This document shows, piece by piece, positions 1 through 64,000 of a DNA stretch of 64,000 nucleotides. The stretch lies in the sequence record LR756501.1, one strand, 5' to 3'. Numbering within the stretch: the stretch's first letter is position 1; every line of letters begins with the position of its first letter. Under the pieces are notes generated by a model, which was not told the origin of the DNA, ran no database searches, and worked only from the letters and a program-made list of their open reading frames with translations. The position numbers were made by a program, and so were the translations under genes.

Positions 1-1
1 G

Positions 2-418
2 ATTCGACGCCATAACTGTTTGATCTACAGGGTCCCAATTTACAATACCAACTTTCTTTTCGATGAAACCAGCTTTCCAAGCGTCTATGAAAAATCTCTG
101 CTCATGTTTCCAATAATCAACTTCACAAGTTGAAATTTCTTTATCCCAATCGAAAGACATATTCATTCTTTTCATTTGGTCTCGCATGTTATCAATATTG
201 GCATCAGTCCATTCCATAGGATGAATGTTATTTTTGATAGCTGCGTTTTCTGCTGGCATACCAAAGGAATCCCAACCGATAGGGTGGCAAACTTCGTAAC
301 CTTTATTTCTCCAGTACCTGGCTATTGCGTCAGATATTGTATAGTTTCTCATATGACCCATGTGGATATTACCGGATGGGTAGGGTATCATAGGAACAAC
401 AAACATTTTTTTCTTCAT
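2..418 (-). CDS. leuS: Leucyl-tRNA synthetase, N-terminal part (runs off window start)
   Basis: Not in ORF track. My translation: MKKKMFVVPMIPYPSGNIHMGHMRNYTISDAIARYWRNKGYEVCHPIGWDSFGMPAENAAIK..., with the HMGH (HIGH) motif and GWDxFGxPAENAA typical of bacterial LeuRS. ATG overlaps the TGA of the upstream gene. Confidence 0.95.
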   Translation of the reverse strand, partial: MKKKMFVVPMIPYPSGNIHMGHMRNYTISDAIARYWRNKGYEVCHPIGWDSFGMPAENAAIKNNIHPMEWTDANIDNMRDQMKRMNMSFDWDKEISTCEVDYWKHEQRFFIDAWKAGFIEKKVGIVNWDPVDQTVMASN

Positions 419-1185
419 TTCTTTTCCTTTCTCGTGAAATGATCTATATTTATATTATATTTTTTTATAGAATAATAAACGTAATGTTTCACTTTACTAT
501 TATAATTAACATTCAAATTATCAGCTATATCTCGATATGATTTTGATTTTTTAACAACAGTTTCTAAAAATTCTTTATCTAAACTTTTATCAAAATTTCC
601 ATAATTTCTTTTATTTACATAATCTTTCCAGTTTTCATTTTCAAGAATATCCAATTTGTCTTCGTCATATCTAAAATAACAACTTCCCGCACTACCTTTT
701 AAATCACAACTAAATTTTATTTGTTGTCTAAATATTCCAGTTTCTCTCTCGGCTCCTCTTATGCTAATGAATTTTTTTATTGGATTTAAATTTAAATCAT
801 ACATTATTATTGATCTTTTTCTGGTGTTAGATATTTTCATCAATTTTTTACTCTCTTCGCTGTGTTTTTTACCCAACCAAGATACTCCGTCACCACCATC
901 AGTTTGATTTTTTAACTTAAACCCCCAAACTTTAAATTGGCATATCCAATATTTTTCTAAGCTATTGATATTATTATCATCACCTATATCCAATATTTCT
1001 ATAATTGGAACCAATTTTTTATTTTTTAAATATTTTAACCATTTATTCTTTTTTGTCCAAGGTTCCAATTGAATATAATAATCAGAATAATGTCTTTTAA
1101 CTCTTTTTTCAATATTGTTAGTTTTCCCAATATATTTTATATCACCGTCTTCTGGATCTGTTAAAGTGTAAATGAATTGTTCCAT
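415..1185 (-). CDS. GIY-YIG homing endonuclease with NUMOD3-like DNA-binding segment
   Basis: N-terminal FIYTLTDP...KYIGKT; LE+YWI; NQTDGGDG; GKKHSEESK (NUMOD3-like). Confidence 0.9.
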   Translation of the reverse strand: MEQFIYTLTDPEDGDIKYIGKTNNIEKRVKRHYSDYYIQLEPWTKKNKWLKYLKNKKLVPIIEILDIGDDNNINSLEKYWICQFKVWGFKLKNQTDGGDGVSWLGKKHSEESKKLMKISNTRKRSIIMYDLNLNPIKKFISIRGAERETGIFRQQIKFSCDLKGSAGSCYFRYDEDKLDILENENWKDYVNKRNYGNFDKSLDKEFLETVVKKSKSYRDIADNLNVNYNSKVKHYVYYSIKKYNINIDHFTRKEKK

Positions 1186-1240
1186 AATAAGTTTTTATCT
1201 TTATATATAAAAATTATATGGTCCCATTGTTTCATATTTG

Positions 1241-1314
1241 TGGCCCTACCCAGACTCGAACTGGGACATCAAGTTTCTAAGACTTGCGCGACTACGCTAT
1301 TACGCCATAGAGCC
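1241..1314 (-). tRNA. tRNA-Leu(UAG) with short (4-nt) variable loop
   Basis: GGCTCTA/TAGGGCC acceptor, A73; CAAGT-CTTAGAA-ACTTG anticodon arm; variable ATGT; CCCAG-TTCGAGT-CTGGG T-arm; D-loop lacks GG. Confidence 0.75.
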
Positions 1315-1319
1315 ATTTG

Positions 1320-1392
1320 TAACCCTGCACGGAGTCGAACCGAGATATTCTGGTTTTAAGCCAGACGCCACTACCAATTAGGCTACAGAGTC
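1320..1392 (-). tRNA. tRNA-Leu(UAA) with short (4-nt) variable loop
   Basis: GACTCTG/CAGGGTT acceptor, A73; 3-bp GCC/GGC D-stem; TCTGG-CTTAAAA-CCAGA; variable ATAT; TTCGACT T-loop. Confidence 0.8.
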
Positions 1393-1402
1393 ATTTTTAT
1401 TG

Positions 1403-1486
1403 TACCGAGGATGGGAGTCGAACCCACACGTCCGTAAGGACACTGGTTTTTGAGACCAGCGCGTCTACCAGTTCCGCCACCTCGGC
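1403..1486 (-). tRNA. tRNA-Leu(CAA)
   Basis: Canonical class II cloverleaf; CTGGT-CTCAAAA-ACCAG; long variable arm. Confidence 0.95.
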
Positions 1487-1489
1487 ATG

Positions 1490-1610
1490 TGATGAAGTAA
1501 TAGGATTCGAACCTATATGACTGATTTCTCAGCGGTTAGCCCTTGTACTTCGGTCTTTCCCATTTTCACCCTAAACGGGTGATACGTTTCCATTTTAGTC
1601 CTACTTCATC
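1490..1610 (-). ncRNA. 121-nt tRNA-like RNA, identity unclear
   Basis: Perfect 9-bp terminal helix GATGAAGTA/TACTTCATC followed by A-CA; T-arm ATAGG-TTCGAAT-CCTAT; internal hairpins TCACCC/GGGTGA and CTGA-GAAA-TCAG; no canonical anticodon loop. Confidence 0.6.
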
Positions 1611-1612
1611 TG

Positions 1613-1696
1613 TGCGGTTAAGGGGACTCGAACCCCTACGTCCTTGCGGACACCAGCCCCTCAAGCTGGCGCGTCTACCAATTCCGCCATAACCGC
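1613..1696 (-). tRNA. tRNA-Leu(GAG)
   Basis: Canonical class II; CCAGC-TTGAGGG-GCTGG. Confidence 0.95.
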
Positions 1697-1702
1697 GTTG
1701 TG

Positions 1703-1784
1703 TGCCCTTGACAGGACTCGAACCTGCACATCCGAAGACACTAGATCCTAAGTCTAGCGCGTCTACCAATTCCGCCACAAGGGC
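1703..1784 (-). tRNA. tRNA-Leu(UAG)
   Basis: Canonical class II; CTAGA-CTTAGGA-TCTAG. Confidence 0.95.
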
Positions 1785-1803
1785 ATAAACAGATTGCCTT
1801 TTT

Positions 1804-1888
1804 AAAATAAGGTTGGATTCGAACCAACATTCTCCATCTTTGCTTTTTCTCTGCGTCCAATGGTGTGTTACCCTTACACTACTCTCCC
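1804..1888 (-). pseudogene. Degenerate tRNA-like element
   Basis: D-arm GTAGTGTAAGGGTAACAC and T-arm GTTGG-TTCGAAT-CCAAC retained; acceptor poorly paired; anticodon arm expanded. Confidence 0.5.
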
Positions 1889-1942
1889 AATTTTTGGCGG
1901 GAGCCGTTTTGTTTGCTGTAAGCAATCTTTATTATTTCAAAA

Positions 1943-1954
1943 TGTTAAAGAACA
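1943..1954 (-). promoter_or_regulatory. boxA-like antitermination element
   Basis: TGTTCTTTAACA versus the rrn boxA consensus TGCTCTTTAACA; lies just after the leader terminator and before the tRNAs. Confidence 0.65.
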
Positions 1955-1960
1955 TAAAAA

Positions 1961-1989
1961 CAAAAAACCCAATCATTGCTGATTGGGTC
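1961..1989 (-). terminator. Attenuator terminator of the Leu tRNA/LeuRS operon
   Basis: ACCCAATCA-GCAA-TGATTGGGT followed by TTTTTG. Confidence 0.85.
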
Positions 1990-2028
1990 TCTGTGACTTC
2001 ATTCGAGAAGAATTCATCCACACATACT

Positions 2029-2097
2029 TCACCCAATCAACTTTATACCCAAGAGGCATAAACTGTTCAGAAGGTTAATATGTAGAATGTTATTCAT
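2029..2097 (-). CDS. Leucine-rich leader peptide (22 aa) MNNILHINLLNSLCLLGIKLIG
   Basis: Leu codons CTA, CTT, CTG, TTA, CTC, TTG, TTG; 3' end contains TGATTGGGT, complementary to the terminator 5' arm. Confidence 0.85.
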   Translation of the reverse strand: MNNILHINLLNSLCLLGIKLIG

Positions 2098-2122
2098 ATA
2101 CTTTTATATTATAAGATTTATA

Positions 2123-2138
2123 CTTTGTTTTATATATT
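2123..2138 (-). promoter_or_regulatory. Putative promoter motif AATATATAAAACAAAG (copy 1)
   Basis: Identical 16-mer at 14474-14489 upstream of the second leader peptide; contains the phage TATATA motif. Confidence 0.65.
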
Positions 2139-2160
2139 TAATCAAAAATGTCTGTTTTTT

Positions 2161-2935
2161 CTATTTCTTTACTTTTATAAGATTATGTTTTTTAGCTAAA
2201 TTAACCCCTTCTTCGAAAGTGAGTACCTTTTCCTTTGTTGGTTTGAAGATGATTGCGTAATCACTACCATCTCTAGCCAAGGAGAAACACAACGGGCTTA
2301 TACCAAAATACAAGTCCATCCACAATTTATTAGCTGTATTTTTATTCATTTTATAATATAAGTTTCCTTTATAACTAATTCTTCATTTTTAGCAATGGAA
2401 TCTGGGTGATAACCACGTTCGTAAACTTCAAAAGATTTCTTTGCTTCGTCTATATTTTCACAATCTACTGTGAAAAATGGATGTTTTCTTACTCTTCCTG
2501 TGTTTAAATTTTTCTTATAAAACAGAAATTTTTTCATAGGTTTGGATTTAGAATACAAAGATACGAAAGTTTTCTAATTTAAAAAAATTAAATCATTTCT
2601 TTTTGAATTTATCACAACTATCAGTTTTCTTAACGGATTTGTATAACATTGGATGACCAATGAAACAAACAGTGTTCACGTCGTAAAAAGGTTTACAGTG
2701 AACACAATTTTCACACTTATTTTTTTCCATTATATTCATCATAAAGTTCATCAATAGTCATATGATATACACCTTTCTTTGGGTGTTTAAGATCAAGAGG
2801 TCTCTCCCAGAGTTTTCCACTATGAGAAACACACGTCCAACCATTTTTACCTAACCACTTTGCGAATTTACAAGCTTCCTTTTTCATAAAATTAATATTA
2901 AAGATTTTTATTGATGCGGACTCCCGATTCTCCAC
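2161..2935 (-). CDS. Four small hypothetical proteins (2161-2349, 2346-2558, 2593-2730, 2717-~2887)
   Basis: Tightly overlapping ORFs; 2593-2730 (45 aa, CxxCxxC...C...C) is missing from the ORF track. Confidence 0.6.
2556..2563 (-). promoter_or_regulatory. Bacteroidota-type sigma -7 element (TATCTTTG)
   Basis: Matches TAnnTTTG; similar elements at 4985, 14625, 22776, 36167, 47843, 52881, 58151, 59350 (minus) and 24432 (plus), all in or near intergenic gaps. Confidence 0.7.
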
Positions 2936-3101
2936 CGCTCTTTCTTGTAATTGGCCTCTGTATCATCCAATCGTTATAGGTTTACTACCGCTAAAGACGT
3001 GCTAATTTTTGGATCGTATCTTGTTACACTAGTTTCAATAAAAATCTGTTCACTGATAATTACTAATACAAATATAAGCTTCTTTTCTATATAAAAAAAA
3101 T

Positions 3102-3440
3102 TTACATCAATAATTCTGGATCTATTCCATTATCCATCAACTGCCTTTGATAATTTCCAAAAGGAACTTTGGCAATCTGTTTATCCCTAAACCCCTTCAT
3201 CTGTAAATAACCGGGTTTACCACCGTATTCTATATCATTATCAACCAAGAAATTATGAACATCAGCGTTAGTATTAAATCCACCTTCTTCGTGTTTTTTA
3301 CCGTCTTTAGTGTATGTTAATCCCCAACTCTTACCTTTACCAATGAATTCAACTTGAATGAATTTTGCTGTTTTTAGATCTTCTGCTAATTCTTTATGAG
3401 TCATTTCTTCGTTTAAGAAGGTATCAAATTTAATGTTCAT
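3102..3440 (-). CDS. Hypothetical protein with capsid-targeting-like N-terminus
   Basis: MNIKFDTFLNEE; upstream TATATA motif. Confidence 0.55.
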   Translation of the reverse strand: MNIKFDTFLNEEMTHKELAEDLKTAKFIQVEFIGKGKSWGLTYTKDGKKHEEGGFNTNADVHNFLVDNDIEYGGKPGYLQMKGFRDKQIAKVPFGNYQRQLMDNGIDPELLM

Positions 3441-3478
3441 AATTTATTGTAAATCATTTTTACTTATATATAAATCTT

Positions 3479-3841
3479 TTAATCCCAATTTTCTTCACCA
3501 TAAGGGTCCATCGGTGTAATCTTAATAATACCCAACTTTATTTTCCTCATTCTTTCTTCTAAATCCCTCTTCCTCTTTTCTTTTCTTATTTCTCTTTCCC
3601 TTAAACTCTCTTTAATATTATCAATAAGTGTAAATTCAAAACCATTGTCCTCCCACCAATCCTTAATAATAGAAGCTGCTATTATAACTAAACTTATAAT
3701 AGCAACAAGAGGAATTAAATGAATTACCATGCCTCTATTGTTTAGTTCAAAATCATTACTATTATGAGAAATGATAAAGACTATTACAATAGGTACAATA
3801 TAAAGAGCAAATATTAATCCGAAAAATAATAATGTCGTCAC
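3479..3841 (-). CDS. Membrane protein with C-terminal DPYGEENWD motif
   Basis: Two hydrophobic segments; ends [11 protein letters not shown]. Confidence 0.7.
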   Translation of the reverse strand: MTTLLFFGLIFALYIVPIVIVFIISHNSNDFELNNRGMVIHLIPLVAIISLVIIAASIIKDWWEDNGFEFTLIDNIKESLREREIRKEKRKRDLEERMRKIKLGIIKITPMDPYGEENWD

Positions 3842-4383
3842 GCCTCGTGTAATTTTTTAATTTCGTCCCTAATCCTAGCAGCCTCCATATAATCCTCAGT
3901 ATCAATTGCTTGCTTCAACTGGTCCTGTAAAGATGTTGGTTGTGGTTTTTCTTCGTTTTTAACAAATGGAATAGAATTGAGTACATTTTCGTCACCTATC
4001 ATTTGTTGTTCGTTCACCATTTTCTGTGTAGTAATGAGTCTTACTGTTTCCTTAACAGAATCAGATACGTTAATCACCCTATCTGATAGATAGAAATATC
4101 CAGCGGATAACGCTAGGCTCACTCTAACTCTTTTCAATTCCACTTCTAATCTTTCTTCGAAAGGAAGTTTAAAGAGTGTTTCGTAATATTCAGGTGTATT
4201 TTCAGATTTCTTTCTGAAATAGGAAAAAGAATACGCCCAATGAAGTTTCTCTATCGGTGTATCTTTATACTTACTATTACTATTTCTTAGTACGTTAATG
4301 AGTTCTTGTGACTCTTTTTCGTATTCTTTACATACTAGATCGTATGTTACAAACATCGTTATCATAACGTTATGGTTTTTCAA
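3838..4383 (-). CDS. Hypothetical protein with C-terminal UVR (UvrB/C) motif
   Basis: [27 protein letters not shown]. Confidence 0.8.
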
Positions 4384-4552
4384 ATAAAGTTAACATTAAA
4401 ATAAGATAAAGGAATACTGGGAAAAATCCCATCCAGGAAAAGAGTACGAATAATAATCTAACAAGAAATGAATCTATGTTAAAATATTCAGCCAAACCGC
4501 CACATACTCCACTTATTACAGCGTCATTTTTTGATTTGTAAAGTTTTTTCAT
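4370..4552 (-). CDS. PspC-domain protein
   Basis: [25 protein letters not shown]...VRLLFV...YLILMLTL. Confidence 0.9.
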
Positions 4553-4569
4553 TTTTGATTTTATTAAAA

Positions 4570-4967
4570 TTAATAATCCCAGTCTTCTTCTCCGTAAGGA
4601 TCTTCCGTAGTGAAAACCCTAACAATAATTTTTTTGATAGCGTTATAATGAAAATAAAACTCCATAGATTCAGACATATCCCAACGCCAACGTCTATCAA
4701 ATCTTACACCAACAACTTGATAGTAATCACGATATTGAATATCAAATACTTCACCTTCGTGGTTCTTGTATTTTATTCTAGAACCTATTTTAAGTTTTCT
4801 CATTTATCCCAATTTTCCTCACCGTAAGGATCAACAGGAATATAGTTAGCACCAGCCTTCTTCTTGATTTCATCCAAGATAGAAAAGATAGCTAACTCTC
4901 TAACGCTCTTAGCTATATTAGCCTTAACGATAGTCAGTTTAATCTTATTTTCTACTGATGTGAACAT
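4570..4967 (-). CDS. Two small proteins ending in DPYGEE(N/D)WD (4570-4803; 4800-4967)
   Basis: 4800-4967 (55 aa, MFTSVENK...[13 protein letters not shown]-like end [13 protein letters not shown]) is missing from the ORF track. Confidence 0.7.
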
Positions 4968-5016
4968 AATACCTGTTATTTATACAAAGATAAAAATAAA
5001 TTTCAAAATAAAAAAA

Positions 5017-5988
5017 TTAAATATAAATAACTCGAAATTCTCCTATCTTACTATTCAATTGATCACCAACAGCTTTATCGTAATCATTCATATATTTCAA
5101 CTCCTTCACTACCGTCACGTCACCATTTCTTTTCTCCACAAACCCAACAACAGAAGTGTCCCATAAAGCATACAACTCATCATTACTCGAACACATAGCG
5201 TACTCTTTTATCTTTTCTTTATCATAATTATCCCTATTATAGACAATTAAAATAATAACATCATCAAATAACTTCTCTACTCTGTTATTTTTATCGTTGA
5301 ATTCCTCAATAGATGGCAACTTATCAAGCTCGTAATAACAAACACCAGTCTTTTGAACCTTCTTATTAAGATAGTCTATTAAATTCTTGATATTCAATAC
5401 ATTATGAGTGTGTCCTTTAATTTGGCTAAGTAAGAATTCTATTCTTTTTTTCTTATATGTTTTCCAACCAACCCATCTAAATTCCTTGTAGATTTTATTT
5501 TCCCAATCTAACATTTCAATAAACGGTGCGTCAAGAATCCAAGTATCTAATTTGTTGAATTTTTTACAAAGTCCTTCTGTTGAATCGTGTGACTTTGTGG
5601 CCATTATAACGTCTGTAATTTTGATAATGTCTTCGTCAACTCTCCAGTCTGATATAGATATTTTAGTATCAATTAGTTCTTTATTAAAAGTGGACATCAT
5701 GTATTCGACGCTCTTTTCCTCGTTATCGTTACGTTTAGTATCGTAGACTATATCGTGAAAAATAGCGGCAATCATAAGGATATTGTATTCCCTCTCGCTT
5801 ACTTTTTTATCCTTATATAAATCTTTTATACCCTCTAACATTTCATTTAGATGGTTAGGAGTATGCCAGTACCTATGTGGTTCGCCCCAACGATCCATAA
5901 TAGAATCAACTGTAATATTGAATCCGTATGATCTAGCGATATCAACTGCTTCAGAAAGAAGTTTCTTAAATTTATTTACTTTGGTCAT
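5017..5988 (-). CDS. HD-superfamily phosphohydrolase fused to a degenerate CoaD/PPAT-like domain
   Basis: RYWHTPNHL...AAIFHDIVYD...NEEKS; C-terminus follows the PPAT pattern (EKLFDDVIILI...N; VVGF...VVKELK..DY...LN) but lacks HxGH. Confidence 0.7.
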   Translation of the reverse strand: MTKVNKFKKLLSEAVDIARSYGFNITVDSIMDRWGEPHRYWHTPNHLNEMLEGIKDLYKDKKVSEREYNILMIAAIFHDIVYDTKRNDNEEKSVEYMMSTFNKELIDTKISISDWRVDEDIIKITDVIMATKSHDSTEGLCKKFNKLDTWILDAPFIEMLDWENKIYKEFRWVGWKTYKKKRIEFLLSQIKGHTHNVLNIKNLIDYLNKKVQKTGVCYYELDKLPSIEEFNDKNNRVEKLFDDVIILIVYNRDNYDKEKIKEYAMCSSNDELYALWDTSVVGFVEKRNGDVTVVKELKYMNDYDKAVGDQLNSKIGEFRVIYI

Positions 5989-6425
5989 GATATTTCAAAT
6001 TTTACTTTTTTACCATATTTTTCAAGTGCTTTGATTTGTTTTTCAATTTCACTTATGGCGTTTTTTATATGTTTTTCTGTACTAACGTATTCGTAATAAT
6101 CATATTGATCATGTCCTTCTTCGTCTGTATATTTATCAACTTTAAAGAAACCGAAAGTCTTAGAGAGATATTTATCATACATTATAGTACTAACTATACT
6201 ATATAATTTATCACTCCATTTACTATCACCTCCTCCAACAGTTCCTTCTTTGATAAGATCTTTAATTATTTTATAAAAAGTTTCAACATCTAAAACATTC
6301 ACTTCGTAATGTTTAAGGATGGCTTTATTTAAATCAAAATCGATAAACTTAGTGAAATTGAAAACCATTTCTTCTGTGATAACCAGATTTTCTGGAAAAC
6401 TGTAAACTGTAAATGTCTGTGGCAT
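5985..6425 (-). CDS. Hypothetical protein
   Basis: ORF, coupled to neighbours. Confidence 0.6.
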   Translation of the reverse strand: MPQTFTVYSFPENLVITEEMVFNFTKFIDFDLNKAILKHYEVNVLDVETFYKIIKDLIKEGTVGGGDSKWSDKLYSIVSTIMYDKYLSKTFGFFKVDKYTDEEGHDQYDYYEYVSTEKHIKNAISEIEKQIKALEKYGKKVKFEIS

Positions 6426-6439
6426 AATTTTATCTCCTT

Positions 6440-6889
6440 TTAGTAGTTTTTAATTTTTTTCTTTAAATCCCTATCCATATCTTTTTCTTTAATACTTTCC
6501 CTCTTATCATACTGTTTCTTACCCCTTACAAGAGCGATGTCCATTTTAACAAGACCTTTGGTATTAATGAAAATATTGAGAGGAACAATAGTTAATCCCT
6601 TTTCGTCAAATTTCTTTTTGAATTTATTTAACTGTTGTTTAGTTAACAAGAGTTTACGATCACGTTTAGGATCGTGGTTTTCTGCAGCCTTTTCATATTC
6701 ACTAATATGAAAATTCTTAAGCCATAATTCATTTTCTACAAAATCACAATAAGCGTCAGTAAAACTGATCTTACCATCTACTATGGATTTAACTTCAGTT
6801 CCAAGTAAGACTATACCAGCTACTTCACTCTCAATGATTTCGTAGTTGAAAAATGCTTTCTTATTTTTTATACTTAATTTATTTTTCAT
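6440..6889 (-). CDS. smpB: SsrA-binding protein
   Basis: NKKAFFNYEIIE..AGIVLLGTEVKSI; HDPKRDRKLLL; GLTIVPL; RGKKQYDKRESIKEKD. Confidence 0.97.
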   Translation of the reverse strand: MKNKLSIKNKKAFFNYEIIESEVAGIVLLGTEVKSIVDGKISFTDAYCDFVENELWLKNFHISEYEKAAENHDPKRDRKLLLTKQQLNKFKKKFDEKGLTIVPLNIFINTKGLVKMDIALVRGKKQYDKRESIKEKDMDRDLKKKIKNY

Positions 6890-7057
6890 TTGTTTTACCC
6901 TCCGATACCCATTTAAGTTTGTCTTCCGATTCTAATACCCATTTAAGCGCATCGATCCACCCTTTATATGTGGCGTATCCTACTTCATCAAAATCTTCAT
7001 ATATTTTTAAAGCTATTTCCGCGCATTCTAATTTTTCTTTTATTTTTTCTTCTTTTT

Positions 7058-7267
7058 TCATAATAAATCCTGTCCAATGTCTTTTCTATAATATTTTCCT
7101 TCATATTGAATCTTCTCTGCAATTTCGTAAGCCCTTTTCAAAGCATCTTCCATTGTTTCACCCATTGCTGTTATCGCTAGAACTCTACCACCATCCGTGA
7201 TTAATGTTCCTTCATCGTCGAATTTAGTGCCACAATGCCAAATAAAATAATCTTCTCCTTCTTTCAT
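7058..7267 (-). CDS. Stand-alone C-terminal domain of phosphoribosylamine-glycine ligase (GARS_C-like)
   Basis: HCGT...TDGGRVLAITAMG.T..DA...AY....I..EG.YYRKDIG; an in-frame TGA just upstream, so no N-terminal domains. Confidence 0.8.
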   Translation of the reverse strand: MKEGEDYFIWHCGTKFDDEGTLITDGGRVLAITAMGETMEDALKRAYEIAEKIQYEGKYYRKDIGQDLL

Positions 7268-7318
7268 TTTCAGTTGTTTATAAGATCATGCAAAATCATG
7301 ATATAATAACTAATAACT

Positions 7319-7636
7319 TTATTTTATTTTCGCGTCTTGTTGTCTTCTTATTGCTAGTATTAATCTTTGTATTCTTTCGGGATGTTCGTGTGCCTTCAAT
7401 GATATAAAGTCCACCTTATTTTTAGCTACCCCTGTGTGATATTCTGCTTTAACAAAAGAAGGTTGACCAATATCTAACGTTTCTATTTTAAGATATTTAT
7501 AACCAGTTACTGGAATAAGAACAGTATATTTCGATCCGTACTCCAATAACTCTTTTATCCAAATGAGTTTATTTTCCCATGTATCACTAATAACAGTTTC
7601 AAGGAAAAGTTCAGGAGTATCTATGAAATTATCCAT
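7319..7636 (-). CDS. Hypothetical protein
   Basis: ORF. Confidence 0.55.
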   Translation of the reverse strand: MDNFIDTPELFLETVISDTWENKLIWIKELLEYGSKYTVLIPVTGYKYLKIETLDIGQPSFVKAEYHTGVAKNKVDFISLKAHEHPERIQRLILAIRRQQDAKIK

Positions 7637-8159
7637 TGATGCCAAGATATTTAGAAAATTCTACTAATTCTTCCTCTGTGAAATCTGATTCCCAAATTAC
7701 ATCTTGTTCGTTATTCGGAACAATGATTCTAAAAGCGTAATTACCATTAGCTTTCCACCAACCTGGCCCCTCTTTTTTCACAAATTCGAATACTACACTC
7801 TTATTTTTAAGACTAATCTCTTCCATAATGTGTCCACGAAGAATATTAGTAATATCAATAGGTTCATCGTCTTCTATATCTTTTTCCATTATAGAATCGA
7901 AGACGTGTTTAATTCCTATGCTTTTATATTTTATACCCTGTTCGTTACTAAACAAGGCAGAGGTTAAGATGTATTCTGTATTTGAATAACAGGGGATTAT
8001 AACGTTCACAACGTTATCTTTACCAACTTTATTTGAGGCGATTTTAGACGCAATGAAACCAGATATATGGTCATTCATCAGTATAGATACTTTCTTACTT
8101 TCAAGAACATCATCAATCCAAGATAATAGCTCTTTATATTTTTCTTCCATAGTAAGCAT
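7629..8159 (-). CDS. Degenerate NAD synthetase (NadE)-like N-terminal fold
   Basis: Pattern WI...K.V.I...IS...A....VGKDNV..VIIP......GIKY..I.I..VFD matches NadE, but SGGxDS is replaced by MNDHIS. Confidence 0.6.
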   Translation of the reverse strand: MLTMEEKYKELLSWIDDVLESKKVSILMNDHISGFIASKIASNKVGKDNVVNVIIPCYSNTEYILTSALFSNEQGIKYKSIGIKHVFDSIMEKDIEDDEPIDITNILRGHIMEEISLKNKSVVFEFVKKEGPGWWKANGNYAFRIIVPNNEQDVIWESDFTEEELVEFSKYLGING

Positions 8160-8203
8160 TATTTTAACGAAAGTAATAATAAATATCTAAATAAAAAAAT
8201 TTA

Positions 8204-14656: not shown

Positions 14657-16040
14657 TTAAACTTCAACTTTTTCCTCTTTTTCCTCTTTTATTTCCTCTT
14701 TTTTGTAAAAAGAACTTGGTAATATTTTGATACCCATTTCGTTAGCCACTTGTTCGGTTAACATCATTAATATAGTACTCACAAAAGGTAGAGGTATTAA
14801 TTGAAATGGTACAACCACTCCAACACCTTTTAGAAGATCAATCATTTGATCTTTAAATATTTTCTTTTCTTCGTCTGTAATATCTTCACGTTTAACGTAT
14901 TTCTCAAAGATGAAATAAGCTTCTTTAGTATCTCTGGCTTCACCTTTAAAACCAGTCATATATCTTTTAACTTCTTCTTTAACGTGTGGTAAAGAGAAGA
15001 TGTGTTTAATCTCTTCTGTATTCATTTGTTTATTTAAATTTTTAGTAAACTACTTCTTCCCAATTTTTATTAATAGGTCCAATGATTTCTTTCACTCTTG
15101 AAGCAATTTTTTCTTTATGTTTCTTATTTAGAATACCAATTAACTCTTCAAGTAATCTCTTGGTTTTAAAACTAAATAATCCTGGGTCTATATCGTAAAT
15201 CAGATCTCTTGTTTGAAGAAGATTATTAACAAGAAATGTTCTCAATTCACTCACTCTATAATCGTCAACGTGATAGTTTAATATGAAGGCAACGTGTTTA
15301 TTTTCAGTAACCATCTTTTCACCTTTCCACTTGTCGTATTGCGACGTAAACCCGTAATCGGGTTTATCCGCTTTAACCCAAAGAATAGTATCATCTTGGG
15401 TTTCTTTAATTAATTTTTCAAGTAGAATTCTATCGTTTTTCATTTACGCTTTTTCGTCAAGAGTTTCCTTGTTCTCCCAAGGTCTTGATTCTTTATTTCC
15501 TAAATTTGAAAATATTATACCGTCGTTAGTCATTTCAACATCAAAACTCATACCAAGTTTTCTCATCTTCTTCTTATCAGATAACAACTTGAAAAGTTTA
15601 TCACTATCTAACCCCTTTATATCATCACTTGTTAATATAATAGAATCAGACTCCTTATTCTCTTCCCTTTTCATTCTGAGTATCATCATAAGATCTTGGA
15701 ACAATTGTCCGTACTCAGAAGATCCTTTTCTATATTCAGAAAATTTTAGAACTTTTGCTTCGGGGTACTTATCAGTAAATAAGAAATCTTCAAACTTTTT
15801 AGTCATTCATAAACAATTATTTTATTCACAGACAAATATCAATGATACTTTATCTGGATAATCACCAACTGTACCTATATAGGCGTGTGATGCTGTGAAT
15901 CCGTCACCAGTTGTAGTGAGTCCTACCCACATATCATCAGGTAAATCTTTTATAACTTTTTTCAAATCTCCGATATTATCTATACTTACGTACATTGGTT
16001 GTATATCACTTGCCATTTCGTTAAATTTTAAAAGTTTCAT
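14657..16040 (-). CDS. Four hypothetical proteins (14657-15025, 15042-15443, 15444-15806, 15822-16040)
   Basis: ORFs; 15042 shares a LIxxT....W domain with 46870 and 58262; 15444 and 15822 have KF(E/N)-type N-termini. Confidence 0.6.
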
Positions 16041-16134
16041 TACTCTAGTTAATTTTTTCTTTATATATTAAATCTAAAAAATCAAAAACTATAACACAGA
16101 ATGCAAATATAATTAAAAAAACAATAACACAAAA

Positions 16135-17121
16135 ATGAATTGGAAAAATATTTTTGATAACTTTAAAAACAATAAAATCCTACTTATCGGCGATATTATG
16201 TTAGATACATATCTCATTGGTAAAGTAGAACGTATATCCCCCGAAGCGCCTGTACCTGTTGTAGATATTCACGATAAAATTGATAAACTTGGTGGTGCAG
16301 CTAACGTCGCCCTCAATATAAAAGAACTAGGTGCTACTCCTATAATTTGTTCTGTTATTGGTGCCGATCAACACGGTTGGGAACTAAAAGCGGCTATTAA
16401 AAATAGTGGTATGGAAACCAAGTATATAAAGGCAACTGATACTAGAAAAACTACAAACAAAATCAGAGTGATTGGAAACAACACTCAGATGATTAGAATA
16501 GACGAAGAAACTAAAGAGGATCTCAACGATGAAATTTACGATAGATTAAAAGAGAACATTATCATCGCAGTTGCTGAGAATAAAATAGACGGTATAATCT
16601 TCCAAGATTACGATAAAGGTGTTATATCTAAAAAGATGATAGAATATATTATAGCACTATCAAAGAAAAGAAACATACCTCTATTTGTTGATCCAAAATT
16701 AAGAAACTTCGATTATTATAAAAACGTAACCATCTTTAAACCAAACTTCAACGAACTAAAAAGAGGACTAAAAGAAGAAAATCTCGATATAGATAAATGG
16801 GAAGAAATAATGCCACACGTTGAAAAACTTATAAAAGAAAAAGATATCGACACCTTTTATACAACTATGGGTAATAAAGGTATTTTACTTTCATATAAAG
16901 ACGGTGATAAGATTATACATCACCACATAGAAGGTGAAAAGAGAAGCGTGGCTGACGTATCTGGAGCAGGTGATACAGTTATATCAGTTGCTACATTATT
17001 GACTATAAATGGTATAGATAAAATAATCACTGCCAGAGTATCAAATATCGCTGGTGGGTTGGTTTGTGAGAAAGTTGGCGTAGTTCCAGTTAATAAAGAA
17101 GAACTTTTAAACGAGATTTAA
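16135..17121 (+). CDS. PfkB-family heptose-7-phosphate kinase (RfaE/HldE kinase domain)
   Basis: IGDIMLDTY..GKVERISPEAPVPVV; GGAANVALNI; QDYDKGV; VDPK; DVSGAGDTV. Confidence 0.92.
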   Translation: MNWKNIFDNFKNNKILLIGDIMLDTYLIGKVERISPEAPVPVVDIHDKIDKLGGAANVALNIKELGATPIICSVIGADQHGWELKAAIKNSGMETKYIKATDTRKTTNKIRVIGNNTQMIRIDEETKEDLNDEIYDRLKENIIIAVAENKIDGIIFQDYDKGVISKKMIEYIIALSKKRNIPLFVDPKLRNFDYYKNVTIFKPNFNELKRGLKEENLDIDKWEEIMPHVEKLIKEKDIDTFYTTMGNKGILLSYKDGDKIIHHHIEGEKRSVADVSGAGDTVISVATLLTINGIDKIITARVSNIAGGLVCEKVGVVPVNKEELLNEI

Positions 17122-17310
17122 TATCTGGTATAATTACCAGCTCTATAAAGCTTAGCGTAATTATCAGCGTAATTTTCTAATAAGGACATAGCCTCTTCTA
17201 ACGTTGAGGCTTTTCTTATTCTGGTAGTTATGTCTTCAATTTCATTTCTTCTTATATCCCTTAAAGCGAAACCAATAACATTTCCTTTATCGTCACACTT
17301 TAATAATCTT

Positions 17311-18081
17311 TCATCCTGGTTGTTCATAATTTTTAATTCTAGTTTTTGCGATTTCACAATAATTTTCACTCAATTCTATTCCTATATAATTCCTACCCAA
17401 CATCTTACAAGCCAACCCAGTCGTTCCTGTGCCCATGAAATTATCAAGTACAATTGAATCTGGGAAGGAATAAAGATCAATGAAGAACTTAGCAAAATCA
17501 CTTGAATATGTTGCTCCGTGTCCTTCCACCTTTCCATCGTTGTTCTTAGCTTTCAATATGTTATAATATGTCCTGTAGAATTTTTGTCCTGTTCTACTCA
17601 CAGTAGATACTTCTTTATTAGCGTCAAAAGTATCTAAATGATCTTTCTTAACGAAGATATATACAAATTCAGCCTTTCTTGTTAATCTATTTGGGTGTCC
17701 AGATATTGGTATAGCACTACTCTTTTCCCAAGCGACTGTATCTGCTATAACAAAATTTGTATTTTCAAATATACTATGAATGACGTAATAAGGTAAAGAA
17801 GGTGAATATTTTGTATAACTTAAATTGAAAGCCACAACACCAGTATCTTTAAGAATTCTTTCGTATTCTTTGAACACGTCAGTCATCCATTCTATGTATT
17901 TTTCATCAGATAAATTATCTTTATAGTTGGTATCTGCTTTTTCGTAGATATTATTTAGTCCGTCTGTTCGTTGTCCTCTTGAGTACGGTGGTGACGTAAC
18001 GACTAATTGAATAGATTTATCATCTATCTTTTTCATGTATTCGATGGTATCACCGCAGTATATTTTATTAAGGTCTAACAT
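17311..18081 (-). CDS. N4-C/N6-A DNA methyltransferase (beta class)
   Basis: VVTSPPY; VLDNFMGTGTT...GRNYIGIE. Confidence 0.92.
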   Translation of the reverse strand: MLDLNKIYCGDTIEYMKKIDDKSIQLVVTSPPYSRGQRTDGLNNIYEKADTNYKDNLSDEKYIEWMTDVFKEYERILKDTGVVAFNLSYTKYSPSLPYYVIHSIFENTNFVIADTVAWEKSSAIPISGHPNRLTRKAEFVYIFVKKDHLDTFDANKEVSTVSRTGQKFYRTYYNILKAKNNDGKVEGHGATYSSDFAKFFIDLYSFPDSIVLDNFMGTGTTGLACKMLGRNYIGIELSENYCEIAKTRIKNYEQPG

Positions 18082-18391
18082 AGTCGTAAACTCTATATTC
18101 TATTTTTATTTCATCTCCCTTTTTGATCTTATCATCTCCTCCACTCAAAACTTTTGTCTTAGTGTTCATTGCCACAAATCCAGTAAACCTTCTTTGATTA
18201 GGAAGAATTACTTTATGTATGAACGATGCTTCGTCTGGCATTACGTAATTAATTTCTTTATCTGACTCGGGTATTATGGTCAAAGTTCTTATCTGCCAAA
18301 ATTTATTTGGATCAATATAACCTTCACGAACATTATCGTCCCAATTTTCTTCCCCGTAAGGATCTAATTCAATTTTATAATCTTCTTTCAT
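18068..18391 (-). CDS. Hypothetical protein with N-terminal DPYGEENWD motif
   Basis: [19 protein letters not shown]. Confidence 0.65.
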   Translation of the reverse strand: MKEDYKIELDPYGEENWDDNVREGYIDPNKFWQIRTLTIIPESDKEINYVMPDEASFIHKVILPNQRRFTGFVAMNTKTKVLSGGDDKIKKGDEIKIEYRVYDYVRP

Positions 18392-18896
18392 CTGATATAG
18401 GCATTACATCGTAATCTTTAATATCTTCCCAATAACAACCAACAAGATTTCTATTCTTAAATCTTCTATCATAAGTCACCTCTACTCCATTATCAAATGG
18501 ATGTGGCAATTTAAATTTTGTTACATATTCCAAATCACCTTCAATTTCAAGTGAATTATAACCTTTCAAATCATTATCATATTCATCGAAGAAAACTCCG
18601 TCACCAAGATAATATCTCTTTTTAAGGATAGTATTTTCTTTAACTGTTTTAGGGTCAGCTCCTTTCAATATATTATAATATTGTTCTTCTGTTAATTTAG
18701 TTCCAAATTCTTCTCTTTTAAGATTTCCTTTACTTTTAAACTCGAGATAATATCTATCTTCACCGTGATATTTTCTTAATCTTATTTCGTAATAGTCGTC
18801 TGGTTTATTAAGATATGTTTGCTCAACCAAAGACATTCTTTCGTATTCAAATATAAGATTAGACTCCTTTATCCAAAACTTTCTCTCTATTTCCAT
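18375..18896 (-). CDS. CYTH-domain protein
   Basis: MEIERKF; QTYL; IRLR; KRRY-like KKRY; LEIE. Confidence 0.9.
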   Translation of the reverse strand: MEIERKFWIKESNLIFEYERMSLVEQTYLNKPDDYYEIRLRKYHGEDRYYLEFKSKGNLKREEFGTKLTEEQYYNILKGADPKTVKENTILKKRYYLGDGVFFDEYDNDLKGYNSLEIEGDLEYVTKFKLPHPFDNGVEVTYDRRFKNRNLVGCYWEDIKDYDVMPISDERRL

Positions 18897-19809
18897 ATTG
18901 TGTTATAATTTTATAATAATTAGTAATCATAGCTAAATGACTAGTTTTCACATTTCCTAAATAACTGTTATAATTTTTCTTTAATTCATTATAGGCTTTA
19001 AGCATATCAACTGGATCAAGATCTGGAACTTCGTCAGAAAAATAAATCTCTTTTTCATCTGGAATAGGTACACCCTTATCAACTATTTCTGATAATCCAC
19101 CAGAGTCAGCGTATAAAATTGGTAATCCAGCAGCAACTGCTTGGCAAACAACCTTTGGAGCTGCGTCCCTGTAAGATAAATTTATAAAAGCATCTGATGT
19201 ATTTAATATCTCATTTATTTCGTAATAATCTGATTTAAACCCAAGTTTAACCACGTTTGGTGGTACTTCCATATCACATTCACCTATTAAATAAAGAGTG
19301 TCTGGTATAAGCCTAGCCAATTGCATAAGACTATTAAACCTTTTTTCTTTTCTGTTCCAATTTGTACAATTAGCAACTACATTAGACATAACCCCACTTT
19401 TCTGTTTAAGTGGTTTAAATATTCTATTATCCGCTGTATTGAGAATAACAGAAGAAGATTTAATTCTAATGTCTGGGTAAAGTGTTGTTAAAGCTTTTCT
19501 ACTATATTCTGATATAAATATAACGTGATCAGATAGTTCTGCAGCTAAATTAAGTTGATCATTTTTATGTTTTTGTTCGTTGTGCCAGTATATACCGTCC
19601 ATTCTTTTAATTTTTGGCATATCTATATCTTTAACTTCACTAGGGAATATATCGTTCGTAATTAAGACGTCAGCCATGCTATTTACGAATTTACTATCAA
19701 AGGTTCTAGCGAACTCTTTTAGGCTCTTAATTATATCATTCTCTTTTGGACCGTAATCCCTTCCGTGTTCACTTTCGGGTGAATTAGAACAGTCGAATAT
19801 TCTTATCAT
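18859..19809 (-). CDS. Glycosyltransferase family 4
   Basis: KRMDGIY; VIFISEYS; DAFINLSYRDAAPKVVCQAVAAGLPILYADSGGLSEIV. Confidence 0.88.
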   Translation of the reverse strand: MIRIFDCSNSPESEHGRDYGPKENDIIKSLKEFARTFDSKFVNSMADVLITNDIFPSEVKDIDMPKIKRMDGIYWHNEQKHKNDQLNLAAELSDHVIFISEYSRKALTTLYPDIRIKSSSVILNTADNRIFKPLKQKSGVMSNVVANCTNWNRKEKRFNSLMQLARLIPDTLYLIGECDMEVPPNVVKLGFKSDYYEINEILNTSDAFINLSYRDAAPKVVCQAVAAGLPILYADSGGLSEIVDKGVPIPDEKEIYFSDEVPDLDPVDMLKAYNELKKNYNSYLGNVKTSHLAMITNYYKIITQYGNREKVLDKGV

Positions 19810-19882
19810 AAACGAGTTTTTATTTATATAGAATAAAATCCGATTTAAGTTTTTAATATATAGTAGAAAATTATTACTCTTC

Positions 19883-20314
19883 ATGCCAATTAAAAACTAC
19901 GAAAAATTCGAAAAGGCTTTCTACGTTGACGGTAAATTCAACCAAAAAGTTTTTGAAGCCTATTGGGACGACGACCAACCAATGGACGAATATAGAGGTA
20001 GAGAAGAAGGTAGAATAGATAACGCTTGGGATTACGATAAACAAACCGATTCAATGATACTCCATATCAATTACGAAAAACTTACCCTTATGGGACTTCT
20101 CGAATATCAAGATATAGTTGAAAAATCTATGGAGTGGTTTGAAAAACAAATAGCAGCAAAGAGTTACGGTACAATACTTCCTCCACTCGACGATATTAGA
20201 GATTACGTTATTGGTTTAGTTGGTTTAGATTACAAAGATTACATTTCAGAAGAAAATTTAGATAACCTAACGAGATTCATTTATCAGGAGATTGATAATT
20301 ACGTATTTGATTGA
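19883..20314 (+). CDS. Hypothetical protein
   Basis: ORF after a TTTTTAATATATAG motif. Confidence 0.6.
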   Translation: MPIKNYEKFEKAFYVDGKFNQKVFEAYWDDDQPMDEYRGREEGRIDNAWDYDKQTDSMILHINYEKLTLMGLLEYQDIVEKSMEWFEKQIAAKSYGTILPPLDDIRDYVIGLVGLDYKDYISEENLDNLTRFIYQEIDNYVFD

Positions 20315-20817
20315 AATAAACTATCCAAATAATCCCACATTTCTTGAAATTTTCCATTAAATATCTTATTTTTGAACGATTCATTTTCATTCTTATACAT
20401 TCTAAATAACTTCATATTTGTCTTTATTGATTCTTCAACATTAGATATTCTATCACATAATTTCACAAACCTTGATCTATCGTCAGTTGGTATCTTTTTG
20501 TATGCGTCTTTATTCCTTTCTACCCTATTGTTTCCAAATCCAGATACATTCCAAACAATAGTGCCAACATCTTCTCCGAATAATTTATTTAAATCATTTC
20601 TAGTAACATCAGTATCCTCTATTAAATCGTGACACATTACAGATGTTTCTATAACATTCTTGTCGTGTTTACTCCAATTATATTTATCAATAAACCTATC
20701 ACAAACATTCTTAACCTTTAATATGTGAAATATATATGGTTCATTCCCATACCTTTGATTGCCGTGATTTTTAGTTACAAAATCTATAATATCAAAATCT
20801 TTATATTTAGTTATCAT
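20299..20817 (-). CDS. SpoT/Mesh1-like HD hydrolase (small alarmone hydrolase-like)
   Basis: HGNQRY..EPYIFH; HDLIEDT; VKLCDRISN. Confidence 0.85.
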   Translation of the reverse strand: MITKYKDFDIIDFVTKNHGNQRYGNEPYIFHILKVKNVCDRFIDKYNWSKHDKNVIETSVMCHDLIEDTDVTRNDLNKLFGEDVGTIVWNVSGFGNNRVERNKDAYKKIPTDDRSRFVKLCDRISNVEESIKTNMKLFRMYKNENESFKNKIFNGKFQEMWDYLDSLFQSNT

Positions 20818-20821
20818 ATAA

Positions 20822-21628
20822 TTATATATTATAATTTCTTTTCTTCTTTCTTTTCATATTAAATTTATCAAGTAAAAATTCAGTATAATCATAGTACCAT
20901 TGTGTCTTTACCTTTAAAAGAGTGTCGTCCTCAAATTGAACAACCCACCCTTCAAAATATTCTTTCTCTTTAGCCAATTCAACTAATTCATCAAGAGTGT
21001 GTTCCTCATTCCTTACTATATTTATACCTTCTAAATCGTAATCCAAATAATCAATGTACTCTCCTGTTAAATTGTTCCTCAAATTCAAAAGTATCAAATC
21101 ATTCTTTTCGTACTTCAAAACAATCCTGTTCTCACCAACTAATTCAAATAACGGAACTATATCATTATCAATACAGTACTCTATGAATTTATAATATATT
21201 GGATTATCTTGTATAAATTGGTTGGCGGTTTTATTAAAAAGAGATTTGAAACCTTCTTTAACTTTGGATATTATTCTACCGTCTGGTAATTTGATAAAAG
21301 AAATAAGATTACCGTCTTCTTTAACCATGACCTTTTTGATCTTTTTATCTTTGAAAAGATCGTAAGTAAATTCTGGGTACTGATTAAGTTCCCAGAATTT
21401 ATTAAACATTAAAGAATGTGTGGTTTCGCCTTCGTGATGTAGAAAAGTTATACCTTTCATTTCATAGGCGTTAGCTTCCATGAATTGTTTATATTCTGCT
21501 AGTCTATAATTGAAGAAAGAGAATTTATAATCATCGTAAAGTCTTCTAGTTTCGTAGAAAGTCTTTGGTGGAAATGATTTAGTTATTCTTAGGCATTCTC
21601 TATAAGTAGGTATGTAGTATTTATTCAT
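20822..21628 (-). CDS. T4 Rnl1-like RNA ligase
   Basis: FNKFWELNQ; KEDGNLI; FELVG.NRIVLKY; EGWVV; LKVKTQWY. Confidence 0.85.
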   Translation of the reverse strand: MNKYYIPTYRECLRITKSFPPKTFYETRRLYDDYKFSFFNYRLAEYKQFMEANAYEMKGITFLHHEGETTHSLMFNKFWELNQYPEFTYDLFKDKKIKKVMVKEDGNLISFIKLPDGRIISKVKEGFKSLFNKTANQFIQDNPIYYKFIEYCIDNDIVPLFELVGENRIVLKYEKNDLILLNLRNNLTGEYIDYLDYDLEGINIVRNEEHTLDELVELAKEKEYFEGWVVQFEDDTLLKVKTQWYYDYTEFLLDKFNMKRKKKRNYNI

Positions 21629-22757
21629 AATCCCTCACACACTTGAAAACAGGGAAACGTGGTACACCATCGTCAGTTAAACCTTGATATTGTACAGTTC
21701 CCATTTTTCCAATCAGTTCTTTTTTATTCAAAAGGTATTCCCTTCTGATTTCCCTAGTACCTTTTGGTCTAGCGTTGAAGATTTGATCATTCTTATTACA
21801 CATAACAAATATAGCAGTTCCTTCGTCCCTACCACTTGCTTCTATAACGTCAACGATTTCGAATTCATCGTCGTCAAATTCCTTATATTTAATAAGATCT
21901 CTTGACCTTCCACCAAATTCGTAGATACCATTAAGATTCCTAAGAATAGCACCTTCGTAACCTTCTTCGATAAATTGAGCAAAATAAACTTTTACTTCTT
22001 CAATATTGTTAACAGTATATGTTTCAACTGGATGAAGACAAGTAGAATCTTGTTTAAGATTAAGTAGATTTACTCTTTCTGATTGTTTTAATTTAAGATT
22101 ATCAAGTGGAATTACGTCATATATACGTAAAGATATAAGTTTATTGGAAGCCTGTTCTCTCTTCACACTTGAAAGAATTTCTTGGAAAGTAAGTGTGTTG
22201 GAATAAAGTTCACCGTCCACAATGCAGTTAGTGAAATTTAATCCCAAATCATTCATAATGTGTTGAAGATAATTGAAGTCTTTTCCGTTCCTTGACTTCA
22301 TTGTGGTGCCACCATTTACTTTACTGAAGCAACGAATACCGTCGTATTTTCTTTGAATAAGACAAGGAAATTTAATACTTTTTAAATCTTTGTGGGCTAA
22401 CATTGGTTTTAAATCACCAGACGCGTCAGTTCCTTTACCTTGTTCGGTGAGCCATTCCAATATTTCTTTAGCAACATTAGGACCAGGAACGAGATCACCG
22501 TCCCATAATTTATAACCTTCATCTTTTTGTTTATTTACTTTGGAATCAGCTTCTGATATAGCTTGTTGAAGATGTGTGGTTTCGTTGGCTCTTCCAACAT
22601 TTTTACCAATTACAAATTCTTTTGTATCAGACTGGTAGGCACCCAAGAATTGGCCTTTATCTGTAACTAGTTGAGAACTAGTTTTATTATCTATAACTTG
22701 AACAACGTAGTGTAATATCTTGTTCTGTTTGCTTAGTTTAAAGAGATGTCGCTGCAT
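21621..22757 (-). CDS. ATP-dependent DNA ligase
   Basis: PMLAH; QRKYDGIRC; DGELY; GYEGAILRN; RSRDLIKYKEF; GVPRFPVF. Confidence 0.95.
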   Translation of the reverse strand: MQRHLFKLSKQNKILHYVVQVIDNKTSSQLVTDKGQFLGAYQSDTKEFVIGKNVGRANETTHLQQAISEADSKVNKQKDEGYKLWDGDLVPGPNVAKEILEWLTEQGKGTDASGDLKPMLAHKDLKSIKFPCLIQRKYDGIRCFSKVNGGTTMKSRNGKDFNYLQHIMNDLGLNFTNCIVDGELYSNTLTFQEILSSVKREQASNKLISLRIYDVIPLDNLKLKQSERVNLLNLKQDSTCLHPVETYTVNNIEEVKVYFAQFIEEGYEGAILRNLNGIYEFGGRSRDLIKYKEFDDDEFEIVDVIEASGRDEGTAIFVMCNKNDQIFNARPKGTREIRREYLLNKKELIGKMGTVQYQGLTDDGVPRFPVFKCVRDYE

Positions 22758-22772
22758 AGTTTTGCTTTATTT

Positions 22773-24353
22773 TTACAAAGATAAGCTAAATTTTTCTTTA
22801 TTTAAAATTTTATCTATTAAATTAGTTCTTATTATATTACTAGTTTCATCTGGTAAAAAGAAATAATCCCCTATATAATGAATGTAACCGAAAGCTTTAT
22901 GTTTCCTGGAAAACTCGTTATCAGTAGCAAAGAAACCAGTCGTCATACGACCAGGAAATCTCTCTTGATTTCTATTAAATAATTCTGAATCTACCCAATA
23001 ACCTTCACCGTCTTCACCTTGTTGGTAGTGATTAACTATCAAATATAAATTACCTTCTAAATAAGAGTAACCGTTTAAACTCGGATGAAATTCATTTTCG
23101 TAATATATTGATTTTTTACATAAAACTCTTTTACATATATCGTTGTTTACCATCTAACATATCATCCATTAATTTTGTTCTTTTCCAGTTTTTGAACTCG
23201 TCCTCTTTGAGTTTACTATCTTCAATGTGATATTTCTTGTGATCGGTATTATATATAACTGAAGGACCGTAATCGTTGTGTTTCATACCGTCCTTGTAAT
23301 AGTTTATAGTTTCACCTATTGTTCTATCAATAATTTTCAAATATTTATGTTCTAATTTAGCTTTAAATATTTCACTAATTACGTTAGTGTTAGGAAGTCC
23401 ACACATGAGATCATCTATATCGTATTCAATAACACAATAACTAATACCGTACGCTTCTTCAAAAAACTTTTTCATTTAACATTCTATCCATTAATTCTGT
23501 TCTTTTAAAATTCTTCCATTCAGACGGGCTGAAATTAAATCTCAATTCTGTACGTTTACTTATAACGAAAGAATCCTTCTTTGTTATTTTTATTTCACAA
23601 TCATCCACATCGTATTCATCGTGTGTTTCTTCTGTTTCGTGTGGTATTTCTAATTCAATATAAATAGATTCTATTTTTCCAGTATATGGATCAAAATGAA
23701 TAAAGAGTGTATGCTTATCAGAAAAATACCCTTTTTCTCTAAGCTCTTCGTTGATAAGTGCGTGTATTTCGTGCCAGTCTTTATTAACTGTTACGTTTGG
23801 TATAACAAGACCAGACTTATTAAGTACGTAATTTCTTTTACTGTGCTCGTAATTAGCTATATCCAAATAACTATCGATGACCCTGATCATCTCCATTCTA
23901 TCTTCGTATTCAAATTCCATTTAACATTCTATCCATCATTTTTGTTCTCTTATAGTTCTTCCATTCATCAGACCTAAAATCGAATCTAGCCTTTCTTTCA
24001 GCCTCAGCCGCAGCCTCTATATCTTCTAAATCCCTTCTTCTTACAGTCACAGAAGCGCCATCTATTTCAAAACTCTCCATAGGTATTTTATCTGGTAAAC
24101 ACCTTGTTTCTAATTGAAGATGTATATTATCTATGGAACCATCCATAGCCCAAGAAAAATAAAGATTCTGGTGCTCACCTATCAATCCCTTTTTCTTGAG
24201 TTCGTCATTTATTTTATTGTGAGTATCGTACCAAAAATCTTCACCTGGTTTTGGAACCGTAGTAATCCCATGTCTATTAATTGGTTGATGCTTATAAGTA
24301 TCTAAATCTATATACTTATCTATAATCTCTAATATCTCAAATTTATTCTCCAT
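22773..24353 (-). CDS. Four small proteins sharing the C-terminal (K/R)RT.L(I/M)D.ML tag
   Basis: 22773, 23131, 23459 and 23910; the last two are paralogues. Confidence 0.75.
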
Positions 24354-24457
24354 AAACGTATATATTATATAAATATTGTCATAATTGTTATTTTTAACAT
24401 TATTTTTATTTTTTGTTTAAGGAATATTTAGTAATTTTGTATAGTAAAATAAAATGT

Positions 24458-25522
24458 ATGAAAATCTTAGTTGGAATAACGGGTGGTATCGCTGCTTATA
24501 AAGCCATTGATGTTATATCAGGCTTACAGAATATGGGCAACGAAGTACATGTGATTATGAGTGATAGTGCTCACAATTTCTGTCCTTCAGCAGCAGTCAA
24601 TGTTATAAGTAAAGGCAATCTTAAAACTGAAACCCCAGATCAGACTATTCACATTGAAGAATCCAAATGGTGTGACGCTTTCCTTTTAGTTCCTGGTACC
24701 GCAAATACAATAGCTAAAATCGCTAGTGGAATATCAGATAGTTTTCTTTTAGCAACTGTCTTAGCCCTCCCTGATAAAATTCGTATTGTATGTCCTGCTA
24801 TGAATACTAACATGTGGGAAAATCCTATTACCCAGGAGAATATTGAAAAACTTAAAAGATTTGGTTGGCACGTTATCTTCCCAGTTGAAGGTATGTTAGC
24901 CTGTGGTGACTTAGGAATGGGTAAACTTCCTAACACAAGAGAAATTGTTGAAGCGGTAATGGATATTCTTAATCCAACTCCTAAATGGAGCTTCCCACTT
25001 AAAATGAAATACAAAGGGACTACCAATGATTCTTATTCATTTCTTGATTTAGATTTGGATAGAGAAGTTCATATTCCCGTATATCCTCACGTTGGCGCAT
25101 TTGGTGTTCGTAGACGTTACGATCATCATTGTGGAGTTGATCTTTACGCTCCAGTAGGAACCCCAGTTTACGCTGTTGAAGACGGGACTATTGTTGATAT
25201 TTGTCCTTTCACTGGACCTTCAGCGGGATATGATTTCTGGTTAGATACTGACGGTGTTTATGTATTAGGATCATCTGGTGTTGTTGTTTACGGTGAAATT
25301 GGAGTCAATCCTAAATTTAAAGTTGGTGATAGTATCAAGAGTGGTGATCAAATTGGATATGTAAAAAGAGTTATTGTAAAAGATAAAGGTCGTCCAATGA
25401 GTATGTTACACATTGAACTTCATCATAAAGACCATCCTCATTGCGGACATTGGCACAGAGGAGAAGAAAAACCTTTTGGAAAATTAGATTGCACTAAACA
25501 TTTAATAAAATCAATCAAATGA
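24458..25522 (+). CDS. coaC: CoaC (phosphopantothenoylcysteine decarboxylase flavoprotein) fused to an M23 peptidase domain
   Basis: GITGGIAAYK; HIEES.W.D.F...P.TAN.IAK; PAMNTNMWENP; ACGD.G.GK; then HHCGVDL...GTPVYA.EDG...HLHFE-like MLHIEL. Confidence 0.88.
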   Translation: MKILVGITGGIAAYKAIDVISGLQNMGNEVHVIMSDSAHNFCPSAAVNVISKGNLKTETPDQTIHIEESKWCDAFLLVPGTANTIAKIASGISDSFLLATVLALPDKIRIVCPAMNTNMWENPITQENIEKLKRFGWHVIFPVEGMLACGDLGMGKLPNTREIVEAVMDILNPTPKWSFPLKMKYKGTTNDSYSFLDLDLDREVHIPVYPHVGAFGVRRRYDHHCGVDLYAPVGTPVYAVEDGTIVDICPFTGPSAGYDFWLDTDGVYVLGSSGVVVYGEIGVNPKFKVGDSIKSGDQIGYVKRVIVKDKGRPMSMLHIELHHKDHPHCGHWHRGEEKPFGKLDCTKHLIKSIK

Positions 25523-26190
25523 AAATCTTAATTACAAGCGGAGGAACCCGCGAATATATTGACGGTGTTAGAGTATTAACCAACATTTCTTCTGGTGCAC
25601 TTGGTGCTAAAATTGCTACCACTTTCCAGGAAAAATGGCCCTTCAACGGGAATTTAAATGATTACGATCTGGAACTACACTTCGTTTACGTTAAAGGTTC
25701 TAAAACACCTAAATATGATAATGTTAAGTTATATGAAGTAACTGACGTTGAATCAGTTTACGAAGTAATGGAAAAACTTGTTCCCGATATGGATGTTGTT
25801 ATTCACCCAATGGCTGTTTCTGATTTTGGTTTCCGCCCAATTCATACCAAACTCAAGAGCAATGACCCCGATGCTTTTATTGAAAGTTTAAGGGATAGAA
25901 TTTACCAGACCCCAAAGATTCTTGCTCATATAAAAGAATGGAACCCAAAATGTTATCTTGTATCTTTTAAGTTTGAGGACGGGGTTGAGTACGACGAATT
26001 GATTAAAATCGCTGCAAACTCTTTTATCAATAATCATTGTGATTTGGTTATTGCTAACGAAAAATCAGAAATGGTTAAAGCTAAAGAGCATATTGCTTAT
26101 GCTTTTGACGGAAGTAAAAACGTTAAGAAACTTACGGGTAAGGGTGAAATTGCTATGGAAATTTTAAATAGAGTGTTATCATTTAGTTAA
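25519..26190 (+). CDS. coaB: CoaB (phosphopantothenate-cysteine ligase)
   Basis: LITSGGTREYIDGVRVLTNISSGALG; MAVSDF; KLKS; TPKIL; VSFKFE; DLVIAN. Confidence 0.9.
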   Translation: MKILITSGGTREYIDGVRVLTNISSGALGAKIATTFQEKWPFNGNLNDYDLELHFVYVKGSKTPKYDNVKLYEVTDVESVYEVMEKLVPDMDVVIHPMAVSDFGFRPIHTKLKSNDPDAFIESLRDRIYQTPKILAHIKEWNPKCYLVSFKFEDGVEYDELIKIAANSFINNHCDLVIANEKSEMVKAKEHIAYAFDGSKNVKKLTGKGEIAMEILNRVLSFS

Positions 26191-26965
26191 CATTTTATCT
26201 AATTCCACTCTCAAAATATTTTTAGTTTCTTCTGGGGAATAGAAATATTCGTGAAAATCATTTGTTTCAGATAATCCAATCACGTAACCATCTTGGTGAT
26301 ATATTCCGTGCCAAGGATCTCCTTTTTTAAATTCATATAAATTACCAACATAAAATTTTGCGAGGTGAGTTGGATCTAAAGCGTTCAAATCTTTTTTACA
26401 TAGTATTTTTTCCATTTATCATATCTTTTATTAACTGTGTCCTTCTTATGTTTTTCCATTCATTGACGTCTATTCCGTAGACTTCATCTATATCATTTTT
26501 CTCCATCCAATCTGTTATATTGAATTTGTGTATATCGTTTTTTAAATAATTTGCAACCGCGTGATCTTGATTTTCAAGATTATCGTAGAAATCTTCTAAA
26601 AACAATTCAACTGGATCACGAACTGGTACAATCTCTTCGTCGAATTCGTGTTTATCGTATTCTAAATGTTTATCATTAAATTCTTTAAGGAATTCTTCTG
26701 TTGATATAAAATTATCATAAAACAAAGGTTCATCATCCATATAATTTATGTTTTTTTATTCTAACATTTTATCTATTAGTTTTGATCTTTTGAAACTTTT
26801 AAGTTCGCTATCTTTATTAAATCTAACACAGATAAGTGGTTCACCGTCAGCGTCGAAATAAGAATTTACATCCATTTTAAATCCTTGAAGATTGTATTTT
26901 TCAAATTCTTCCGAACTCAACAAAAATACCCACTCCCCACCATGTCCTGTTTTGAGTTCTATCAT
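26179..26965 (-). CDS. Three small proteins with the C-terminal tag (26179, 26396, 26756)
   Basis: LRVELDKML; RRTQLIKDMI; KRSKLIDKML. Confidence 0.7.
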
Positions 26966-28428
26966 AAATCTGGTTGTAGTTTCCTAATTCTATTATTCAT
27001 ATCCCTACAAACATCGAGACATTGTGATTTACAGATTTTATCATCAAGACAATTATGATTCTTAAACCAATCAAATCTTTCTTGTCTCATATTAGGTCCA
27101 ATTTTACCAATAGGTTTTCCCCCCTCGCGCATATAGATTACACAAGGAAAGTGCATTTGACCTGCCACTATACTATCGTCAATTACGATACCACAATTCT
27201 TACTATCTGTTTCAGATAATCCTCTAACATTAACACCGTTATTAAAATGTTCAACTCTATATTTTAAAATAGGATGCTGGTTAAGTATCTCGTCTTCTAT
27301 TAAATCAAGACCTGCAATTTTCTCGTTCCATTGAGCTGCTGAAATTATACGAATATCAGATACACCGAGTTCGTGTGCAAATCTGACAGTAAGAATACAA
27401 GATTCAACGTTTTCTGGTGTTAAAACTACACCAACAGTAACGTAACTCAATTTACTTATTTCTCTTATATTATAAACCACTTTGTACCAAGAATCTTCAA
27501 CCCCAGACATTTTATCACCGTCCGAAATACAACAAGCATCTAAACTAATTGAGAAGTCGTTAACACCAGCCTCTATAAGTTTCTTATAGAGATCTAAATC
27601 TGCTGTTCCATTTGTAGATATAGCTATTCTCATAACACCGCTCTCAGCAGCGTATTTAACCATCTCAATCAAATCTTTATGAAGAGTTGGTTCACCACCA
27701 GAAAATCTTATATTAGAAAGTGGACTCCATAAATCTATTATCTCTTTAACTTCTTCAAGAGTAAGTTGTTTAAATTTCCTGTCTTTATAAATCTCGTCAT
27801 TAAGTCCTCTACAATAAGGACATTTAAAATTACAATATTCAGTAATTATAATTTCACCTCTTTGCATCTCAGAATCAATGTTGGTTTTCATAGCTCTATA
27901 ATCAGAAAGAGTATAAAAACCTATATTACGCAAATCTTCTGATTTCATAGGTAAAACTTTATGTTTCAATCTATTTAGTTTATTAGCCCAATCGATAGTA
28001 TGATCTTTATGTCCACCATCCATACCACTAGTACCACCAGATTTACTACTTAATCCAACGTGAAGATATTCGAAATTCAATCCTTCTTTTCTAGCTTTTC
28101 TTCTAATTTTTTTAATGACCTTTTTACACTCTTTTTGTTCCCAATCATTATCAAACGCAATTATTAATTCGTCACCCGAGAAGAATCTACCAATATAACA
28201 ACCGTCTATCTTCTTTTTGAAAATTTTTCTAAATTTCTTGTTAACTTCTTCGTAACCAATTTCAACATTTAATTTTCCAATTCTTTCGAAGTCAACAATA
28301 TATATCATTCTTAAATCGTTTTTAACGATAAGATAGTCCATATATTTTCTAGTATAAACACCAAATATTGGGTCTATGGATAAAAATTCAATTATTTTCT
28401 TTTTCGATCTTGATTCTAATTTTTTCAT
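26962..28428 (-). CDS. Degenerate GGDEF domain fused to a radical SAM enzyme
   Basis: D....KLN...GY...N...GRFFSGDEL; then CNFKCPYC, FSGGEP, STNG, C-terminal Cys cluster. Confidence 0.8.
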   Translation of the reverse strand: MKKLESRSKKKIIEFLSIDPIFGVYTRKYMDYLIVKNDLRMIYIVDFERIGKLNVEIGYEEVNKKFRKIFKKKIDGCYIGRFFSGDELIIAFDNDWEQKECKKVIKKIRRKARKEGLNFEYLHVGLSSKSGGTSGMDGGHKDHTIDWANKLNRLKHKVLPMKSEDLRNIGFYTLSDYRAMKTNIDSEMQRGEIIITEYCNFKCPYCRGLNDEIYKDRKFKQLTLEEVKEIIDLWSPLSNIRFSGGEPTLHKDLIEMVKYAAESGVMRIAISTNGTADLDLYKKLIEAGVNDFSISLDACCISDGDKMSGVEDSWYKVVYNIREISKLSYVTVGVVLTPENVESCILTVRFAHELGVSDIRIISAAQWNEKIAGLDLIEDEILNQHPILKYRVEHFNNGVNVRGLSETDSKNCGIVIDDSIVAGQMHFPCVIYMREGGKPIGKIGPNMRQERFDWFKNHNCLDDKICKSQCLDVCRDMNNRIRKLQPDL

Positions 28429-30637
28429 ACGTCTTCTAATTTTTTTGGTTTTGGTGGGAACTCATCACTATTTAACATTCTATCCATTATCATTGTACGA
28501 TAATAAGCTTTCCACTCTTCGTCCTGAACTTTATCTCCAAATCTATAATAGACTGGTCCTGTTGCTTCAGCCACCATTGCTGGTCCGTAATCGTTATGTG
28601 CTTCACCTCTTTTAAAATAATAGGTGTTAGTGTAAGTATCATATACTCTTTTAATTTTAGCGTACTCAAATCTTTCTATGATACGAACTTCGTAGTCCTG
28701 TTCGGTTTCATCAAACTCAAACACTTCGTATTCGATTTTGTTCTCAACTTCTTTGTACTGTTTCATTTAAAGATCTATCTATTATTTTTAGTCTCTTCAA
28801 GTTCTTTTCAGTTCCTGATTCGATTTCATAAAACCATATTGTTTTTGATCTACTTGAATTACAATCATTTATTCCCACACCTTCTTTAAAATCTTCTTTT
28901 TTAAATGATCCATCCACGATAGATGCCCAACCAAAAAAGAAATGATAATAACCTAAAGTGGCTTCTAATTCAGAGAAAACATTATGCCAAGTTTGTTGAC
29001 TTGTATTATCGTACCAGTCTGGTGTAGTTATATCTATATGTCTATTTACTATTTCCATAATTATCCTATCAAGAGTGTCTTTATCCTGTGTTGGGTATTT
29101 ATATATTGTTCCTTTCTCTTTCTTATGAAAAAAATAAGTAGGACCTCCTTCCCCAGCTTTAGTTGAATAACTATTTGGTTTCATTTAAAGATCTATCTAT
29201 TATTTTTATCCTTTTGTAATTCTTTGCCTCGTACTCATCTAATGTCCTATTCCAATCTCCCATCCATCCACATGATTTACATTTCGGAAGAATGGCTTTA
29301 TTATCAGATGTAACTTCATAACCCAATACATCGTAACAAACTGGACAATAATCATAGTGAATTAGTCTAGCTTGTTGTTCAGCTCTATCTAATTGATTTT
29401 TAAGAGTTTCTATAAACTGGTATTCTTTTTCGATACTATTCATTTAACATTTGGTCCATTAATTTTGTTCTTTTTAAATTTTTCCATTCTTCTTGAATAT
29501 AAAATTTATCATGAAAATCTTCTAATTTCAATAATGAATTAAGTGAAGTGTTTGTAGCTTCAACATGCACCAATCCCTTTAATAATACGAAACGGTACCA
29601 TTTATTTTTTTCATAATAATTGGAGTTCTTATTAAAACTTTCTTTACATATAGCTTTTTCTATCTTATTTTTCATTTAACATTTTATCTATTAATTTTGT
29701 TCTCTTATTATCAATAATTTCACCAATAGTAAAAAGGTTCCAACTGAACCAGTTGCACTTTTCACAATTACACATTTCAACGAACTCATCTTTTCTCATA
29801 CCAACTTCATATCTAGTGTGAACTATTTCGCCGCATTTAGGACATAAATCATCTAGTTTGTTCATTTAACATTTGATCCATTAATTTTGTTCTGTTCCAA
29901 TTTTGAAATTCGTTCTCATTAAACTCTACTATATAAGTATTATCGCCGAACATTTCAACACCATTTAATTTATATTTTTCATTATCTTCTTTACTAACAC
30001 AACAAATGTAAGCTGATAAATCGTTCCATTTCCATTTATTGAAAACCCACAATCTACCATCGAGTTTACCGTTTTCTGGAAATCTCGAATCTACTTTTTC
30101 TTTACTGTTCATTTAACATTTTATCTATTAGTTTTGTTCTTTCGTTACATTTTATTTCGTTCTTATCAAAATAAAAATAATTTGTAAAACCATTATAATT
30201 AAGAGCGCCTGTTCCACTACTGCTTCCATAAATTGTTATACTATCACTCCCATTAGCTTTATTTATAACGTAAACACCGTCATAATGTTCCCCCTCTTTA
30301 AAATTAGAACCTGGTCCTACATATTTACCTGATACAGTATATCTATCGGGTGTCTTATAATCTTTTATACAAAGAATTTTAATAAGCTCGTAATATACAG
30401 TCGGATATGCTTCGGGATTTACATCAATTGCTCTCTTCATTAATTCAACATTTTATCTATCATTTTTGTTCTTCTACAATTCTTGTATTCACCTATGGTA
30501 TATTTACTGAATTTCCTTTTATTATTATTTTCCATCCATTTTGGTAAATCAATGCTTTTATCAGTCCCAGGTAATTCATAATAATGATCATATATTTCTT
30601 CTACCGTGGCTTCATAATATTTAAATGTCTTCTGCAT
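28425..30637 (-). CDS. Eight small proteins with the C-terminal tag (28425, 28744, 29171, 29436, 29665, 29849, 30102, 30440)
   Basis: Each ends in R(T/L/I)K(L/I/M)(I/M)D(K/Q/R)(M/S)LN; next start codon overlaps or closely follows the tag. Confidence 0.8.
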
Positions 30638-31286
30638 ACCACATCACTTCTTTTCTATTATGCTTCTGCCCTTTCAAATCTACTAAATTTTCAAACGGTA
30701 ACCAATCAGCCCCAGCGTTTTCACACACTATGACTTGTCCACTTCTATCTATACACCAAGCACCAAGTGACGTGTAATCAATCTTATTGTTTACGTAGTA
30801 TTTTCCACCATTACCAGAATAAGGCGGATCTACGAACCAAGTGGCTTTCATATTTAAAGCGTTCTCATAACTCTCGTTCTTTATGGTCCAATGTTTTACC
30901 TTATATAACTCTTCTGATAAAAGTTTGCGATGTTTTTCATCCCAATCACAGAAATTACCAGGCGATTTCTTTGGTACAGAAGAACCAGGATTCAAATATA
31001 ATCCAATAGTCCACTTCTCAGCGTCACTCAGATAATTAAACTCTTCATTATTAAGGCATTGTCCTTTTTCTAAAAGGGGAAGTGCGAGTATATCTTTTGG
31101 TGAAGCGTCTTGTAAATATGCCCATACGGAGTATATTTTATTATTTATTTCGTATAGAATAACGTTTCTATCGTAATATTCCATGGCGTAGGCGGCTGAG
31201 CCTGCGAATGGTTCGATGATTGTATCGTATTGAGGTTCTGGATAGTATTTAACTATTCTCTTTTTTCTTCCGTAGTAGTAAAACAT
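30621..31286 (-). CDS. Dam-like DNA adenine methyltransferase
   Basis: YYGRKKRI; IEPFAGSA; FVDPPY. Confidence 0.88.
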   Translation of the reverse strand: MFYYYGRKKRIVKYYPEPQYDTIIEPFAGSAAYAMEYYDRNVILYEINNKIYSVWAYLQDASPKDILALPLLEKGQCLNNEEFNYLSDAEKWTIGLYLNPGSSVPKKSPGNFCDWDEKHRKLLSEELYKVKHWTIKNESYENALNMKATWFVDPPYSGNGGKYYVNNKIDYTSLGAWCIDRSGQVIVCENAGADWLPFENLVDLKGQKHNRKEVMWYAEDI

Positions 31287-31419
31287 AATCTTTTTTATTT
31301 CGATATATCAAAAAATTCTGATATAGTTTTCATTAATCTAAAAGTGTTAAAAATTTTTACACTCGTTTTTCCAGAATTTGAATTTAATATATAAGACAAA
31401 CAAAAACTACATTTTACTT

Positions 31420-32193
31420 ATGGATGAATTAATTAAAGAGTTTGTTCAATGGATGTTAAAGAATTATCCTATTTTACTTATAATCATTGGTGTTGTAATA
31501 GTATCACTTTATATTTTAAAGGAAATAAAAGAGATATTTTTCAACAGGGATCACGACGGTCAAAGCTTTGGTAATTATTTATATCATACCATATTTTTTT
31601 GGTTGCCTAAGAGTAAAAAGGTAATAGAGCCAAAACACGTACAGTACACATCAGAAGAAAGAGAAAAAATAGTAGATAAATTACTTGTTCATAATTTTTT
31701 TATATCAATCACTAATATTAAAACACAAATACCAGCAATGCAATTTGGTAGTGAAAAGAAAAACGCTGTATTAAGAGACGTTATAAAGATATATGTTGAA
31801 ACTATTGAAAAATATGCTATAGCAATATTGAAGAATTATAAATTGGACGAACTACTTTGTGCTAAATTAAATGAAATTCTTTTACAAGAAATAGATAAAG
31901 CCCATATTGAAATTTACGCTAAAATGAAAGATAGATTAGGTGAAGCTTTGTACATAAAATTAATTGAAGACCCTGTTAGAGGATTCAAGGCACGTAACTC
32001 TATATTCAGAGAGATTTTTATAAACGGTATCACATTAATATCTTCACAATCTATGTCTGTATATAACTACGATAACTACGAAAGAGCAAGTGAAATTTTA
32101 ACATCAATGTATGTTTCATTGAATGTAATAGTAAAGAACTTTGAGAAAGTGTTTAAAGATTATAACGGCGAATTAGATAAATATTTAATATAA
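31420..32193 (+). CDS. Membrane-anchored hypothetical protein
   Basis: N-terminal TM segment; TTTAATATATA upstream; hairpin terminator at ~32221-32260. Confidence 0.6.
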   Translation: MDELIKEFVQWMLKNYPILLIIIGVVIVSLYILKEIKEIFFNRDHDGQSFGNYLYHTIFFWLPKSKKVIEPKHVQYTSEEREKIVDKLLVHNFFISITNIKTQIPAMQFGSEKKNAVLRDVIKIYVETIEKYAIAILKNYKLDELLCAKLNEILLQEIDKAHIEIYAKMKDRLGEALYIKLIEDPVRGFKARNSIFREIFINGITLISSQSMSVYNYDNYERASEILTSMYVSLNVIVKNFEKVFKDYNGELDKYLI

Positions 32194-32264
32194 TATTATG
32201 AAAATAAAAAACAAAATTATAAAAATAGGATAGTTAATTAAACTTAATTATCCTATTTTTTTGT

Positions 32265-32444
32265 ATGAACATGAAACTATATCAAAAATTAAAGGATCGC
32301 GATTTAGTGGAAGATTTCAAGGAATTTCACGAACTAATTTGGTTAAGAGCCATCAAAGTTAACGGGAAACACGTCGATAACCCTAATCACGAACTAAATG
32401 AAACAGATAAAGATATACAAGTTGGTATCTTATCTTTAGACTAA
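32265..32444 (+). CDS. S4-like RNA-binding small protein (59 aa)
   Basis: Missing from ORF track; FHELIWLRAIKVNGKHVDNPNHEL...IQVG fits the S4 pattern. Confidence 0.6.
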   Translation: MNMKLYQKLKDRDLVEDFKEFHELIWLRAIKVNGKHVDNPNHELNETDKDIQVGILSLD

Positions 32445-32504
32445 ATTCCCAATCAACTTAAATTCTACCTTACTATGAAGTAGCGGTATTACTAATCTTT
32501 TTTC

Positions 32505-32972
32505 TTAACCTATTTCACTAGCGTCTTTCTTCACAGTTTTAACTGGCTTTGGTACCTCTGTTGCAGCAGTCATATTAACTGGAATATTATATTCGTCTGT
32601 GTGACCTGAACCGTGTGGATCATATCCGCCACCACCGTATTCACTATAACCACCGCCGTATTCACCACCGTAACCACCGCCTTGTTGATTACCTATGATT
32701 GTTCCTAATCCTCCTGCACCACCGTGTTGTTGTTGATAATAAGAATCTGGAATTTTAGTTGGTGAAAAACTTTCTCCTAATACATATACGTATAATGGAG
32801 CGTTAGACATAGCTAGAAACACTCCCAACGCTGTTAAATCAGCACCAAGTAGCATTCCTATTATTCCCAATATAAAATTCACACATATTACAGCTATCGA
32901 AAATTTTAATCTTGTTCTAGGTGTTATAGTCTTAAATAACGGCTCGCCTTTTTTATTAACTATTTTTACCAT
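32505..32972 (-). CDS. Two-TM membrane protein with Gly/Tyr-rich tail
   Basis: Hydrophobic pair; GGYGGEYGGGYSEYGGGGY. Confidence 0.65.
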   Translation of the reverse strand: MVKIVNKKGEPLFKTITPRTRLKFSIAVICVNFILGIIGMLLGADLTALGVFLAMSNAPLYVYVLGESFSPTKIPDSYYQQQHGGAGGLGTIIGNQQGGGYGGEYGGGYSEYGGGGYDPHGSGHTDEYNIPVNMTAATEVPKPVKTVKKDASEIG

Positions 32973-32987
32973 ATTTTATCTTTATTT

Positions 32988-33854
32988 TTAAATTTTATCG
33001 TAATTTGGATTATCCTGTTTAAAATTCCCACCATTAGTAAAATCCTCAATATCAGTTGTAGTTCTTGGATCTGATTGCTGGTACGTAGGATCATTAACGT
33101 TTTCGGGTACAATCTTTTCTCTGAATTTTTCCATATCGTGAATATAATATTGCCAGTAAACTCTCTTGATATTTTCAAATTCTTCATTATAACATTCTAC
33201 ATTATCAGTATCTACAGTCCATACTGGATAATAACCCCTTACAGTTAAAGGGAATTTTATAGTGTACTTCTTATCGTTAGTAAAATCACCTTCTTGTGGA
33301 ATTTCAACTGTTTTATCGTCAGGTAATTGTAAAACTAAATCTATTTTGATACCAAAGTAATCCATATTAAAGAAGAAATAATTAAAAAGTAACATTATGA
33401 TTTTTTCAGAACATACCCAAACATCTCTCACATCATCCATAGTTATTTCAACGTCGTAATTCATTTGCATTGGAATGGCCTTGACCTTAGTTATAATTCT
33501 TTTCCACTCATTTTTAATTTTACAATCTTTTGGTATATAAATATTTGGATTAGCAAACTCGTCACTAACACTAACGAAAGAAGTTAAAGTGATACAACCT
33601 CTAGGTATTTGGTCTGTATTTAATTCTACTCTGCTATCTACAATATCATCGAGGTAAGAATCAAGTAAGAAACGTTCTTTACCGTACATTCTATAATTAA
33701 ACGGTAGGGTAATACATCTTTTCTCGTCAGAAAAGTAATTTATCCAACGAATTGATCTGTTTAGAGTTTTACCTAAAGCAACCGTAACCATTCTTAAATA
33801 AACATTATCGAAATTATATTGATGTCCGATACTTCTAATTGTTTCACCTGGCAT
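32988..33854 (-). CDS. T4 gp15-like tail sheath stabilizer / tail completion protein
   Basis: VALGKTLN; LPFNY...KERFL; IPRG.I.LTS; KAIP...NY.V.I; YTIKFPLTVRGY. Confidence 0.7.
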   Translation of the reverse strand: MPGETIRSIGHQYNFDNVYLRMVTVALGKTLNRSIRWINYFSDEKRCITLPFNYRMYGKERFLLDSYLDDIVDSRVELNTDQIPRGCITLTSFVSVSDEFANPNIYIPKDCKIKNEWKRIITKVKAIPMQMNYDVEITMDDVRDVWVCSEKIIMLLFNYFFFNMDYFGIKIDLVLQLPDDKTVEIPQEGDFTNDKKYTIKFPLTVRGYYPVWTVDTDNVECYNEEFENIKRVYWQYYIHDMEKFREKIVPENVNDPTYQQSDPRTTTDIEDFTNGGNFKQDNPNYDKI

Positions 33855-33954
33855 AAATTAGCTTTTTATTTATATATTAATTTTGTTCTCTCCTAAATTC
33901 TTCTTATTTTTGTGTATTAAACTTTTCACGCTTTTACTCATATAATATCGTATC

Positions 33955-34815
33955 ATGAAGCATTTCAGAATATTGCATTATTTATTAAAGGATAAGAAGA
34001 ATTATCATAAAGACGAAGAACTGGCAAGGTCTTGGGACACATACCTGTACTATCTTGGTGAGGTTAGAAAAATGAGTTCTTTTCTCATTAAACAAAAATT
34101 CATATATTTTATTAAGTTTAAAAAACTATACATAACAAAAGTTTTTCTTTTCTTTGCTATACTTTTTGGTAGTGCTTTTTACGGTGGTAAATATATACTT
34201 GAGCATAATAGTTTTTTCGAAGTAAAAAGAATAGTCACAAGTGCACCAGTTGATACTCTATATTGTCCAGACTCAATTCCCATTGATAGTTACGTAGAAA
34301 GAACAGCAAGAATAGCTGGAATTACAAAAGATAAAATATTTAAGAAAGTTTATTTCGTTACATTCTATTCAGAAGATACCCTTAAAACACCAGAAAAATG
34401 GCTGAAAGCACTAGCCGAACTCGAGTCAAGACAAAATTTTAAAGCAGAAAACGGTCAGTACTGGGGAGCTTGGCAAATGGGACAAGGCGCTAGATCATCA
34501 GTTGGATTCGGCGGAGTTTCAAAAAGAGAATTTCTTGGTTCTCAAGACGTTCAAAAGGCGGCAGTTATAATTTATCTTAAAAACAATTACAGAGTTCTCA
34601 GACCATATCTCGAAAGATATAATAACAAAATTATTCGCGGTTACCACTTAACTCTTAGTGGAATGTTGGCTATGTCGCACAATTGTGGAACACAAGGACT
34701 TATAACATTTTTAAATAGTGGATGTACAGTAGTCCCACATGACGGGAATATATCTTCTGCTAATTATTTAACACTAGGTAATTACAATATAAAAGAATTA
34801 TTAACAGATAAGTGA
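33955..34815 (+). CDS. Membrane-anchored lysozyme-like / lytic transglycosylase protein
   Basis: TM segment, then LAELES..NF.A.N..YWGAWQMG...Q; MSHN.G. Confidence 0.65.
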   Translation: MKHFRILHYLLKDKKNYHKDEELARSWDTYLYYLGEVRKMSSFLIKQKFIYFIKFKKLYITKVFLFFAILFGSAFYGGKYILEHNSFFEVKRIVTSAPVDTLYCPDSIPIDSYVERTARIAGITKDKIFKKVYFVTFYSEDTLKTPEKWLKALAELESRQNFKAENGQYWGAWQMGQGARSSVGFGGVSKREFLGSQDVQKAAVIIYLKNNYRVLRPYLERYNNKIIRGYHLTLSGMLAMSHNCGTQGLITFLNSGCTVVPHDGNISSANYLTLGNYNIKELLTDK

Positions 34816-34824
34816 TAAAAGATA

Positions 34825-34849
34825 GGACCTGTTTAGGTCCTTTTTTTTG
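34825..34849 (+). terminator. Intrinsic terminator
   Basis: AGGACCT-GTTT-AGGTCCT followed by a T-run. Confidence 0.8.
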
Positions 34850-34917
34850 CATTTTTTTAAAACATGTAAAAAATTTTTACATATAAGAATGTATTAACAA
34901 AAAAAATAATAAAAACT

Positions 34918-35640
34918 ATGAGAAAATTTATTGCATTATTGACGGTAGTTTTTGTTGCTTTTACTTTGGTTTTCACAAGTTGTACTAAACCAAAAGGCGA
35001 TTTCAACCTCGACAACTCCGTAGAGTACTCTATGAGTGCAGATTGGTGTGGTTACAGTATGAGTGTTGGTGCTTACGGTTACAATTCGTACACAGTTGAC
35101 GCTGGCGGTGGAACTGTTGAAGTTTACGCTAACGGTTATGGTTACTGGGGAAGTATGTACTTCGACGTACCAGAAGGTGGATCTAATACCCTTTACATGT
35201 ATTGGGATAAGAAAAAATCTACACCAGCAGCAGGTTTAACAAAGGTTAAACCATATGATGTTAAACCAACAGGTAAGTAACAAAAAGAGACAAGATTACA
35301 AGGGTGGTCGGGAGACTGCCCTTTTTTCTTTTAAAAATTTAAAATTATGAAACATATAATTACATTATTACTAGTCGCTATACTTTTAGTATCTTGCAAT
35401 CATACTGAAAGGAAAAAATTTGTTCCTAATCCAAAATACGACGTTGGTGAGTTGATATATCTGAAACCAGATTCTACACTAGCTTACGTTAAATTCTATT
35501 CTGTGATAGTTAACGATAAAACTAATTCAGCTACATATTTCTATGGCATTGAATATAAAGATAACATTGGGAAATTTCACAGAAGGATAATTGGGGATAA
35601 AGAAATTTACGGATTACAAACAAAAAAAGAGGACTTATAG
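34918..35640 (+). CDS. Two lipoproteins (34918-35280; 35347-35640)
   Basis: Signal peptides ending FTS-C and LVS-C; hairpin terminators after each. Confidence 0.75.
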
Positions 35641-35657
35641 TCCTCTTTTTTTGTTTG

Positions 35658-35739
35658 TAGCCCTAGCCGGATTCGAACCGACGTTACAAGTACACTTGTG
35701 TCCTTACCCCCGAAGGGGTGTCCCCTAGACGATAGGGCC
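35658..35739 (-). ncRNA. Anticodon-less tRNA-Glu-like RNA with D-loop hairpin
   Basis: GGCCCTA/TAGGGCT; CAAG-TGTA-CTTG; CCCC-TTCG-GGGG insert; canonical T-arm. Confidence 0.75.
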
Positions 35740-35842
35740 GGTAGGTTTCCCAATAACTGGTTTCCCTAGATTTTAAAGAACAACAGGACTTTCACCTGCT
35801 ATATCTAACCATTTTACTGGTGATTTTATTTGTATTCTTTTG

Positions 35843-35911
35843 TAGCCCGTAAGAGATTCGAACTCTTGTTACTGGAGTAATCCAGGGTACTTTCCGCTAT
35901 ACGAACGGGCC
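35843..35911 (-). ncRNA. Anticodon-less tRNA-Glu-like RNA
   Basis: GGCCCGT/ACGGGCT; CTGGA-TTAC-TCCAG (4-nt loop). Confidence 0.8.
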
Positions 35912-35917
35912 GATTTT

Positions 35918-35959
35918 AAGGCATTTGGGAATCGAACCCAATTATTTTCCACTTACCTT
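35918..35959 (-). ncRNA. tRNA minihelix-like element
   Basis: AAGGTA/TGCCTT plus TTGGG-TTCGATT-CCCAA; no D or anticodon arm. Confidence 0.55.
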
Positions 35960-35961
35960 AG

Positions 35962-36030
35962 TAGCCCGTAAGAGATTCGAACTCCTGTCACTGGAATAAT
36001 CCAGTGTCCTTTCCGCTAGACTAACGGGCC
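35962..36030 (-). ncRNA. Anticodon-less tRNA-Glu-like RNA
   Basis: GGCCCGT/ACGGGCT; CTGGA-TTAT-TCCAG (4-nt loop). Confidence 0.8.
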
Positions 36031-36031
36031 G

Positions 36032-36143
36032 TTATTTGTCCTTAATTTCTTCTAATTGGTCTATTGTATCTATATTAATATCACCCTAATCTATTATTAT
36101 CTAAAATTCTAATTTATCTATATAATATTTTAAGGACAAATAA
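36032..36143. repeat. 14-bp perfect inverted repeat enclosing a UAG-rich stretch
   Basis: TTATTTGTCCTTAA (36032-36045) / TTAAGGACAAATAA (36130-36143). Confidence 0.75.
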
Positions 36144-36215
36144 TTCTCATTTGTAATTTGATAACACAAAAATACGGAAATTCTGGGAAACAAAAAAATT
36201 TCTGGTGAAATTTTC

Positions 36216-36875
36216 TCACTTAATTTCTATTTTAAAATTCTGTTTATTCCTATCCTCGATAGGCTTTTTAGTCATATATACTGATAAAATTCCGTCTTTA
36301 TATTCACTCGATATCTTGTTCAAGTCTATATTATAATGAGTTATATCATATTTCTTATTAAATACATCACCTATTTCAATATCGATTCTCTCGTACTTTC
36401 TTTCTCCCAAAGAAGAAAGACTCATGTTATACCAAGGCATCCCTTTTATACAAAGGAAAGTTTTATTCTCTACTGTTTCAATAGTAATGTCCAATTGTTG
36501 TTTGTTCACACCTGGACAAATAACATCGATAACAATAGTATTTCCTATAACTTCATACACGTTGGTTAACGGGTAATCAACTATTTTCTTAGGTACAAAA
36601 GCTGATACTGGTTTCTTCACAACATTAACGATATCTTCGTATAGTTTATAAACATCAGATTCAAAATTAGCTTTACCGTGTTGTTCGTATAGTTCTTCCA
36701 TTAACTTCTTGGTCTTCTCTTCATTAAGAGGGAAATTCTCTTTTAAGAAGTCTTTTAATTTACCGTCTATTTTAATATTAAATGTTTTATTTTCCATATC
36801 TTTATTTCCTTTCTTTGGTGGAAAATCTTTCCACTCGTCACCGTAAGACGCACTACCTGGATAACCTACTCCCAT
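36216..36875 (-). CDS. Hsp20/alpha-crystallin family protein
   Basis: PLTNVYE...I.V..PGVNK.QLDITIE; I.SEYKDGIL.V.M.K; KIEIK. Confidence 0.85.
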   Translation of the reverse strand: MGVGYPGSASYGDEWKDFPPKKGNKDMENKTFNIKIDGKLKDFLKENFPLNEEKTKKLMEELYEQHGKANFESDVYKLYEDIVNVVKKPVSAFVPKKIVDYPLTNVYEVIGNTIVIDVICPGVNKQQLDITIETVENKTFLCIKGMPWYNMSLSSLGERKYERIDIEIGDVFNKKYDITHYNIDLNKISSEYKDGILSVYMTKKPIEDRNKQNFKIEIK

Positions 36876-36885
36876 AACATTTTAT

Positions 36886-37786
36886 TTATTTATCTATTAT
36901 ACCACCTAAATATAAATCAAAAGAATTATCTGTGTAATAATTTAATTCAAATTCACCGTCATATAACTTATTAATATTGAAATTCTCTATCTCTAATCCC
37001 GACACGTCATTAATACTCAACGGAAACTTATCTTCAACTAATTGTTCCAATATCTCAAGATTCTTCTTGGATAAACTTCTTTTGTATATCTTATGTAAAT
37101 GTAATTTATATCCGTTGCTATCAATAACTTTAAACTTACTCGTGAAATTAAAAGTTATATCCACGTCCAATTCCTTAGGCTCAAACCCAAAAAATTCATC
37201 GTCGTCTATATAATTATTCGCCATGCTATTCCATTTTTTTATTATATCAAAAAAATGATTGGTTGTTTAAAAATTATGATAGTAACAAACCAGGTGATTG
37301 CCAACGCTTATCAGAGAAAATCTCTTTCAATTGATCCTCATTCAAATTATTAGGATCCCACCCTTTAGTCCTAGCGTATTGAACCTTAAATTTTTCTCTC
37401 AAATCATGCATTTCACTCTCACTTAAAGCAGAGTCTTTTACCATAGGTGTTCCAGGTGCTATTATCCTACCCATACCATTTTGATTCAATGTTATCATAT
37501 CAGTAACTTATTTTTTCTTATATATTAATTAAAATTTGTCATTTTTGTCATTTTTTTAAACCATTTTCTATTTTTAATATATAATGTAAAAATATTAAAG
37601 TTTATAATAATGGCTGGTAACAACAACAAGAAATTTGTAGAGTTCTTAGAATTCGTGGATAGTGGTAAAGTGAAATTGTTCAAAATGAAAGATTTTGAAG
37701 AAATGGAGCAGATCAGGAAAGACTACGCCGATGGTATAGATGTTACTGATAGTGTGGATAGATTTATAGAAAAATTCTCAAAGTGA
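36886..37786. CDS. Three small hypothetical proteins (36886-37224 minus, 37274-37498 minus, 37610-37786 plus)
   Basis: Divergent TATATA motifs at ~37520 and ~37575; 37610-37786 is missing from the ORF track. Confidence 0.55.
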
Positions 37787-37818
37787 AAACTTTTGTCTTT
37801 ATAATTCGTATATAATTT

Positions 37819-38958
37819 ATGAATAATAATGAAGGCAAATTAGATATAGACTACATAGAAAGTGTAGTTCAAAAGATACTGGATAAAGCACATACCGATC
37901 CCGAAAAGAGGGAAATTAAACGTTATCCAAGTAATCAAAATCCAACCAAATTAAATTTCGCTTGCCCTATCTGTGGCGATAGCCACTCTAAAATGAGCAT
38001 GAAAAGAGGTCACTTACATCTCAAAAATCTCTATTACGTTTGTTATAACGAAAGAGAAACAGACTCCATGTTCTTTTCTAAATTCTGTAAAATGTTCAAC
38101 ATCGAACTTGATATGGAAAAGAAAATGGAAATCTATAAATATCTCGATAGTAACTGGACATATACCAAGAAAGACGATTTCGCCATAACAAATATGGACA
38201 AACTTCTTGATATAGAAGATTTTAAAACTCATATAACAGAACATCCAACTTATCTTCTCAACTTTAAGCCTATCACTAAAGGTGGTGTTCAGTGGAAATA
38301 TTTAGCAGATAGAAAGATATTCAATCACGATAATATTTGGGAAGGGATATATAAAATCACAGATACTTGGTTCGAGCCTGTTATTGTTATCCTAAATAGA
38401 AGTGGTGATAAACTACTTGGCATGCAACTCAGAAACTTAAAAGCTGAAAAAGGTAAACGTATTTATAAGTTCATTGATTTCCAAGAATGTTATAACATGC
38501 GACACCCAGATGATACTTTAGATGAAATGGAAGCTGTGCCTTATAATAAAATATCAGCCATATTCAATTTCTTAAATGTAGATTACGATAGACCTGTCTA
38601 TGTTTTTGAAGGATATTTGGATAGTGTGTTCTTCCCAAATTCAATTGCACTTGTTGGATTAGATACTGATATATCTATGTTCAGCGACGAGAATGTAGAT
38701 ATAAAATTCGTTCTTGATAACGACGACGCAGGTCAACGTAAAGCAAAACAAATGATTGATATAAACCACTCAGTTTTTCTATGGAAGAAATTAATCAACC
38801 ATTTATCAAAAGGTAAAGGTGCTAAATACAAACACCACATGGAAGATTGTAAAGATATAAATAAACTTGTGGAATTCTACGAAGATCCTAATATCTACTA
38901 TAAACTAGAGTTGGAGAAATTCTTTGCGAAGGATCAATTCGATTTGATTGATATGTAA
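37819..38958 (+). CDS. DNA primase (T4 gp61-like)
   Basis: NFACPICGDS...RG...Y.CYN Zn finger; TOPRIM VFEGYLDS; FVLDNDDAG; KDIN. Confidence 0.88.
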   Translation: MNNNEGKLDIDYIESVVQKILDKAHTDPEKREIKRYPSNQNPTKLNFACPICGDSHSKMSMKRGHLHLKNLYYVCYNERETDSMFFSKFCKMFNIELDMEKKMEIYKYLDSNWTYTKKDDFAITNMDKLLDIEDFKTHITEHPTYLLNFKPITKGGVQWKYLADRKIFNHDNIWEGIYKITDTWFEPVIVILNRSGDKLLGMQLRNLKAEKGKRIYKFIDFQECYNMRHPDDTLDEMEAVPYNKISAIFNFLNVDYDRPVYVFEGYLDSVFFPNSIALVGLDTDISMFSDENVDIKFVLDNDDAGQRKAKQMIDINHSVFLWKKLINHLSKGKGAKYKHHMEDCKDINKLVEFYEDPNIYYKLELEKFFAKDQFDLIDM

Positions 38959-39652
38959 TTACGCTTCTCTTGGATCACCAAGACCTTCAGCTCTATAAAG
39001 AGCGTCAATCTTCTTATCCATTTTTTCAATTTTTTTGGTTAAAGCTTGCACCATGTCTATAATTACGTATTCGCCCCCTTCATTTAGAACTTCATCGTCA
39101 TATAACATTTCAGTAAATGTTTTTACTTTTTCTTCCATTTAAATTTTGATTATTTTTACCAACTGTAAAGTTCCTCGTAACCATCTTCGGCTTGTTCTCC
39201 ACGAGCTAACACAGTGTAATCGCTCCAATCTTCAGCGTTTTGTATATTCCAAGGTCCTATCAAATCTTCTAGATATTTATGTAATGGTTTATCACTATCT
39301 GAATCATACATTACAAATTCACCCTTATCGACATCAATAACAGGAAATTCATCGTGTACTTGACCAAATGTGCTAGGTCTCATTCTTTTTTCTTTAGTTA
39401 CAGGAAGATGTCCAGTTTTTATTAAATAAAATCCGTCAACGTCATCATCATAAAGTTTTTTAACTTCCATTGAGTCGTTCACTACATTTTCATTTATAAA
39501 TTCACTTAATTTGGTCTTTATGTTATTCATAACTATTAATAATTTTTTTGATAACGTTGCTTCTCACCGTAAGCTGGACATTTAGTTGAAGCACAAGATG
39601 CTACTAAAAATGATAACACTATAATAGCCATTAAAATAATTTTCTTTTTCAT
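38959..39652 (-). CDS. Small proteins 38959-39138 and 39156-39530, and small lipoprotein 39536-39652
   Basis: KTFTEM..LNE and KLSEFINEN N-termini; MKKKIILMAIIVLSFLVAS-C lipobox. Confidence 0.55.
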
Positions 39653-39654
39653 TT

Positions 39655-41038
39655 TCATTTTCCAGCGTAATTTTTTAGTTTTTCGTACATGTCTGTTAAT
39701 TTATCTCTGTGAAGTTTTTTACTTTCATGCCATAGTTCGTCAAATGTAATAAACATATTGTAAGTTTCTTTATCAAGAATCATACCTTTATCAAATTTCT
39801 TATTATTACTTTTCCATAATTCATCTGGTGATAAAGCTGCTTCACCCTTTGGTACTATAAATCCGCCAAATTCTTTACCAACTGAATAAGTTTTCCAAAT
39901 TATTAATTCTTTATCTTTACCGTAAACGTAATAAGTTTTATGATCGTCTCCAATATCCCAATATATTCTACCGTTGATGTTTTGTACTTTCTTACTTCCT
40001 TTACCTTTAGATGTTAAGAAAGGAACACCAGGTATAAGAGTGTCTTTATCTAATCTGATAGGAATGCCAAAATTATCTAATTCGTGGTCACCAGTGACTT
40101 TATTCCTCTTGTAAACAGGTTTATCAAGACTTAGTTTACCTTTTTTAGCGTCGTTAAAAATTTCAACTTCTTGTTTAGTAAGAGAGTTTTGTCCGTATTT
40201 CCTAATCTTATCTATGTAATAGTTTATGATTTTATCAGAAGTGGCTGTTCTCTCGTCAGTATCGTAAGCCTCGTAAAAATCATATACGCCTTCATTTATA
40301 GGTTTAACTTCTTCCTTAACTTCGTCTTTCTTATTTCTTTTCTTTCTCATGTTTTTATAATAATTTTAGAAATCTCAATCTTAACTTATTTAAGACGTCA
40401 ATATTCCTTCTTTGATTTTCTTTATATAATTCCACGAAATTTATGAAATCTTCGTACAAATCTTCATCTAAAACCATACCGTAATCAAATGTGAAATCTA
40501 ACTCTCCCCACAATTGCTCAGGACTCATCTTTTTATAGAAAGCGTATTTTTGAGCGTTGGTATCTAAAAATTGTCCAAATGGGTATTTATCTCCACCGCC
40601 AGTTCTATAAATTATCCAATCATTTGTTATACCACTATCTGTTTCTATTGTTGTATATACATATATTCTTCTTTCTTCGTTATCTTTATTCCTGTAAACT
40701 CTTGCGTCCATTATATCTTTAGTAGATAATTTATCGGCTCCTTTTTGTTTACCTTTAACTGTTACAAATTCTTGTCCTGGTTTCTCGGGCTCTTCATCAG
40801 TAAGTACATTACCTTCATCATCAAATAAATATCCACCACCAGTCTTGTGTGTTTGTAGAATAGGTCTATCATCTGGTTCATCTGGAAGACTACCACCCTT
40901 ACTTAAAGTAACAAGAAGTTCGTGCTCTTCAGCGGTGAGTTTACGCTTATTCATTATCTCTAAGAGTTCGTCTATCTTTTGTTGCTCACGTTTACCCTCG
41001 TTTATGAATGATCTATATGACTTTACTATTTTATCCAT
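39655..41038 (-). CDS. Paralogous pair (39655-40350; 40355-41038) with a DUF6576-like helical motif
   Basis: IDKIRKYGQNSLTKQEVEIF / IDELLE..NKRKLTAEEHELL; shared C-terminal domain. Confidence 0.6.
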
Positions 41039-41085
41039 GAAGATATTATTCCTTTTTGCTTATATATTAAATTTTAATTTCTATT

Positions 41086-44000
41086 TTATATCTCATCAGA
41101 TATAATTTTTGCCCCGTACGGTGCCAAATGTAAATCTCTTAATTTTCTATTACCGTTACATTTAAAAATACCAACAGAAGCAGGACCATTCTTTAAACTC
41201 TTTATATCATTATTAGAGCAATCATACATTCCTTCTATCATATCAGGACCGTCTTTTAAATCATCCAATAAATTAAAACTACAATCAAAATTACCAACTA
41301 ATAAATCAGGCGACCCCTCCAACGATACTAATAAACAATTATCTACGTAATAAGATCCATTTACTATCTTCGGTCCACCAATCAAATCAGGCATACTATT
41401 ATAACTAGCCAGAAAATCTTTTTGAATCTTTTCTGGTGCACCAGCTAAATCATTTAAACCGCTCTGCCTTACATCGTAATTACCGCCTACAACAGAAGGT
41501 CCCATTTTTAAACTACCTAACCTATTATTGGTACAAATGAAATCCCCCTCTACAACATCTGGACATCCCTTTAAATTAACCAACCCACAAGAAGAAGCGT
41601 CAAAATTCCCCATCACGTAATCAAATTTAATAGGAATAGTAGCCAAAGGCATCCTAATCTTTACACTTTCCAAAGCATCTACCGTGTAATCATCATTAAT
41701 CTTATACTTTTTAAGACCTATCGTATTCAAGAATTTAATGATCTTATCCTTCTGATTATCTTTTATATAGTACATAATATTATGATAGTCAGCGTCTTGG
41801 AAAGTCATACAACGAAGAGTTGGATTATAGATGAGCATTTCGGCTTCGTTTAGGATTTCGAATTGTTGTGTAGTAATCTCAAGATATTCCCCGCTTGGTA
41901 TTCCAACGATACCAATCATAGCAGTTTTTGATTCAAACAATCCAAATTTCTTTATCATAGAGCGTAACTTTCAATTTGCCATCTATCTTCTTCATCGAAG
42001 AAATAGTAATTTTTTATTTTATTATATTTTATCACACTCGTCATCGCTAAATTCATCGCGTCTTCTTCTGGTACGTTTAAAACCTCTCCAGATGGCATTT
42101 CAACTAGTTCTTCAACTTTAATTATATTGGTATAATAAAAAGACACTAATTCGTTATTATAATCTAACATTATTCTCACGTCTCCATTATCTGATCCACT
42201 ATTATTTATACTTATGATTTTACCAGATTGCATGTAATGTTTAGAATCCCTATATTTAATGATAACTTTATCACCTGTATTAAGATTGGTATCCCTCAGA
42301 GATTTATAACTTTCAAATTTCTTTATCATTGAATAAGTTATTATTTTTTATGAAGTTACCTTTCACAATGGGAGCGTCATTTATATTTCTTAATGAATTA
42401 TTACTACAATTAAAGTCAGTCAATCTTATAGGTGATCCTGTTAAAGACGAAAGTTTATTATGACTACAATTATATAGTTTAGATACCAATCTAGGACCAC
42501 CGTTTAAATCCTCTAAATGATTAAAACTACAATCAAATCTTCCGTGAACTGTTCTTGGTGAATTTTCTAATGTTTCAAGTAGATTGTACGAGCAATTGAA
42601 ATCACTCGAACATCTATTAAATTTAACAGGAATTTTTGTAAGTTTTTTATAAGCCATATTAACTGGACCCATAGCGTCAACACTTAAATCTGGTAAAATT
42701 GAAAATTGATCTTTCAATAACCCACAATCCAAAAGAAATTCTTTTATTAGATTCTTTGTTAAAACGTGTGTATCTTCACCAATTTTTGGAGGTCTCTTGT
42801 TAGCAAGATAATCTTTCACTTTAGGGGCAAGAAAATCACTACAAACCCATCTATATAAGTTTAACATCTTGCCTCTATCGTCGTCGTAGAATATGTAATT
42901 TTTCTTAACTAAAGGTTCAATATCTTCGTCTGAGAAGTATATAACTTCCCCACTTGGAACACAAACTAAATAGTTTTCCTTCCATTCAATAGATTCGTTA
43001 TATTTTAAAAAATTAGTTACCATGACCAACTTCCATCTCCTTCGTCCTTTAGATCATAAGTACCAAAGGTTTTAATTTTATTTTTCTTTAAAGCGTTCTG
43101 CATAGCAATTACAGGATCAACTTTTCCACCTATTCCACCCATTATATGTAAACAATCTGGTGCTCCATCCATAGATTTTAATTGATTTAAACTACAATCA
43201 AAATAACCCTTAACTTTCTTTGGTCCACCCTTTAAATCAGTTAATAGATTATCAGAACAATTAAAATCACTTCTTATAATCTCTGGTGATCCATCCAACG
43301 ATAATAATACATTTAAACTACAATCATATAAGGTGCCTACATACTTTGGTCCACCTGTTAAATCAGATAAATTATTATTACTAACTATAAACGAACCACC
43401 CACTTCATCTGGTGCACCGTCTAATGTTTCTAATTTCGAATCTCTCCAAATGAAATCCCCACTCACTCTCTTGAATTTCATCGGTATTCTTTTAAGAATA
43501 GAATTACTTACATATATATCACCAGAAACTTCAACACCTGTGGAAGTCAACATATATGTTCTAACTCTCTTCTGCTCATCAAAGAACATAGTCAATTTGT
43601 TCATGTAATCATCACTATAAGAGATACTTACATCTTTTTCTGGTTCTTTAATTTTTCTTTTTAGGTATCTCATGACTTTTTCGTAATCTTCGTCTTTAAA
43701 TACGTAGGACATGAGGTTATTATGATAAGATATGAGTCCTTCTTGTTTAATATTATTGATTTCTTTGTAATAAATATCAATAATCTGTCCACTAGGAAGA
43801 CCTATCAAATAATCTGTGTTTATTTTAAACTGTCCCCATTCTTTAATCATAATCTACCTCATCTATTTCGTTTCCTTCGTTGAATATAATTTTATTACAC
43901 GAAGGCATGCCCATTAAATTAAAAAGTCTGTTATGTGTACAATTAAAATTACCCGATACTTCTCTTGGTCCATTTGTTAAAGTCGTTATTGCGTTATGAC

Positions 44001-44712
44001 TGCAATCAAAATTCATTGTCTTTCTTGATGAATGGAATAAGTCAGTTAATCTGTTATAAGATACATTGAAAAATCTAACATCTATTATTTTCTCAGGCAT
44101 TCCTTTCAATGTTTTTATATTGTTCCTTGCACAATCAAATACCACTTGGCAGTAAACTGGAAATCCATGTAAATCTTCTAAATTATTATCCATGCAATAA
44201 TAACCACCAGCAACAAATCTAGGACCACCTATTAGGGTATAAATTTGATTAGAACAACAATCAAAGAATCCACCAATTTGATTTGGTGTATTTGTTAAAT
44301 TGTTCAATTTATTCACACTACAATCAAAATTACCAGTTACTTGTCTGAATTTGATTGGTATTTTTTGTAACCCTTTATTACTTATATCTACATCTCCTGT
44401 AACATTTACACTTAAATCATCGTTAACTGTGTAATTAGTTATTCCAAAGTTCTCCATACAATAATGTACGTACTGAATTTTAATTGGATCTTGAGTGAGT
44501 TTCTTCACCATTAAATAATTCTGATCAAGAAAGGTAAAATACATACCGTCCTTGTTATATTTTATGAGTCTCTGCTTTTTTAGATTTATAAATTGGTCGT
44601 CTGTAATATCTAAAACTTCACCACTTGGCATACCAACTACGTAACTTGTTATAACACCTGGAAAAGTAGCGTCACCATCAAGCGTCTCATATAGTTTGAA
44701 AGTCTTAATCAC
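41086..44712 (-). CDS. Cluster of five PSG(E/Q)-domain paralogues, four with 22-aa LRR-like repeats (41086, 41955, 42313, 43017, 43843)
   Basis: G.PSG(E/Q)(V/Y)(L/I) N-domain; repeats F.CS.N.L..L.G.P..V.G; 41955 has a KOW-like domain instead of repeats. Confidence 0.8.
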
Positions 44713-44793
44713 TAAAAGGCAGTTTTTTATTTATATATAAAAAATAGGATCTAAATTTTAATATATATGAAAAAGAAAAATTAAAGCAAATAT

Positions 44794-45684
44794 ATGAAAA
44801 AATTGTCTAATATTAAAAATTTCGAATTGTTTTTAAATGAAAATGAAAATATCAATGCTGATAAGAATACTCTCGTATATTACGCTTTTGATATAGACGA
44901 CAACCTTCTATATATGCCTACTAGAATCCATATGGATCACTTAGTTGACGGCACTTGGATTACAGAACCAGTAGATACAGAAACTTTCGCCAAAATTAGA
45001 CAAGATAAAGTCAATTGGAGATATAAATCAGAGCACGAAGGCGACGCATCGTTTGTTGAGTTTCGTGATTGGGGTCCAGACGGTAAAGATACATTTTTAA
45101 ATGGATTTAAATACGCTGTTCTTCATAAAAGATTCGGTCCTTCTTGGACAAAGTTCATAGAATGTTTAGTCAACGGTAATATCTTCTCAATCATTACATC
45201 AAGAGGTCATTCACCTGAGAACGTAAGAAGAGCCTTTGAATGGTTGATATATGAATACGGATTAGATAATTTTAAAAATTTACATATAAAAAATGTAGAT
45301 AGATATAGTTCTTTTGAAGATCAAATGATACAAAACTTATTAAAATATCACGAGATATTCGGATCCGAACCCGATTACGTTATAGATGAATATTTGGATG
45401 TTTGTCCAGTATATACTATATCATCACCTTATTTTAAAGAAAAATTTGGTAAAATGGGACCAGATGACGCAAAGAAAGTATCTTTAAATGATTTTAATGA
45501 GATAGTAAAGACTTACGCCAAGAAACTTGGAGTTAAAGCCAAATATGGTTTCTCAGATGACGATCCAAAATTTGTTAAAGCCGCGGTTGACCAATTCAGA
45601 GAATTAAAAGACAAGGATCATAAATACGTTAAATATTCTGTATTTGATACAGGAGATAAAAAAATGAAGAAATTAGATATATGA
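44794..45684 (+). CDS. HAD-superfamily-like hydrolase with capsid-targeting-like N-terminus
   Basis: YAFDIDDNL; IITSRGH; GFSDDD; starts MKKLSNIKNFELFLNE. Confidence 0.7.
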   Translation: MKKLSNIKNFELFLNENENINADKNTLVYYAFDIDDNLLYMPTRIHMDHLVDGTWITEPVDTETFAKIRQDKVNWRYKSEHEGDASFVEFRDWGPDGKDTFLNGFKYAVLHKRFGPSWTKFIECLVNGNIFSIITSRGHSPENVRRAFEWLIYEYGLDNFKNLHIKNVDRYSSFEDQMIQNLLKYHEIFGSEPDYVIDEYLDVCPVYTISSPYFKEKFGKMGPDDAKKVSLNDFNEIVKTYAKKLGVKAKYGFSDDDPKFVKAAVDQFRELKDKDHKYVKYSVFDTGDKKMKKLDI

Positions 45685-46673
45685 AAAACTTTACGAGATT
45701 TATCAATGAAAATCTAGGAGAGAAAGACGATTTCTCTGGTGTTCTAACAGCAATGATGGAACTACCAACAGAAGAAATTTTAAAATTTCGTGACGAACTA
45801 AGAAGTTCCCTTAACGAAGGTGCTCTCAACGAAGCTTACTCCACAGACTTCTTTATGCGTCTAAAAGCCAAATTTAGAAGATGGTTTACTGATAAACTTT
45901 TCAATTTCTTAATCAATAGAAAGAAAGAGTATTACGAAAAGTTAATTGATAAATTGGCTATATTTGATTTAACACAAATAGATGACGTTTACAAAGCTTT
46001 CCCAGCTTTTCAATTAAAATCTATGTACCTTGCTGGGGGTATGGACGCTGCTAAAAAAGGCGGTAAAGTAGGTTGGAGAAATTTAGTTGAATACGAACTC
46101 GAAGTTAACCACCCAGGTAACAAAAAGAATTGTCCAGATGTTACAATATACCTTGGTCCAGAAGGAGACGAAGAAGTTCAAGTGAAACCATCCTACTGTA
46201 TTGACGGTCCTATGTTAGATTTGTTCATTACAAACCCAAGGAAATGTTTGAATTTATATAACTACCCAGCCTTGTTAAATCCTGTAAGAAAAGAAGTTGA
46301 TAGAAATAAAATGGATTTTGATACATATATCGGAGCTTTGAAAAACGCTAAATCAAATCAACAAGAAATAGAAGACGCTGTAAGATTCTTTAGAGAAACA
46401 GTATCTAAAAGAATCGCCTACGAAGACGAATTAATCATAAATAAATCAGATGCTATATTCTTGGGCCTCAATCCTGTGGCTGGTGCTGGAACATATGCTG
46501 AGCTTCAACTACTTAGTTTTATAGAAAAACCTCTCTTCTGTACTCTTGTAGAAGGATATGAGAATATGGTTGGTGGATTTAAATTATGGAACATGCCACA
46601 ACTTTGTAAGTTGGCAAGAAATGAAAAAGAAATGTTAACGTTAGTAGATACTTTATATGAGGCTGCTCATTAA
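45681..46673 (+). CDS. Nucleoside 2-deoxyribosyltransferase-fold protein with capsid-targeting-like N-terminus
   Basis: MYLAGGMD...GWR; LLNP; DE..I.KSDAI; GAGTYAEL; starts MKNFTRFINE. Confidence 0.65.
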   Translation: MKNFTRFINENLGEKDDFSGVLTAMMELPTEEILKFRDELRSSLNEGALNEAYSTDFFMRLKAKFRRWFTDKLFNFLINRKKEYYEKLIDKLAIFDLTQIDDVYKAFPAFQLKSMYLAGGMDAAKKGGKVGWRNLVEYELEVNHPGNKKNCPDVTIYLGPEGDEEVQVKPSYCIDGPMLDLFITNPRKCLNLYNYPALLNPVRKEVDRNKMDFDTYIGALKNAKSNQQEIEDAVRFFRETVSKRIAYEDELIINKSDAIFLGLNPVAGAGTYAELQLLSFIEKPLFCTLVEGYENMVGGFKLWNMPQLCKLARNEKEMLTLVDTLYEAAH

Positions 46674-47814
46674 AGAATATCAAACCAAACGCTGTGTTCA
46701 GTACTAAAATGAGATTTAAACTCATTAATAGTCTTTTCTAGTAATTCATTATCACCAGACATTTCAATTTCCGATATATTGATAATACTCTTTATGGTAT
46801 CTTTACCATAATGTTTGAGTCTGACTTCGTCGGCAAGCCAATCAATCAACTCAAGTGTTTTTGTTGCTTTCATTCGGGGTCGTAATAAAATTTCTTTGTA
46901 TTCTCAATAACTTTAATCAATTCTAAAACCTTTGGTCCACTTACCTCAAATACACTAACGTATCGCATGCCGTTACGTCTACTCATGTAGATATTAAGAG
47001 TGTGATGATCATGTGTTTTCTGGTGATGTATTCTAAAACAGATACTCACCGCCTCAGCTAATTTGTGTGTGAAAAGATACTGTGTATAAGTAGTATAGTT
47101 CCTTCTTTCCCACATATAGGTACTAGTCTCATTAGTAGTTCTAATTAACTGATCAACAGCTACATCCTTAGTGATATCAAGGTTATTTGGCACTTCAAAC
47201 ATTTACTCAGTTTTTAAAAAACTTTCAACGATTAACAAATCAGTAGTGTCCCATCCACCTAACTGATTAAGTAACTTAGTGGCATCTGTTTCACCACTCT
47301 TTAAGAATTCATTTACGATATTCAAATGCCTTTGTGTACAATTTCTTACACCTAATTGCCTAAGCAAACTTTCTGCTGTCTTCATATATTTATAATTTTA
47401 ATATTACCAATCAATTCTAATTGAATAATCACCAGCGTCAATTAAACCCTTCATATATAAATCGTTAGCTACTGTGTGAATGCTTGGGTAGAAATTTCTG
47501 TCCCACCACAAATCGATGAACCTTTTATCTTCTTTTTTACCGTTCCATTCTTTGGGGTCACGATCTAACCATTTTTGAAATTTAACACCCATAACTTCAC
47601 CGTTAATGACTTCTGGTATATTGTCGTGCATTTCTTCTTCTTGTTCTTCGGCCCAATCTGATGGTATTTGTAAATCAAATACTCCTCTAGATTGGCAACC
47701 CTCCTGTTGCTGGTAACAATACGGTCTATCGTAGGTGCTTGAAACTAAATCGTCCCAATCCTGTACGCTAATCATTTTTACGTTCCTTATCTTTAGTCTT
47801 TTAACGTGCGCCAT
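46670..47814 (-). CDS. Four small hypothetical proteins
   Basis: 46670, 46870, 47203, 47404. Confidence 0.55.
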
Positions 47815-48140
47815 ATTCGTTTTTTCTTTTATATATTAAATACAAAGATAATAAAATTATCCAACATAAAAAATTATGGTTTTAAAAATTTAATATATAA
47901 AGAAAAAATCTTTAACCATGAAGAATGTTCTCATTAAAGAAAAAGACGAAAGTCAACAAAACCGATGTATCGTTATTACAGGTAAAGATGGAACTAAAAC
48001 CTATAAATTAAATGGTATCTTTACACAATTCAATGATAAATCTAGAACTAGAAGTACAGCTTACTATTCAGAAGAAGAATATAAAGTACATCTCGATGAA
48101 TTGAAAAATAGAAAACCAGGAATAGAAACCAACGAACATA

Positions 48141-49541
48141 ATGGATAAATTTACTAACAAATACATAGGACACTTTGATATTCTGAAAAAAGCCATTCTC
48201 GGTTTCGAGTTTGAATTTTATACAGATAGAAGTTACTACAAACTCTTAGAACTACTTAACAGAGAACTTGCCCCTATCAAAGTCTGGGGTAAACGTAAAT
48301 ATCACTCCGACCAAGAAGTTGACGAATATAACTTCAAAATCGAACCTGATCTCTCTGGTGGTCCTAATATGGTAGAACTTATTACAGGTCCTATGCCTTA
48401 TAACAATGCTAAACTCATACTACTCAAAATTCTTAGTATATTACAAACCTACGCTAAAACTGACGATAAAACATCTATTCACATCAATATATCCTTTGAT
48501 AAAGACCTTAGTGATAAAACATTAGATCATCTTAATAAACTTAAACTCATCTTAAATACAGATGAAGAACTCATTTTCAAATTCTTCCCAACAAGAAAGG
48601 ATAACTTCTACTCAAAAAGTGTGAAAAGACTTATTCCATTTAAAGGGTACGACTACGTTAACGACGCTATCAATATCTTAATAAACAATATACAATTACC
48701 TGATACTAAATACTACGGTATAAACATTAAAGAAGCATATAACGGAAGACTTGAGTTCAGATATATTGGTGATAAAGATTATCAGTTTAAAACCAGAGAG
48801 ATAATGGAGTTAATGGATTATTTTATCTCACTAACTTGGAATAGTATAGATGAGGAACTTGACGACGAAGACATTGAACAATTAAGAAAGTTCTTAGAAG
48901 AAAATATAAATAACTTTAAAAACTTTACCAAACTTGAAAACTTTATAGCTGAATTTCCTACAATCCAACTGGAGGTGGATAAAGATGAAAGTTTTGTGGT
49001 CGTAAAATCTTATTATTCGAATATATACACAAAAATATATGATTTAGTAAAGAATATTTACAATTTGAATAACTGTTTAATAAATTGGGACACTGATAGT
49101 AAGATGTTAGAGTTAGTTGACGCAGATTTTCAGACTATATTTGATTTAAAGAATATAGGTATTATAGATAGTAACGCGGGTGGAGGTACTTATAATGATT
49201 GTACGTTCATCAACTGTGAAGTGAAGAACGCACATTTACATAATTGTACGTTATTGAGTTGTGATATTTATAATTGTAAGATGGAGAATACAAATGTGGA
49301 TCAATCTTGTATGTTAAAGAATTGTTATTTCTATGGGGGACGTATGGACGGGGAATTTTTATCTGGTGTCTTCCGTTCTGGTAAAGTTGGTGAATTTGGT
49401 GTTATAGGAGACGGTGTGAGAATTGTAACAGATATGGATTCATATTTCAATACGTCAATTGATCAGGAAGAAACTGATCAAAAGAAGAGTGCGGTAAAAC
49501 CAAAGAAACTTAATCCTTATAATAACCCAAGAAAGTTTTAA
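48141..49541 (+). CDS. Putative amidoligase-family protein with C-terminal pentapeptide-like repeats
   Basis: GFEFEF; IEPDLSG; ELITGP; TSIHINIS; KYYGIN; LEFRYIG. Confidence 0.7.
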   Translation: MDKFTNKYIGHFDILKKAILGFEFEFYTDRSYYKLLELLNRELAPIKVWGKRKYHSDQEVDEYNFKIEPDLSGGPNMVELITGPMPYNNAKLILLKILSILQTYAKTDDKTSIHINISFDKDLSDKTLDHLNKLKLILNTDEELIFKFFPTRKDNFYSKSVKRLIPFKGYDYVNDAINILINNIQLPDTKYYGINIKEAYNGRLEFRYIGDKDYQFKTREIMELMDYFISLTWNSIDEELDDEDIEQLRKFLEENINNFKNFTKLENFIAEFPTIQLEVDKDESFVVVKSYYSNIYTKIYDLVKNIYNLNNCLINWDTDSKMLELVDADFQTIFDLKNIGIIDSNAGGGTYNDCTFINCEVKNAHLHNCTLLSCDIYNCKMENTNVDQSCMLKNCYFYGGRMDGEFLSGVFRSGKVGEFGVIGDGVRIVTDMDSYFNTSIDQEETDQKKSAVKPKKLNPYNNPRKF

Positions 49542-50298
49542 ATTCGGAGTAATCTTTATTTATTATGATGATATAATTATATTTTTTCATAACCTCTTGT
49601 TTTTGATGATAGATTCTATCTTTGAATTTCTTAAACCAATACGAAGATTTTATTTCTACAATCATATTAAAATCAGGTAAATAGAAATCTGGATGATATA
49701 CTTTATTTATTCCCAACATGTTATATTTAATTGAAAATCCTCTTTCTATTTTAATTTTATCATAAAAATTATTTAAAAAATCTAGTTCATAACTGCCTTG
49801 ATAATAAATTTCCGTGTCTCTAAAATTTAATATTTTATTACCTGTGGTGAAAGCTTTTTTAAGAATATCGTGATTTTGACTAACATATTCAACACCATAC
49901 CTTTCGAAATTTGTATTTCTAATTATACCTTTTATACATTCATTTTGAAATCCGTTATCACATCCAAATCTACTTTTACATGTTTCTTTGTACTTATTCC
50001 TGTTATTGTAATTTTTATCACCGTGTATTTTTTCATTGGTATTTTGCGATTTTATATTTTTGCATTTGTTACACGTATAATAATTATCTGTTATTCTCAA
50101 ATATGTTCTATATTCCATTCTGTTGATTTTTCCACATATATCGCATTCAACATCAATAATTGAGTGATTACCTATGGATAAATCATCTACATCAACTTCT
50201 ATCTCTGTGTTCTTTTGTGGTATAAAATAACCTAAATCTCTGTAATGTTTCAAAGAAACTGCATTCACCTTCAATTTAACCTTTTCTGTTATTATCAT
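49510..50298 (-). CDS. Free-standing endonuclease (Zn ribbon plus PD-(D/E)XK)
   Basis: CDICG..CNKC; RYGVEYVSQ repeats; YHPDFYLPD.N.IVEIKS. Confidence 0.75.
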   Translation of the reverse strand: MIITEKVKLKVNAVSLKHYRDLGYFIPQKNTEIEVDVDDLSIGNHSIIDVECDICGKINRMEYRTYLRITDNYYTCNKCKNIKSQNTNEKIHGDKNYNNRNKYKETCKSRFGCDNGFQNECIKGIIRNTNFERYGVEYVSQNHDILKKAFTTGNKILNFRDTEIYYQGSYELDFLNNFYDKIKIERGFSIKYNMLGINKVYHPDFYLPDFNMIVEIKSSYWFKKFKDRIYHQKQEVMKKYNYIIIINKDYSEFKTFLGYYKD

Positions 50299-50519
50299 GT
50301 TTTATAGTTTTATCGTATATATAAAAATATTATAGTCATATTTTTCTACTTTTTCTACAAAATGGAAAAATATGACTTTTTCAACTTAATATATACGAAT
50401 AAAAAACATCATGGAAGAAATTACGTATAAGATAGAGATTATTGAACCTTTAACATTTGATGTTAAATTTGGTAAACCTTTTTACAATTTTAGCATAGAT
50501 ATAATAAAAATAAAAGACA

Positions 50520-50672
50520 ATGGCAGCGAAGAAGAAGAATGTAAAAGTCTTTTTTACAATGGATGAAGAGACATACAAAGAATTTGAAAAGTATGTTGAT
50601 GATAATATATTAGATAAATCCAAGCTCATAGAGAAATTGATTATCAAATATTTAGAAGAAAATAAAAAATAA
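50520..50672 (+). CDS. Ribbon-helix-helix small regulator (50 aa)
   Basis: Missing from ORF track; VFFTMDEETYKEFEKY...KSKLIEKLIIKYL. Confidence 0.65.
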   Translation: MAAKKKNVKVFFTMDEETYKEFEKYVDDNILDKSKLIEKLIIKYLEENKK

Positions 50673-50680
50673 TATTTATT

Positions 50681-52135
50681 ATGAAATTTAATAACGTAAA
50701 GGAACTTATAGAATATAGTCAAGATTTTGAACATTCAAAAGATCTCTTCAAGGAAGAAGGTGTAGTTTTCACAGACAAAAATATTTGTGATAATATAATA
50801 AAAAGATTAAGACCAACCATAAAAGAGAGGATATGTGAACCATCTGTCGGTAGGGGAGCTTTCGTGTTTAATTTATTAGAATATTTTTCCCATCTTGGTC
50901 ACAATATAAATGAAATCGTTGAATTTACAGAAAATAATTTATTTTGTTATGAAACTAACCCGAATATTTTCAACGAATTTAAAACCCTATTATCTAATTA
51001 TTTTAAAATATATGGTTACGATGACTTGAAAATGAAAAACATATTCAATTCAGACTTTTTAAAATCTGATGAAAATTTTGATGTTAGTCTTGGAAATCCT
51101 CCTTATATTAGAATTCAAAACTTGGATAAAGATTATTTGGAAAATTTGAAGAAAAAATTTAAGAGTATAACTCTTGGAAATGTTGATATTTATTATGCCT
51201 TTTTAGAAAAATGTTTAAAAAATTCAAAAAGAATGGGATTTATAGTACCTAATTCTTTTTTCAAGAATAAATCTGGAAAATATCTGAGAGATATATTGAA
51301 TGATAGAGTGGATTATATCTTTGATTTTGGAACTTATAAAGTGTGGCGAAAAGTGTCCACTTATACATGTATAATTATTTGTAATGAAAAAAATGTAGAT
51401 ACTGTTACATATGAGACTAAGAATAAAAAAATCGAAGTTGTTAAAAAAGATGTTATTCATAACAATAAATGGATTTTTACTAAGCGAGAGAAAAGTGATA
51501 GAAAATTGGATAATATGATTCTGAGCATGAGTGGAGGTTTAGCTACATTAAAAGATAGCGTATTTAAAATGGATAAATATGATGATAATTATTGTTACAA
51601 AGGGGATTTCAAAATTGAAAAAAGAGCCTGTCAAAAATATGTGAAAGCCACTAAAACTAAAGATTATGTTTATAACTATATAATATATCCGTATATAATA
51701 TCAGATATTATGAATGAAGATTTTTTGATGAAAAATTATCCACTTTGTTATAAATATTTGTTATCAGTGAAAATAGAACTATCTAAAAGAGATAAAGGTA
51801 AAACTGAAAAGTACCCATCTTGGTATGCTTATGGTAGAAAACAAGGACTATTAAAATCCTATGAAGGTTCAAAATATATATTACCATTAATGTTTTTAAA
51901 AGATAATGGTCTCCATATCATAGAAGTTCCAAACAACGAGGATGTTCTGGTGTTATCTGGGATAATGGTTGAAATAAAAGAGGGACACGAGGAACAATTT
52001 AAAAAAATTGTACAGTCTGAAGAATTCTATGAATACTGCGAAGCTAATAATAAGGTACTAAGTGATAGTAATAAAAATGAAGATGGATTATGGATAAGCT
52101 TAACTACAACTAGCATGAGAGATTATACATATTAA
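50681..52135 (+). CDS. Type II N6-adenine DNA methyltransferase (gamma class)
   Basis: GVVFT; CEPSVGRGAF; GNPPYIRIQ; DIYYAF; TRD-like WYAYGRKQG. Confidence 0.92.
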   Translation: MKFNNVKELIEYSQDFEHSKDLFKEEGVVFTDKNICDNIIKRLRPTIKERICEPSVGRGAFVFNLLEYFSHLGHNINEIVEFTENNLFCYETNPNIFNEFKTLLSNYFKIYGYDDLKMKNIFNSDFLKSDENFDVSLGNPPYIRIQNLDKDYLENLKKKFKSITLGNVDIYYAFLEKCLKNSKRMGFIVPNSFFKNKSGKYLRDILNDRVDYIFDFGTYKVWRKVSTYTCIIICNEKNVDTVTYETKNKKIEVVKKDVIHNNKWIFTKREKSDRKLDNMILSMSGGLATLKDSVFKMDKYDDNYCYKGDFKIEKRACQKYVKATKTKDYVYNYIIYPYIISDIMNEDFLMKNYPLCYKYLLSVKIELSKRDKGKTEKYPSWYAYGRKQGLLKSYEGSKYILPLMFLKDNGLHIIEVPNNEDVLVLSGIMVEIKEGHEEQFKKIVQSEEFYEYCEANNKVLSDSNKNEDGLWISLTTTSMRDYTY

Positions 52136-52165
52136 TGAAAAACCAGCCATGTGGCTGGTTTTTAT

Positions 52166-52861
52166 TTATGATACTAGTGATAAATAAAAATTATAAAGAT
52201 CATTAATATTATATATTGAATCCACATATTTAATTTCTTTACTGGCCTTTTTATTTCTAACTGCCTCAATAAAATTATCATTGGTTGTATAAAATATACA
52301 AAAATTTTGGAATTTATTGATCTTATCTTCTACTTTTATTTCTTTTTCGAAGAAAAAAGGTACGTTATCGTGTGCTTTTAAAACGTTTTCTGGCATCCAT
52401 TCCCCCTTCACTTTATTTAAAGTTTTAGTTGGTTGGAAAATAAATCCAACTGCTTTTTTAAAATTATAATTATCATTAAGTGAATTTGATAAAAACGCCA
52501 TCACAGAATCAGAGTAAACATGTTCAAAATTATTATTCTTATTTTTATTTATACTCTGAGATGGAAACATGAAACTAACATACGTTGAAATCCCATCGTT
52601 ATCAGTTACAATAAGATCTGCTTTTTTTGTCCCAAAAAGAGTCTTAATCTTTTTTTCAAATTCTAGAGTTTTATTGTCTGTTAGTATTTTATTGAACAAA
52701 TCGGACATAAAAGAAGTTCTCTTATTCGATCTAACTGCTGTTTCATTCAGAAGAGTATGGTAAACTAACTCATTAGCTGCATCAATAAAAATGGTAGATA
52801 TCTCATCCTTAGTCAAAATTACATTAGACCCACCTTTCAATATGTTTTTAACTTTTGCCAT
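52166..52861 (-). CDS. Possible (degenerate) type II restriction endonuclease
   Basis: Convergent with the MTase; KKADLIV..D...YVSFMF...NNNFE resembles a PD-(D/E)XK core with K replaced by M. Confidence 0.4.
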   Translation of the reverse strand: MAKVKNILKGGSNVILTKDEISTIFIDAANELVYHTLLNETAVRSNKRTSFMSDLFNKILTDNKTLEFEKKIKTLFGTKKADLIVTDNDGISTYVSFMFPSQSINKNKNNNFEHVYSDSVMAFLSNSLNDNYNFKKAVGFIFQPTKTLNKVKGEWMPENVLKAHDNVPFFFEKEIKVEDKINKFQNFCIFYTTNDNFIEAVRNKKASKEIKYVDSIYNINDLYNFYLSLVS

Positions 52862-52984
52862 TTTTTATAGTTTTATAACACAAAATTACCAATAAATAGT
52901 GAATTAAAAAAATAATATAGACAAAACTTTTGAAAAATTTAATGAATCTGACCGTTAGATATTTACCAAAAGATAAATTCAAAA

Positions 52985-53191
52985 TCAAATAAAATAAACA
53001 AAAATCCCATTGTGTTTGCGTCTTTTAATTGTCCCGCTTTTCCACAATCTTGTCAATTCTGAAGAACATGAATATTTTGGTGTCGCACCGCCTCTTGGTG
53101 GGGTCCAACCAGTTTCAATAACGATGTTATAAATTTCCCATACAGTATAACAATTATTTCCTTCTAATATGTTCATTATCAATTTTCTCAT
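52985..53191 (-). CDS. Small winged-helix (HARE-HTH-like) protein
   Basis: EIY......W..RGGATP..S.SSEL. Confidence 0.5.
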   Translation of the reverse strand: MRKLIMNILEGNNCYTVWEIYNIVIETGWTPPRGGATPKYSCSSELTRLWKSGTIKRRKHNGIFVYFI

Positions 53192-53300
53192 TTTGCATCT
53201 CCTTTTTAGTTTTAATGTTTGTTGTATATGGTCTTATATCAAAATATAAATGCAAAGTTTAAATTTTAAACAAAAATCCCCTCAAATTGAGGGGATTTTT

Positions 53301-54206
53301 TTATTTTATAAAAATTTCACCTGAGCTTTCTTTACTAGATTTAGCAATATAAATCTTGTTTGTCTTTTGATGTCTATTATAGATATCTCTTATCTGTTCT
53401 AAGGATTGGTCAACAGTATTACATTTATTCACCAAATCACTATATGTTTTTAATTGATGTAATAAATGTCCTTCGTCAAATAATGGGGTATTATATAAGA
53501 TATTCAAAGCTTTAACATAATACCTTTTACCCGCTTCTATTACTAGATTTTTTATTGTTTCATCTTTTTCAGTAAATTGTTCCAAATCAGATAGTCTTCT
53601 ATCCATGTATTCGAAATCTTTTTCATCAAATCCTAATTTACCATTTTTAAAAATAGGGAATCCAATATTTTGTTTTCTTTCTTTATTGCTATTTAAAATA
53701 AAAAATAAAAGTTCGTGTTCAAAATTGAACTTGGTAAATATTATTTTATATAATAAATAATTTGGGTTTCCTCTTGCTGCCTCTGAGATCATAAATCCAT
53801 TTACATCCCACTCTTTAGATGCTGTATTCATTCTAATAATAACATCTAAGGCTTTATTGACTTCTTTCATATCAATAGTTTTATCTATAACATATGATAT
53901 AGGAAGACCTTCCATCTTACAGGCTTCGTATCTATGTTGACCGTCAATAATTTTTAACGGTGTACTGCTTCCATCATCAAATGCACAGATGATAGCATTA
54001 GTTTCAACATACCCTTTTTTAATTGAATTTTGAATCTTTTTAAGATTGGATGGATCTATATTTCTGTTACCGTTTATAAATCCGAAAAGATTGTAATTTT
54101 TTGTTTTAAAAATTGTTGCGACTTCCTCTTTGGTATCAAGCAACGTTTCGTTTAAATTAATCATAGCTTCACATTTTCTTTTTATTCGCTTTGTTAACCC
54201 CTTCAT
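53301..54206 (-). CDS. ParB/Srx-like N-terminal domain protein
   Basis: GNRNID...KKI..SI; IIDGQHRYEA...GLPI; N....W. Confidence 0.75.
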   Translation of the reverse strand: MKGLTKRIKRKCEAMINLNETLLDTKEEVATIFKTKNYNLFGFINGNRNIDPSNLKKIQNSIKKGYVETNAIICAFDDGSSTPLKIIDGQHRYEACKMEGLPISYVIDKTIDMKEVNKALDVIIRMNTASKEWDVNGFMISEAARGNPNYLLYKIIFTKFNFEHELLFFILNSNKERKQNIGFPIFKNGKLGFDEKDFEYMDRRLSDLEQFTEKDETIKNLVIEAGKRYYVKALNILYNTPLFDEGHLLHQLKTYSDLVNKCNTVDQSLEQIRDIYNRHQKTNKIYIAKSSKESSGEIFIK

Positions 54207-54629
54207 GGCGATTAACCGAATCTAAAACTTGCAAGTTTGTATTTATAAAGAAGAATTTAACAAAAGTTTAAAAACTCCACATAATTTTTTTAATATATAG
54301 AAGAACTATGGCATCAGTAAAAGAATGTTTAAGAAGATTAACGGAGCAGAACGTGGACATGACAGTTAATAAGCACGTCAAATACCTTATAGAAAACGTA
54401 GAAGAACCACAACTTCTATTTAAATTATCTTCCCACTCTGGTATAAAGATTGATAATAACATAATCAACCTTTGGTACAATCCAGGTATAGGTTTCCAGT
54501 GTGATAATATGTTTAGAGAACGTTACGGAAGATTACCTCTTTGTAATTATATTGAAAGGTTCCTCAACGAAGAAATAAGAAAAGTTTAACCTTCCCTTTA
54601 TTAATATATAGGAAGAAAACAGGTTAAAT

Positions 54630-56630
54630 TTGTCCCCAATATTTAAGTGTGTATTAATGAGTGGTACTACTGTTCTTCATTTAACTGAAATGGAGGAGGT
54701 AACTACTGGTAGAACAGCAACCGAACATAATGTTTATTTAACAGATCCAAGTATAGTATATAATGAGTGTTTTACAGAAGGTCCTTATTTTTATTCAACT
54801 GGTGTAACTGATTATCCAAGTTTAATGTCTATTGGAATTTTAACTGCTACAACATCGGTGACTATTGGGGCTTATGTTATAGATTGGCATTTGGGTTCGC
54901 CTTGGGGAGCTATTGTTTTGATTAGTGGCGATGATTTTGCTTCTGATCCAAGTATTCAAGTTGAACACCCATTTACGAATATACCAGTACCAGGAGGGAC
55001 TTTATATCCAGTAATAAGGTGGGTTTATTTCAATGGTGTACAATATTCATCTGTTTTAACTGCTGGTATGAGTTACAGTCCAGATTTATATGAATGTTTG
55101 GATCCAGTAACAGTTAAACAATTGACTTGTTATAACGGGGTAAATCCAGCACCAGGGGCTTCCGCTGATAACAATTATAATTTTTACACATCTAATTATG
55201 TAGGTGTAAATCCTACATATACGTCACAATTCCATTATAGTTATACTACATCAGTGGTCAGTGACGCCACAAAGACAATAAGTTTTATATTAAATACTGG
55301 TGGTACAACAAAATATTTAGCTTGGTATTTTAAAGGATATACAATCGCAGATACCGTAAAAATATCATATGTTAATATAGTAACTATGGCGGAAACTGTT
55401 TTAACTAATTGGTTTATTGGGTCTAACATCACAACAGATTATACTTCTAATCCGAAGAAATTTGCTTCTCAATATATGCAATCTGTAATATGTTTGATTG
55501 GATTTACATATAACACTGGTGATTATCTAAAAATTGAAATTACGCCAAATGCTGTAAATCCGTCCACCGACTGGGACTTTTATACTGTTTGTATGTCTGG
55601 TTTTACGTGTACTAATTTCCCCTACGGTTATAATATTATAAATAATTCTACTATTACAATGACTGGTGTAACAGGTGCAGATCAACTTTGTAGTTATACG
55701 GCCAGTGTAAGTACTTTTTCTGGTTACACTGGATCAGCCGCGTTAGATTTTTTCAAATATTACGCTGGTTTCGCTTGTGGATTAAATGGTGGACCTTATA
55801 ATAACCCTATAACCATGAATTTTTATATAGGAACAGGTTATACACAGGGAACAGTAGGTAATGACGCCACTTGTTACGTTCAAACAAACTCAGTATCAAT
55901 TAATCATACTGGAACTGGAACAACTCTGGTATTTCAGGATAGTGGCGATTATAACATTTATAGAAATTCGTATCTCACTACAACAGGAGCAACGAATATG
56001 AACAATTACGTTACAGGGAACACTTTTGTAAATTATTACAAAATGATAGTTTTATATGTTAGGAGTGGTACAACATGTGGTGATAATCCGCTAACACAGA
56101 CAGTATATTTCCATTATTCTTCGCCAGTCACATTTAATGACGTATCAAAAACAATTTCAATTAAATCATTAACAGGTATAACTAACGGATTATTATCTGG
56201 TGTAACTTGCAATAACTTACACTACGTTGGTGATATTTTATTATCAAGCATTGATAATTCAAATGGATCACTTAGTAATTTTAATTGGCCATCCACGAGT
56301 TTAAGACACGGTGCCCCTTTCTTTGGTCAGTACATAAGTTCAACACCAACATATTATAATCAAACAGAAGCAACCGCTGAATATTACCAGACAATTCACC
56401 CCACAATTATCAACGGTGTATGTAGCATGTCTGATTGGGTTGTTCTATCAGGTGCCACATTCAACGGTGGTACCATTGACGGATATTACACGAAATTTAA
56501 ATGTAGATTGAAAGCAGTTATAACAAATACATCAGACCCAGTAAATAACTGGCAATTATTTAACGGTCTAGATACAAATGGTTATCCCACAGCAACTTGG
56601 CCAGTTACGCCAATCTTTAGCATTCCTTAA
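54630..56630 (+). CDS. Probable virion structural protein (T/G/S/N/Y-rich)
   Basis: Beta-strand-rich composition with recurring SG.T motifs; TATATA motif upstream. Confidence 0.5.
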   Translation: MSPIFKCVLMSGTTVLHLTEMEEVTTGRTATEHNVYLTDPSIVYNECFTEGPYFYSTGVTDYPSLMSIGILTATTSVTIGAYVIDWHLGSPWGAIVLISGDDFASDPSIQVEHPFTNIPVPGGTLYPVIRWVYFNGVQYSSVLTAGMSYSPDLYECLDPVTVKQLTCYNGVNPAPGASADNNYNFYTSNYVGVNPTYTSQFHYSYTTSVVSDATKTISFILNTGGTTKYLAWYFKGYTIADTVKISYVNIVTMAETVLTNWFIGSNITTDYTSNPKKFASQYMQSVICLIGFTYNTGDYLKIEITPNAVNPSTDWDFYTVCMSGFTCTNFPYGYNIINNSTITMTGVTGADQLCSYTASVSTFSGYTGSAALDFFKYYAGFACGLNGGPYNNPITMNFYIGTGYTQGTVGNDATCYVQTNSVSINHTGTGTTLVFQDSGDYNIYRNSYLTTTGATNMNNYVTGNTFVNYYKMIVLYVRSGTTCGDNPLTQTVYFHYSSPVTFNDVSKTISIKSLTGITNGLLSGVTCNNLHYVGDILLSSIDNSNGSLSNFNWPSTSLRHGAPFFGQYISSTPTYYNQTEATAEYYQTIHPTIINGVCSMSDWVVLSGATFNGGTIDGYYTKFKCRLKAVITNTSDPVNNWQLFNGLDTNGYPTATWPVTPIFSIP

Positions 56631-57331
56631 CCCCTTGTTGAAGTCGTGCCAACTACTTCACGTGTATCCCACCAGTTAGGCTCATCTGGTGGCATTTCCT
56701 CTCTTGGCTCATCAATTTGTTCTTCATCTATAGCCTGTGGATCAGCGTAATATCTAGGTTGAGAAACTTTCAATTTAGCTTCGTCATAAGGACTTTTTGA
56801 TTTCCTCGGTTTATCTTGTTCAAATCCCTTGAAATCCTTGAATTTTTCCCTGAACTCTGAAAATTCGTTTTCAAATACGTCAATAGGAATTTGGTGAGTT
56901 AAGTCAGGATAAAGTTTAATCTGAGCGTCTTCGTACTTAAACTCTTTCAACATCTTGATACACCTTTTAACATCCACTTCTTCGTCTTTCAAAGAGAATA
57001 TAAACTGTTTACTGTAATCATCGTTATTAGTGGAGTTACTATTAGGTTTAAGTTCTCCACCACTTTTCGAAAAGAAAGCAGGATTAATCAATAAGGCAGG
57101 ACAACGAACAATGTTGGAAATATGGAAACCCATATATCCACCAAGGGAAGTACCTACGATTAAAGTAGGATTGCTACTACCAAATAATTCATTGGCGTAG
57201 GCACTAATCAAGTTCCTGTGGTTCGTGTAATCAATTTCGGGGTAATAAACTTCGTCACCAAACTTAGAAAGAATCTTGTGTTTGACTTCGTTAAAATGTC
57301 CACCCCAACCGTGAAAATAAGCTATTCTCAT
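56627..57331 (-). CDS. YqiA/YcfP-like alpha/beta hydrolase
   Basis: YFHGWGG; GTSLGG nucleophile elbow; LINPA; DE.VD; HQ. Confidence 0.85.
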   Translation of the reverse strand: MRIAYFHGWGGHFNEVKHKILSKFGDEVYYPEIDYTNHRNLISAYANELFGSSNPTLIVGTSLGGYMGFHISNIVRCPALLINPAFFSKSGGELKPNSNSTNNDDYSKQFIFSLKDEEVDVKRCIKMLKEFKYEDAQIKLYPDLTHQIPIDVFENEFSEFREKFKDFKGFEQDKPRKSKSPYDEAKLKVSQPRYYADPQAIDEEQIDEPREEMPPDEPNWWDTREVVGTTSTRG

Positions 57332-57343
57332 ATTTTTTTATAA

Positions 57344-58106
57344 TTATACATTTAAGAAAGGATAAGCCCAAAGAATTAAATATTTACCAGTGAAAAATGT
57401 GATAATTGCGGCTACAATCAGTAGTATCGCACTCAACCAAAGAGCAAGATCAGTATCTGGTTTATTAAAACCACTCCAAATTTTTCTCATTGCCCAATTC
57501 ACAAGATGTTGAACTGCAATGAGAATACAAATTAAACAAACTATAGCGAAACCTTGCATATTAAATTTTATTAAGGATTGAATCAATTGTGCCTAAATCG
57601 TAATCTGAAAGAGAGTTAAACCACTCATCTTCACACTCATCAAGAAGAACACCACATTTCTTATCTGATCTTCCGTTCTTTAAAAGAGGATAAACCATTT
57701 TGGTTTTCGAATCAATTGAACAACCAACAGAAATTAATTTATAAACCATATTTTTTGTTTTTAAACTGTTTAATCGGACGAGTTACCTAGTGCATCTTTG
57801 GGGAGGGCTCTCACCCCTATCGTACAACGTCATATCTAAATAAAGAGAAGATGTAAAAAAGTTATATAATAAACTATTGTGATAATAATAGCAGTTATAG
57901 TAAATTTCCAATTTATTTTCATATTATAGTTTTTAGAAAACAACTTTTTTGTTATCTTTTCTGTTATAAGCTTTCTTGTTTTTGAAAACTTTGTGGGTTG
58001 CAACAAAACCATTACCTAACCCCATTTCTCTATCGGCAATTTTCACGGCTTTGATGTAATCCATTACACCGAAGGTGACTTTGTTGGTATTTTTAGTGTT
58101 TTTCAT
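57344..58106 (-). CDS. Small hypothetical proteins (57344-57586, 57561-57749, 57933-58106)
   Basis: ORFs; 57933-58106 is missing from the ORF track. Confidence 0.5.
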
Positions 58107-58261
58107 TGTCGTAAGTTTTTTAATAGGGTTATTGTCTTAATTTGATAACACAAAGATACGACAATCCCGTTAGATAAAAAAATAATTTGAAAAAAATTCA
58201 AACTTTTTATTATCCCGTAATCCCTTATATATATGAAAAATTTATTTGTTTTTTTCTATTT

Positions 58262-59347
58262 TTATCTCGCCCACCTTGGTGTCCCAATAGGTCCTTCCTT
58301 TGGTTTAGATTTAGGCTTCTTACCCTTCTCTGATATAGTATGTGCCTTGTACATCAAATCATTTAACTCTTCCATAGAAGTTGCCCTCTTACAATCCTCG
58401 TAAGCGTCGTAAACATCAGCAAACCTATCCTCCCAATCTAATGTGTTTGGCATACTCCTTATCATTACCTTAATCGCATCCAATGTATATTTTCTGTAAT
58501 CCTCTAAATCATCAGCCACAAGTAATTCATGTGTCTTAGGCTTCCCTTCAATAGTTTTAGTGAAATTATCTAAATCATTAACATTCTTTTGATTAAGAAA
58601 AGGAGATTCAAACTTCCTGCCTAGATATTTCTTATTTAATTTTTGAATAAGAGCAACTAGTGCTGGGTATTCTTTTAAAGATACGCTTTTAATTACAGTA
58701 GTATTGTGTGATATGTTGCCTGATTTATTCTCAGTTTTAAGTAGTACTCTAAGTATATTATCTTCTTTTATTTCAGATTCGTCACAAGATCTAACAGAAA
58801 AAACTAACCCTTTAAGTTTTGTTAAAGCGTGTTTACAAATGAAAGTGGCAACGTGTTTATCGTGATAAGTATCTTCCCAATTTAACTTACCTTCTTCCGT
58901 GTGTTTAGTGAGCATGGACAAGAGTTTCAGATTCTTTAATTTCTCTGAACGTTCTTTGCCTTCCACGTCGTTTGTAAAAAATTCGTTCAAAACGCTTTCA
59001 TTTAAATACTTAACATCCCCGTCTCTGTGTTTTTTATTAAGAGCGTCAATGAGATCGTAAAGTAACGGTTGAGTTCTAATTGTTAAAAGTGCGACTAATG
59101 TTTCTCTCTCTTTTTCCCCCATTACTCCTTGTAATGTAACAGGACCAAATGTTATAGATAAGTCAGATTGATATTTCTCCCTTTTTGAAGTTACCGTGAA
59201 TGTAAGATTCTTCTTATCTGTGACTTTTTTAATATATTTGAAGACTAATTTATCACTAGTCTCAATAGTATTCCACCACCTAATCTCTCTGGATTCAGTC
59301 TTCTTTATTAGTTCTCTTACAACCTGTCTAGTATTTTCAATTGGCAT
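58262..59347 (-). CDS. Hypothetical protein with a tandemly duplicated domain
   Basis: LIKKTESREIRW / LTKHTEEGKLNW repeats. Confidence 0.65.
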   Translation of the reverse strand: MPIENTRQVVRELIKKTESREIRWWNTIETSDKLVFKYIKKVTDKKNLTFTVTSKREKYQSDLSITFGPVTLQGVMGEKERETLVALLTIRTQPLLYDLIDALNKKHRDGDVKYLNESVLNEFFTNDVEGKERSEKLKNLKLLSMLTKHTEEGKLNWEDTYHDKHVATFICKHALTKLKGLVFSVRSCDESEIKEDNILRVLLKTENKSGNISHNTTVIKSVSLKEYPALVALIQKLNKKYLGRKFESPFLNQKNVNDLDNFTKTIEGKPKTHELLVADDLEDYRKYTLDAIKVMIRSMPNTLDWEDRFADVYDAYEDCKRATSMEELNDLMYKAHTISEKGKKPKSKPKEGPIGTPRWAR

Positions 59348-59387
59348 AGCAAAGATATATATAAAAATTCAAAAGTAAAAATAAATT

Positions 59388-62300
59388 TTAGTATTTTATT
59401 ATATAAAATCTTCCATCTGCTATTATATAATATCCATAATTATCAGTTACATAATTATAGTGAACACCCGAGAAATTGTTGTTAATCAATATGAAATTCC
59501 TACCTTCATTATAATTAAACAATTTGTTATTCGTATAACCTAAACCAAACTCGTTAAATGATTGTGTTTCAATATACATATAAGGATCTATATTCATATC
59601 TACGTTAAAACTATAAGATAACATATCAGTTTTATATAAATCAATATATTGTACTGGTTCCAACTCTTGTGTGGATTCATTCAAATGGAAAGTCTTAATC
59701 TTAGCCGTCCATGAATCTGGCATCGTTGCACCACTAGTTAAATAGAAATTAATAGTAAATAAATAATTACTATCTATATTCAACGTTTGTATGTAATCAA
59801 AATTAATAACAGTATTTTGTTGATTAACAACAGTTTTCTTAGCGTAATTGGCTGCGTCATAATTAACGTACATTGAAGTGCCGGCGTAAGCTAAACCTGT
59901 TATATCTAAAATATTAGCGGATAACGGTATAATGTGTTTTCTTAACCAATATACCATTTTAGTTAATTTAATTTGAACTTCAGATAAAGAATACATATCA
60001 ATATAATTTCCATCAAAATCAGTAATCTTGTAAGTTAAGTTAAACAAATTAGTCTTTAGATAATTGATATTATCAAACTCTGGTTCACTCCATCCAGGTA
60101 TTTCATTTATGAATATGTCTTGTATAAGCACTCTTTGTAATTTACCGTATAGTGGTGAAGCTGGTTTTATACATCTATAATATTCATATAAATCTAAATC
60201 GTTATAACCAAAGAAATTAATAGAATTAATAAGAGCTTTATAAGATCCAATAAAATTATAAATTTCTGGGTATATTGATAATAATTCTTTTCTCTTTCTA
60301 TTTAATATTGTATAATCTATACCTACCTCATTAATATCTGATTCTTTGAATATAGGTTGAACATCTGTATCAAGATTAGCTCCAAGAAGTTTTAAATGTT
60401 GTACAAATCTATCGTCCTCTATTTCAGTTTGTCCGTATAAATTAATAGTTGCAATTCTATCTGGTTCGGTTTGTATAGTGAAATCATATGTTTTACCACT
60501 AGCCGAACTATCGAATGGTAATAATATATCAGATACAGTTATTCTATTATTAGTAACATCAGTAACAACATAAGTTCCGTAATTACCAAATATAGTATGA
60601 CCAGTAACAGTGTTTTCTGAGAAATTAAGAGATATGTGTTGATGTGTTGCAAATCCTAAATTAGAAAAATTAAAATAAGTATCAGAAGTAATATAGTCAA
60701 TATAAGATATAACCCCTGGTGTATCACCAGTAGTTATAAGGAAATTGTTTATAAGAGTTGTAGTACCAGTAACGTTACTTGTCGTGCCTGAGAATACAAT
60801 ATTCTCAATCTTTTCCAGTATTAAATTATTCTGAGTCACACCTTCTAGTTTTGAGTTAAAACCAATGAATACTTGTAATGGCACTGGAACGTAGTTATAA
60901 TTAACAGATGAATTAAGACGCTCAAGTGTATAAGTTAAACTATCAAATACAGTTTGTTGAAACTCTGGATCAGTAACCCTATCTATATTAGTATTTGGAT
61001 CAGTGTTTAAGAAAACAAGATTATTTGTCGTACTGTTCCATAATGGTTTTTGTCCTTGATATGTTAACTCTCCATTTGGTTGTAATTGTTTGCCAGAGTA
61101 ATCGTAATAGAATATATCAGGTGATATTTGAGGAGTATTACCTTCAATCGGATCCCAAGAAAATTTATAATAAACATCTCTATCGTAATAACCACGTGGA
61201 GATCTTAAGAAACTACTTATAGATACAGTTAAATTACTCGCGTACTCGTAAAAGAAAGGCCCTTGATAAGATAATTGAACTATATCAGGAGTTATTCTCA
61301 ATATGTTAAATTGTTTATTATTCAACGTGTGAGTACATCCACATATATCAATAATCATACCCGTAGCCAACTCGTAATTGTAAAGACTATTATTCGTGTT
61401 AACAAGATATAATTCACTACTGTCTATCACAATAGAATGATTGTTGACTCTCTGTATAAAAGCAAAATGTGAATAAGAATTAACTTTAACCTCAACATCG
61501 TAAAGAGTTATATTTGGCTGTTGACCTTCTATAAACATAGTATATCCAGTATGACCATTATAAGTATAACCACTATACACACTAATTCCTTTATTATCAA
61601 GTATTTGATAATAAGTATTAATAAAATTATTTATAGTTTCTATTGAGTAGTTTGTAGTATTACCGCTAAGAGCGATATAATAGTCGATGCCGTTAAGATT
61701 TATATTGAATCCGTAACCACTTGAGTCTCTTTGTATATCGAAATATATTTCTGTTAAGAAATTTTTAGCGAGTTTAGCGTCGTCGTAATGAAAGACTTTC
61801 TCGTAGGCTTTAAATTTCTCGTACATACTGAAATAGAACACATCAGAATCTTGAACAGTTGAAGCTGTTGTTAAATAAGTAAATCCTGTAGCAATAGGTA
61901 GGTATGTTGATCCTATATTAGCTGTAGCTCCACTATAATATGGTTGATAATTATAATCAAGACCGTCAAAAACTAAATAGTTATCACTACCGTAATGATA
62001 ATGATAAAGATTTAATCCGTACCTATCCAATAGAGTTCTATATTTATTTCTCATTGAGGATATAGTGTTCTCGTAGAAATAAGTAGATGTGCCTGATGGC
62101 ACAATATCTTGTGTTAATGTAATAAGGTTACTTGTTGAATAACAGACGGTATATCCACTAAATGTTGTTGGTGGAAGTACTGCTGATTGTTGGCAATATA
62201 ATTTCCTTACTTTCTTTTGATTAATAACTTTATTAATAGTATATGTATAACCAGTTTCGGGAATAATATATTCTCTTACTTGTATTTTATTATCTGTAAC

Positions 62301-63440
62301 ATTTAAAATTTGAAATTGACGTTTATCGTGTAGAGTACCACCTGTAATATAAGGTGTTGCAAGCACTTCAATATAATCGTTATAAGTTAATCCTGTATAT
62401 GTTATAGCAGAATACGTTTGTATTGTATTTATATTTTGATTTAAATAAAAACTAACAGTATCAGTTGTAACTAATTCTCTATCAATAAATCCTGTAATAG
62501 TGAAAGTTGGATCGTTAGCGTCGATTGGGCTACCGTCTGCTTTTTCAAATATAATAGTTTGGCCTGTTGTTGTGAAATCAATATTAGTATTAATGTAATT
62601 ATAAAATTCAATTACTGTGCCTGTTGGTGTATAATCTGTATATGTTATTTTAATGTCGCCTTCGTATAATTCTGGTCTCTGAGTCATTAAAAGGAAATCC
62701 AATTCTATTGTTGAACCTGTTGTATAAGTTGGATTTTGAGGTAATGTGAAATCGTAAACTTTTGTTTTCAATATATTATAATCATCGTATGTATAGACCC
62801 CGTCGTTATACGAGCTACCAGCAACACTAACTTTTTTACCATTATAATAGTTTAAGTTATTCATATCCACTAAACCTTGATGTCCGTAGTCTGGTGATTT
62901 AAAAACATTCACAGAAGAAACCGTGCCACCAGAGAACACAAAATTAAAATCTCTATTATTGGTATAAGTAGTTATAAGGAAAGCACCTTTTTTAGTACCA
63001 AGGACGTTGTAATATGTTGTACCGCTTCCGTGAAAATTATTAAGATTTATATTTGTGGAACCTGTAATATCGTTAAAACAAACTGAAGTACCAACTGGGA
63101 ATTTTCTATCGAAATTATCGCCATATACCCATTTAGAATAAAAAAGTGGACTACTATTTACTTTCTGTATATTTGTAATTGTCTGACCTGTATATGTTGA
63201 AGGTACAAATGTTATACCACTATAATTGAATAGTTGAGATGCTCTAAGATCGAATATATCTGTAAAGCTGTAGGCTGGTACGTTTTCGAACACGTAGAGA
63301 CATACTGTACGGAATGTATCGCTAGAGTTTTCGTCGAAATAAAGTTTTCCTCCCCATTCGTCGTTTGTAGCGTTATATGTTAAATTATATGGATAACCTT
63401 CTTTATCGAAAAAAAGCAATTTGTTAGTTGGTGTGCTCAA
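59388..63440 (-). CDS. Large virion structural protein, probably baseplate/tail (1350 aa)
   Basis: LLFFDKEGYPYN start; FIGSYKALINSINFFGY (baseplate-wedge-like segment); T/G-rich. Confidence 0.6.
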   Translation of the reverse strand: MSTPTNKLLFFDKEGYPYNLTYNATNDEWGGKLYFDENSSDTFRTVCLYVFENVPAYSFTDIFDLRASQLFNYSGITFVPSTYTGQTITNIQKVNSSPLFYSKWVYGDNFDRKFPVGTSVCFNDITGSTNINLNNFHGSGTTYYNVLGTKKGAFLITTYTNNRDFNFVFSGGTVSSVNVFKSPDYGHQGLVDMNNLNYYNGKKVSVAGSSYNDGVYTYDDYNILKTKVYDFTLPQNPTYTTGSTIELDFLLMTQRPELYEGDIKITYTDYTPTGTVIEFYNYINTNIDFTTTGQTIIFEKADGSPIDANDPTFTITGFIDRELVTTDTVSFYLNQNINTIQTYSAITYTGLTYNDYIEVLATPYITGGTLHDKRQFQILNVTDNKIQVREYIIPETGYTYTINKVINQKKVRKLYCQQSAVLPPTTFSGYTVCYSTSNLITLTQDIVPSGTSTYFYENTISSMRNKYRTLLDRYGLNLYHYHYGSDNYLVFDGLDYNYQPYYSGATANIGSTYLPIATGFTYLTTASTVQDSDVFYFSMYEKFKAYEKVFHYDDAKLAKNFLTEIYFDIQRDSSGYGFNINLNGIDYYIALSGNTTNYSIETINNFINTYYQILDNKGISVYSGYTYNGHTGYTMFIEGQQPNITLYDVEVKVNSYSHFAFIQRVNNHSIVIDSSELYLVNTNNSLYNYELATGMIIDICGCTHTLNNKQFNILRITPDIVQLSYQGPFFYEYASNLTVSISSFLRSPRGYYDRDVYYKFSWDPIEGNTPQISPDIFYYDYSGKQLQPNGELTYQGQKPLWNSTTNNLVFLNTDPNTNIDRVTDPEFQQTVFDSLTYTLERLNSSVNYNYVPVPLQVFIGFNSKLEGVTQNNLILEKIENIVFSGTTSNVTGTTTLINNFLITTGDTPGVISYIDYITSDTYFNFSNLGFATHQHISLNFSENTVTGHTIFGNYGTYVVTDVTNNRITVSDILLPFDSSASGKTYDFTIQTEPDRIATINLYGQTEIEDDRFVQHLKLLGANLDTDVQPIFKESDINEVGIDYTILNRKRKELLSIYPEIYNFIGSYKALINSINFFGYNDLDLYEYYRCIKPASPLYGKLQRVLIQDIFINEIPGWSEPEFDNINYLKTNLFNLTYKITDFDGNYIDMYSLSEVQIKLTKMVYWLRKHIIPLSANILDITGLAYAGTSMYVNYDAANYAKKTVVNQQNTVINFDYIQTLNIDSNYLFTINFYLTSGATMPDSWTAKIKTFHLNESTQELEPVQYIDLYKTDMLSYSFNVDMNIDPYMYIETQSFNEFGLGYTNNKLFNYNEGRNFILINNNFSGVHYNYVTDNYGYYIIADGRFYIIKY

Positions 63441-63486
63441 TTCTTATTTCTTTTTATTTTTATATATTAAATAAGCGGCGTTCAAG

Positions 63487-63999
63487 TTATATTATTTGAG
63501 TACACGACTTCAATAAACCGTAAACGTAAACAAATTCCCATGTTCCATCAGCCAGATCCACAGCGATACTTGGTGAAATTAAAGCGTTCATTATAAATGT
63601 ACCTGTCCAACCATATGTGCCTTCACCGCTACTACCACTTGTTCCAGTTCCACCGCCACTTGTACCGCTAGCTATACTCATACCACTTGTTCCATCTGGT
63701 CCTGTGTAACCACAATTACCTGATGTTCCAGATGTTCCTGGCATGCCTCTAACACCGCTTGATCCCGTTGTACCACTTGTACCACTAGTGCCAGCTGTTC
63801 CACTAAAAACACCGCTGGTTCCAGATTCACCTGTTATTCCTGATGTTCCTTTAGTTCCAGATATACCTGATGTTCCAACCTTTCCACTAGTACCACTACT
63901 ACCTGATCTATTACTTGTTCCGTCTTTTCCACTACTACCACTATTACTTGATGGTGATACTCCACTCGAACCACTTAATCCTCCTGTTCCAGATGATCC
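63487..63999 (-). CDS. Collagen-like Gly-Ser/Thr repeat protein, C-terminal part (open to window end)
   Basis: Frame is open upstream of the ORF-track start: GSSGTGGLSGSSG...GTSGISGTKGTSG... Confidence 0.8.
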   Translation of the reverse strand, partial: GSSGTGGLSGSSGVSPSSNSGSSGKDGTSNRSGSSGTSGKVGTSGISGTKGTSGITGESGTSGVFSGTAGTSGTSGTTGSSGVRGMPGTSGTSGNCGYTGPDGTSGMSIASGTSGGGTGTSGSSGEGTYGWTGTFIMNALISPSIAVDLADGTWEFVYVYGLLKSCTQII

Positions 64000-64000
64000 A

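Follow-up and report, generated by a model that had tools for sequence, protein, structure and literature searches.

Among class II tRNAs, the long variable arm is dispensable for the bacterial synthetase in the leucine tRNAs alone; the serine and tyrosine synthetases need theirs. Recognition by the bacterial-type leucine synthetase (LeuRS) does not involve the anticodon and need not involve the arm. The initial annotation of the locus described here started from the statement that bacterial tRNA-Leu is class II, which is a good rule but one with documented exceptions, in Streptomyces (PMC6614811), in mycobacterial tRNA clusters (PMC6582537) and among annotated phage genes. A tRNA-Leu(CAA) of Streptomyces coelicolor is of type I, its variable loop being 5 nt long, and the single LeuRS of this species has been shown experimentally to leucylate both types (Fan et al., NAR 2019; PMC6614811). 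The LeuRS of Escherichia coli and that of one other Streptomyces do not charge the Streptomyces type I tRNA-Leu, and acceptance is decided by the leucine-specific domain of the enzyme (PMC6614811). A short-loop tRNA-Leu(TAG) has been remarked in mycobacterial tRNA clusters (PMC6582537). In E. coli the leucine identity set consists of A73 together with U8–A14, A15–U48, G18–U55 and G19–C56, and in Aquifex tRNA-Leu deletion of the arm mainly lowers affinity, while changes at G18 or G19 are severe (PMC2377443). Our literature search found no paper on short tRNA-Leu in huge phages, on its breadth across phages or on the clade of minimal LeuRS described below. The proviso in the initial annotation that short-arm tRNA-Leu might already be documented in this phage group therefore holds for the kind itself but, in the literature searched, not literally for huge phages.

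The DNA analysed here, which we call the window, comprises 64,000 nucleotides and is identical to positions 193061–257060 of LR756501.1, the unannotated record of a 735,411-bp uncultured phage genome. This was the largest complete phage genome then known; it belongs to the Mahaphage clade and has a predicted host among the Bacteroidetes (PMC7162821). All of the 19 tRNA genes that ARAGORN calls in the window lie on the minus strand. Five tRNA-Leu genes form one block on that strand (1240–1784), and all five are confirmed by the Rfam tRNA model (RF00005; gathering score 29). The features of the region are as follows, in window positions.

-2816 to -2527 (LR756501.1 190244–190533), minus strand: class II tRNA-Leu(UAA) with a group I intron, beyond the LeuRS gene and outside the window
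1–418, minus strand: 5' part of the LeuRS gene (whole gene 508 codons, running past the window start to window-relative -1108)
415–1185, minus strand: GIY-YIG/NUMOD homing-endonuclease-like ORF of 256 aa between the tRNA cluster and LeuRS (Pfam GIY-YIG E 4.9e-7, NUMOD1 E 1.2e-5)
1241–1314, minus strand: type I tRNA-Leu, anticodon UAG, 74 nt (ARAGORN tRNA-Leu(tag) 1240–1314; RF00005 57.3 bits, E 9.5e-10)
1320–1392, minus strand: type I tRNA-Leu, anticodon UAA, 73 nt (ARAGORN tRNA-Leu(taa) 1319–1392; RF00005 60.0 bits, E 1.8e-10)
1403–1486, minus strand: class II tRNA-Leu (CAA) with a long variable arm (ARAGORN; Rfam 56.4 bits)
1489–1611, minus strand: tRNA-like element of 123 nt between two class II tRNA-Leu genes (from fold and sequence)
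1613–1696, minus strand: class II tRNA-Leu (GAG) (ARAGORN; Rfam 56.5 bits; 91.7% identity to its ortholog in L244, a related viral contig)
1703–1784, minus strand: class II tRNA-Leu (UAG), duplicating the short UAG decoder in long-arm form (ARAGORN; Rfam 61.3 bits)
1804–1888, minus strand: weak tRNA-like gene at the cluster head (Rfam tRNA 38.5 bits; not called by ARAGORN)
1963–1992, minus strand: terminator-like hairpin preceding the cluster (13-pair stem and T run; a pattern match only, from a consensus scan)

The two genes nearest to LeuRS had been read as UAG and UAA tRNAs with a Leu-type 3-bp D stem, A73 and 4-nt variable loops, and ARAGORN, Rfam and direct reading of the letters all confirm this. 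In both, the acceptor stem has 7 bp, the D stem 3 bp with positions 13 and 22 left unpaired, and the T stem 5 bp; the anticodon loop has 7 nt and the variable region 4 nt, the T loop is canonical, and U8 and A73 are present. The Leu-type core (U8–A14, A15–U48, the 3-bp D stem, unpaired 13:22 and A73) is present in both, whereas canonical class II tRNA-Leu has a variable arm of more than 10 nt and the variable region of these genes is 4 nt. In the UAA gene the seven pairs of the acceptor stem include G1·U72 and U4·G69 and are followed by U8 and A9. Its D arm has the stem GCC/GGC, unpaired U13 and U22 and the D loop AAUUGGUAG, with G18 and G19 adjacent; the anticodon loop is CUUAAAA and the T arm contains a single mismatch, U50·U64. 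The UAG gene has G1–C72, U4·G69, the D stem GCG/CGC and a perfect T arm, but one extra base separates G18 from G19, an arrangement that is unique among 150 aligned members of the family described below. The lowest-energy RNAfold structure of the UAG gene is not a cloverleaf and lies 2 kcal/mol below the cloverleaf, minimum energy being a poor criterion. An encoded CCA is absent from both short genes and from the CAA, GAG and UAG class II genes upstream of them.

Comparison with the described systems places these genes close to several of them. With the S. coelicolor type I tRNA-Leu they share the short variable loop, the canonical D/T elbow (in the UAA gene with adjacent G18 and G19) and coexistence with class II tRNA-Leu, but they are phage-borne, their anticodons are UAA and UAG, their variable loop has 4 nt, and the LeuRS beside them is without the leucine-specific domain that was found to be decisive (PMC6614811). 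The short tRNA-Leu genes of Leptolyngbya phage Lbo-JY46, Mycobacterium phage Kykar and Sulfitobacter phage phiCB2047-B and of the mycobacterial clusters have the same 3-bp D stem, AAUUGG-type D loop, A73 and a variable loop of 4–5 nt. Lbo-JY46 even carries an adjacent UAG and UAA pair, 4 nt apart, in which the UAG gene is 73.6% identical to ours. Unlike the phage studied here, these three phages have no LeuRS. Canonical class II bacterial tRNA-Leu has A73, A15–U48 and the Leu-type D arm in common with the short genes, and the same loop spacing around G18G19 apart from the extra base of the UAG gene, as well as G1·U72 in UUR readers (E. coli tRNA-Leu(UAA); PMC6614811), and differs in having the long variable arm. 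Animal mitochondrial type I tRNA-Leu is alike in its short variable loop and leucine anticodons, but in the phage genes the T loop is still canonical, and G18G19 is retained as well in the UAA gene.

In our view, the two genes are probably working type I leucine tRNAs. Both transcripts would fold into an ordinary L shape that retains the features read by bacterial LeuRS, namely A73, U8–A14, A15–U48, the elbow formed by G18G19 and the T loop (at least in the UAA gene), and the Leu-type D arm with its 3-bp stem, with the 4-nt variable loop taking the place of the long arm. Because a bacterial-type LeuRS is indifferent to the anticodon and does not necessarily depend on the arm, such short tRNAs should be chargeable with leucine. 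We infer that the genes are transcribed, processed, CCA-tailed and charged with leucine, presumably by the LeuRS of the phage, that of the host or both. Once charged, the tRNA with the UAA anticodon would read UUA and UUG and that with the UAG anticodon would read CUN, and the leucine module as a whole, five tRNA-Leu genes followed by a minimal LeuRS, would supply the commonest leucine codon of the phage. Acceptance by an arbitrary host LeuRS is not to be assumed, since the E. coli enzyme and one Streptomyces enzyme refuse the Streptomyces type I tRNA (PMC6614811). Two details of the genes themselves run counter to this reading. The base inserted in the UAG gene falls between G18 and G19, where, by analogy with the substitutions that cripple charging in Aquifex (PMC2377443), it might impair leucylation, and the UAA gene has the U50·U64 mismatch, which is absent from its L244 ortholog. 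The short UAG copy could be weak or redundant, given that a long-arm UAG duplicate lies in the same cluster.

A BLAST search of each 73–74-nt gene against 50,697 phage records returned, apart from the record itself, only weak matches (E 0.05 or worse). Under these matches lie the annotated short tRNA-Leu genes of Lbo-JY46, Kykar and phiCB2047-B. A pattern in which a Leu-type D loop and a UAA anticodon loop are followed closely by the T loop matched at least 119 contigs in IMG/VR. Among the matches listed, ARAGORN found 196 short tRNA-Leu genes (163 distinct), 93% of them with A73. Most of these (162 of 196) encode CCA, in which the window genes differ from them. In the same listed loci the tRNA-Ser genes are long in 91 of 91 cases and the tRNA-Tyr genes in 31 of 34, while of the leucine genes that the pattern had not selected 73 of 104 are short. 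That the leucine arm alone is mostly missing from these phage arrays matches LeuRS being the sole class II synthetase able to dispense with it. When the pattern was made indifferent to the arm, about nine short and 80 long viral tRNA-Leu(UAA) genes were found. At roughly one in ten viral tRNA-Leu(UAA) genes in that sample, the short-arm form is recurrent and not the oddity of one phage, which corrects a textbook simplification. Type I tRNA-Leu is therefore a kind already known and widespread, to which the huge-phage pair adds a member.

The cloverleaf of the family is supported by covariation. We aligned 150 short tRNA-Leu genes with MAFFT, without fitting the alignment to structure, and counted pairs against the cloverleaf. 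Standard pairs occupy 92.8% of the cells (55.3% in shuffles), 1170 cells are changed on both sides (322 in shuffles) and the covariation score is 0.98 (0.23 in shuffles); in a control in which the partner strand was slid, at most 47.8% of cells paired. Compensatory change was seen at all 20 stem pairs. In these 150 sequences 13:22 is unpaired in 95%, A73 is present in more than 90%, and A14, A15, G18, G19, U48 and the T-loop core are invariant. The commonest 1:72 pair in the alignment is G1·U72 (70 of 150), which occurs in about half of the UAA and CAA readers and in 10 of the 33 UAG readers. The same pair is found in the UAA gene of the window, in the class II CAA gene and in the spliced class II UAA gene.

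A covariance model was built from 36 short tRNA-Leu members of other phages, with the window genes left out. The UAA gene is its top match in the window, at 68.2 bits, and the UAG gene scores 57.8 bits; the three class II leucine genes of the cluster reach 57–65 bits despite the penalty for the arm, which puts them on a par with class I tRNAs. A tRNA-Lys(UUU) of the window scores 65.7 bits, and the separation of Leu from Lys by this model is weak, so that these scores indicate resemblance and are not proof of identity. LysRS reads the anticodon. Descent from tRNA-Lys was considered as an argument about identity and rejected, the short genes having the Leu-type unpaired 13:22 and an extra D-loop base.

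The same pattern was applied to bacteria, with one genome per species. At least 120 loci matched, and 116 of those listed carry a short tRNA-Leu(UAA), which makes at least 116 species. In 105 of the 120 listed loci the short tRNA-Leu(UAA) is the sole tRNA gene within 8 kb; these belong mostly to Actinomycetota but also to cyanobacteria, Planctomycetota and others. In these bacteria, a type I tRNA-Leu(UAA) standing alone within 8 kb appears to be the housekeeping UUA decoder.

The bacterial genes bear on the suggestion, raised in the initial annotation, that the short form evades host nucleases. On this reading class II tRNAs would be recognised through the long arm by a toxin or nuclease of the host, and loss of the arm would leave the short copies usable during infection. 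There is a precedent in the arm-dependent targeting of tRNA-Ser by MenT3 (PMC11541572). The window phage also has something of the look of a back-up set, with a short and a long UAG gene in the cluster and a short and a long, intron-bearing UAA gene in the genome. We know of no toxin that targets tRNA-Leu through its arm, and our search for one returned none. The same short design, moreover, appears to be the housekeeping tRNA-Leu(UAA) of many bacteria, and would therefore not in itself be a phage counter-measure. The tRNA-Ser and tRNA-Tyr genes in the same phage arrays keep their arms, which counts against evasion, although weakly, because their synthetases need the arm. We consider defence evasion distinctly improbable as the explanation of the short arms.

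Relatives of the locus were found by a LeuRS protein search of viral contigs. In L244, whose LeuRS protein is 86% identical to that of the window phage, both short genes occur in the same order directly before LeuRS. The UAA gene is 94.5% and the UAG gene 95.9% identical to the L244 orthologs. The LeuRS DNA is 80.4% identical between the two, falling to 54% at third codon positions. Both short tRNA genes are therefore under purifying selection, their identity of about 95% standing against 54% at the synonymous sites of LeuRS. The earlier argument that the genes are functional is upheld, expression and charging being presumed. The split of G18 from G19 in the UAG gene is also present in the L244 ortholog, which indicates that the odd D loop is tolerated and is not fresh damage. 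In the L244 cluster the CAA decoder and both UAG decoders are short, whereas the window has a long CAA gene and one long UAG gene. Short and long forms have thus replaced each other within the module.

These comparisons also speak to the view that the genes are charged with some other amino acid or are decaying relics, the UAG copy with its disturbed G18G19 in particular. No other of the 150 family members has G18 and G19 parted by a base as this copy does, a duplicate of it with a long arm lies 390 nt upstream, the UAA copy has its T-stem mismatch, and the window holds several clearly aberrant tRNA-like genes. Decay is at odds with the conservation of both copies at about 95% against 54% at synonymous sites, and with an odd D loop held in common with the ortholog. 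As to another amino acid, both genes have C3–G70, no long arm and leucine anticodons. The absence of a G3:U70 pair excludes AlaRS and that of a long arm excludes SerRS, and by established identity rules the synthetases other than these two and LeuRS read the anticodon. The missense tRNA proposed in the initial annotation accordingly finds no support, since neither gene carries an identity mark of another anticodon-independent synthetase, and the reading as a whole, missense or relic, strikes us as very improbable indeed.

Returning to the reading of the pair as working leucine tRNAs, the codon usage of the phage is in its favour. Across 45 long ORFs of the window, 45% of the leucine codons are UUA, as had been anticipated for so AT-rich a genome. 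The short UAA gene had further been called the sole UUA decoder of its cluster. This is correct as far as the five genes go, but the genome has another, a class II tRNA-Leu(UAA) split by an intron that lies beyond the LeuRS gene. The group I intron of 205 nt follows U34 (Rfam RF00028, gathering score 50; 56.6 bits, E 1.1e-13), and from the joined exons ARAGORN calls an 85-nt tRNA-Leu(taa). Cyanobacterial and plastid trnL(UAA) genes classically carry their intron at this same site (PMC4476775). No intron interrupts the counterpart of this gene in L244. The intron was spotted by eye from an ORF translation resembling that of a structured RNA and was confirmed by Rfam on a short stretch; an Rfam scan of 24 kb at the gathering threshold missed it.

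That a phage LeuRS adjoins the tRNAs had been noted from the start, and the enzyme is of bacterial type by the equivalog model TIGR00396 (leuS_bact), which it passes with 557.9 bits against a cut-off of 548.4. The gene starts at position 418 and encodes 508 residues, including the motifs HMGH and KMSKN (of the HIGH and KMSKS type). Against solved LeuRS structures the protein aligns in three blocks, and the CP1 editing, leucine-specific and C-terminal domains have no counterpart in it. In the 877-residue chain of PDB entry 7nua, residues 227–428, 587–630 and those beyond about 780 are unmatched in the phage protein, and the editing-domain family PF13603 in Pfam gave no match to it. Three phage copies share the same end point. 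The Mycoplasma mobile LeuRS (PDB entry 3ziu, 637 residues), which naturally lacks CP1, aligns in one block (E 4.7e-84); the phage enzyme differs from it in being also without the leucine-specific domain, the C-terminal domain and about 30 N-terminal residues. An AlphaFold model made for an 86%-identical relative found by the protein search (pLDDT 91) superposes on bacterial LeuRS with a query-normalised TM score of 0.89 and a target-normalised score of 0.53–0.59, so that 53–59% of the full-length structures is covered. Among all solved structures the best target coverage is on 3ziu, with a target-normalised TM score of 0.72–0.78. The two arginines of a conserved motif that contact A73 in E. 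coli LeuRS (PMC6614811) align to a proline and a threonine in the phage enzyme.

By protein search the minimal LeuRS belongs to a clade of at least 45 clusters of 510–547 aa with 61–86% identity, none of which contains the editing-domain Pfam family, and some of which lie on huge-phage-sized contigs of 200–550 kb. Three relatives of 645–647 residues keep the editing domain. In complexes of bacterial LeuRS with tRNA the C-terminal domain binds the tRNA elbow. The absence of this domain from the phage enzyme is a further point against the reading of the genes as working leucine tRNAs. The minimal LeuRS is directly preceded by a cluster of tRNA-Leu genes, short forms among them, in five of nine related loci (the window, L244, L245, L249 and L253), and these five clusters always hold class II genes too. 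In the other four (L248, L251/L252, L254 and L255) no tRNA-Leu was found within 6–8 kb of LeuRS. LeuRS homologs occur in only 20 of the 50,697 phage records, and none of these is one of the Mycobacterium, Leptolyngbya and Sulfitobacter phages that carry short tRNA-Leu.

These data allow the proposal of a dedicated pair to be weighed, in which the minimal LeuRS of the phage would do most or all of the charging of the short tRNAs while the host LeuRS would reject type I, giving a leucine channel insulated from the host. The recurrent synteny in the five loci and the conservation of the minimal LeuRS as a clade of this size are in its favour, as are the failure of some bacterial LeuRS to charge type I tRNA-Leu (PMC6614811) and the broad suggestion of the genome authors that tRNA variants of phages are charged by phage synthetases (PMC7162821). 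However, class II tRNA-Leu genes sit in the same clusters, for which reason the synteny marks a leucine module and not a link specific to the short forms, and four related LeuRS loci are without a nearby tRNA-Leu. Few phage records have a LeuRS homolog, and those with annotated short tRNA-Leu do not. In more than 100 bacterial species with a type I tRNA-Leu(UAA) as a lone chromosomal gene the cell's own LeuRS must serve it. The phage enzyme is, furthermore, without the leucine-specific domain to which acceptance of type I has been assigned (PMC6614811). The orthogonal pair with the phage LeuRS envisaged in the initial annotation is thus possible but not required, since phages without LeuRS carry the same kind of tRNA and the cluster mixes short and long forms. 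We regard it as unlikely, though less so than defence evasion, and retain the reading of the genes as ordinary working type I leucine tRNAs.

A larger role can be imagined for the module, and it too seems to us unlikely. It would be a self-contained leucine-decoding system of this huge-phage clade, in which a LeuRS stripped to the catalytic core and helical domain would have a way of recognising both type I and class II tRNA-Leu that cellular enzymes do not show. This LeuRS would prefer the short tRNAs, which the host enzyme would handle poorly, and leucine decoding, that of the dominant UUA codon above all, would survive a shutdown of host LeuRS or tRNA-Leu. A minimal LeuRS beside a mixture of type I and class II tRNA-Leu is in any case a natural setting in which to ask how LeuRS tells the two shapes apart, and, being without an editing domain, whether a phage can tolerate unedited leucylation.

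The homing-endonuclease-like ORF between the cluster and LeuRS has no equivalent at the matching position in L244; only 10 nt separate the last tRNA from LeuRS there. An HNH-like ORF was read by eye in the tRNA-Leu/LeuRS module of L245 (about 4440–5180), and L253 has GIY-YIG ORFs near thymidylate synthase (8678–10555). The differing places of homing-endonuclease-like ORFs in related modules suggest mobile-element traffic in the region. The hairpin at 1963–1992 is probably the end of the preceding transcription unit.

Several further elements resemble tRNAs without being canonical. The element at 1489–1611 has an acceptor-like stem of about 9 bp and a canonical T arm, with no recognisable D or anticodon arm; neither ARAGORN nor Rfam calls it, the family model gives only a weak partial match (16.1 bits), and no counterpart was found in the L244 cluster. 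In the gene at 1804–1888 the two strands of the acceptor stem are not complementary to each other. This gene is one of five non-canonical tRNA genes on the minus strand, the others being at 10990–11100, 11186–11273, 12350–12440 and 14036–14153; one of the five has an 8-nt anticodon loop (ARAGORN 'ttac'), two have insertions of about 40 nt and two are weak matches to Rfam only. The stretch of the genome covered by the window is thus rich in aberrant tRNA-like genes. Two more, of 69 nt each, lie at 35843–35911 and 35962–36030 on the minus strand (Rfam 47 and 54 bits); in both the anticodon arm is three bases short, and ARAGORN gives a 2-nt 'anticodon' in a 6-nt loop.

What the first reader, a model, noticed from the sequence alone, without database searches (positions are those of the whole stretch)
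1943..2138. Leucine attenuator using all six Leu codons upstream of an all-Leu tRNA cluster and LeuRS
Seen in sequence: a 22-aa ORF (2097-2029, MNNILHINLLNSLCLLGIKLIG) has seven Leu codons covering every synonymous codon (CTA, CTT, CTG, TTA, CTC, TTG, TTG). Its last codons contain TGATTGGGT (2031-2039), identical to the 3' arm of the terminator and so able to sequester its 5' arm ACCCAATCA (1980-1988). Downstream lie only Leu-anticodon tRNAs (UAG x2, GAG, CAA, UAA), whose anticodons cover all six codons, then LeuRS. Inference: a ribosome stalled at any Leu codon frees the antiterminator and induces the phage Leu module, making this an isoacceptor-complete sensor.
Basis: partly seen in the sequence, partly recalled or inferred. 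Interest (0 to 1): 0.92.

Follow-up and report, generated by a model that had tools for sequence, protein, structure and literature searches.

The report
Leucine attenuator gating phage tRNA-Leu operon
A giant bacteriophage appears to switch on its own leucine tRNAs and leucyl-tRNA synthetase only when ribosomes stall at leucine codons in a tiny upstream gene, and the same trick, with other amino acids, seems to gate the other tRNA clusters of this phage and its relatives.

Summary
The 22-codon ORF (2097-2029, minus strand) has seven Leu codons of all six kinds. A strong intrinsic terminator follows. TGATTGGGT occurs both in the ORF's last codons and in the terminator's 3' arm.

The window is part of the 735-kb uncultured phage LR756501.1. 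Relatives keep the design:
- A Leu-rich mini-ORF stops 14-36 nt before a terminator.
- A segment around the stop codon is complementary to the terminator's 5' arm, and it changes in step with both arms (GATTGGG to GACTGGG).
- This lies upstream of tRNA-Leu genes and/or a compact LeuRS.

The design is general. In 21 terminator-to-tRNA units from these phages, the leader's amino acids mirror the tRNA genes behind it (Gln run before tRNA-Gln; K/H/F/W before His, Trp, Phe, Lys; 0 of 20,000 permutations match). Four such units lie in this genome, one more of them in this window (14431-14285).

I conclude it is a classical leader-peptide transcription attenuator used in a new place: phage tRNA operons. 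All evidence is computational.

The "isoacceptor-complete" claim is only partly supported. All six codons are unlikely by chance here (P about 0.004) and in one relative (0.008). A third lineage has five, and codon-to-anticodon matching across units is not above expectation. I found no prior report.

The parts
2143..2150 (-). CATTTTTG, a near match to the Bacteroidetes sigma-A -7 box TAnnTTTG; candidate promoter of the leader transcript
   Evidence: The sequence is at these coordinates. The 97%-LeuRS relative L086 has a perfect TATTTTTG at the aligned position. Many other units carry TAnnTTTG 50-60 nt before the leader ATG. The consensus is taken from PMC9723704. Promoter function is inferred, not shown.
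2123..2139 (-). Conserved 17-mer AAATATATAAAACAAAG in the presumed 5' untranslated region
   Evidence: The identical 17-mer occurs only twice in the window, each time just upstream of a leader ORF (2139-2123 and 14490-14474). It is conserved in L086 and nearly so in L002.
2029..2097 (-). Leader ORF, 22 codons plus TGA: MNNILHINLLNSLCLLGIKLIG. Leu is at codons 5, 9, 10, 13, 15, 16 (six different codons) and 20.
   Evidence: It is identical in L086. Homologous Leu-rich leaders occur in L002, L003 and at least 10 further phage contigs.
2065..2089 (-). Region 1: 5' strand of the anti-antiterminator hairpin, inside the leader ORF (codons 3-11)
   Evidence: In the minimum-free-energy fold of the free RNA it pairs with 2041-2015. 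The same 1:2 plus 3:4 fold is found in L002 and L003.
2021..2042 (-). Region 2: antiterminator strand AGTTGATTGGGTGAAGTATGTG, spanning codons 19-22, the stop codon and 8 nt beyond. Its core is TGATTGGGT at 2039-2031.
   Evidence: The duplex with region 3 has an energy of -18.8 kcal/mol, against -12.2 +/- 2.5 for shuffles. It is the minimum-free-energy partner of region 3 in the transcript cut before the 3' arm, as long as the A site is at codon 16 or earlier. It co-varies with both terminator arms in L003.
1980..1994 (-). Region 3: terminator 5' arm ACAGAGACCCAATCA
1956..1975 (-). Region 4: terminator 3' arm TGATTGGGT, running into the T-tract TTTTTTGTTTTT (1967-1956). The loop GCAA is at 1979-1976.
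1804..1888 (-). tRNA-like element between the terminator and the first canonical tRNA. It has D- and T-arm-like parts and a 5-bp stem closing a 20-nt loop where the anticodon loop should be.
   Evidence: It scores 38.5 bits against the Rfam tRNA model, but ARAGORN does not call it. It is conserved in L002, where the stem changes compensatorily from CCATT/GATGG to CCAGG/CCTGG. Its function is unknown.
1240..1784 (-). Regulated cargo 1: five tRNA genes with Leu anticodons. These are UAG (1784-1702), GAG (1696-1612), CAA (1486-1402), UAA (1392-1319) and UAG (1314-1240). A 122-nt tRNA-like insert lies at 1611-1490.
   Evidence: No terminator is called between 1963 and the window start on this strand, apart from a tRNA T-arm.
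415..1185 (-). GIY-YIG/NUMOD homing-endonuclease gene inserted between the tRNAs and LeuRS. It is absent at this place in L002.
   Evidence: Pfam hits GIY-YIG, NUMOD1 and NUMOD3. In L002 the LeuRS gene starts 10 nt after the last tRNA.
1..417 (-). Regulated cargo 2: 5' part of the compact leucyl-tRNA synthetase gene (508 aa in the full record)
14275..14490 (-). Paralogous second unit in the same window. It has the same 17-mer (14490-14474) and the leader MLQTSKHSKHFSSSSKWFTTFGVETDLLCVS (14431-14336). The antiterminator strand TTCGGGGTT (14371-14363) matches the terminator arm AACCCCGAA (14313-14305), and the terminator spans 14315-14285. tRNA genes for Trp, His, His, Phe, Lys and Ser follow at 14259-13543.

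Best explanation
This is a ribosome-mediated (leader-peptide) transcription attenuator at the head of a phage operon. The operon holds five Leu-anticodon tRNA genes and a compact leucyl-tRNA synthetase.

Proposed mechanism (inferred):
1. Transcription starts about 45 nt upstream of the leader ATG.
2. A ribosome translates the 22-codon leader.
3. If Leu-tRNA(Leu) is plentiful, the ribosome runs to the stop codon. There it covers region 2 (2042-2021), so region 3 pairs with region 4, the terminator forms, and transcription ends at the T-tract (about 1956).
4. If the ribosome stalls at one of the six Leu codons in codons 5-16, region 1 is held by the ribosome and region 2 is free. Region 2 then pairs with the terminator's 5' arm before the 3' arm is made. 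RNA polymerase reads through into the tRNA-Leu genes and LeuRS.
5. The new tRNA and synthetase relieve the stall and close a negative-feedback loop.
6. With no translation at all, the 1:2 hairpin forms and the terminator forms.

What is shown and what is not:
- Shown in silico: the elements exist, they are conserved and co-vary, and their geometry fits.
- Inferred: the promoter, translation of the leader, and the actual response to charged tRNA-Leu.

The same architecture, with the leader's amino acids changed to match the tRNA genes behind it, heads other tRNA modules of this phage and related huge phages.
For: **1. Anatomy.** The ORF, the terminator and the 9-nt identity between the ORF's end and the 3' arm are all present. 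The region is strongly structured (z = -5.4), and the free-RNA fold is 1:2 plus 3:4.

**2. Geometry.** In the transcript cut before the 3' arm, the 2:3 antiterminator is the minimum-free-energy fold while the A site is at codon 16 or earlier. It is lost from codon 18. The same boundary falls just after the last regulatory codon in L002, L003 and the second window unit.

**3. Conservation near LeuRS.**
- L086 has an identical leader.
- L002 has MNNILHNNLLNLLLLLGIIGLGVLC and L003 has MKNNINTLVLLLNNLLLQSNRTGRVIQMC. Each precedes a terminator and then 5-7 Leu tRNAs and LeuRS.
- Of 55 distinct phage LeuRS loci, 10 have a Leu-dense mini-ORF plus terminator within 1.5 kb upstream on the sense strand. 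The antisense control gives 2, and every other amino acid gives 2 or fewer.

**4. Covariation.**
- Regions 2, 3 and 4 change together between the window and L003 (GATTGGG / CCAATC to GACTGGG / CCAGTC).
- L002 pairs an extra G in region 2 with a C that lies in its terminator loop.
- Across 15 units with unrelated terminator sequences, the upstream strand matches the 5' arm better than shuffles in 12 (Fisher combined P = 1.6e-11). It lies at or shortly before the stop codon, from 54 nt before its end to 13 nt past it.

**5. Spacing.** The distance from stop codon to stem is 14-36 nt in these units.

**6. Cargo matching.**
- In 21 terminator-to-tRNA units, the leader composition matches the amino acids of the downstream tRNAs. 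The summed score is 55.2 against 13.3 +/- 4.6 for permuted pairings, and 0 of 20,000 permutations reach it.
- The enrichment is frame-specific: 44% in frame 0 against 18.5% and 15.6% in the other frames (P = 1e-29).

**7. No room for another promoter.** In most units the first tRNA starts 8-35 nt after the T-tract, so the tRNAs have no space for a promoter of their own.

**8. Paralogues in this genome.** There are four units, for the sets L; Y, N, D, C, I; K, H, S, F, W; and M, Q, I. Three of them share an ...LIG motif at the antiterminator.

**9. Rare codons.** The rare CTC codon is enriched in the Leu leaders. From my own knowledge, the classical leu leader also uses rare codons.

**10. Host compatibility.** The largest Mahaphage genomes are predicted to infect Bacteroidetes (PMC7162821). 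That phylum uses TAnnTTTG promoters, and leader-peptide attenuation has been inferred for it (PMC9723704).
Against: - There is no experiment. The phage is uncultivated, and neither transcription start, leader translation nor termination has been measured.
- At equilibrium, with the whole terminator present, the terminator stays the preferred fold in the window, L003 and the second unit even with a stalled ribosome. The model therefore needs kinetic, co-transcriptional competition. From my own knowledge, the classical trp attenuator works the same way.
- The window has 184 nt between the T-tract and the first canonical tRNA, including a tRNA-like element. A second promoter there cannot be excluded.
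- The homing-endonuclease gene in front of LeuRS has a promoter-like AT-rich motif of its own. LeuRS may therefore be partly independent of the attenuator in this phage.
- Three of 15 antiterminator tests were not significant. One of them, L006, was mis-parsed by my script.
- 45 of 55 LeuRS loci show no such leader within 1.5 kb.
Confidence: 0.85

Rival explanations
1. The hairpin is simply the terminator of the upstream small-gene cluster (ORFs at 2935-2161). The 22-codon ORF and the 9-nt repeat are chance, and the tRNAs are made from a promoter of their own.
For: The terminator lies about 170 nt after the stop of the upstream ORF at 2349-2161. In the window, 184 nt separate the T-tract from the first canonical tRNA. 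Short ORFs are abundant in AT-rich DNA: there are 573 of 12-40 aa in the window.
Against: - Only 1 of 573 short ORFs has all six Leu codons.
- The 9-mer clustering is not expected by chance.
- The ORF, its Leu richness and the matched antiterminator persist, with compensatory change, in relatives whose upstream genes differ.
- In most related units the tRNA starts 8-35 nt after the T-tract, which leaves no room for a promoter.
- A conserved promoter-proximal 17-mer sits between the upstream gene and the leader.
Confidence: 0.03
2. The mini-ORF encodes a functional hydrophobic micro-protein (for example a membrane peptide), and its Leu richness reflects that function rather than regulation.
For: The peptide is hydrophobic (7 Leu, 3 Ile of 22). 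Some related leaders (L022, L033) look like membrane helices.
Against: - The peptide sequences are not conserved beyond their composition.
- Paralogous units have Gln runs, K/H/F/W/S, Y/N/D/C/I or Leu/Ser repeats. Each matches the tRNA genes that follow, which no peptide function predicts.
- The stop codon keeps a fixed distance to the terminator, and the antiterminator strand lies at or just upstream of it.
Confidence: 0.03
3. The switch between antiterminator and terminator is real but is set by an RNA- or protein-binding event, not by a translating ribosome. One option is uncharged tRNA binding, as in a T-box. Another is the phage LeuRS binding its own leader, as in thrS-type autoregulation.
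For: Synthetase genes are commonly controlled by T-boxes or by autoregulation (my own knowledge). tRNA-like elements lie next to the terminator (1888-1804).
Against: - No T-box or other leader family reaches E <= 1 in 1-4000. The only non-tRNA hits are sub-threshold and on the other strand.
- Cognate codons are enriched only in the ATG-defined frame (44% against about 17%).
- Leaders with five cognate amino acids, each matching the mixed tRNA cargo, are hard to explain by one binding site.
- The regulatory codons end exactly where a ribosome would begin to cover the antiterminator.
Confidence: 0.07
4. This is a sub-claim of the first reader. The leader is built to test every tRNA-Leu isoacceptor separately (one codon of each kind), so that loss of any single isoacceptor induces the module.
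For: - The six Leu codons in the productive zone (codons 5-16) are six different codons. The probability is about 0.001 from the usage, or 0.004 for all six among seven.
- L003 also has all six (P = 0.008), and it encodes six different Leu anticodons, one Watson-Crick partner for each codon.
- L002's five kinds still sample all four anticodons encoded downstream.
Against: - L002 lacks CTT (P = 0.25).
- The other eleven Leu leaders, including all those that precede LeuRS alone, use 2-5 kinds, as expected by chance.
- Across 21 units, codon-to-anticodon matching equals expectation: 183 of 228 against 182.7.
- L009a uses mostly TTA, while the Leu tRNAs behind it have anticodon UAG.
- Codon choice is also constrained by the 1:2 hairpin, which the same bases form.
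Confidence: 0.35

Closest known systems
leu operon leader (leuL attenuator) of enterobacteria; Rfam Leu_leader
   Same: A short leader ORF with clustered Leu codons, including rare ones. It is followed by an intrinsic terminator with an alternative antiterminator that is set by ribosome position. Read-through rises when charged tRNA-Leu is scarce (my own knowledge of the classical system).
   Different: - There is no sequence or model similarity: no leader family reaches E <= 1 in 1-4000.
- The cargo here is tRNA-Leu genes plus LeuRS, not leucine biosynthesis.
- The element is in a phage predicted to infect Bacteroidetes.
- The Leu codons are spread over codons 5-16 and use all six synonymous codons, rather than one run dominated by a single codon.
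pheST attenuator of E. coli (pheM leader peptide)
   Same: An aminoacyl-tRNA synthetase gene is controlled by leader-peptide attenuation with codons for its own amino acid (my own knowledge). This is the nearest precedent for the units where a Leu leader and terminator sit 24-118 nt before the phage LeuRS (L008, L009b, L026, L031, L062).
   Different: It is a cellular gene for Phe rather than Leu, and no tRNA genes lie in the regulated transcript.
Multivalent attenuators: the ilvGMEDA leader (Ile/Leu/Val) and the thr operon leader (Thr/Ile)
   Same: One leader peptide mixes codons for several amino acids, so that shortage of any of them gives read-through (my own knowledge). The paralogous phage leaders mix up to five or six amino acids.
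   Different: In the phages the mix mirrors the identities of the tRNA genes downstream, not the end products of a pathway. The same scaffold is re-targeted many times within one genome.
T-box riboswitches of Firmicutes
   Same: They control synthetase genes through a terminator/antiterminator choice that reports tRNA charging (PMC2494555, listed; otherwise my own knowledge).
   Different: A T-box binds uncharged tRNA directly through a specifier codon and the T-box sequence, and needs no translation. Here there is no T-box match, and the signal is a translated frame.
tRNA gene clusters of large phages and giant viruses
   Same: Arrays of phage-encoded tRNAs, sometimes with synthetases, thought to support or redirect translation (PMC7162821).
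   Different: I found no report of leader-peptide attenuators in front of them. The genome paper does not contain the words attenuat-, leader or terminator. Six further full-text searches gave nothing relevant.

Membership tests
Leader-peptide (ribosome-mediated) transcription attenuator | A short translatable ORF enriched in codons for the regulatory amino acid | tested here: met
   7 Leu in 22 codons. It is 1 of 7 among 387 short ORFs of 25 aa or fewer with at least 7 Leu, and the only one of 573 with all six codons. The enrichment is conserved in relatives.
Leader-peptide (ribosome-mediated) transcription attenuator | An intrinsic terminator between the leader and the regulated genes | tested here: met
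   A 13-bp stem with a T-run at 1992-1956. No other terminator is called before the tRNAs or LeuRS.
Leader-peptide (ribosome-mediated) transcription attenuator | A mutually exclusive antiterminator whose upstream strand is covered by a ribosome that reaches the stop codon | tested here: met
   Region 2 (2042-2021) spans the stop codon. The duplex energy is -18.8 kcal/mol (P = 0.03 against shuffles). Fisher combined P is 1.6e-11 over 15 units. Ribosome-mask folding agrees.
Leader-peptide (ribosome-mediated) transcription attenuator | An anti-antiterminator (1:2) pairing that forms when the leader is not translated | tested here: met
   The free-RNA minimum-free-energy fold pairs 2089-2065 with 2041-2015 and keeps the terminator. 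The same holds for L002 and L003. It was not examined in the more distant units.
Leader-peptide (ribosome-mediated) transcription attenuator | The regulatory amino acid corresponds to the function of the regulated genes | tested here: met
   The Leu leader precedes tRNA-Leu x5 plus LeuRS. The general leader-to-tRNA match is not reached by any of 20,000 permutations.
Leader-peptide (ribosome-mediated) transcription attenuator | Conservation with compensatory changes in homologues | tested here: met
   There is a three-way change in regions 2, 3 and 4 between the window and L003, and an extra compensated pair in L002.
Leader-peptide (ribosome-mediated) transcription attenuator | A promoter directly upstream of the leader | tested here: inconclusive
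   No sigma-70-type site is called there. A TAnnTTTG-like box (CATTTTTG, 2150-2143) and a conserved 17-mer are present. Perfect TAnnTTTG boxes occur in L086 and many other units. There are no transcription-start data.
Leader-peptide (ribosome-mediated) transcription attenuator | Read-through responds to the supply of charged cognate tRNA and needs leader translation | not testable with these tools
   This needs reporter or in vitro assays.
Rfam Leu_leader and other curated amino-acid leader RNA families | A match to the family covariance model | tested here: not met
   cmscan of 1-4000 at E <= 1 finds only tRNA hits plus two sub-threshold hits on the plus strand: S15 leader (26.7 bits against 39.5) and snoR71.
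T-box riboswitch | A match to the T-box model (specifier loop plus the T-box antiterminator bulge) | tested here: not met
   There is no T-box hit at E <= 1. The signal is specific to one reading frame.
Bacterial-type leucyl-tRNA synthetase (the regulated protein) | A score above the curated cut-off of the leuS_bact equivalog, with a full domain set | tested here: inconclusive
   It scores 557.9 bits against a cut-off of 548.4, so it is a LeuRS by score. It matches in two stretches, and the second aligns residues 209-504 to model positions 412-748 of 843. The CP1 editing region and the C-terminal domain are therefore absent. Pfam finds only the catalytic core.

The most novel reading that the evidence does not exclude
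Mahaphage-type huge phages may run a demand-driven tRNA supply. Their tRNA arrays are cut into modules, and each module is gated by a leader-peptide attenuator whose codons act as an amino-acid 'barcode' of the tRNA genes (and synthetases or ribosomal proteins) behind it. A module would then be transcribed only when ribosomes in the infected cell actually stall for those amino acids. Such stalling could arise from a mismatch between phage codon usage and the host tRNA pool, from host shut-off, or from host defences that cut or deplete tRNAs. The new tRNAs would switch the module off again. In the all-Leu modules, the leader may go further and poll every Leu codon or isoacceptor.
Probability: 0.55. 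Interest if true: 0.92.

Novelty: new variant of a known kind. Interest (0 to 1): 0.86.

Why it matters
Leader-peptide attenuation is a textbook mechanism. To my knowledge, and in eight full-text searches, it has only been described for amino-acid biosynthesis and a few cellular synthetase genes. I found no description of it for tRNA genes or for phages.

- **A concrete model for the phage translation genes.** If the elements work as inferred, the translation genes of the largest known phages are not just constitutive 'extra parts'. They would form a feedback-controlled system that measures, codon by codon, what the infected cell's ribosomes lack. How and when huge phages use their many tRNAs and synthetases was left open in PMC7162821. 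This gives a testable answer.
- **A new annotation clue.** The leader sequence predicts the amino-acid identity of odd or unrecognised tRNA-like genes downstream.
- **A link to tRNA-targeting host defences.** Those defences would be exactly the signal such a sensor detects.
- **Parts for synthetic biology.** It offers a compact, re-targetable family of amino-acid and tRNA sensors for Bacteroidetes.

Tried and rejected
- **Rfam search of 1-4000 at E <= 1.** No leader, T-box or riboswitch family matched. A sub-threshold S15-leader hit on the plus strand over the terminator was dismissed as spurious.
- **Sigma-70 promoter scan.** Nothing was called at the leader. This is expected for a Bacteroidetes-type host, so the scan was uninformative.
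- **Equilibrium folding with a masked ribosome and the full terminator.** The terminator stays favoured in three of four units. I therefore switched to nascent-transcript folding. The model needs kinetics, and I state this as a weakness.
- **Codon-to-anticodon matching across 21 units.** The match is not above expectation. I rejected isoacceptor-exact design as a general rule.
- **Codon diversity in the other Leu leaders.** It is not above expectation.
- **A possible promoter or processing motif after the terminators (GTTCTTTGAAATATTT) and the motif TTACAGCAAAACAAAACG.** Neither is enriched in the window. They were left as caveats.
- **Metagenome scan for close relatives.** It gave one new locus, L086, whose leader is identical and therefore uninformative for codon conservation, and a duplicate of L003.
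- **Genome scan for cellular relatives of the compact LeuRS.** It returned 10 loci, none from Bacteroidetes. I could not test whether host leuS genes carry similar leaders.
- **My first terminator parser.** It mis-assigned the L006 hairpin. The L002/L006 antiterminator was read by eye instead.
- **Relaxed whole-chunk scan.** Two weak leader/terminator candidates with no tRNAs behind them, at about -9 kcal/mol, were treated as false positives.
Full report
**Where the window comes from.** The window is identical to bases 193,061-257,060 of LR756501.1, the 735-kb 'uncultured phage' genome. That genome is the largest in Al-Shayeb et al. 2020, a member of the Mahaphage clade predicted to infect Bacteroidetes (PMC7162821). 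The window has 31% G+C and no N.

**Checking the observation.**
- The ORF at 2097-2029 reads MNNILHINLLNSLCLLGIKLIG*. Its Leu codons are CTA, CTT, CTG, TTA, CTC, TTG, TTG.
- A terminator with a 13-bp stem at 1992-1963 and a T-run is called by the scan.
- TGATTGGGT lies at 2039-2031 and at 1975-1967. Its complement ACCCAATCA lies at 1988-1980.
- Five tRNAs with Leu anticodons follow at 1784-1240.
- A GIY-YIG homing-endonuclease gene follows at 1185-415.
- A LeuRS gene then starts at 417. In the full record it encodes 508 aa and passes the leuS_bact equivalog cut-off.

The features exceed chance.
- Only 1 of 573 short ATG ORFs in the window has all six Leu codons.
- With the phage's own codon usage, seven Leu codons cover all six kinds with P = 0.004.
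- The 9-mer occurs four times against 0.63 expected, three of them within 73 nt.
- The region folds with z = -5.4.

**Relatives near LeuRS.** A protein-guided scan of viral contigs found two close relatives: L002 (LeuRS 86% identical) and L003 (81%). A metagenome scan added L086 (97%).
- L086 has the identical leader.
- L002 has MNNILHNNLLNLLLLLGIIGLGVLC. This is 10 Leu of five codon kinds, before AACCCAATC-cttaaaa-GATTGGGTT. Five Leu tRNAs follow, and LeuRS starts 10 nt after the last one.
- L003 has MKNNINTLVLLLNNLLLQSNRTGRVIQMC. This is 7 Leu of all six kinds, before ACCCCCAGTC-gaaa-GACTGGGGGT. Seven Leu tRNAs with six different anticodons follow, then LeuRS.
- In the alignment, the strand inside the leader changes together with both terminator arms: TGATTGGGT becomes GGACTGGGA while CCAATC/GATTGG becomes CCAGTC/GACTGG. 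In L002 an extra G in the leader strand pairs with a C that lies in the terminator loop.

**Wider survey.** A profile scan gave 80 phage loci with a compact LeuRS, mostly from contigs of 100-700 kb.
- Of 55 distinct loci, 10 have a Leu-dense mini-ORF followed by a terminator within 1.5 kb upstream on the sense strand. The antisense strand gives 2, and no other amino acid gives more than 2.
- Examples are MKQNAKSLLLLLL (L031), MITTMNTNLLLLADS (L026), MKQIFVNTLLLLSLF (L062), MKTKNTLLLLLKE (L009) and MINNNVNILLLPLT (L005 = LR745206.1). Each lies 24-174 nt before LeuRS.
- The terminator sequences are unrelated between lineages, yet each has its own matching upstream strand. In 12 of 15 units the duplex beats dinucleotide shuffles (Fisher combined P = 1.6e-11). 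The strand lies at or shortly before the stop codon, from 54 nt before its end to 13 nt past it. The distance from stop codon to stem is 14-36 nt.

**Geometry.** I folded the nascent transcript cut just before the 3' arm and masked the bases a ribosome would cover.
- In the window, the antiterminator is the preferred fold as long as the A site is at codon 16 or earlier. It is gone from codon 18.
- The six Leu codons in that productive zone are the six different synonymous codons. The seventh Leu (codon 20) is part of the antiterminator itself.
- The same boundary falls right after the last regulatory codon in L002, L003 and the second window unit.
- The free full-length RNA folds into a 1:2 hairpin (2089-2065 with 2041-2015) plus the terminator. 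This is the classical four-region layout.
- With the complete terminator present, equilibrium folding still favours the terminator in three of four units. The switch must therefore be kinetic. From my own knowledge, the same is true for trp.

**The generalisation.** Scanning the whole window for terminators preceded by short ORFs gave a second unit.
- It carries the identical 17-mer AAATATATAAAACAAAG, found only at 2139-2123 and 14490-14474.
- Its leader is MLQTSKHSKHFSSSSKWFTTFGVETDLLCVS (14431-14336).
- Inside the ORF lies TTCGGGGTT, complementary to the terminator arm AACCCCGAA.
- tRNA genes for Trp, His, His, Phe, Lys and Ser follow.

Scanning all fetched loci gave 21 terminator-to-tRNA units with a leader. 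The leaders mirror the tRNAs that follow:

| Leader | Locus | tRNA genes downstream |
|---|---|---|
| MTTTQQIQQQQINQTD | L005 | Gln x3 |
| MNNLVQQVQQQQINLMIDWTRIG | L067 | Gln x4 |
| MKHFSSHKHSFKFWF... | L020, L028, L061 | His, Trp, Phe, Lys |
| MKTTLSLSLSLSLSLSGWTNRAM | L025 | Leu, Ser x3, Leu, Leu, then LeuRS |
| MKTLASLLVILLCSLVVNRVGYAC | L022 | Cys, Val, Leu x4, Val, Leu, then LeuRS |
| MKNLNLNINLNNLNTCVMNITV... | L030 | Asn, Leu, Ile, Thr, Val, Met, Cys |

- The match between leader composition and downstream tRNA identities scores 55.2 against 13.3 +/- 4.6 for permuted pairings. None of 20,000 permutations reaches it. Some units are related by descent, but about twelve different amino-acid classes are represented.
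- Cognate codons make up 44% of the leader frame, against 18.5% and 15.6% in the other two frames (P = 1e-29). This argues for translation and against an RNA-only sensor.
- In most units the first tRNA starts 8-35 nt after the T-tract, so the tRNAs can only be reached by read-through.
- Many units have a Bacteroidetes -7 box (TAnnTTTG) 50-60 nt before the ATG, and a conserved AATATATA about 10 nt before it (consensus from PMC9723704).
- Some leaders sit directly after another tRNA, so they partition long arrays into separately gated modules.

**Four paralogues in this genome.** Within record positions 136-307 kb of LR756501.1 there are at least four units.
- The Leu unit, which is the finding.
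- MKNMVRKYNDYCINDKLKMLIG, before an L7/L12 gene and tRNAs for Ile, Cys, Ile, Asp, Asn x3, Ile, Tyr and Asp.
- The K/H/S/F/W unit in the window.
- MNFRIINMIQEQMQQIQNLIGGTISY, before tRNAs for Met, Gln x3, Met x3 and Ile.

Three of them share ...LIG at the antiterminator (two also share CCAATCA-type terminator arms). This indicates one scaffold re-targeted by changing the regulatory codons.

**The isoacceptor claim.**
- For: all six codons are improbable in the window (0.004) and in L003 (0.008). L003 encodes exactly six Leu anticodons. L002's five kinds still touch all four anticodons encoded downstream.
- Against: L002 is not significant (0.25), and eleven other Leu leaders show ordinary diversity. 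Leader codons are decodable by the downstream anticodons no more often than codon usage predicts, 183 of 228 against 182.7.
- Codon choice is nevertheless selected: rare CTC occurs 14 times against 4.0 expected, and CTT 6 times against 19. The same bases also build the 1:2 hairpin, which constrains them.
- I rate isoacceptor polling as possible (about 0.35) for the all-Leu modules, and not a general rule.

**Comparison with known systems.**
- In mechanism this is a leader-peptide attenuator like leuL, pheM-pheST and the multivalent ilv and thr leaders (my own knowledge).
- It is not a member of any curated Rfam leader family or of the T-box family.
- What is new is the cargo and the setting. 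The cargo is tRNA genes, a synthetase and a ribosomal protein. The setting is huge phages. Also new is the systematic re-targeting of one scaffold to match each tRNA module.
- The genome paper does not mention attenuators, leaders or terminators. Six other full-text searches combining phage or jumbo-phage terms, or tRNA-operon/cluster terms, with leader peptide or attenuation found nothing relevant. A search on Bacteroidetes found only hints of leader-peptide attenuation at biosynthetic operons. Absence from this library is not proof of absence from the literature.

**Caveats.**
- Everything is computational.
- The promoter and translation of the leader are inferred.
- The window has an unusually long spacer of 184 nt, holding a tRNA-like element, between terminator and first tRNA.
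- The homing-endonuclease gene in front of LeuRS may bring its own promoter.
- Most LeuRS loci (45 of 55) show no leader within 1.5 kb.

**Verdict.** The attenuator reading is strongly supported and turns out to be one case of a broader, apparently undescribed design. The isoacceptor-complete refinement is only partly supported.

Noticed in passing
window 14275-14490 (minus strand), cargo 14259-13543: A second attenuator unit with the same 17-mer and the leader MLQTSKHSKHFSSSSKWFTTFGVETDLLCVS. The antiterminator strand TTCGGGGTT matches the terminator arm AACCCCGAA. tRNA genes for Trp, His, His, Phe, Lys and Ser follow. Further downstream on the same strand lie another tRNA-Lys, a TrpRS-like gene, tRNA-Trp and two tRNA-Lys(CUU).
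   Followed up: yes
L001 2524-2350 (record about 188,505, minus strand) and L098 (record about 174,214, minus strand): Two more paralogous units lie in the same genome but outside the window. MKNMVRKYNDYCINDKLKMLIG precedes an L7/L12 gene and tRNAs for Ile, Cys, Asp, Asn and Tyr. MNFRIINMIQEQMQQIQNLIGGTISY precedes tRNAs for Met, Gln and Ile.
   Followed up: partly
window 1319-1392 and 1240-1314 (minus strand); also L002 7679-7990 and L003 4031-4103, 4199-4273, 5282-5355: Several tRNAs with Leu anticodons (UAA, UAG, CAA) are only 73-75 nt long and have no long variable arm. They sit next to normal 83-87-nt tRNA-Leu genes. From my own knowledge, bacterial tRNA-Leu normally has the long arm. Which enzyme charges the short ones is open; the compact phage LeuRS is one candidate.
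   Followed up: no
window 1-417 (minus strand), full gene at L001 5953-7479: The phage LeuRS is a 508-aa 'mini' enzyme. It passes the leuS_bact cut-off but lacks the model region for the CP1 editing domain (about positions 225-412) and the C-terminal domain (748-843). About 60 phage contigs carry such compact forms of 400-520 aa. No cellular genome in the species-representative scan carried one; the closest cellular hits were full-length LeuRS genes.
   Followed up: partly
window 1804-1888 with flanks 1925-1796 (minus strand); L002 7444-7578: A tRNA-like element lies between the terminator and the first tRNA (Rfam tRNA 38.5 bits; not called by ARAGORN). It has a 5-bp stem closing a 20-22-nt loop in place of the anticodon loop, and the stem changes compensatorily between the window and L002. 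The flanks AGATTGC and GCAATCT are complementary. Its function is unknown.
   Followed up: partly
window 1490-1611 (minus strand): A 122-nt insert lies between tRNA-Leu(GAG) and tRNA-Leu(CAA). It has a 9-bp acceptor-like stem and a T-arm-like hairpin, but about 75 nt of other structure in between (fold z = -3.6). There is no Rfam match. The corresponding gap is present in L086 but absent from L002.
   Followed up: partly
window 415-1185 (minus strand); L003 4442-5206; window about 9950-10815 and 12446-13217 (minus strand): Homing-endonuclease-type genes interrupt the tRNA/synthetase operons. In the window it is a GIY-YIG/NUMOD gene. In L003 it is a 254-aa cysteine-rich ORF, which I did not search against any family library. 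Several of these ORFs are preceded by a shared AT-rich motif (TTTTATATATAAGATAAAAA-like) that may be a promoter.
   Followed up: no
window 11183-11273, 35842-35911, 35961-36030, 14040-14150, 12340-12450 (minus strand): ARAGORN calls tRNAs with a 4-base anticodon (ttac) and with 2-base 'anticodons' (ta). Several more tRNA-like stretches with large inserts are not called at all. The tRNA arrays hold many non-canonical members.
   Followed up: no
window 11374-12087 (minus strand): A short TrpRS-like protein of 237 aa. It scores 120.6 bits against the trpS equivalog, below the cut-off of 176.75, and covers model positions 7-218 of 328. It lies inside the operon headed by the leader that contains Trp.
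   Followed up: partly
14 Leu leaders in the window, L002, L003, L005, L008, L009, L021, L022, L025, L026, L031, L049 and L062: The rare Leu codon CTC is over-used (14 against 4.0 expected) and the common CTT is avoided (6 against 19). Both are read by the same GAG-type tRNA.
   Followed up: partly
L009 4850-5889: Two attenuators lie in tandem. A Leu/Arg leader precedes tRNAs Leu, Arg, Leu, Arg, Arg. A pure Leu leader (MKTKNTLLLLLKE) then lies 113 nt before LeuRS.
   Followed up: partly
window 2570-2550 and 14625-14605 (minus strand); 36180-36160: Perfect Bacteroidetes-type -7 boxes (TATCTTTG, TATTTTTG) precede protein genes and one tRNA cluster. This is consistent with the predicted Bacteroidetes host.
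   Followed up: no
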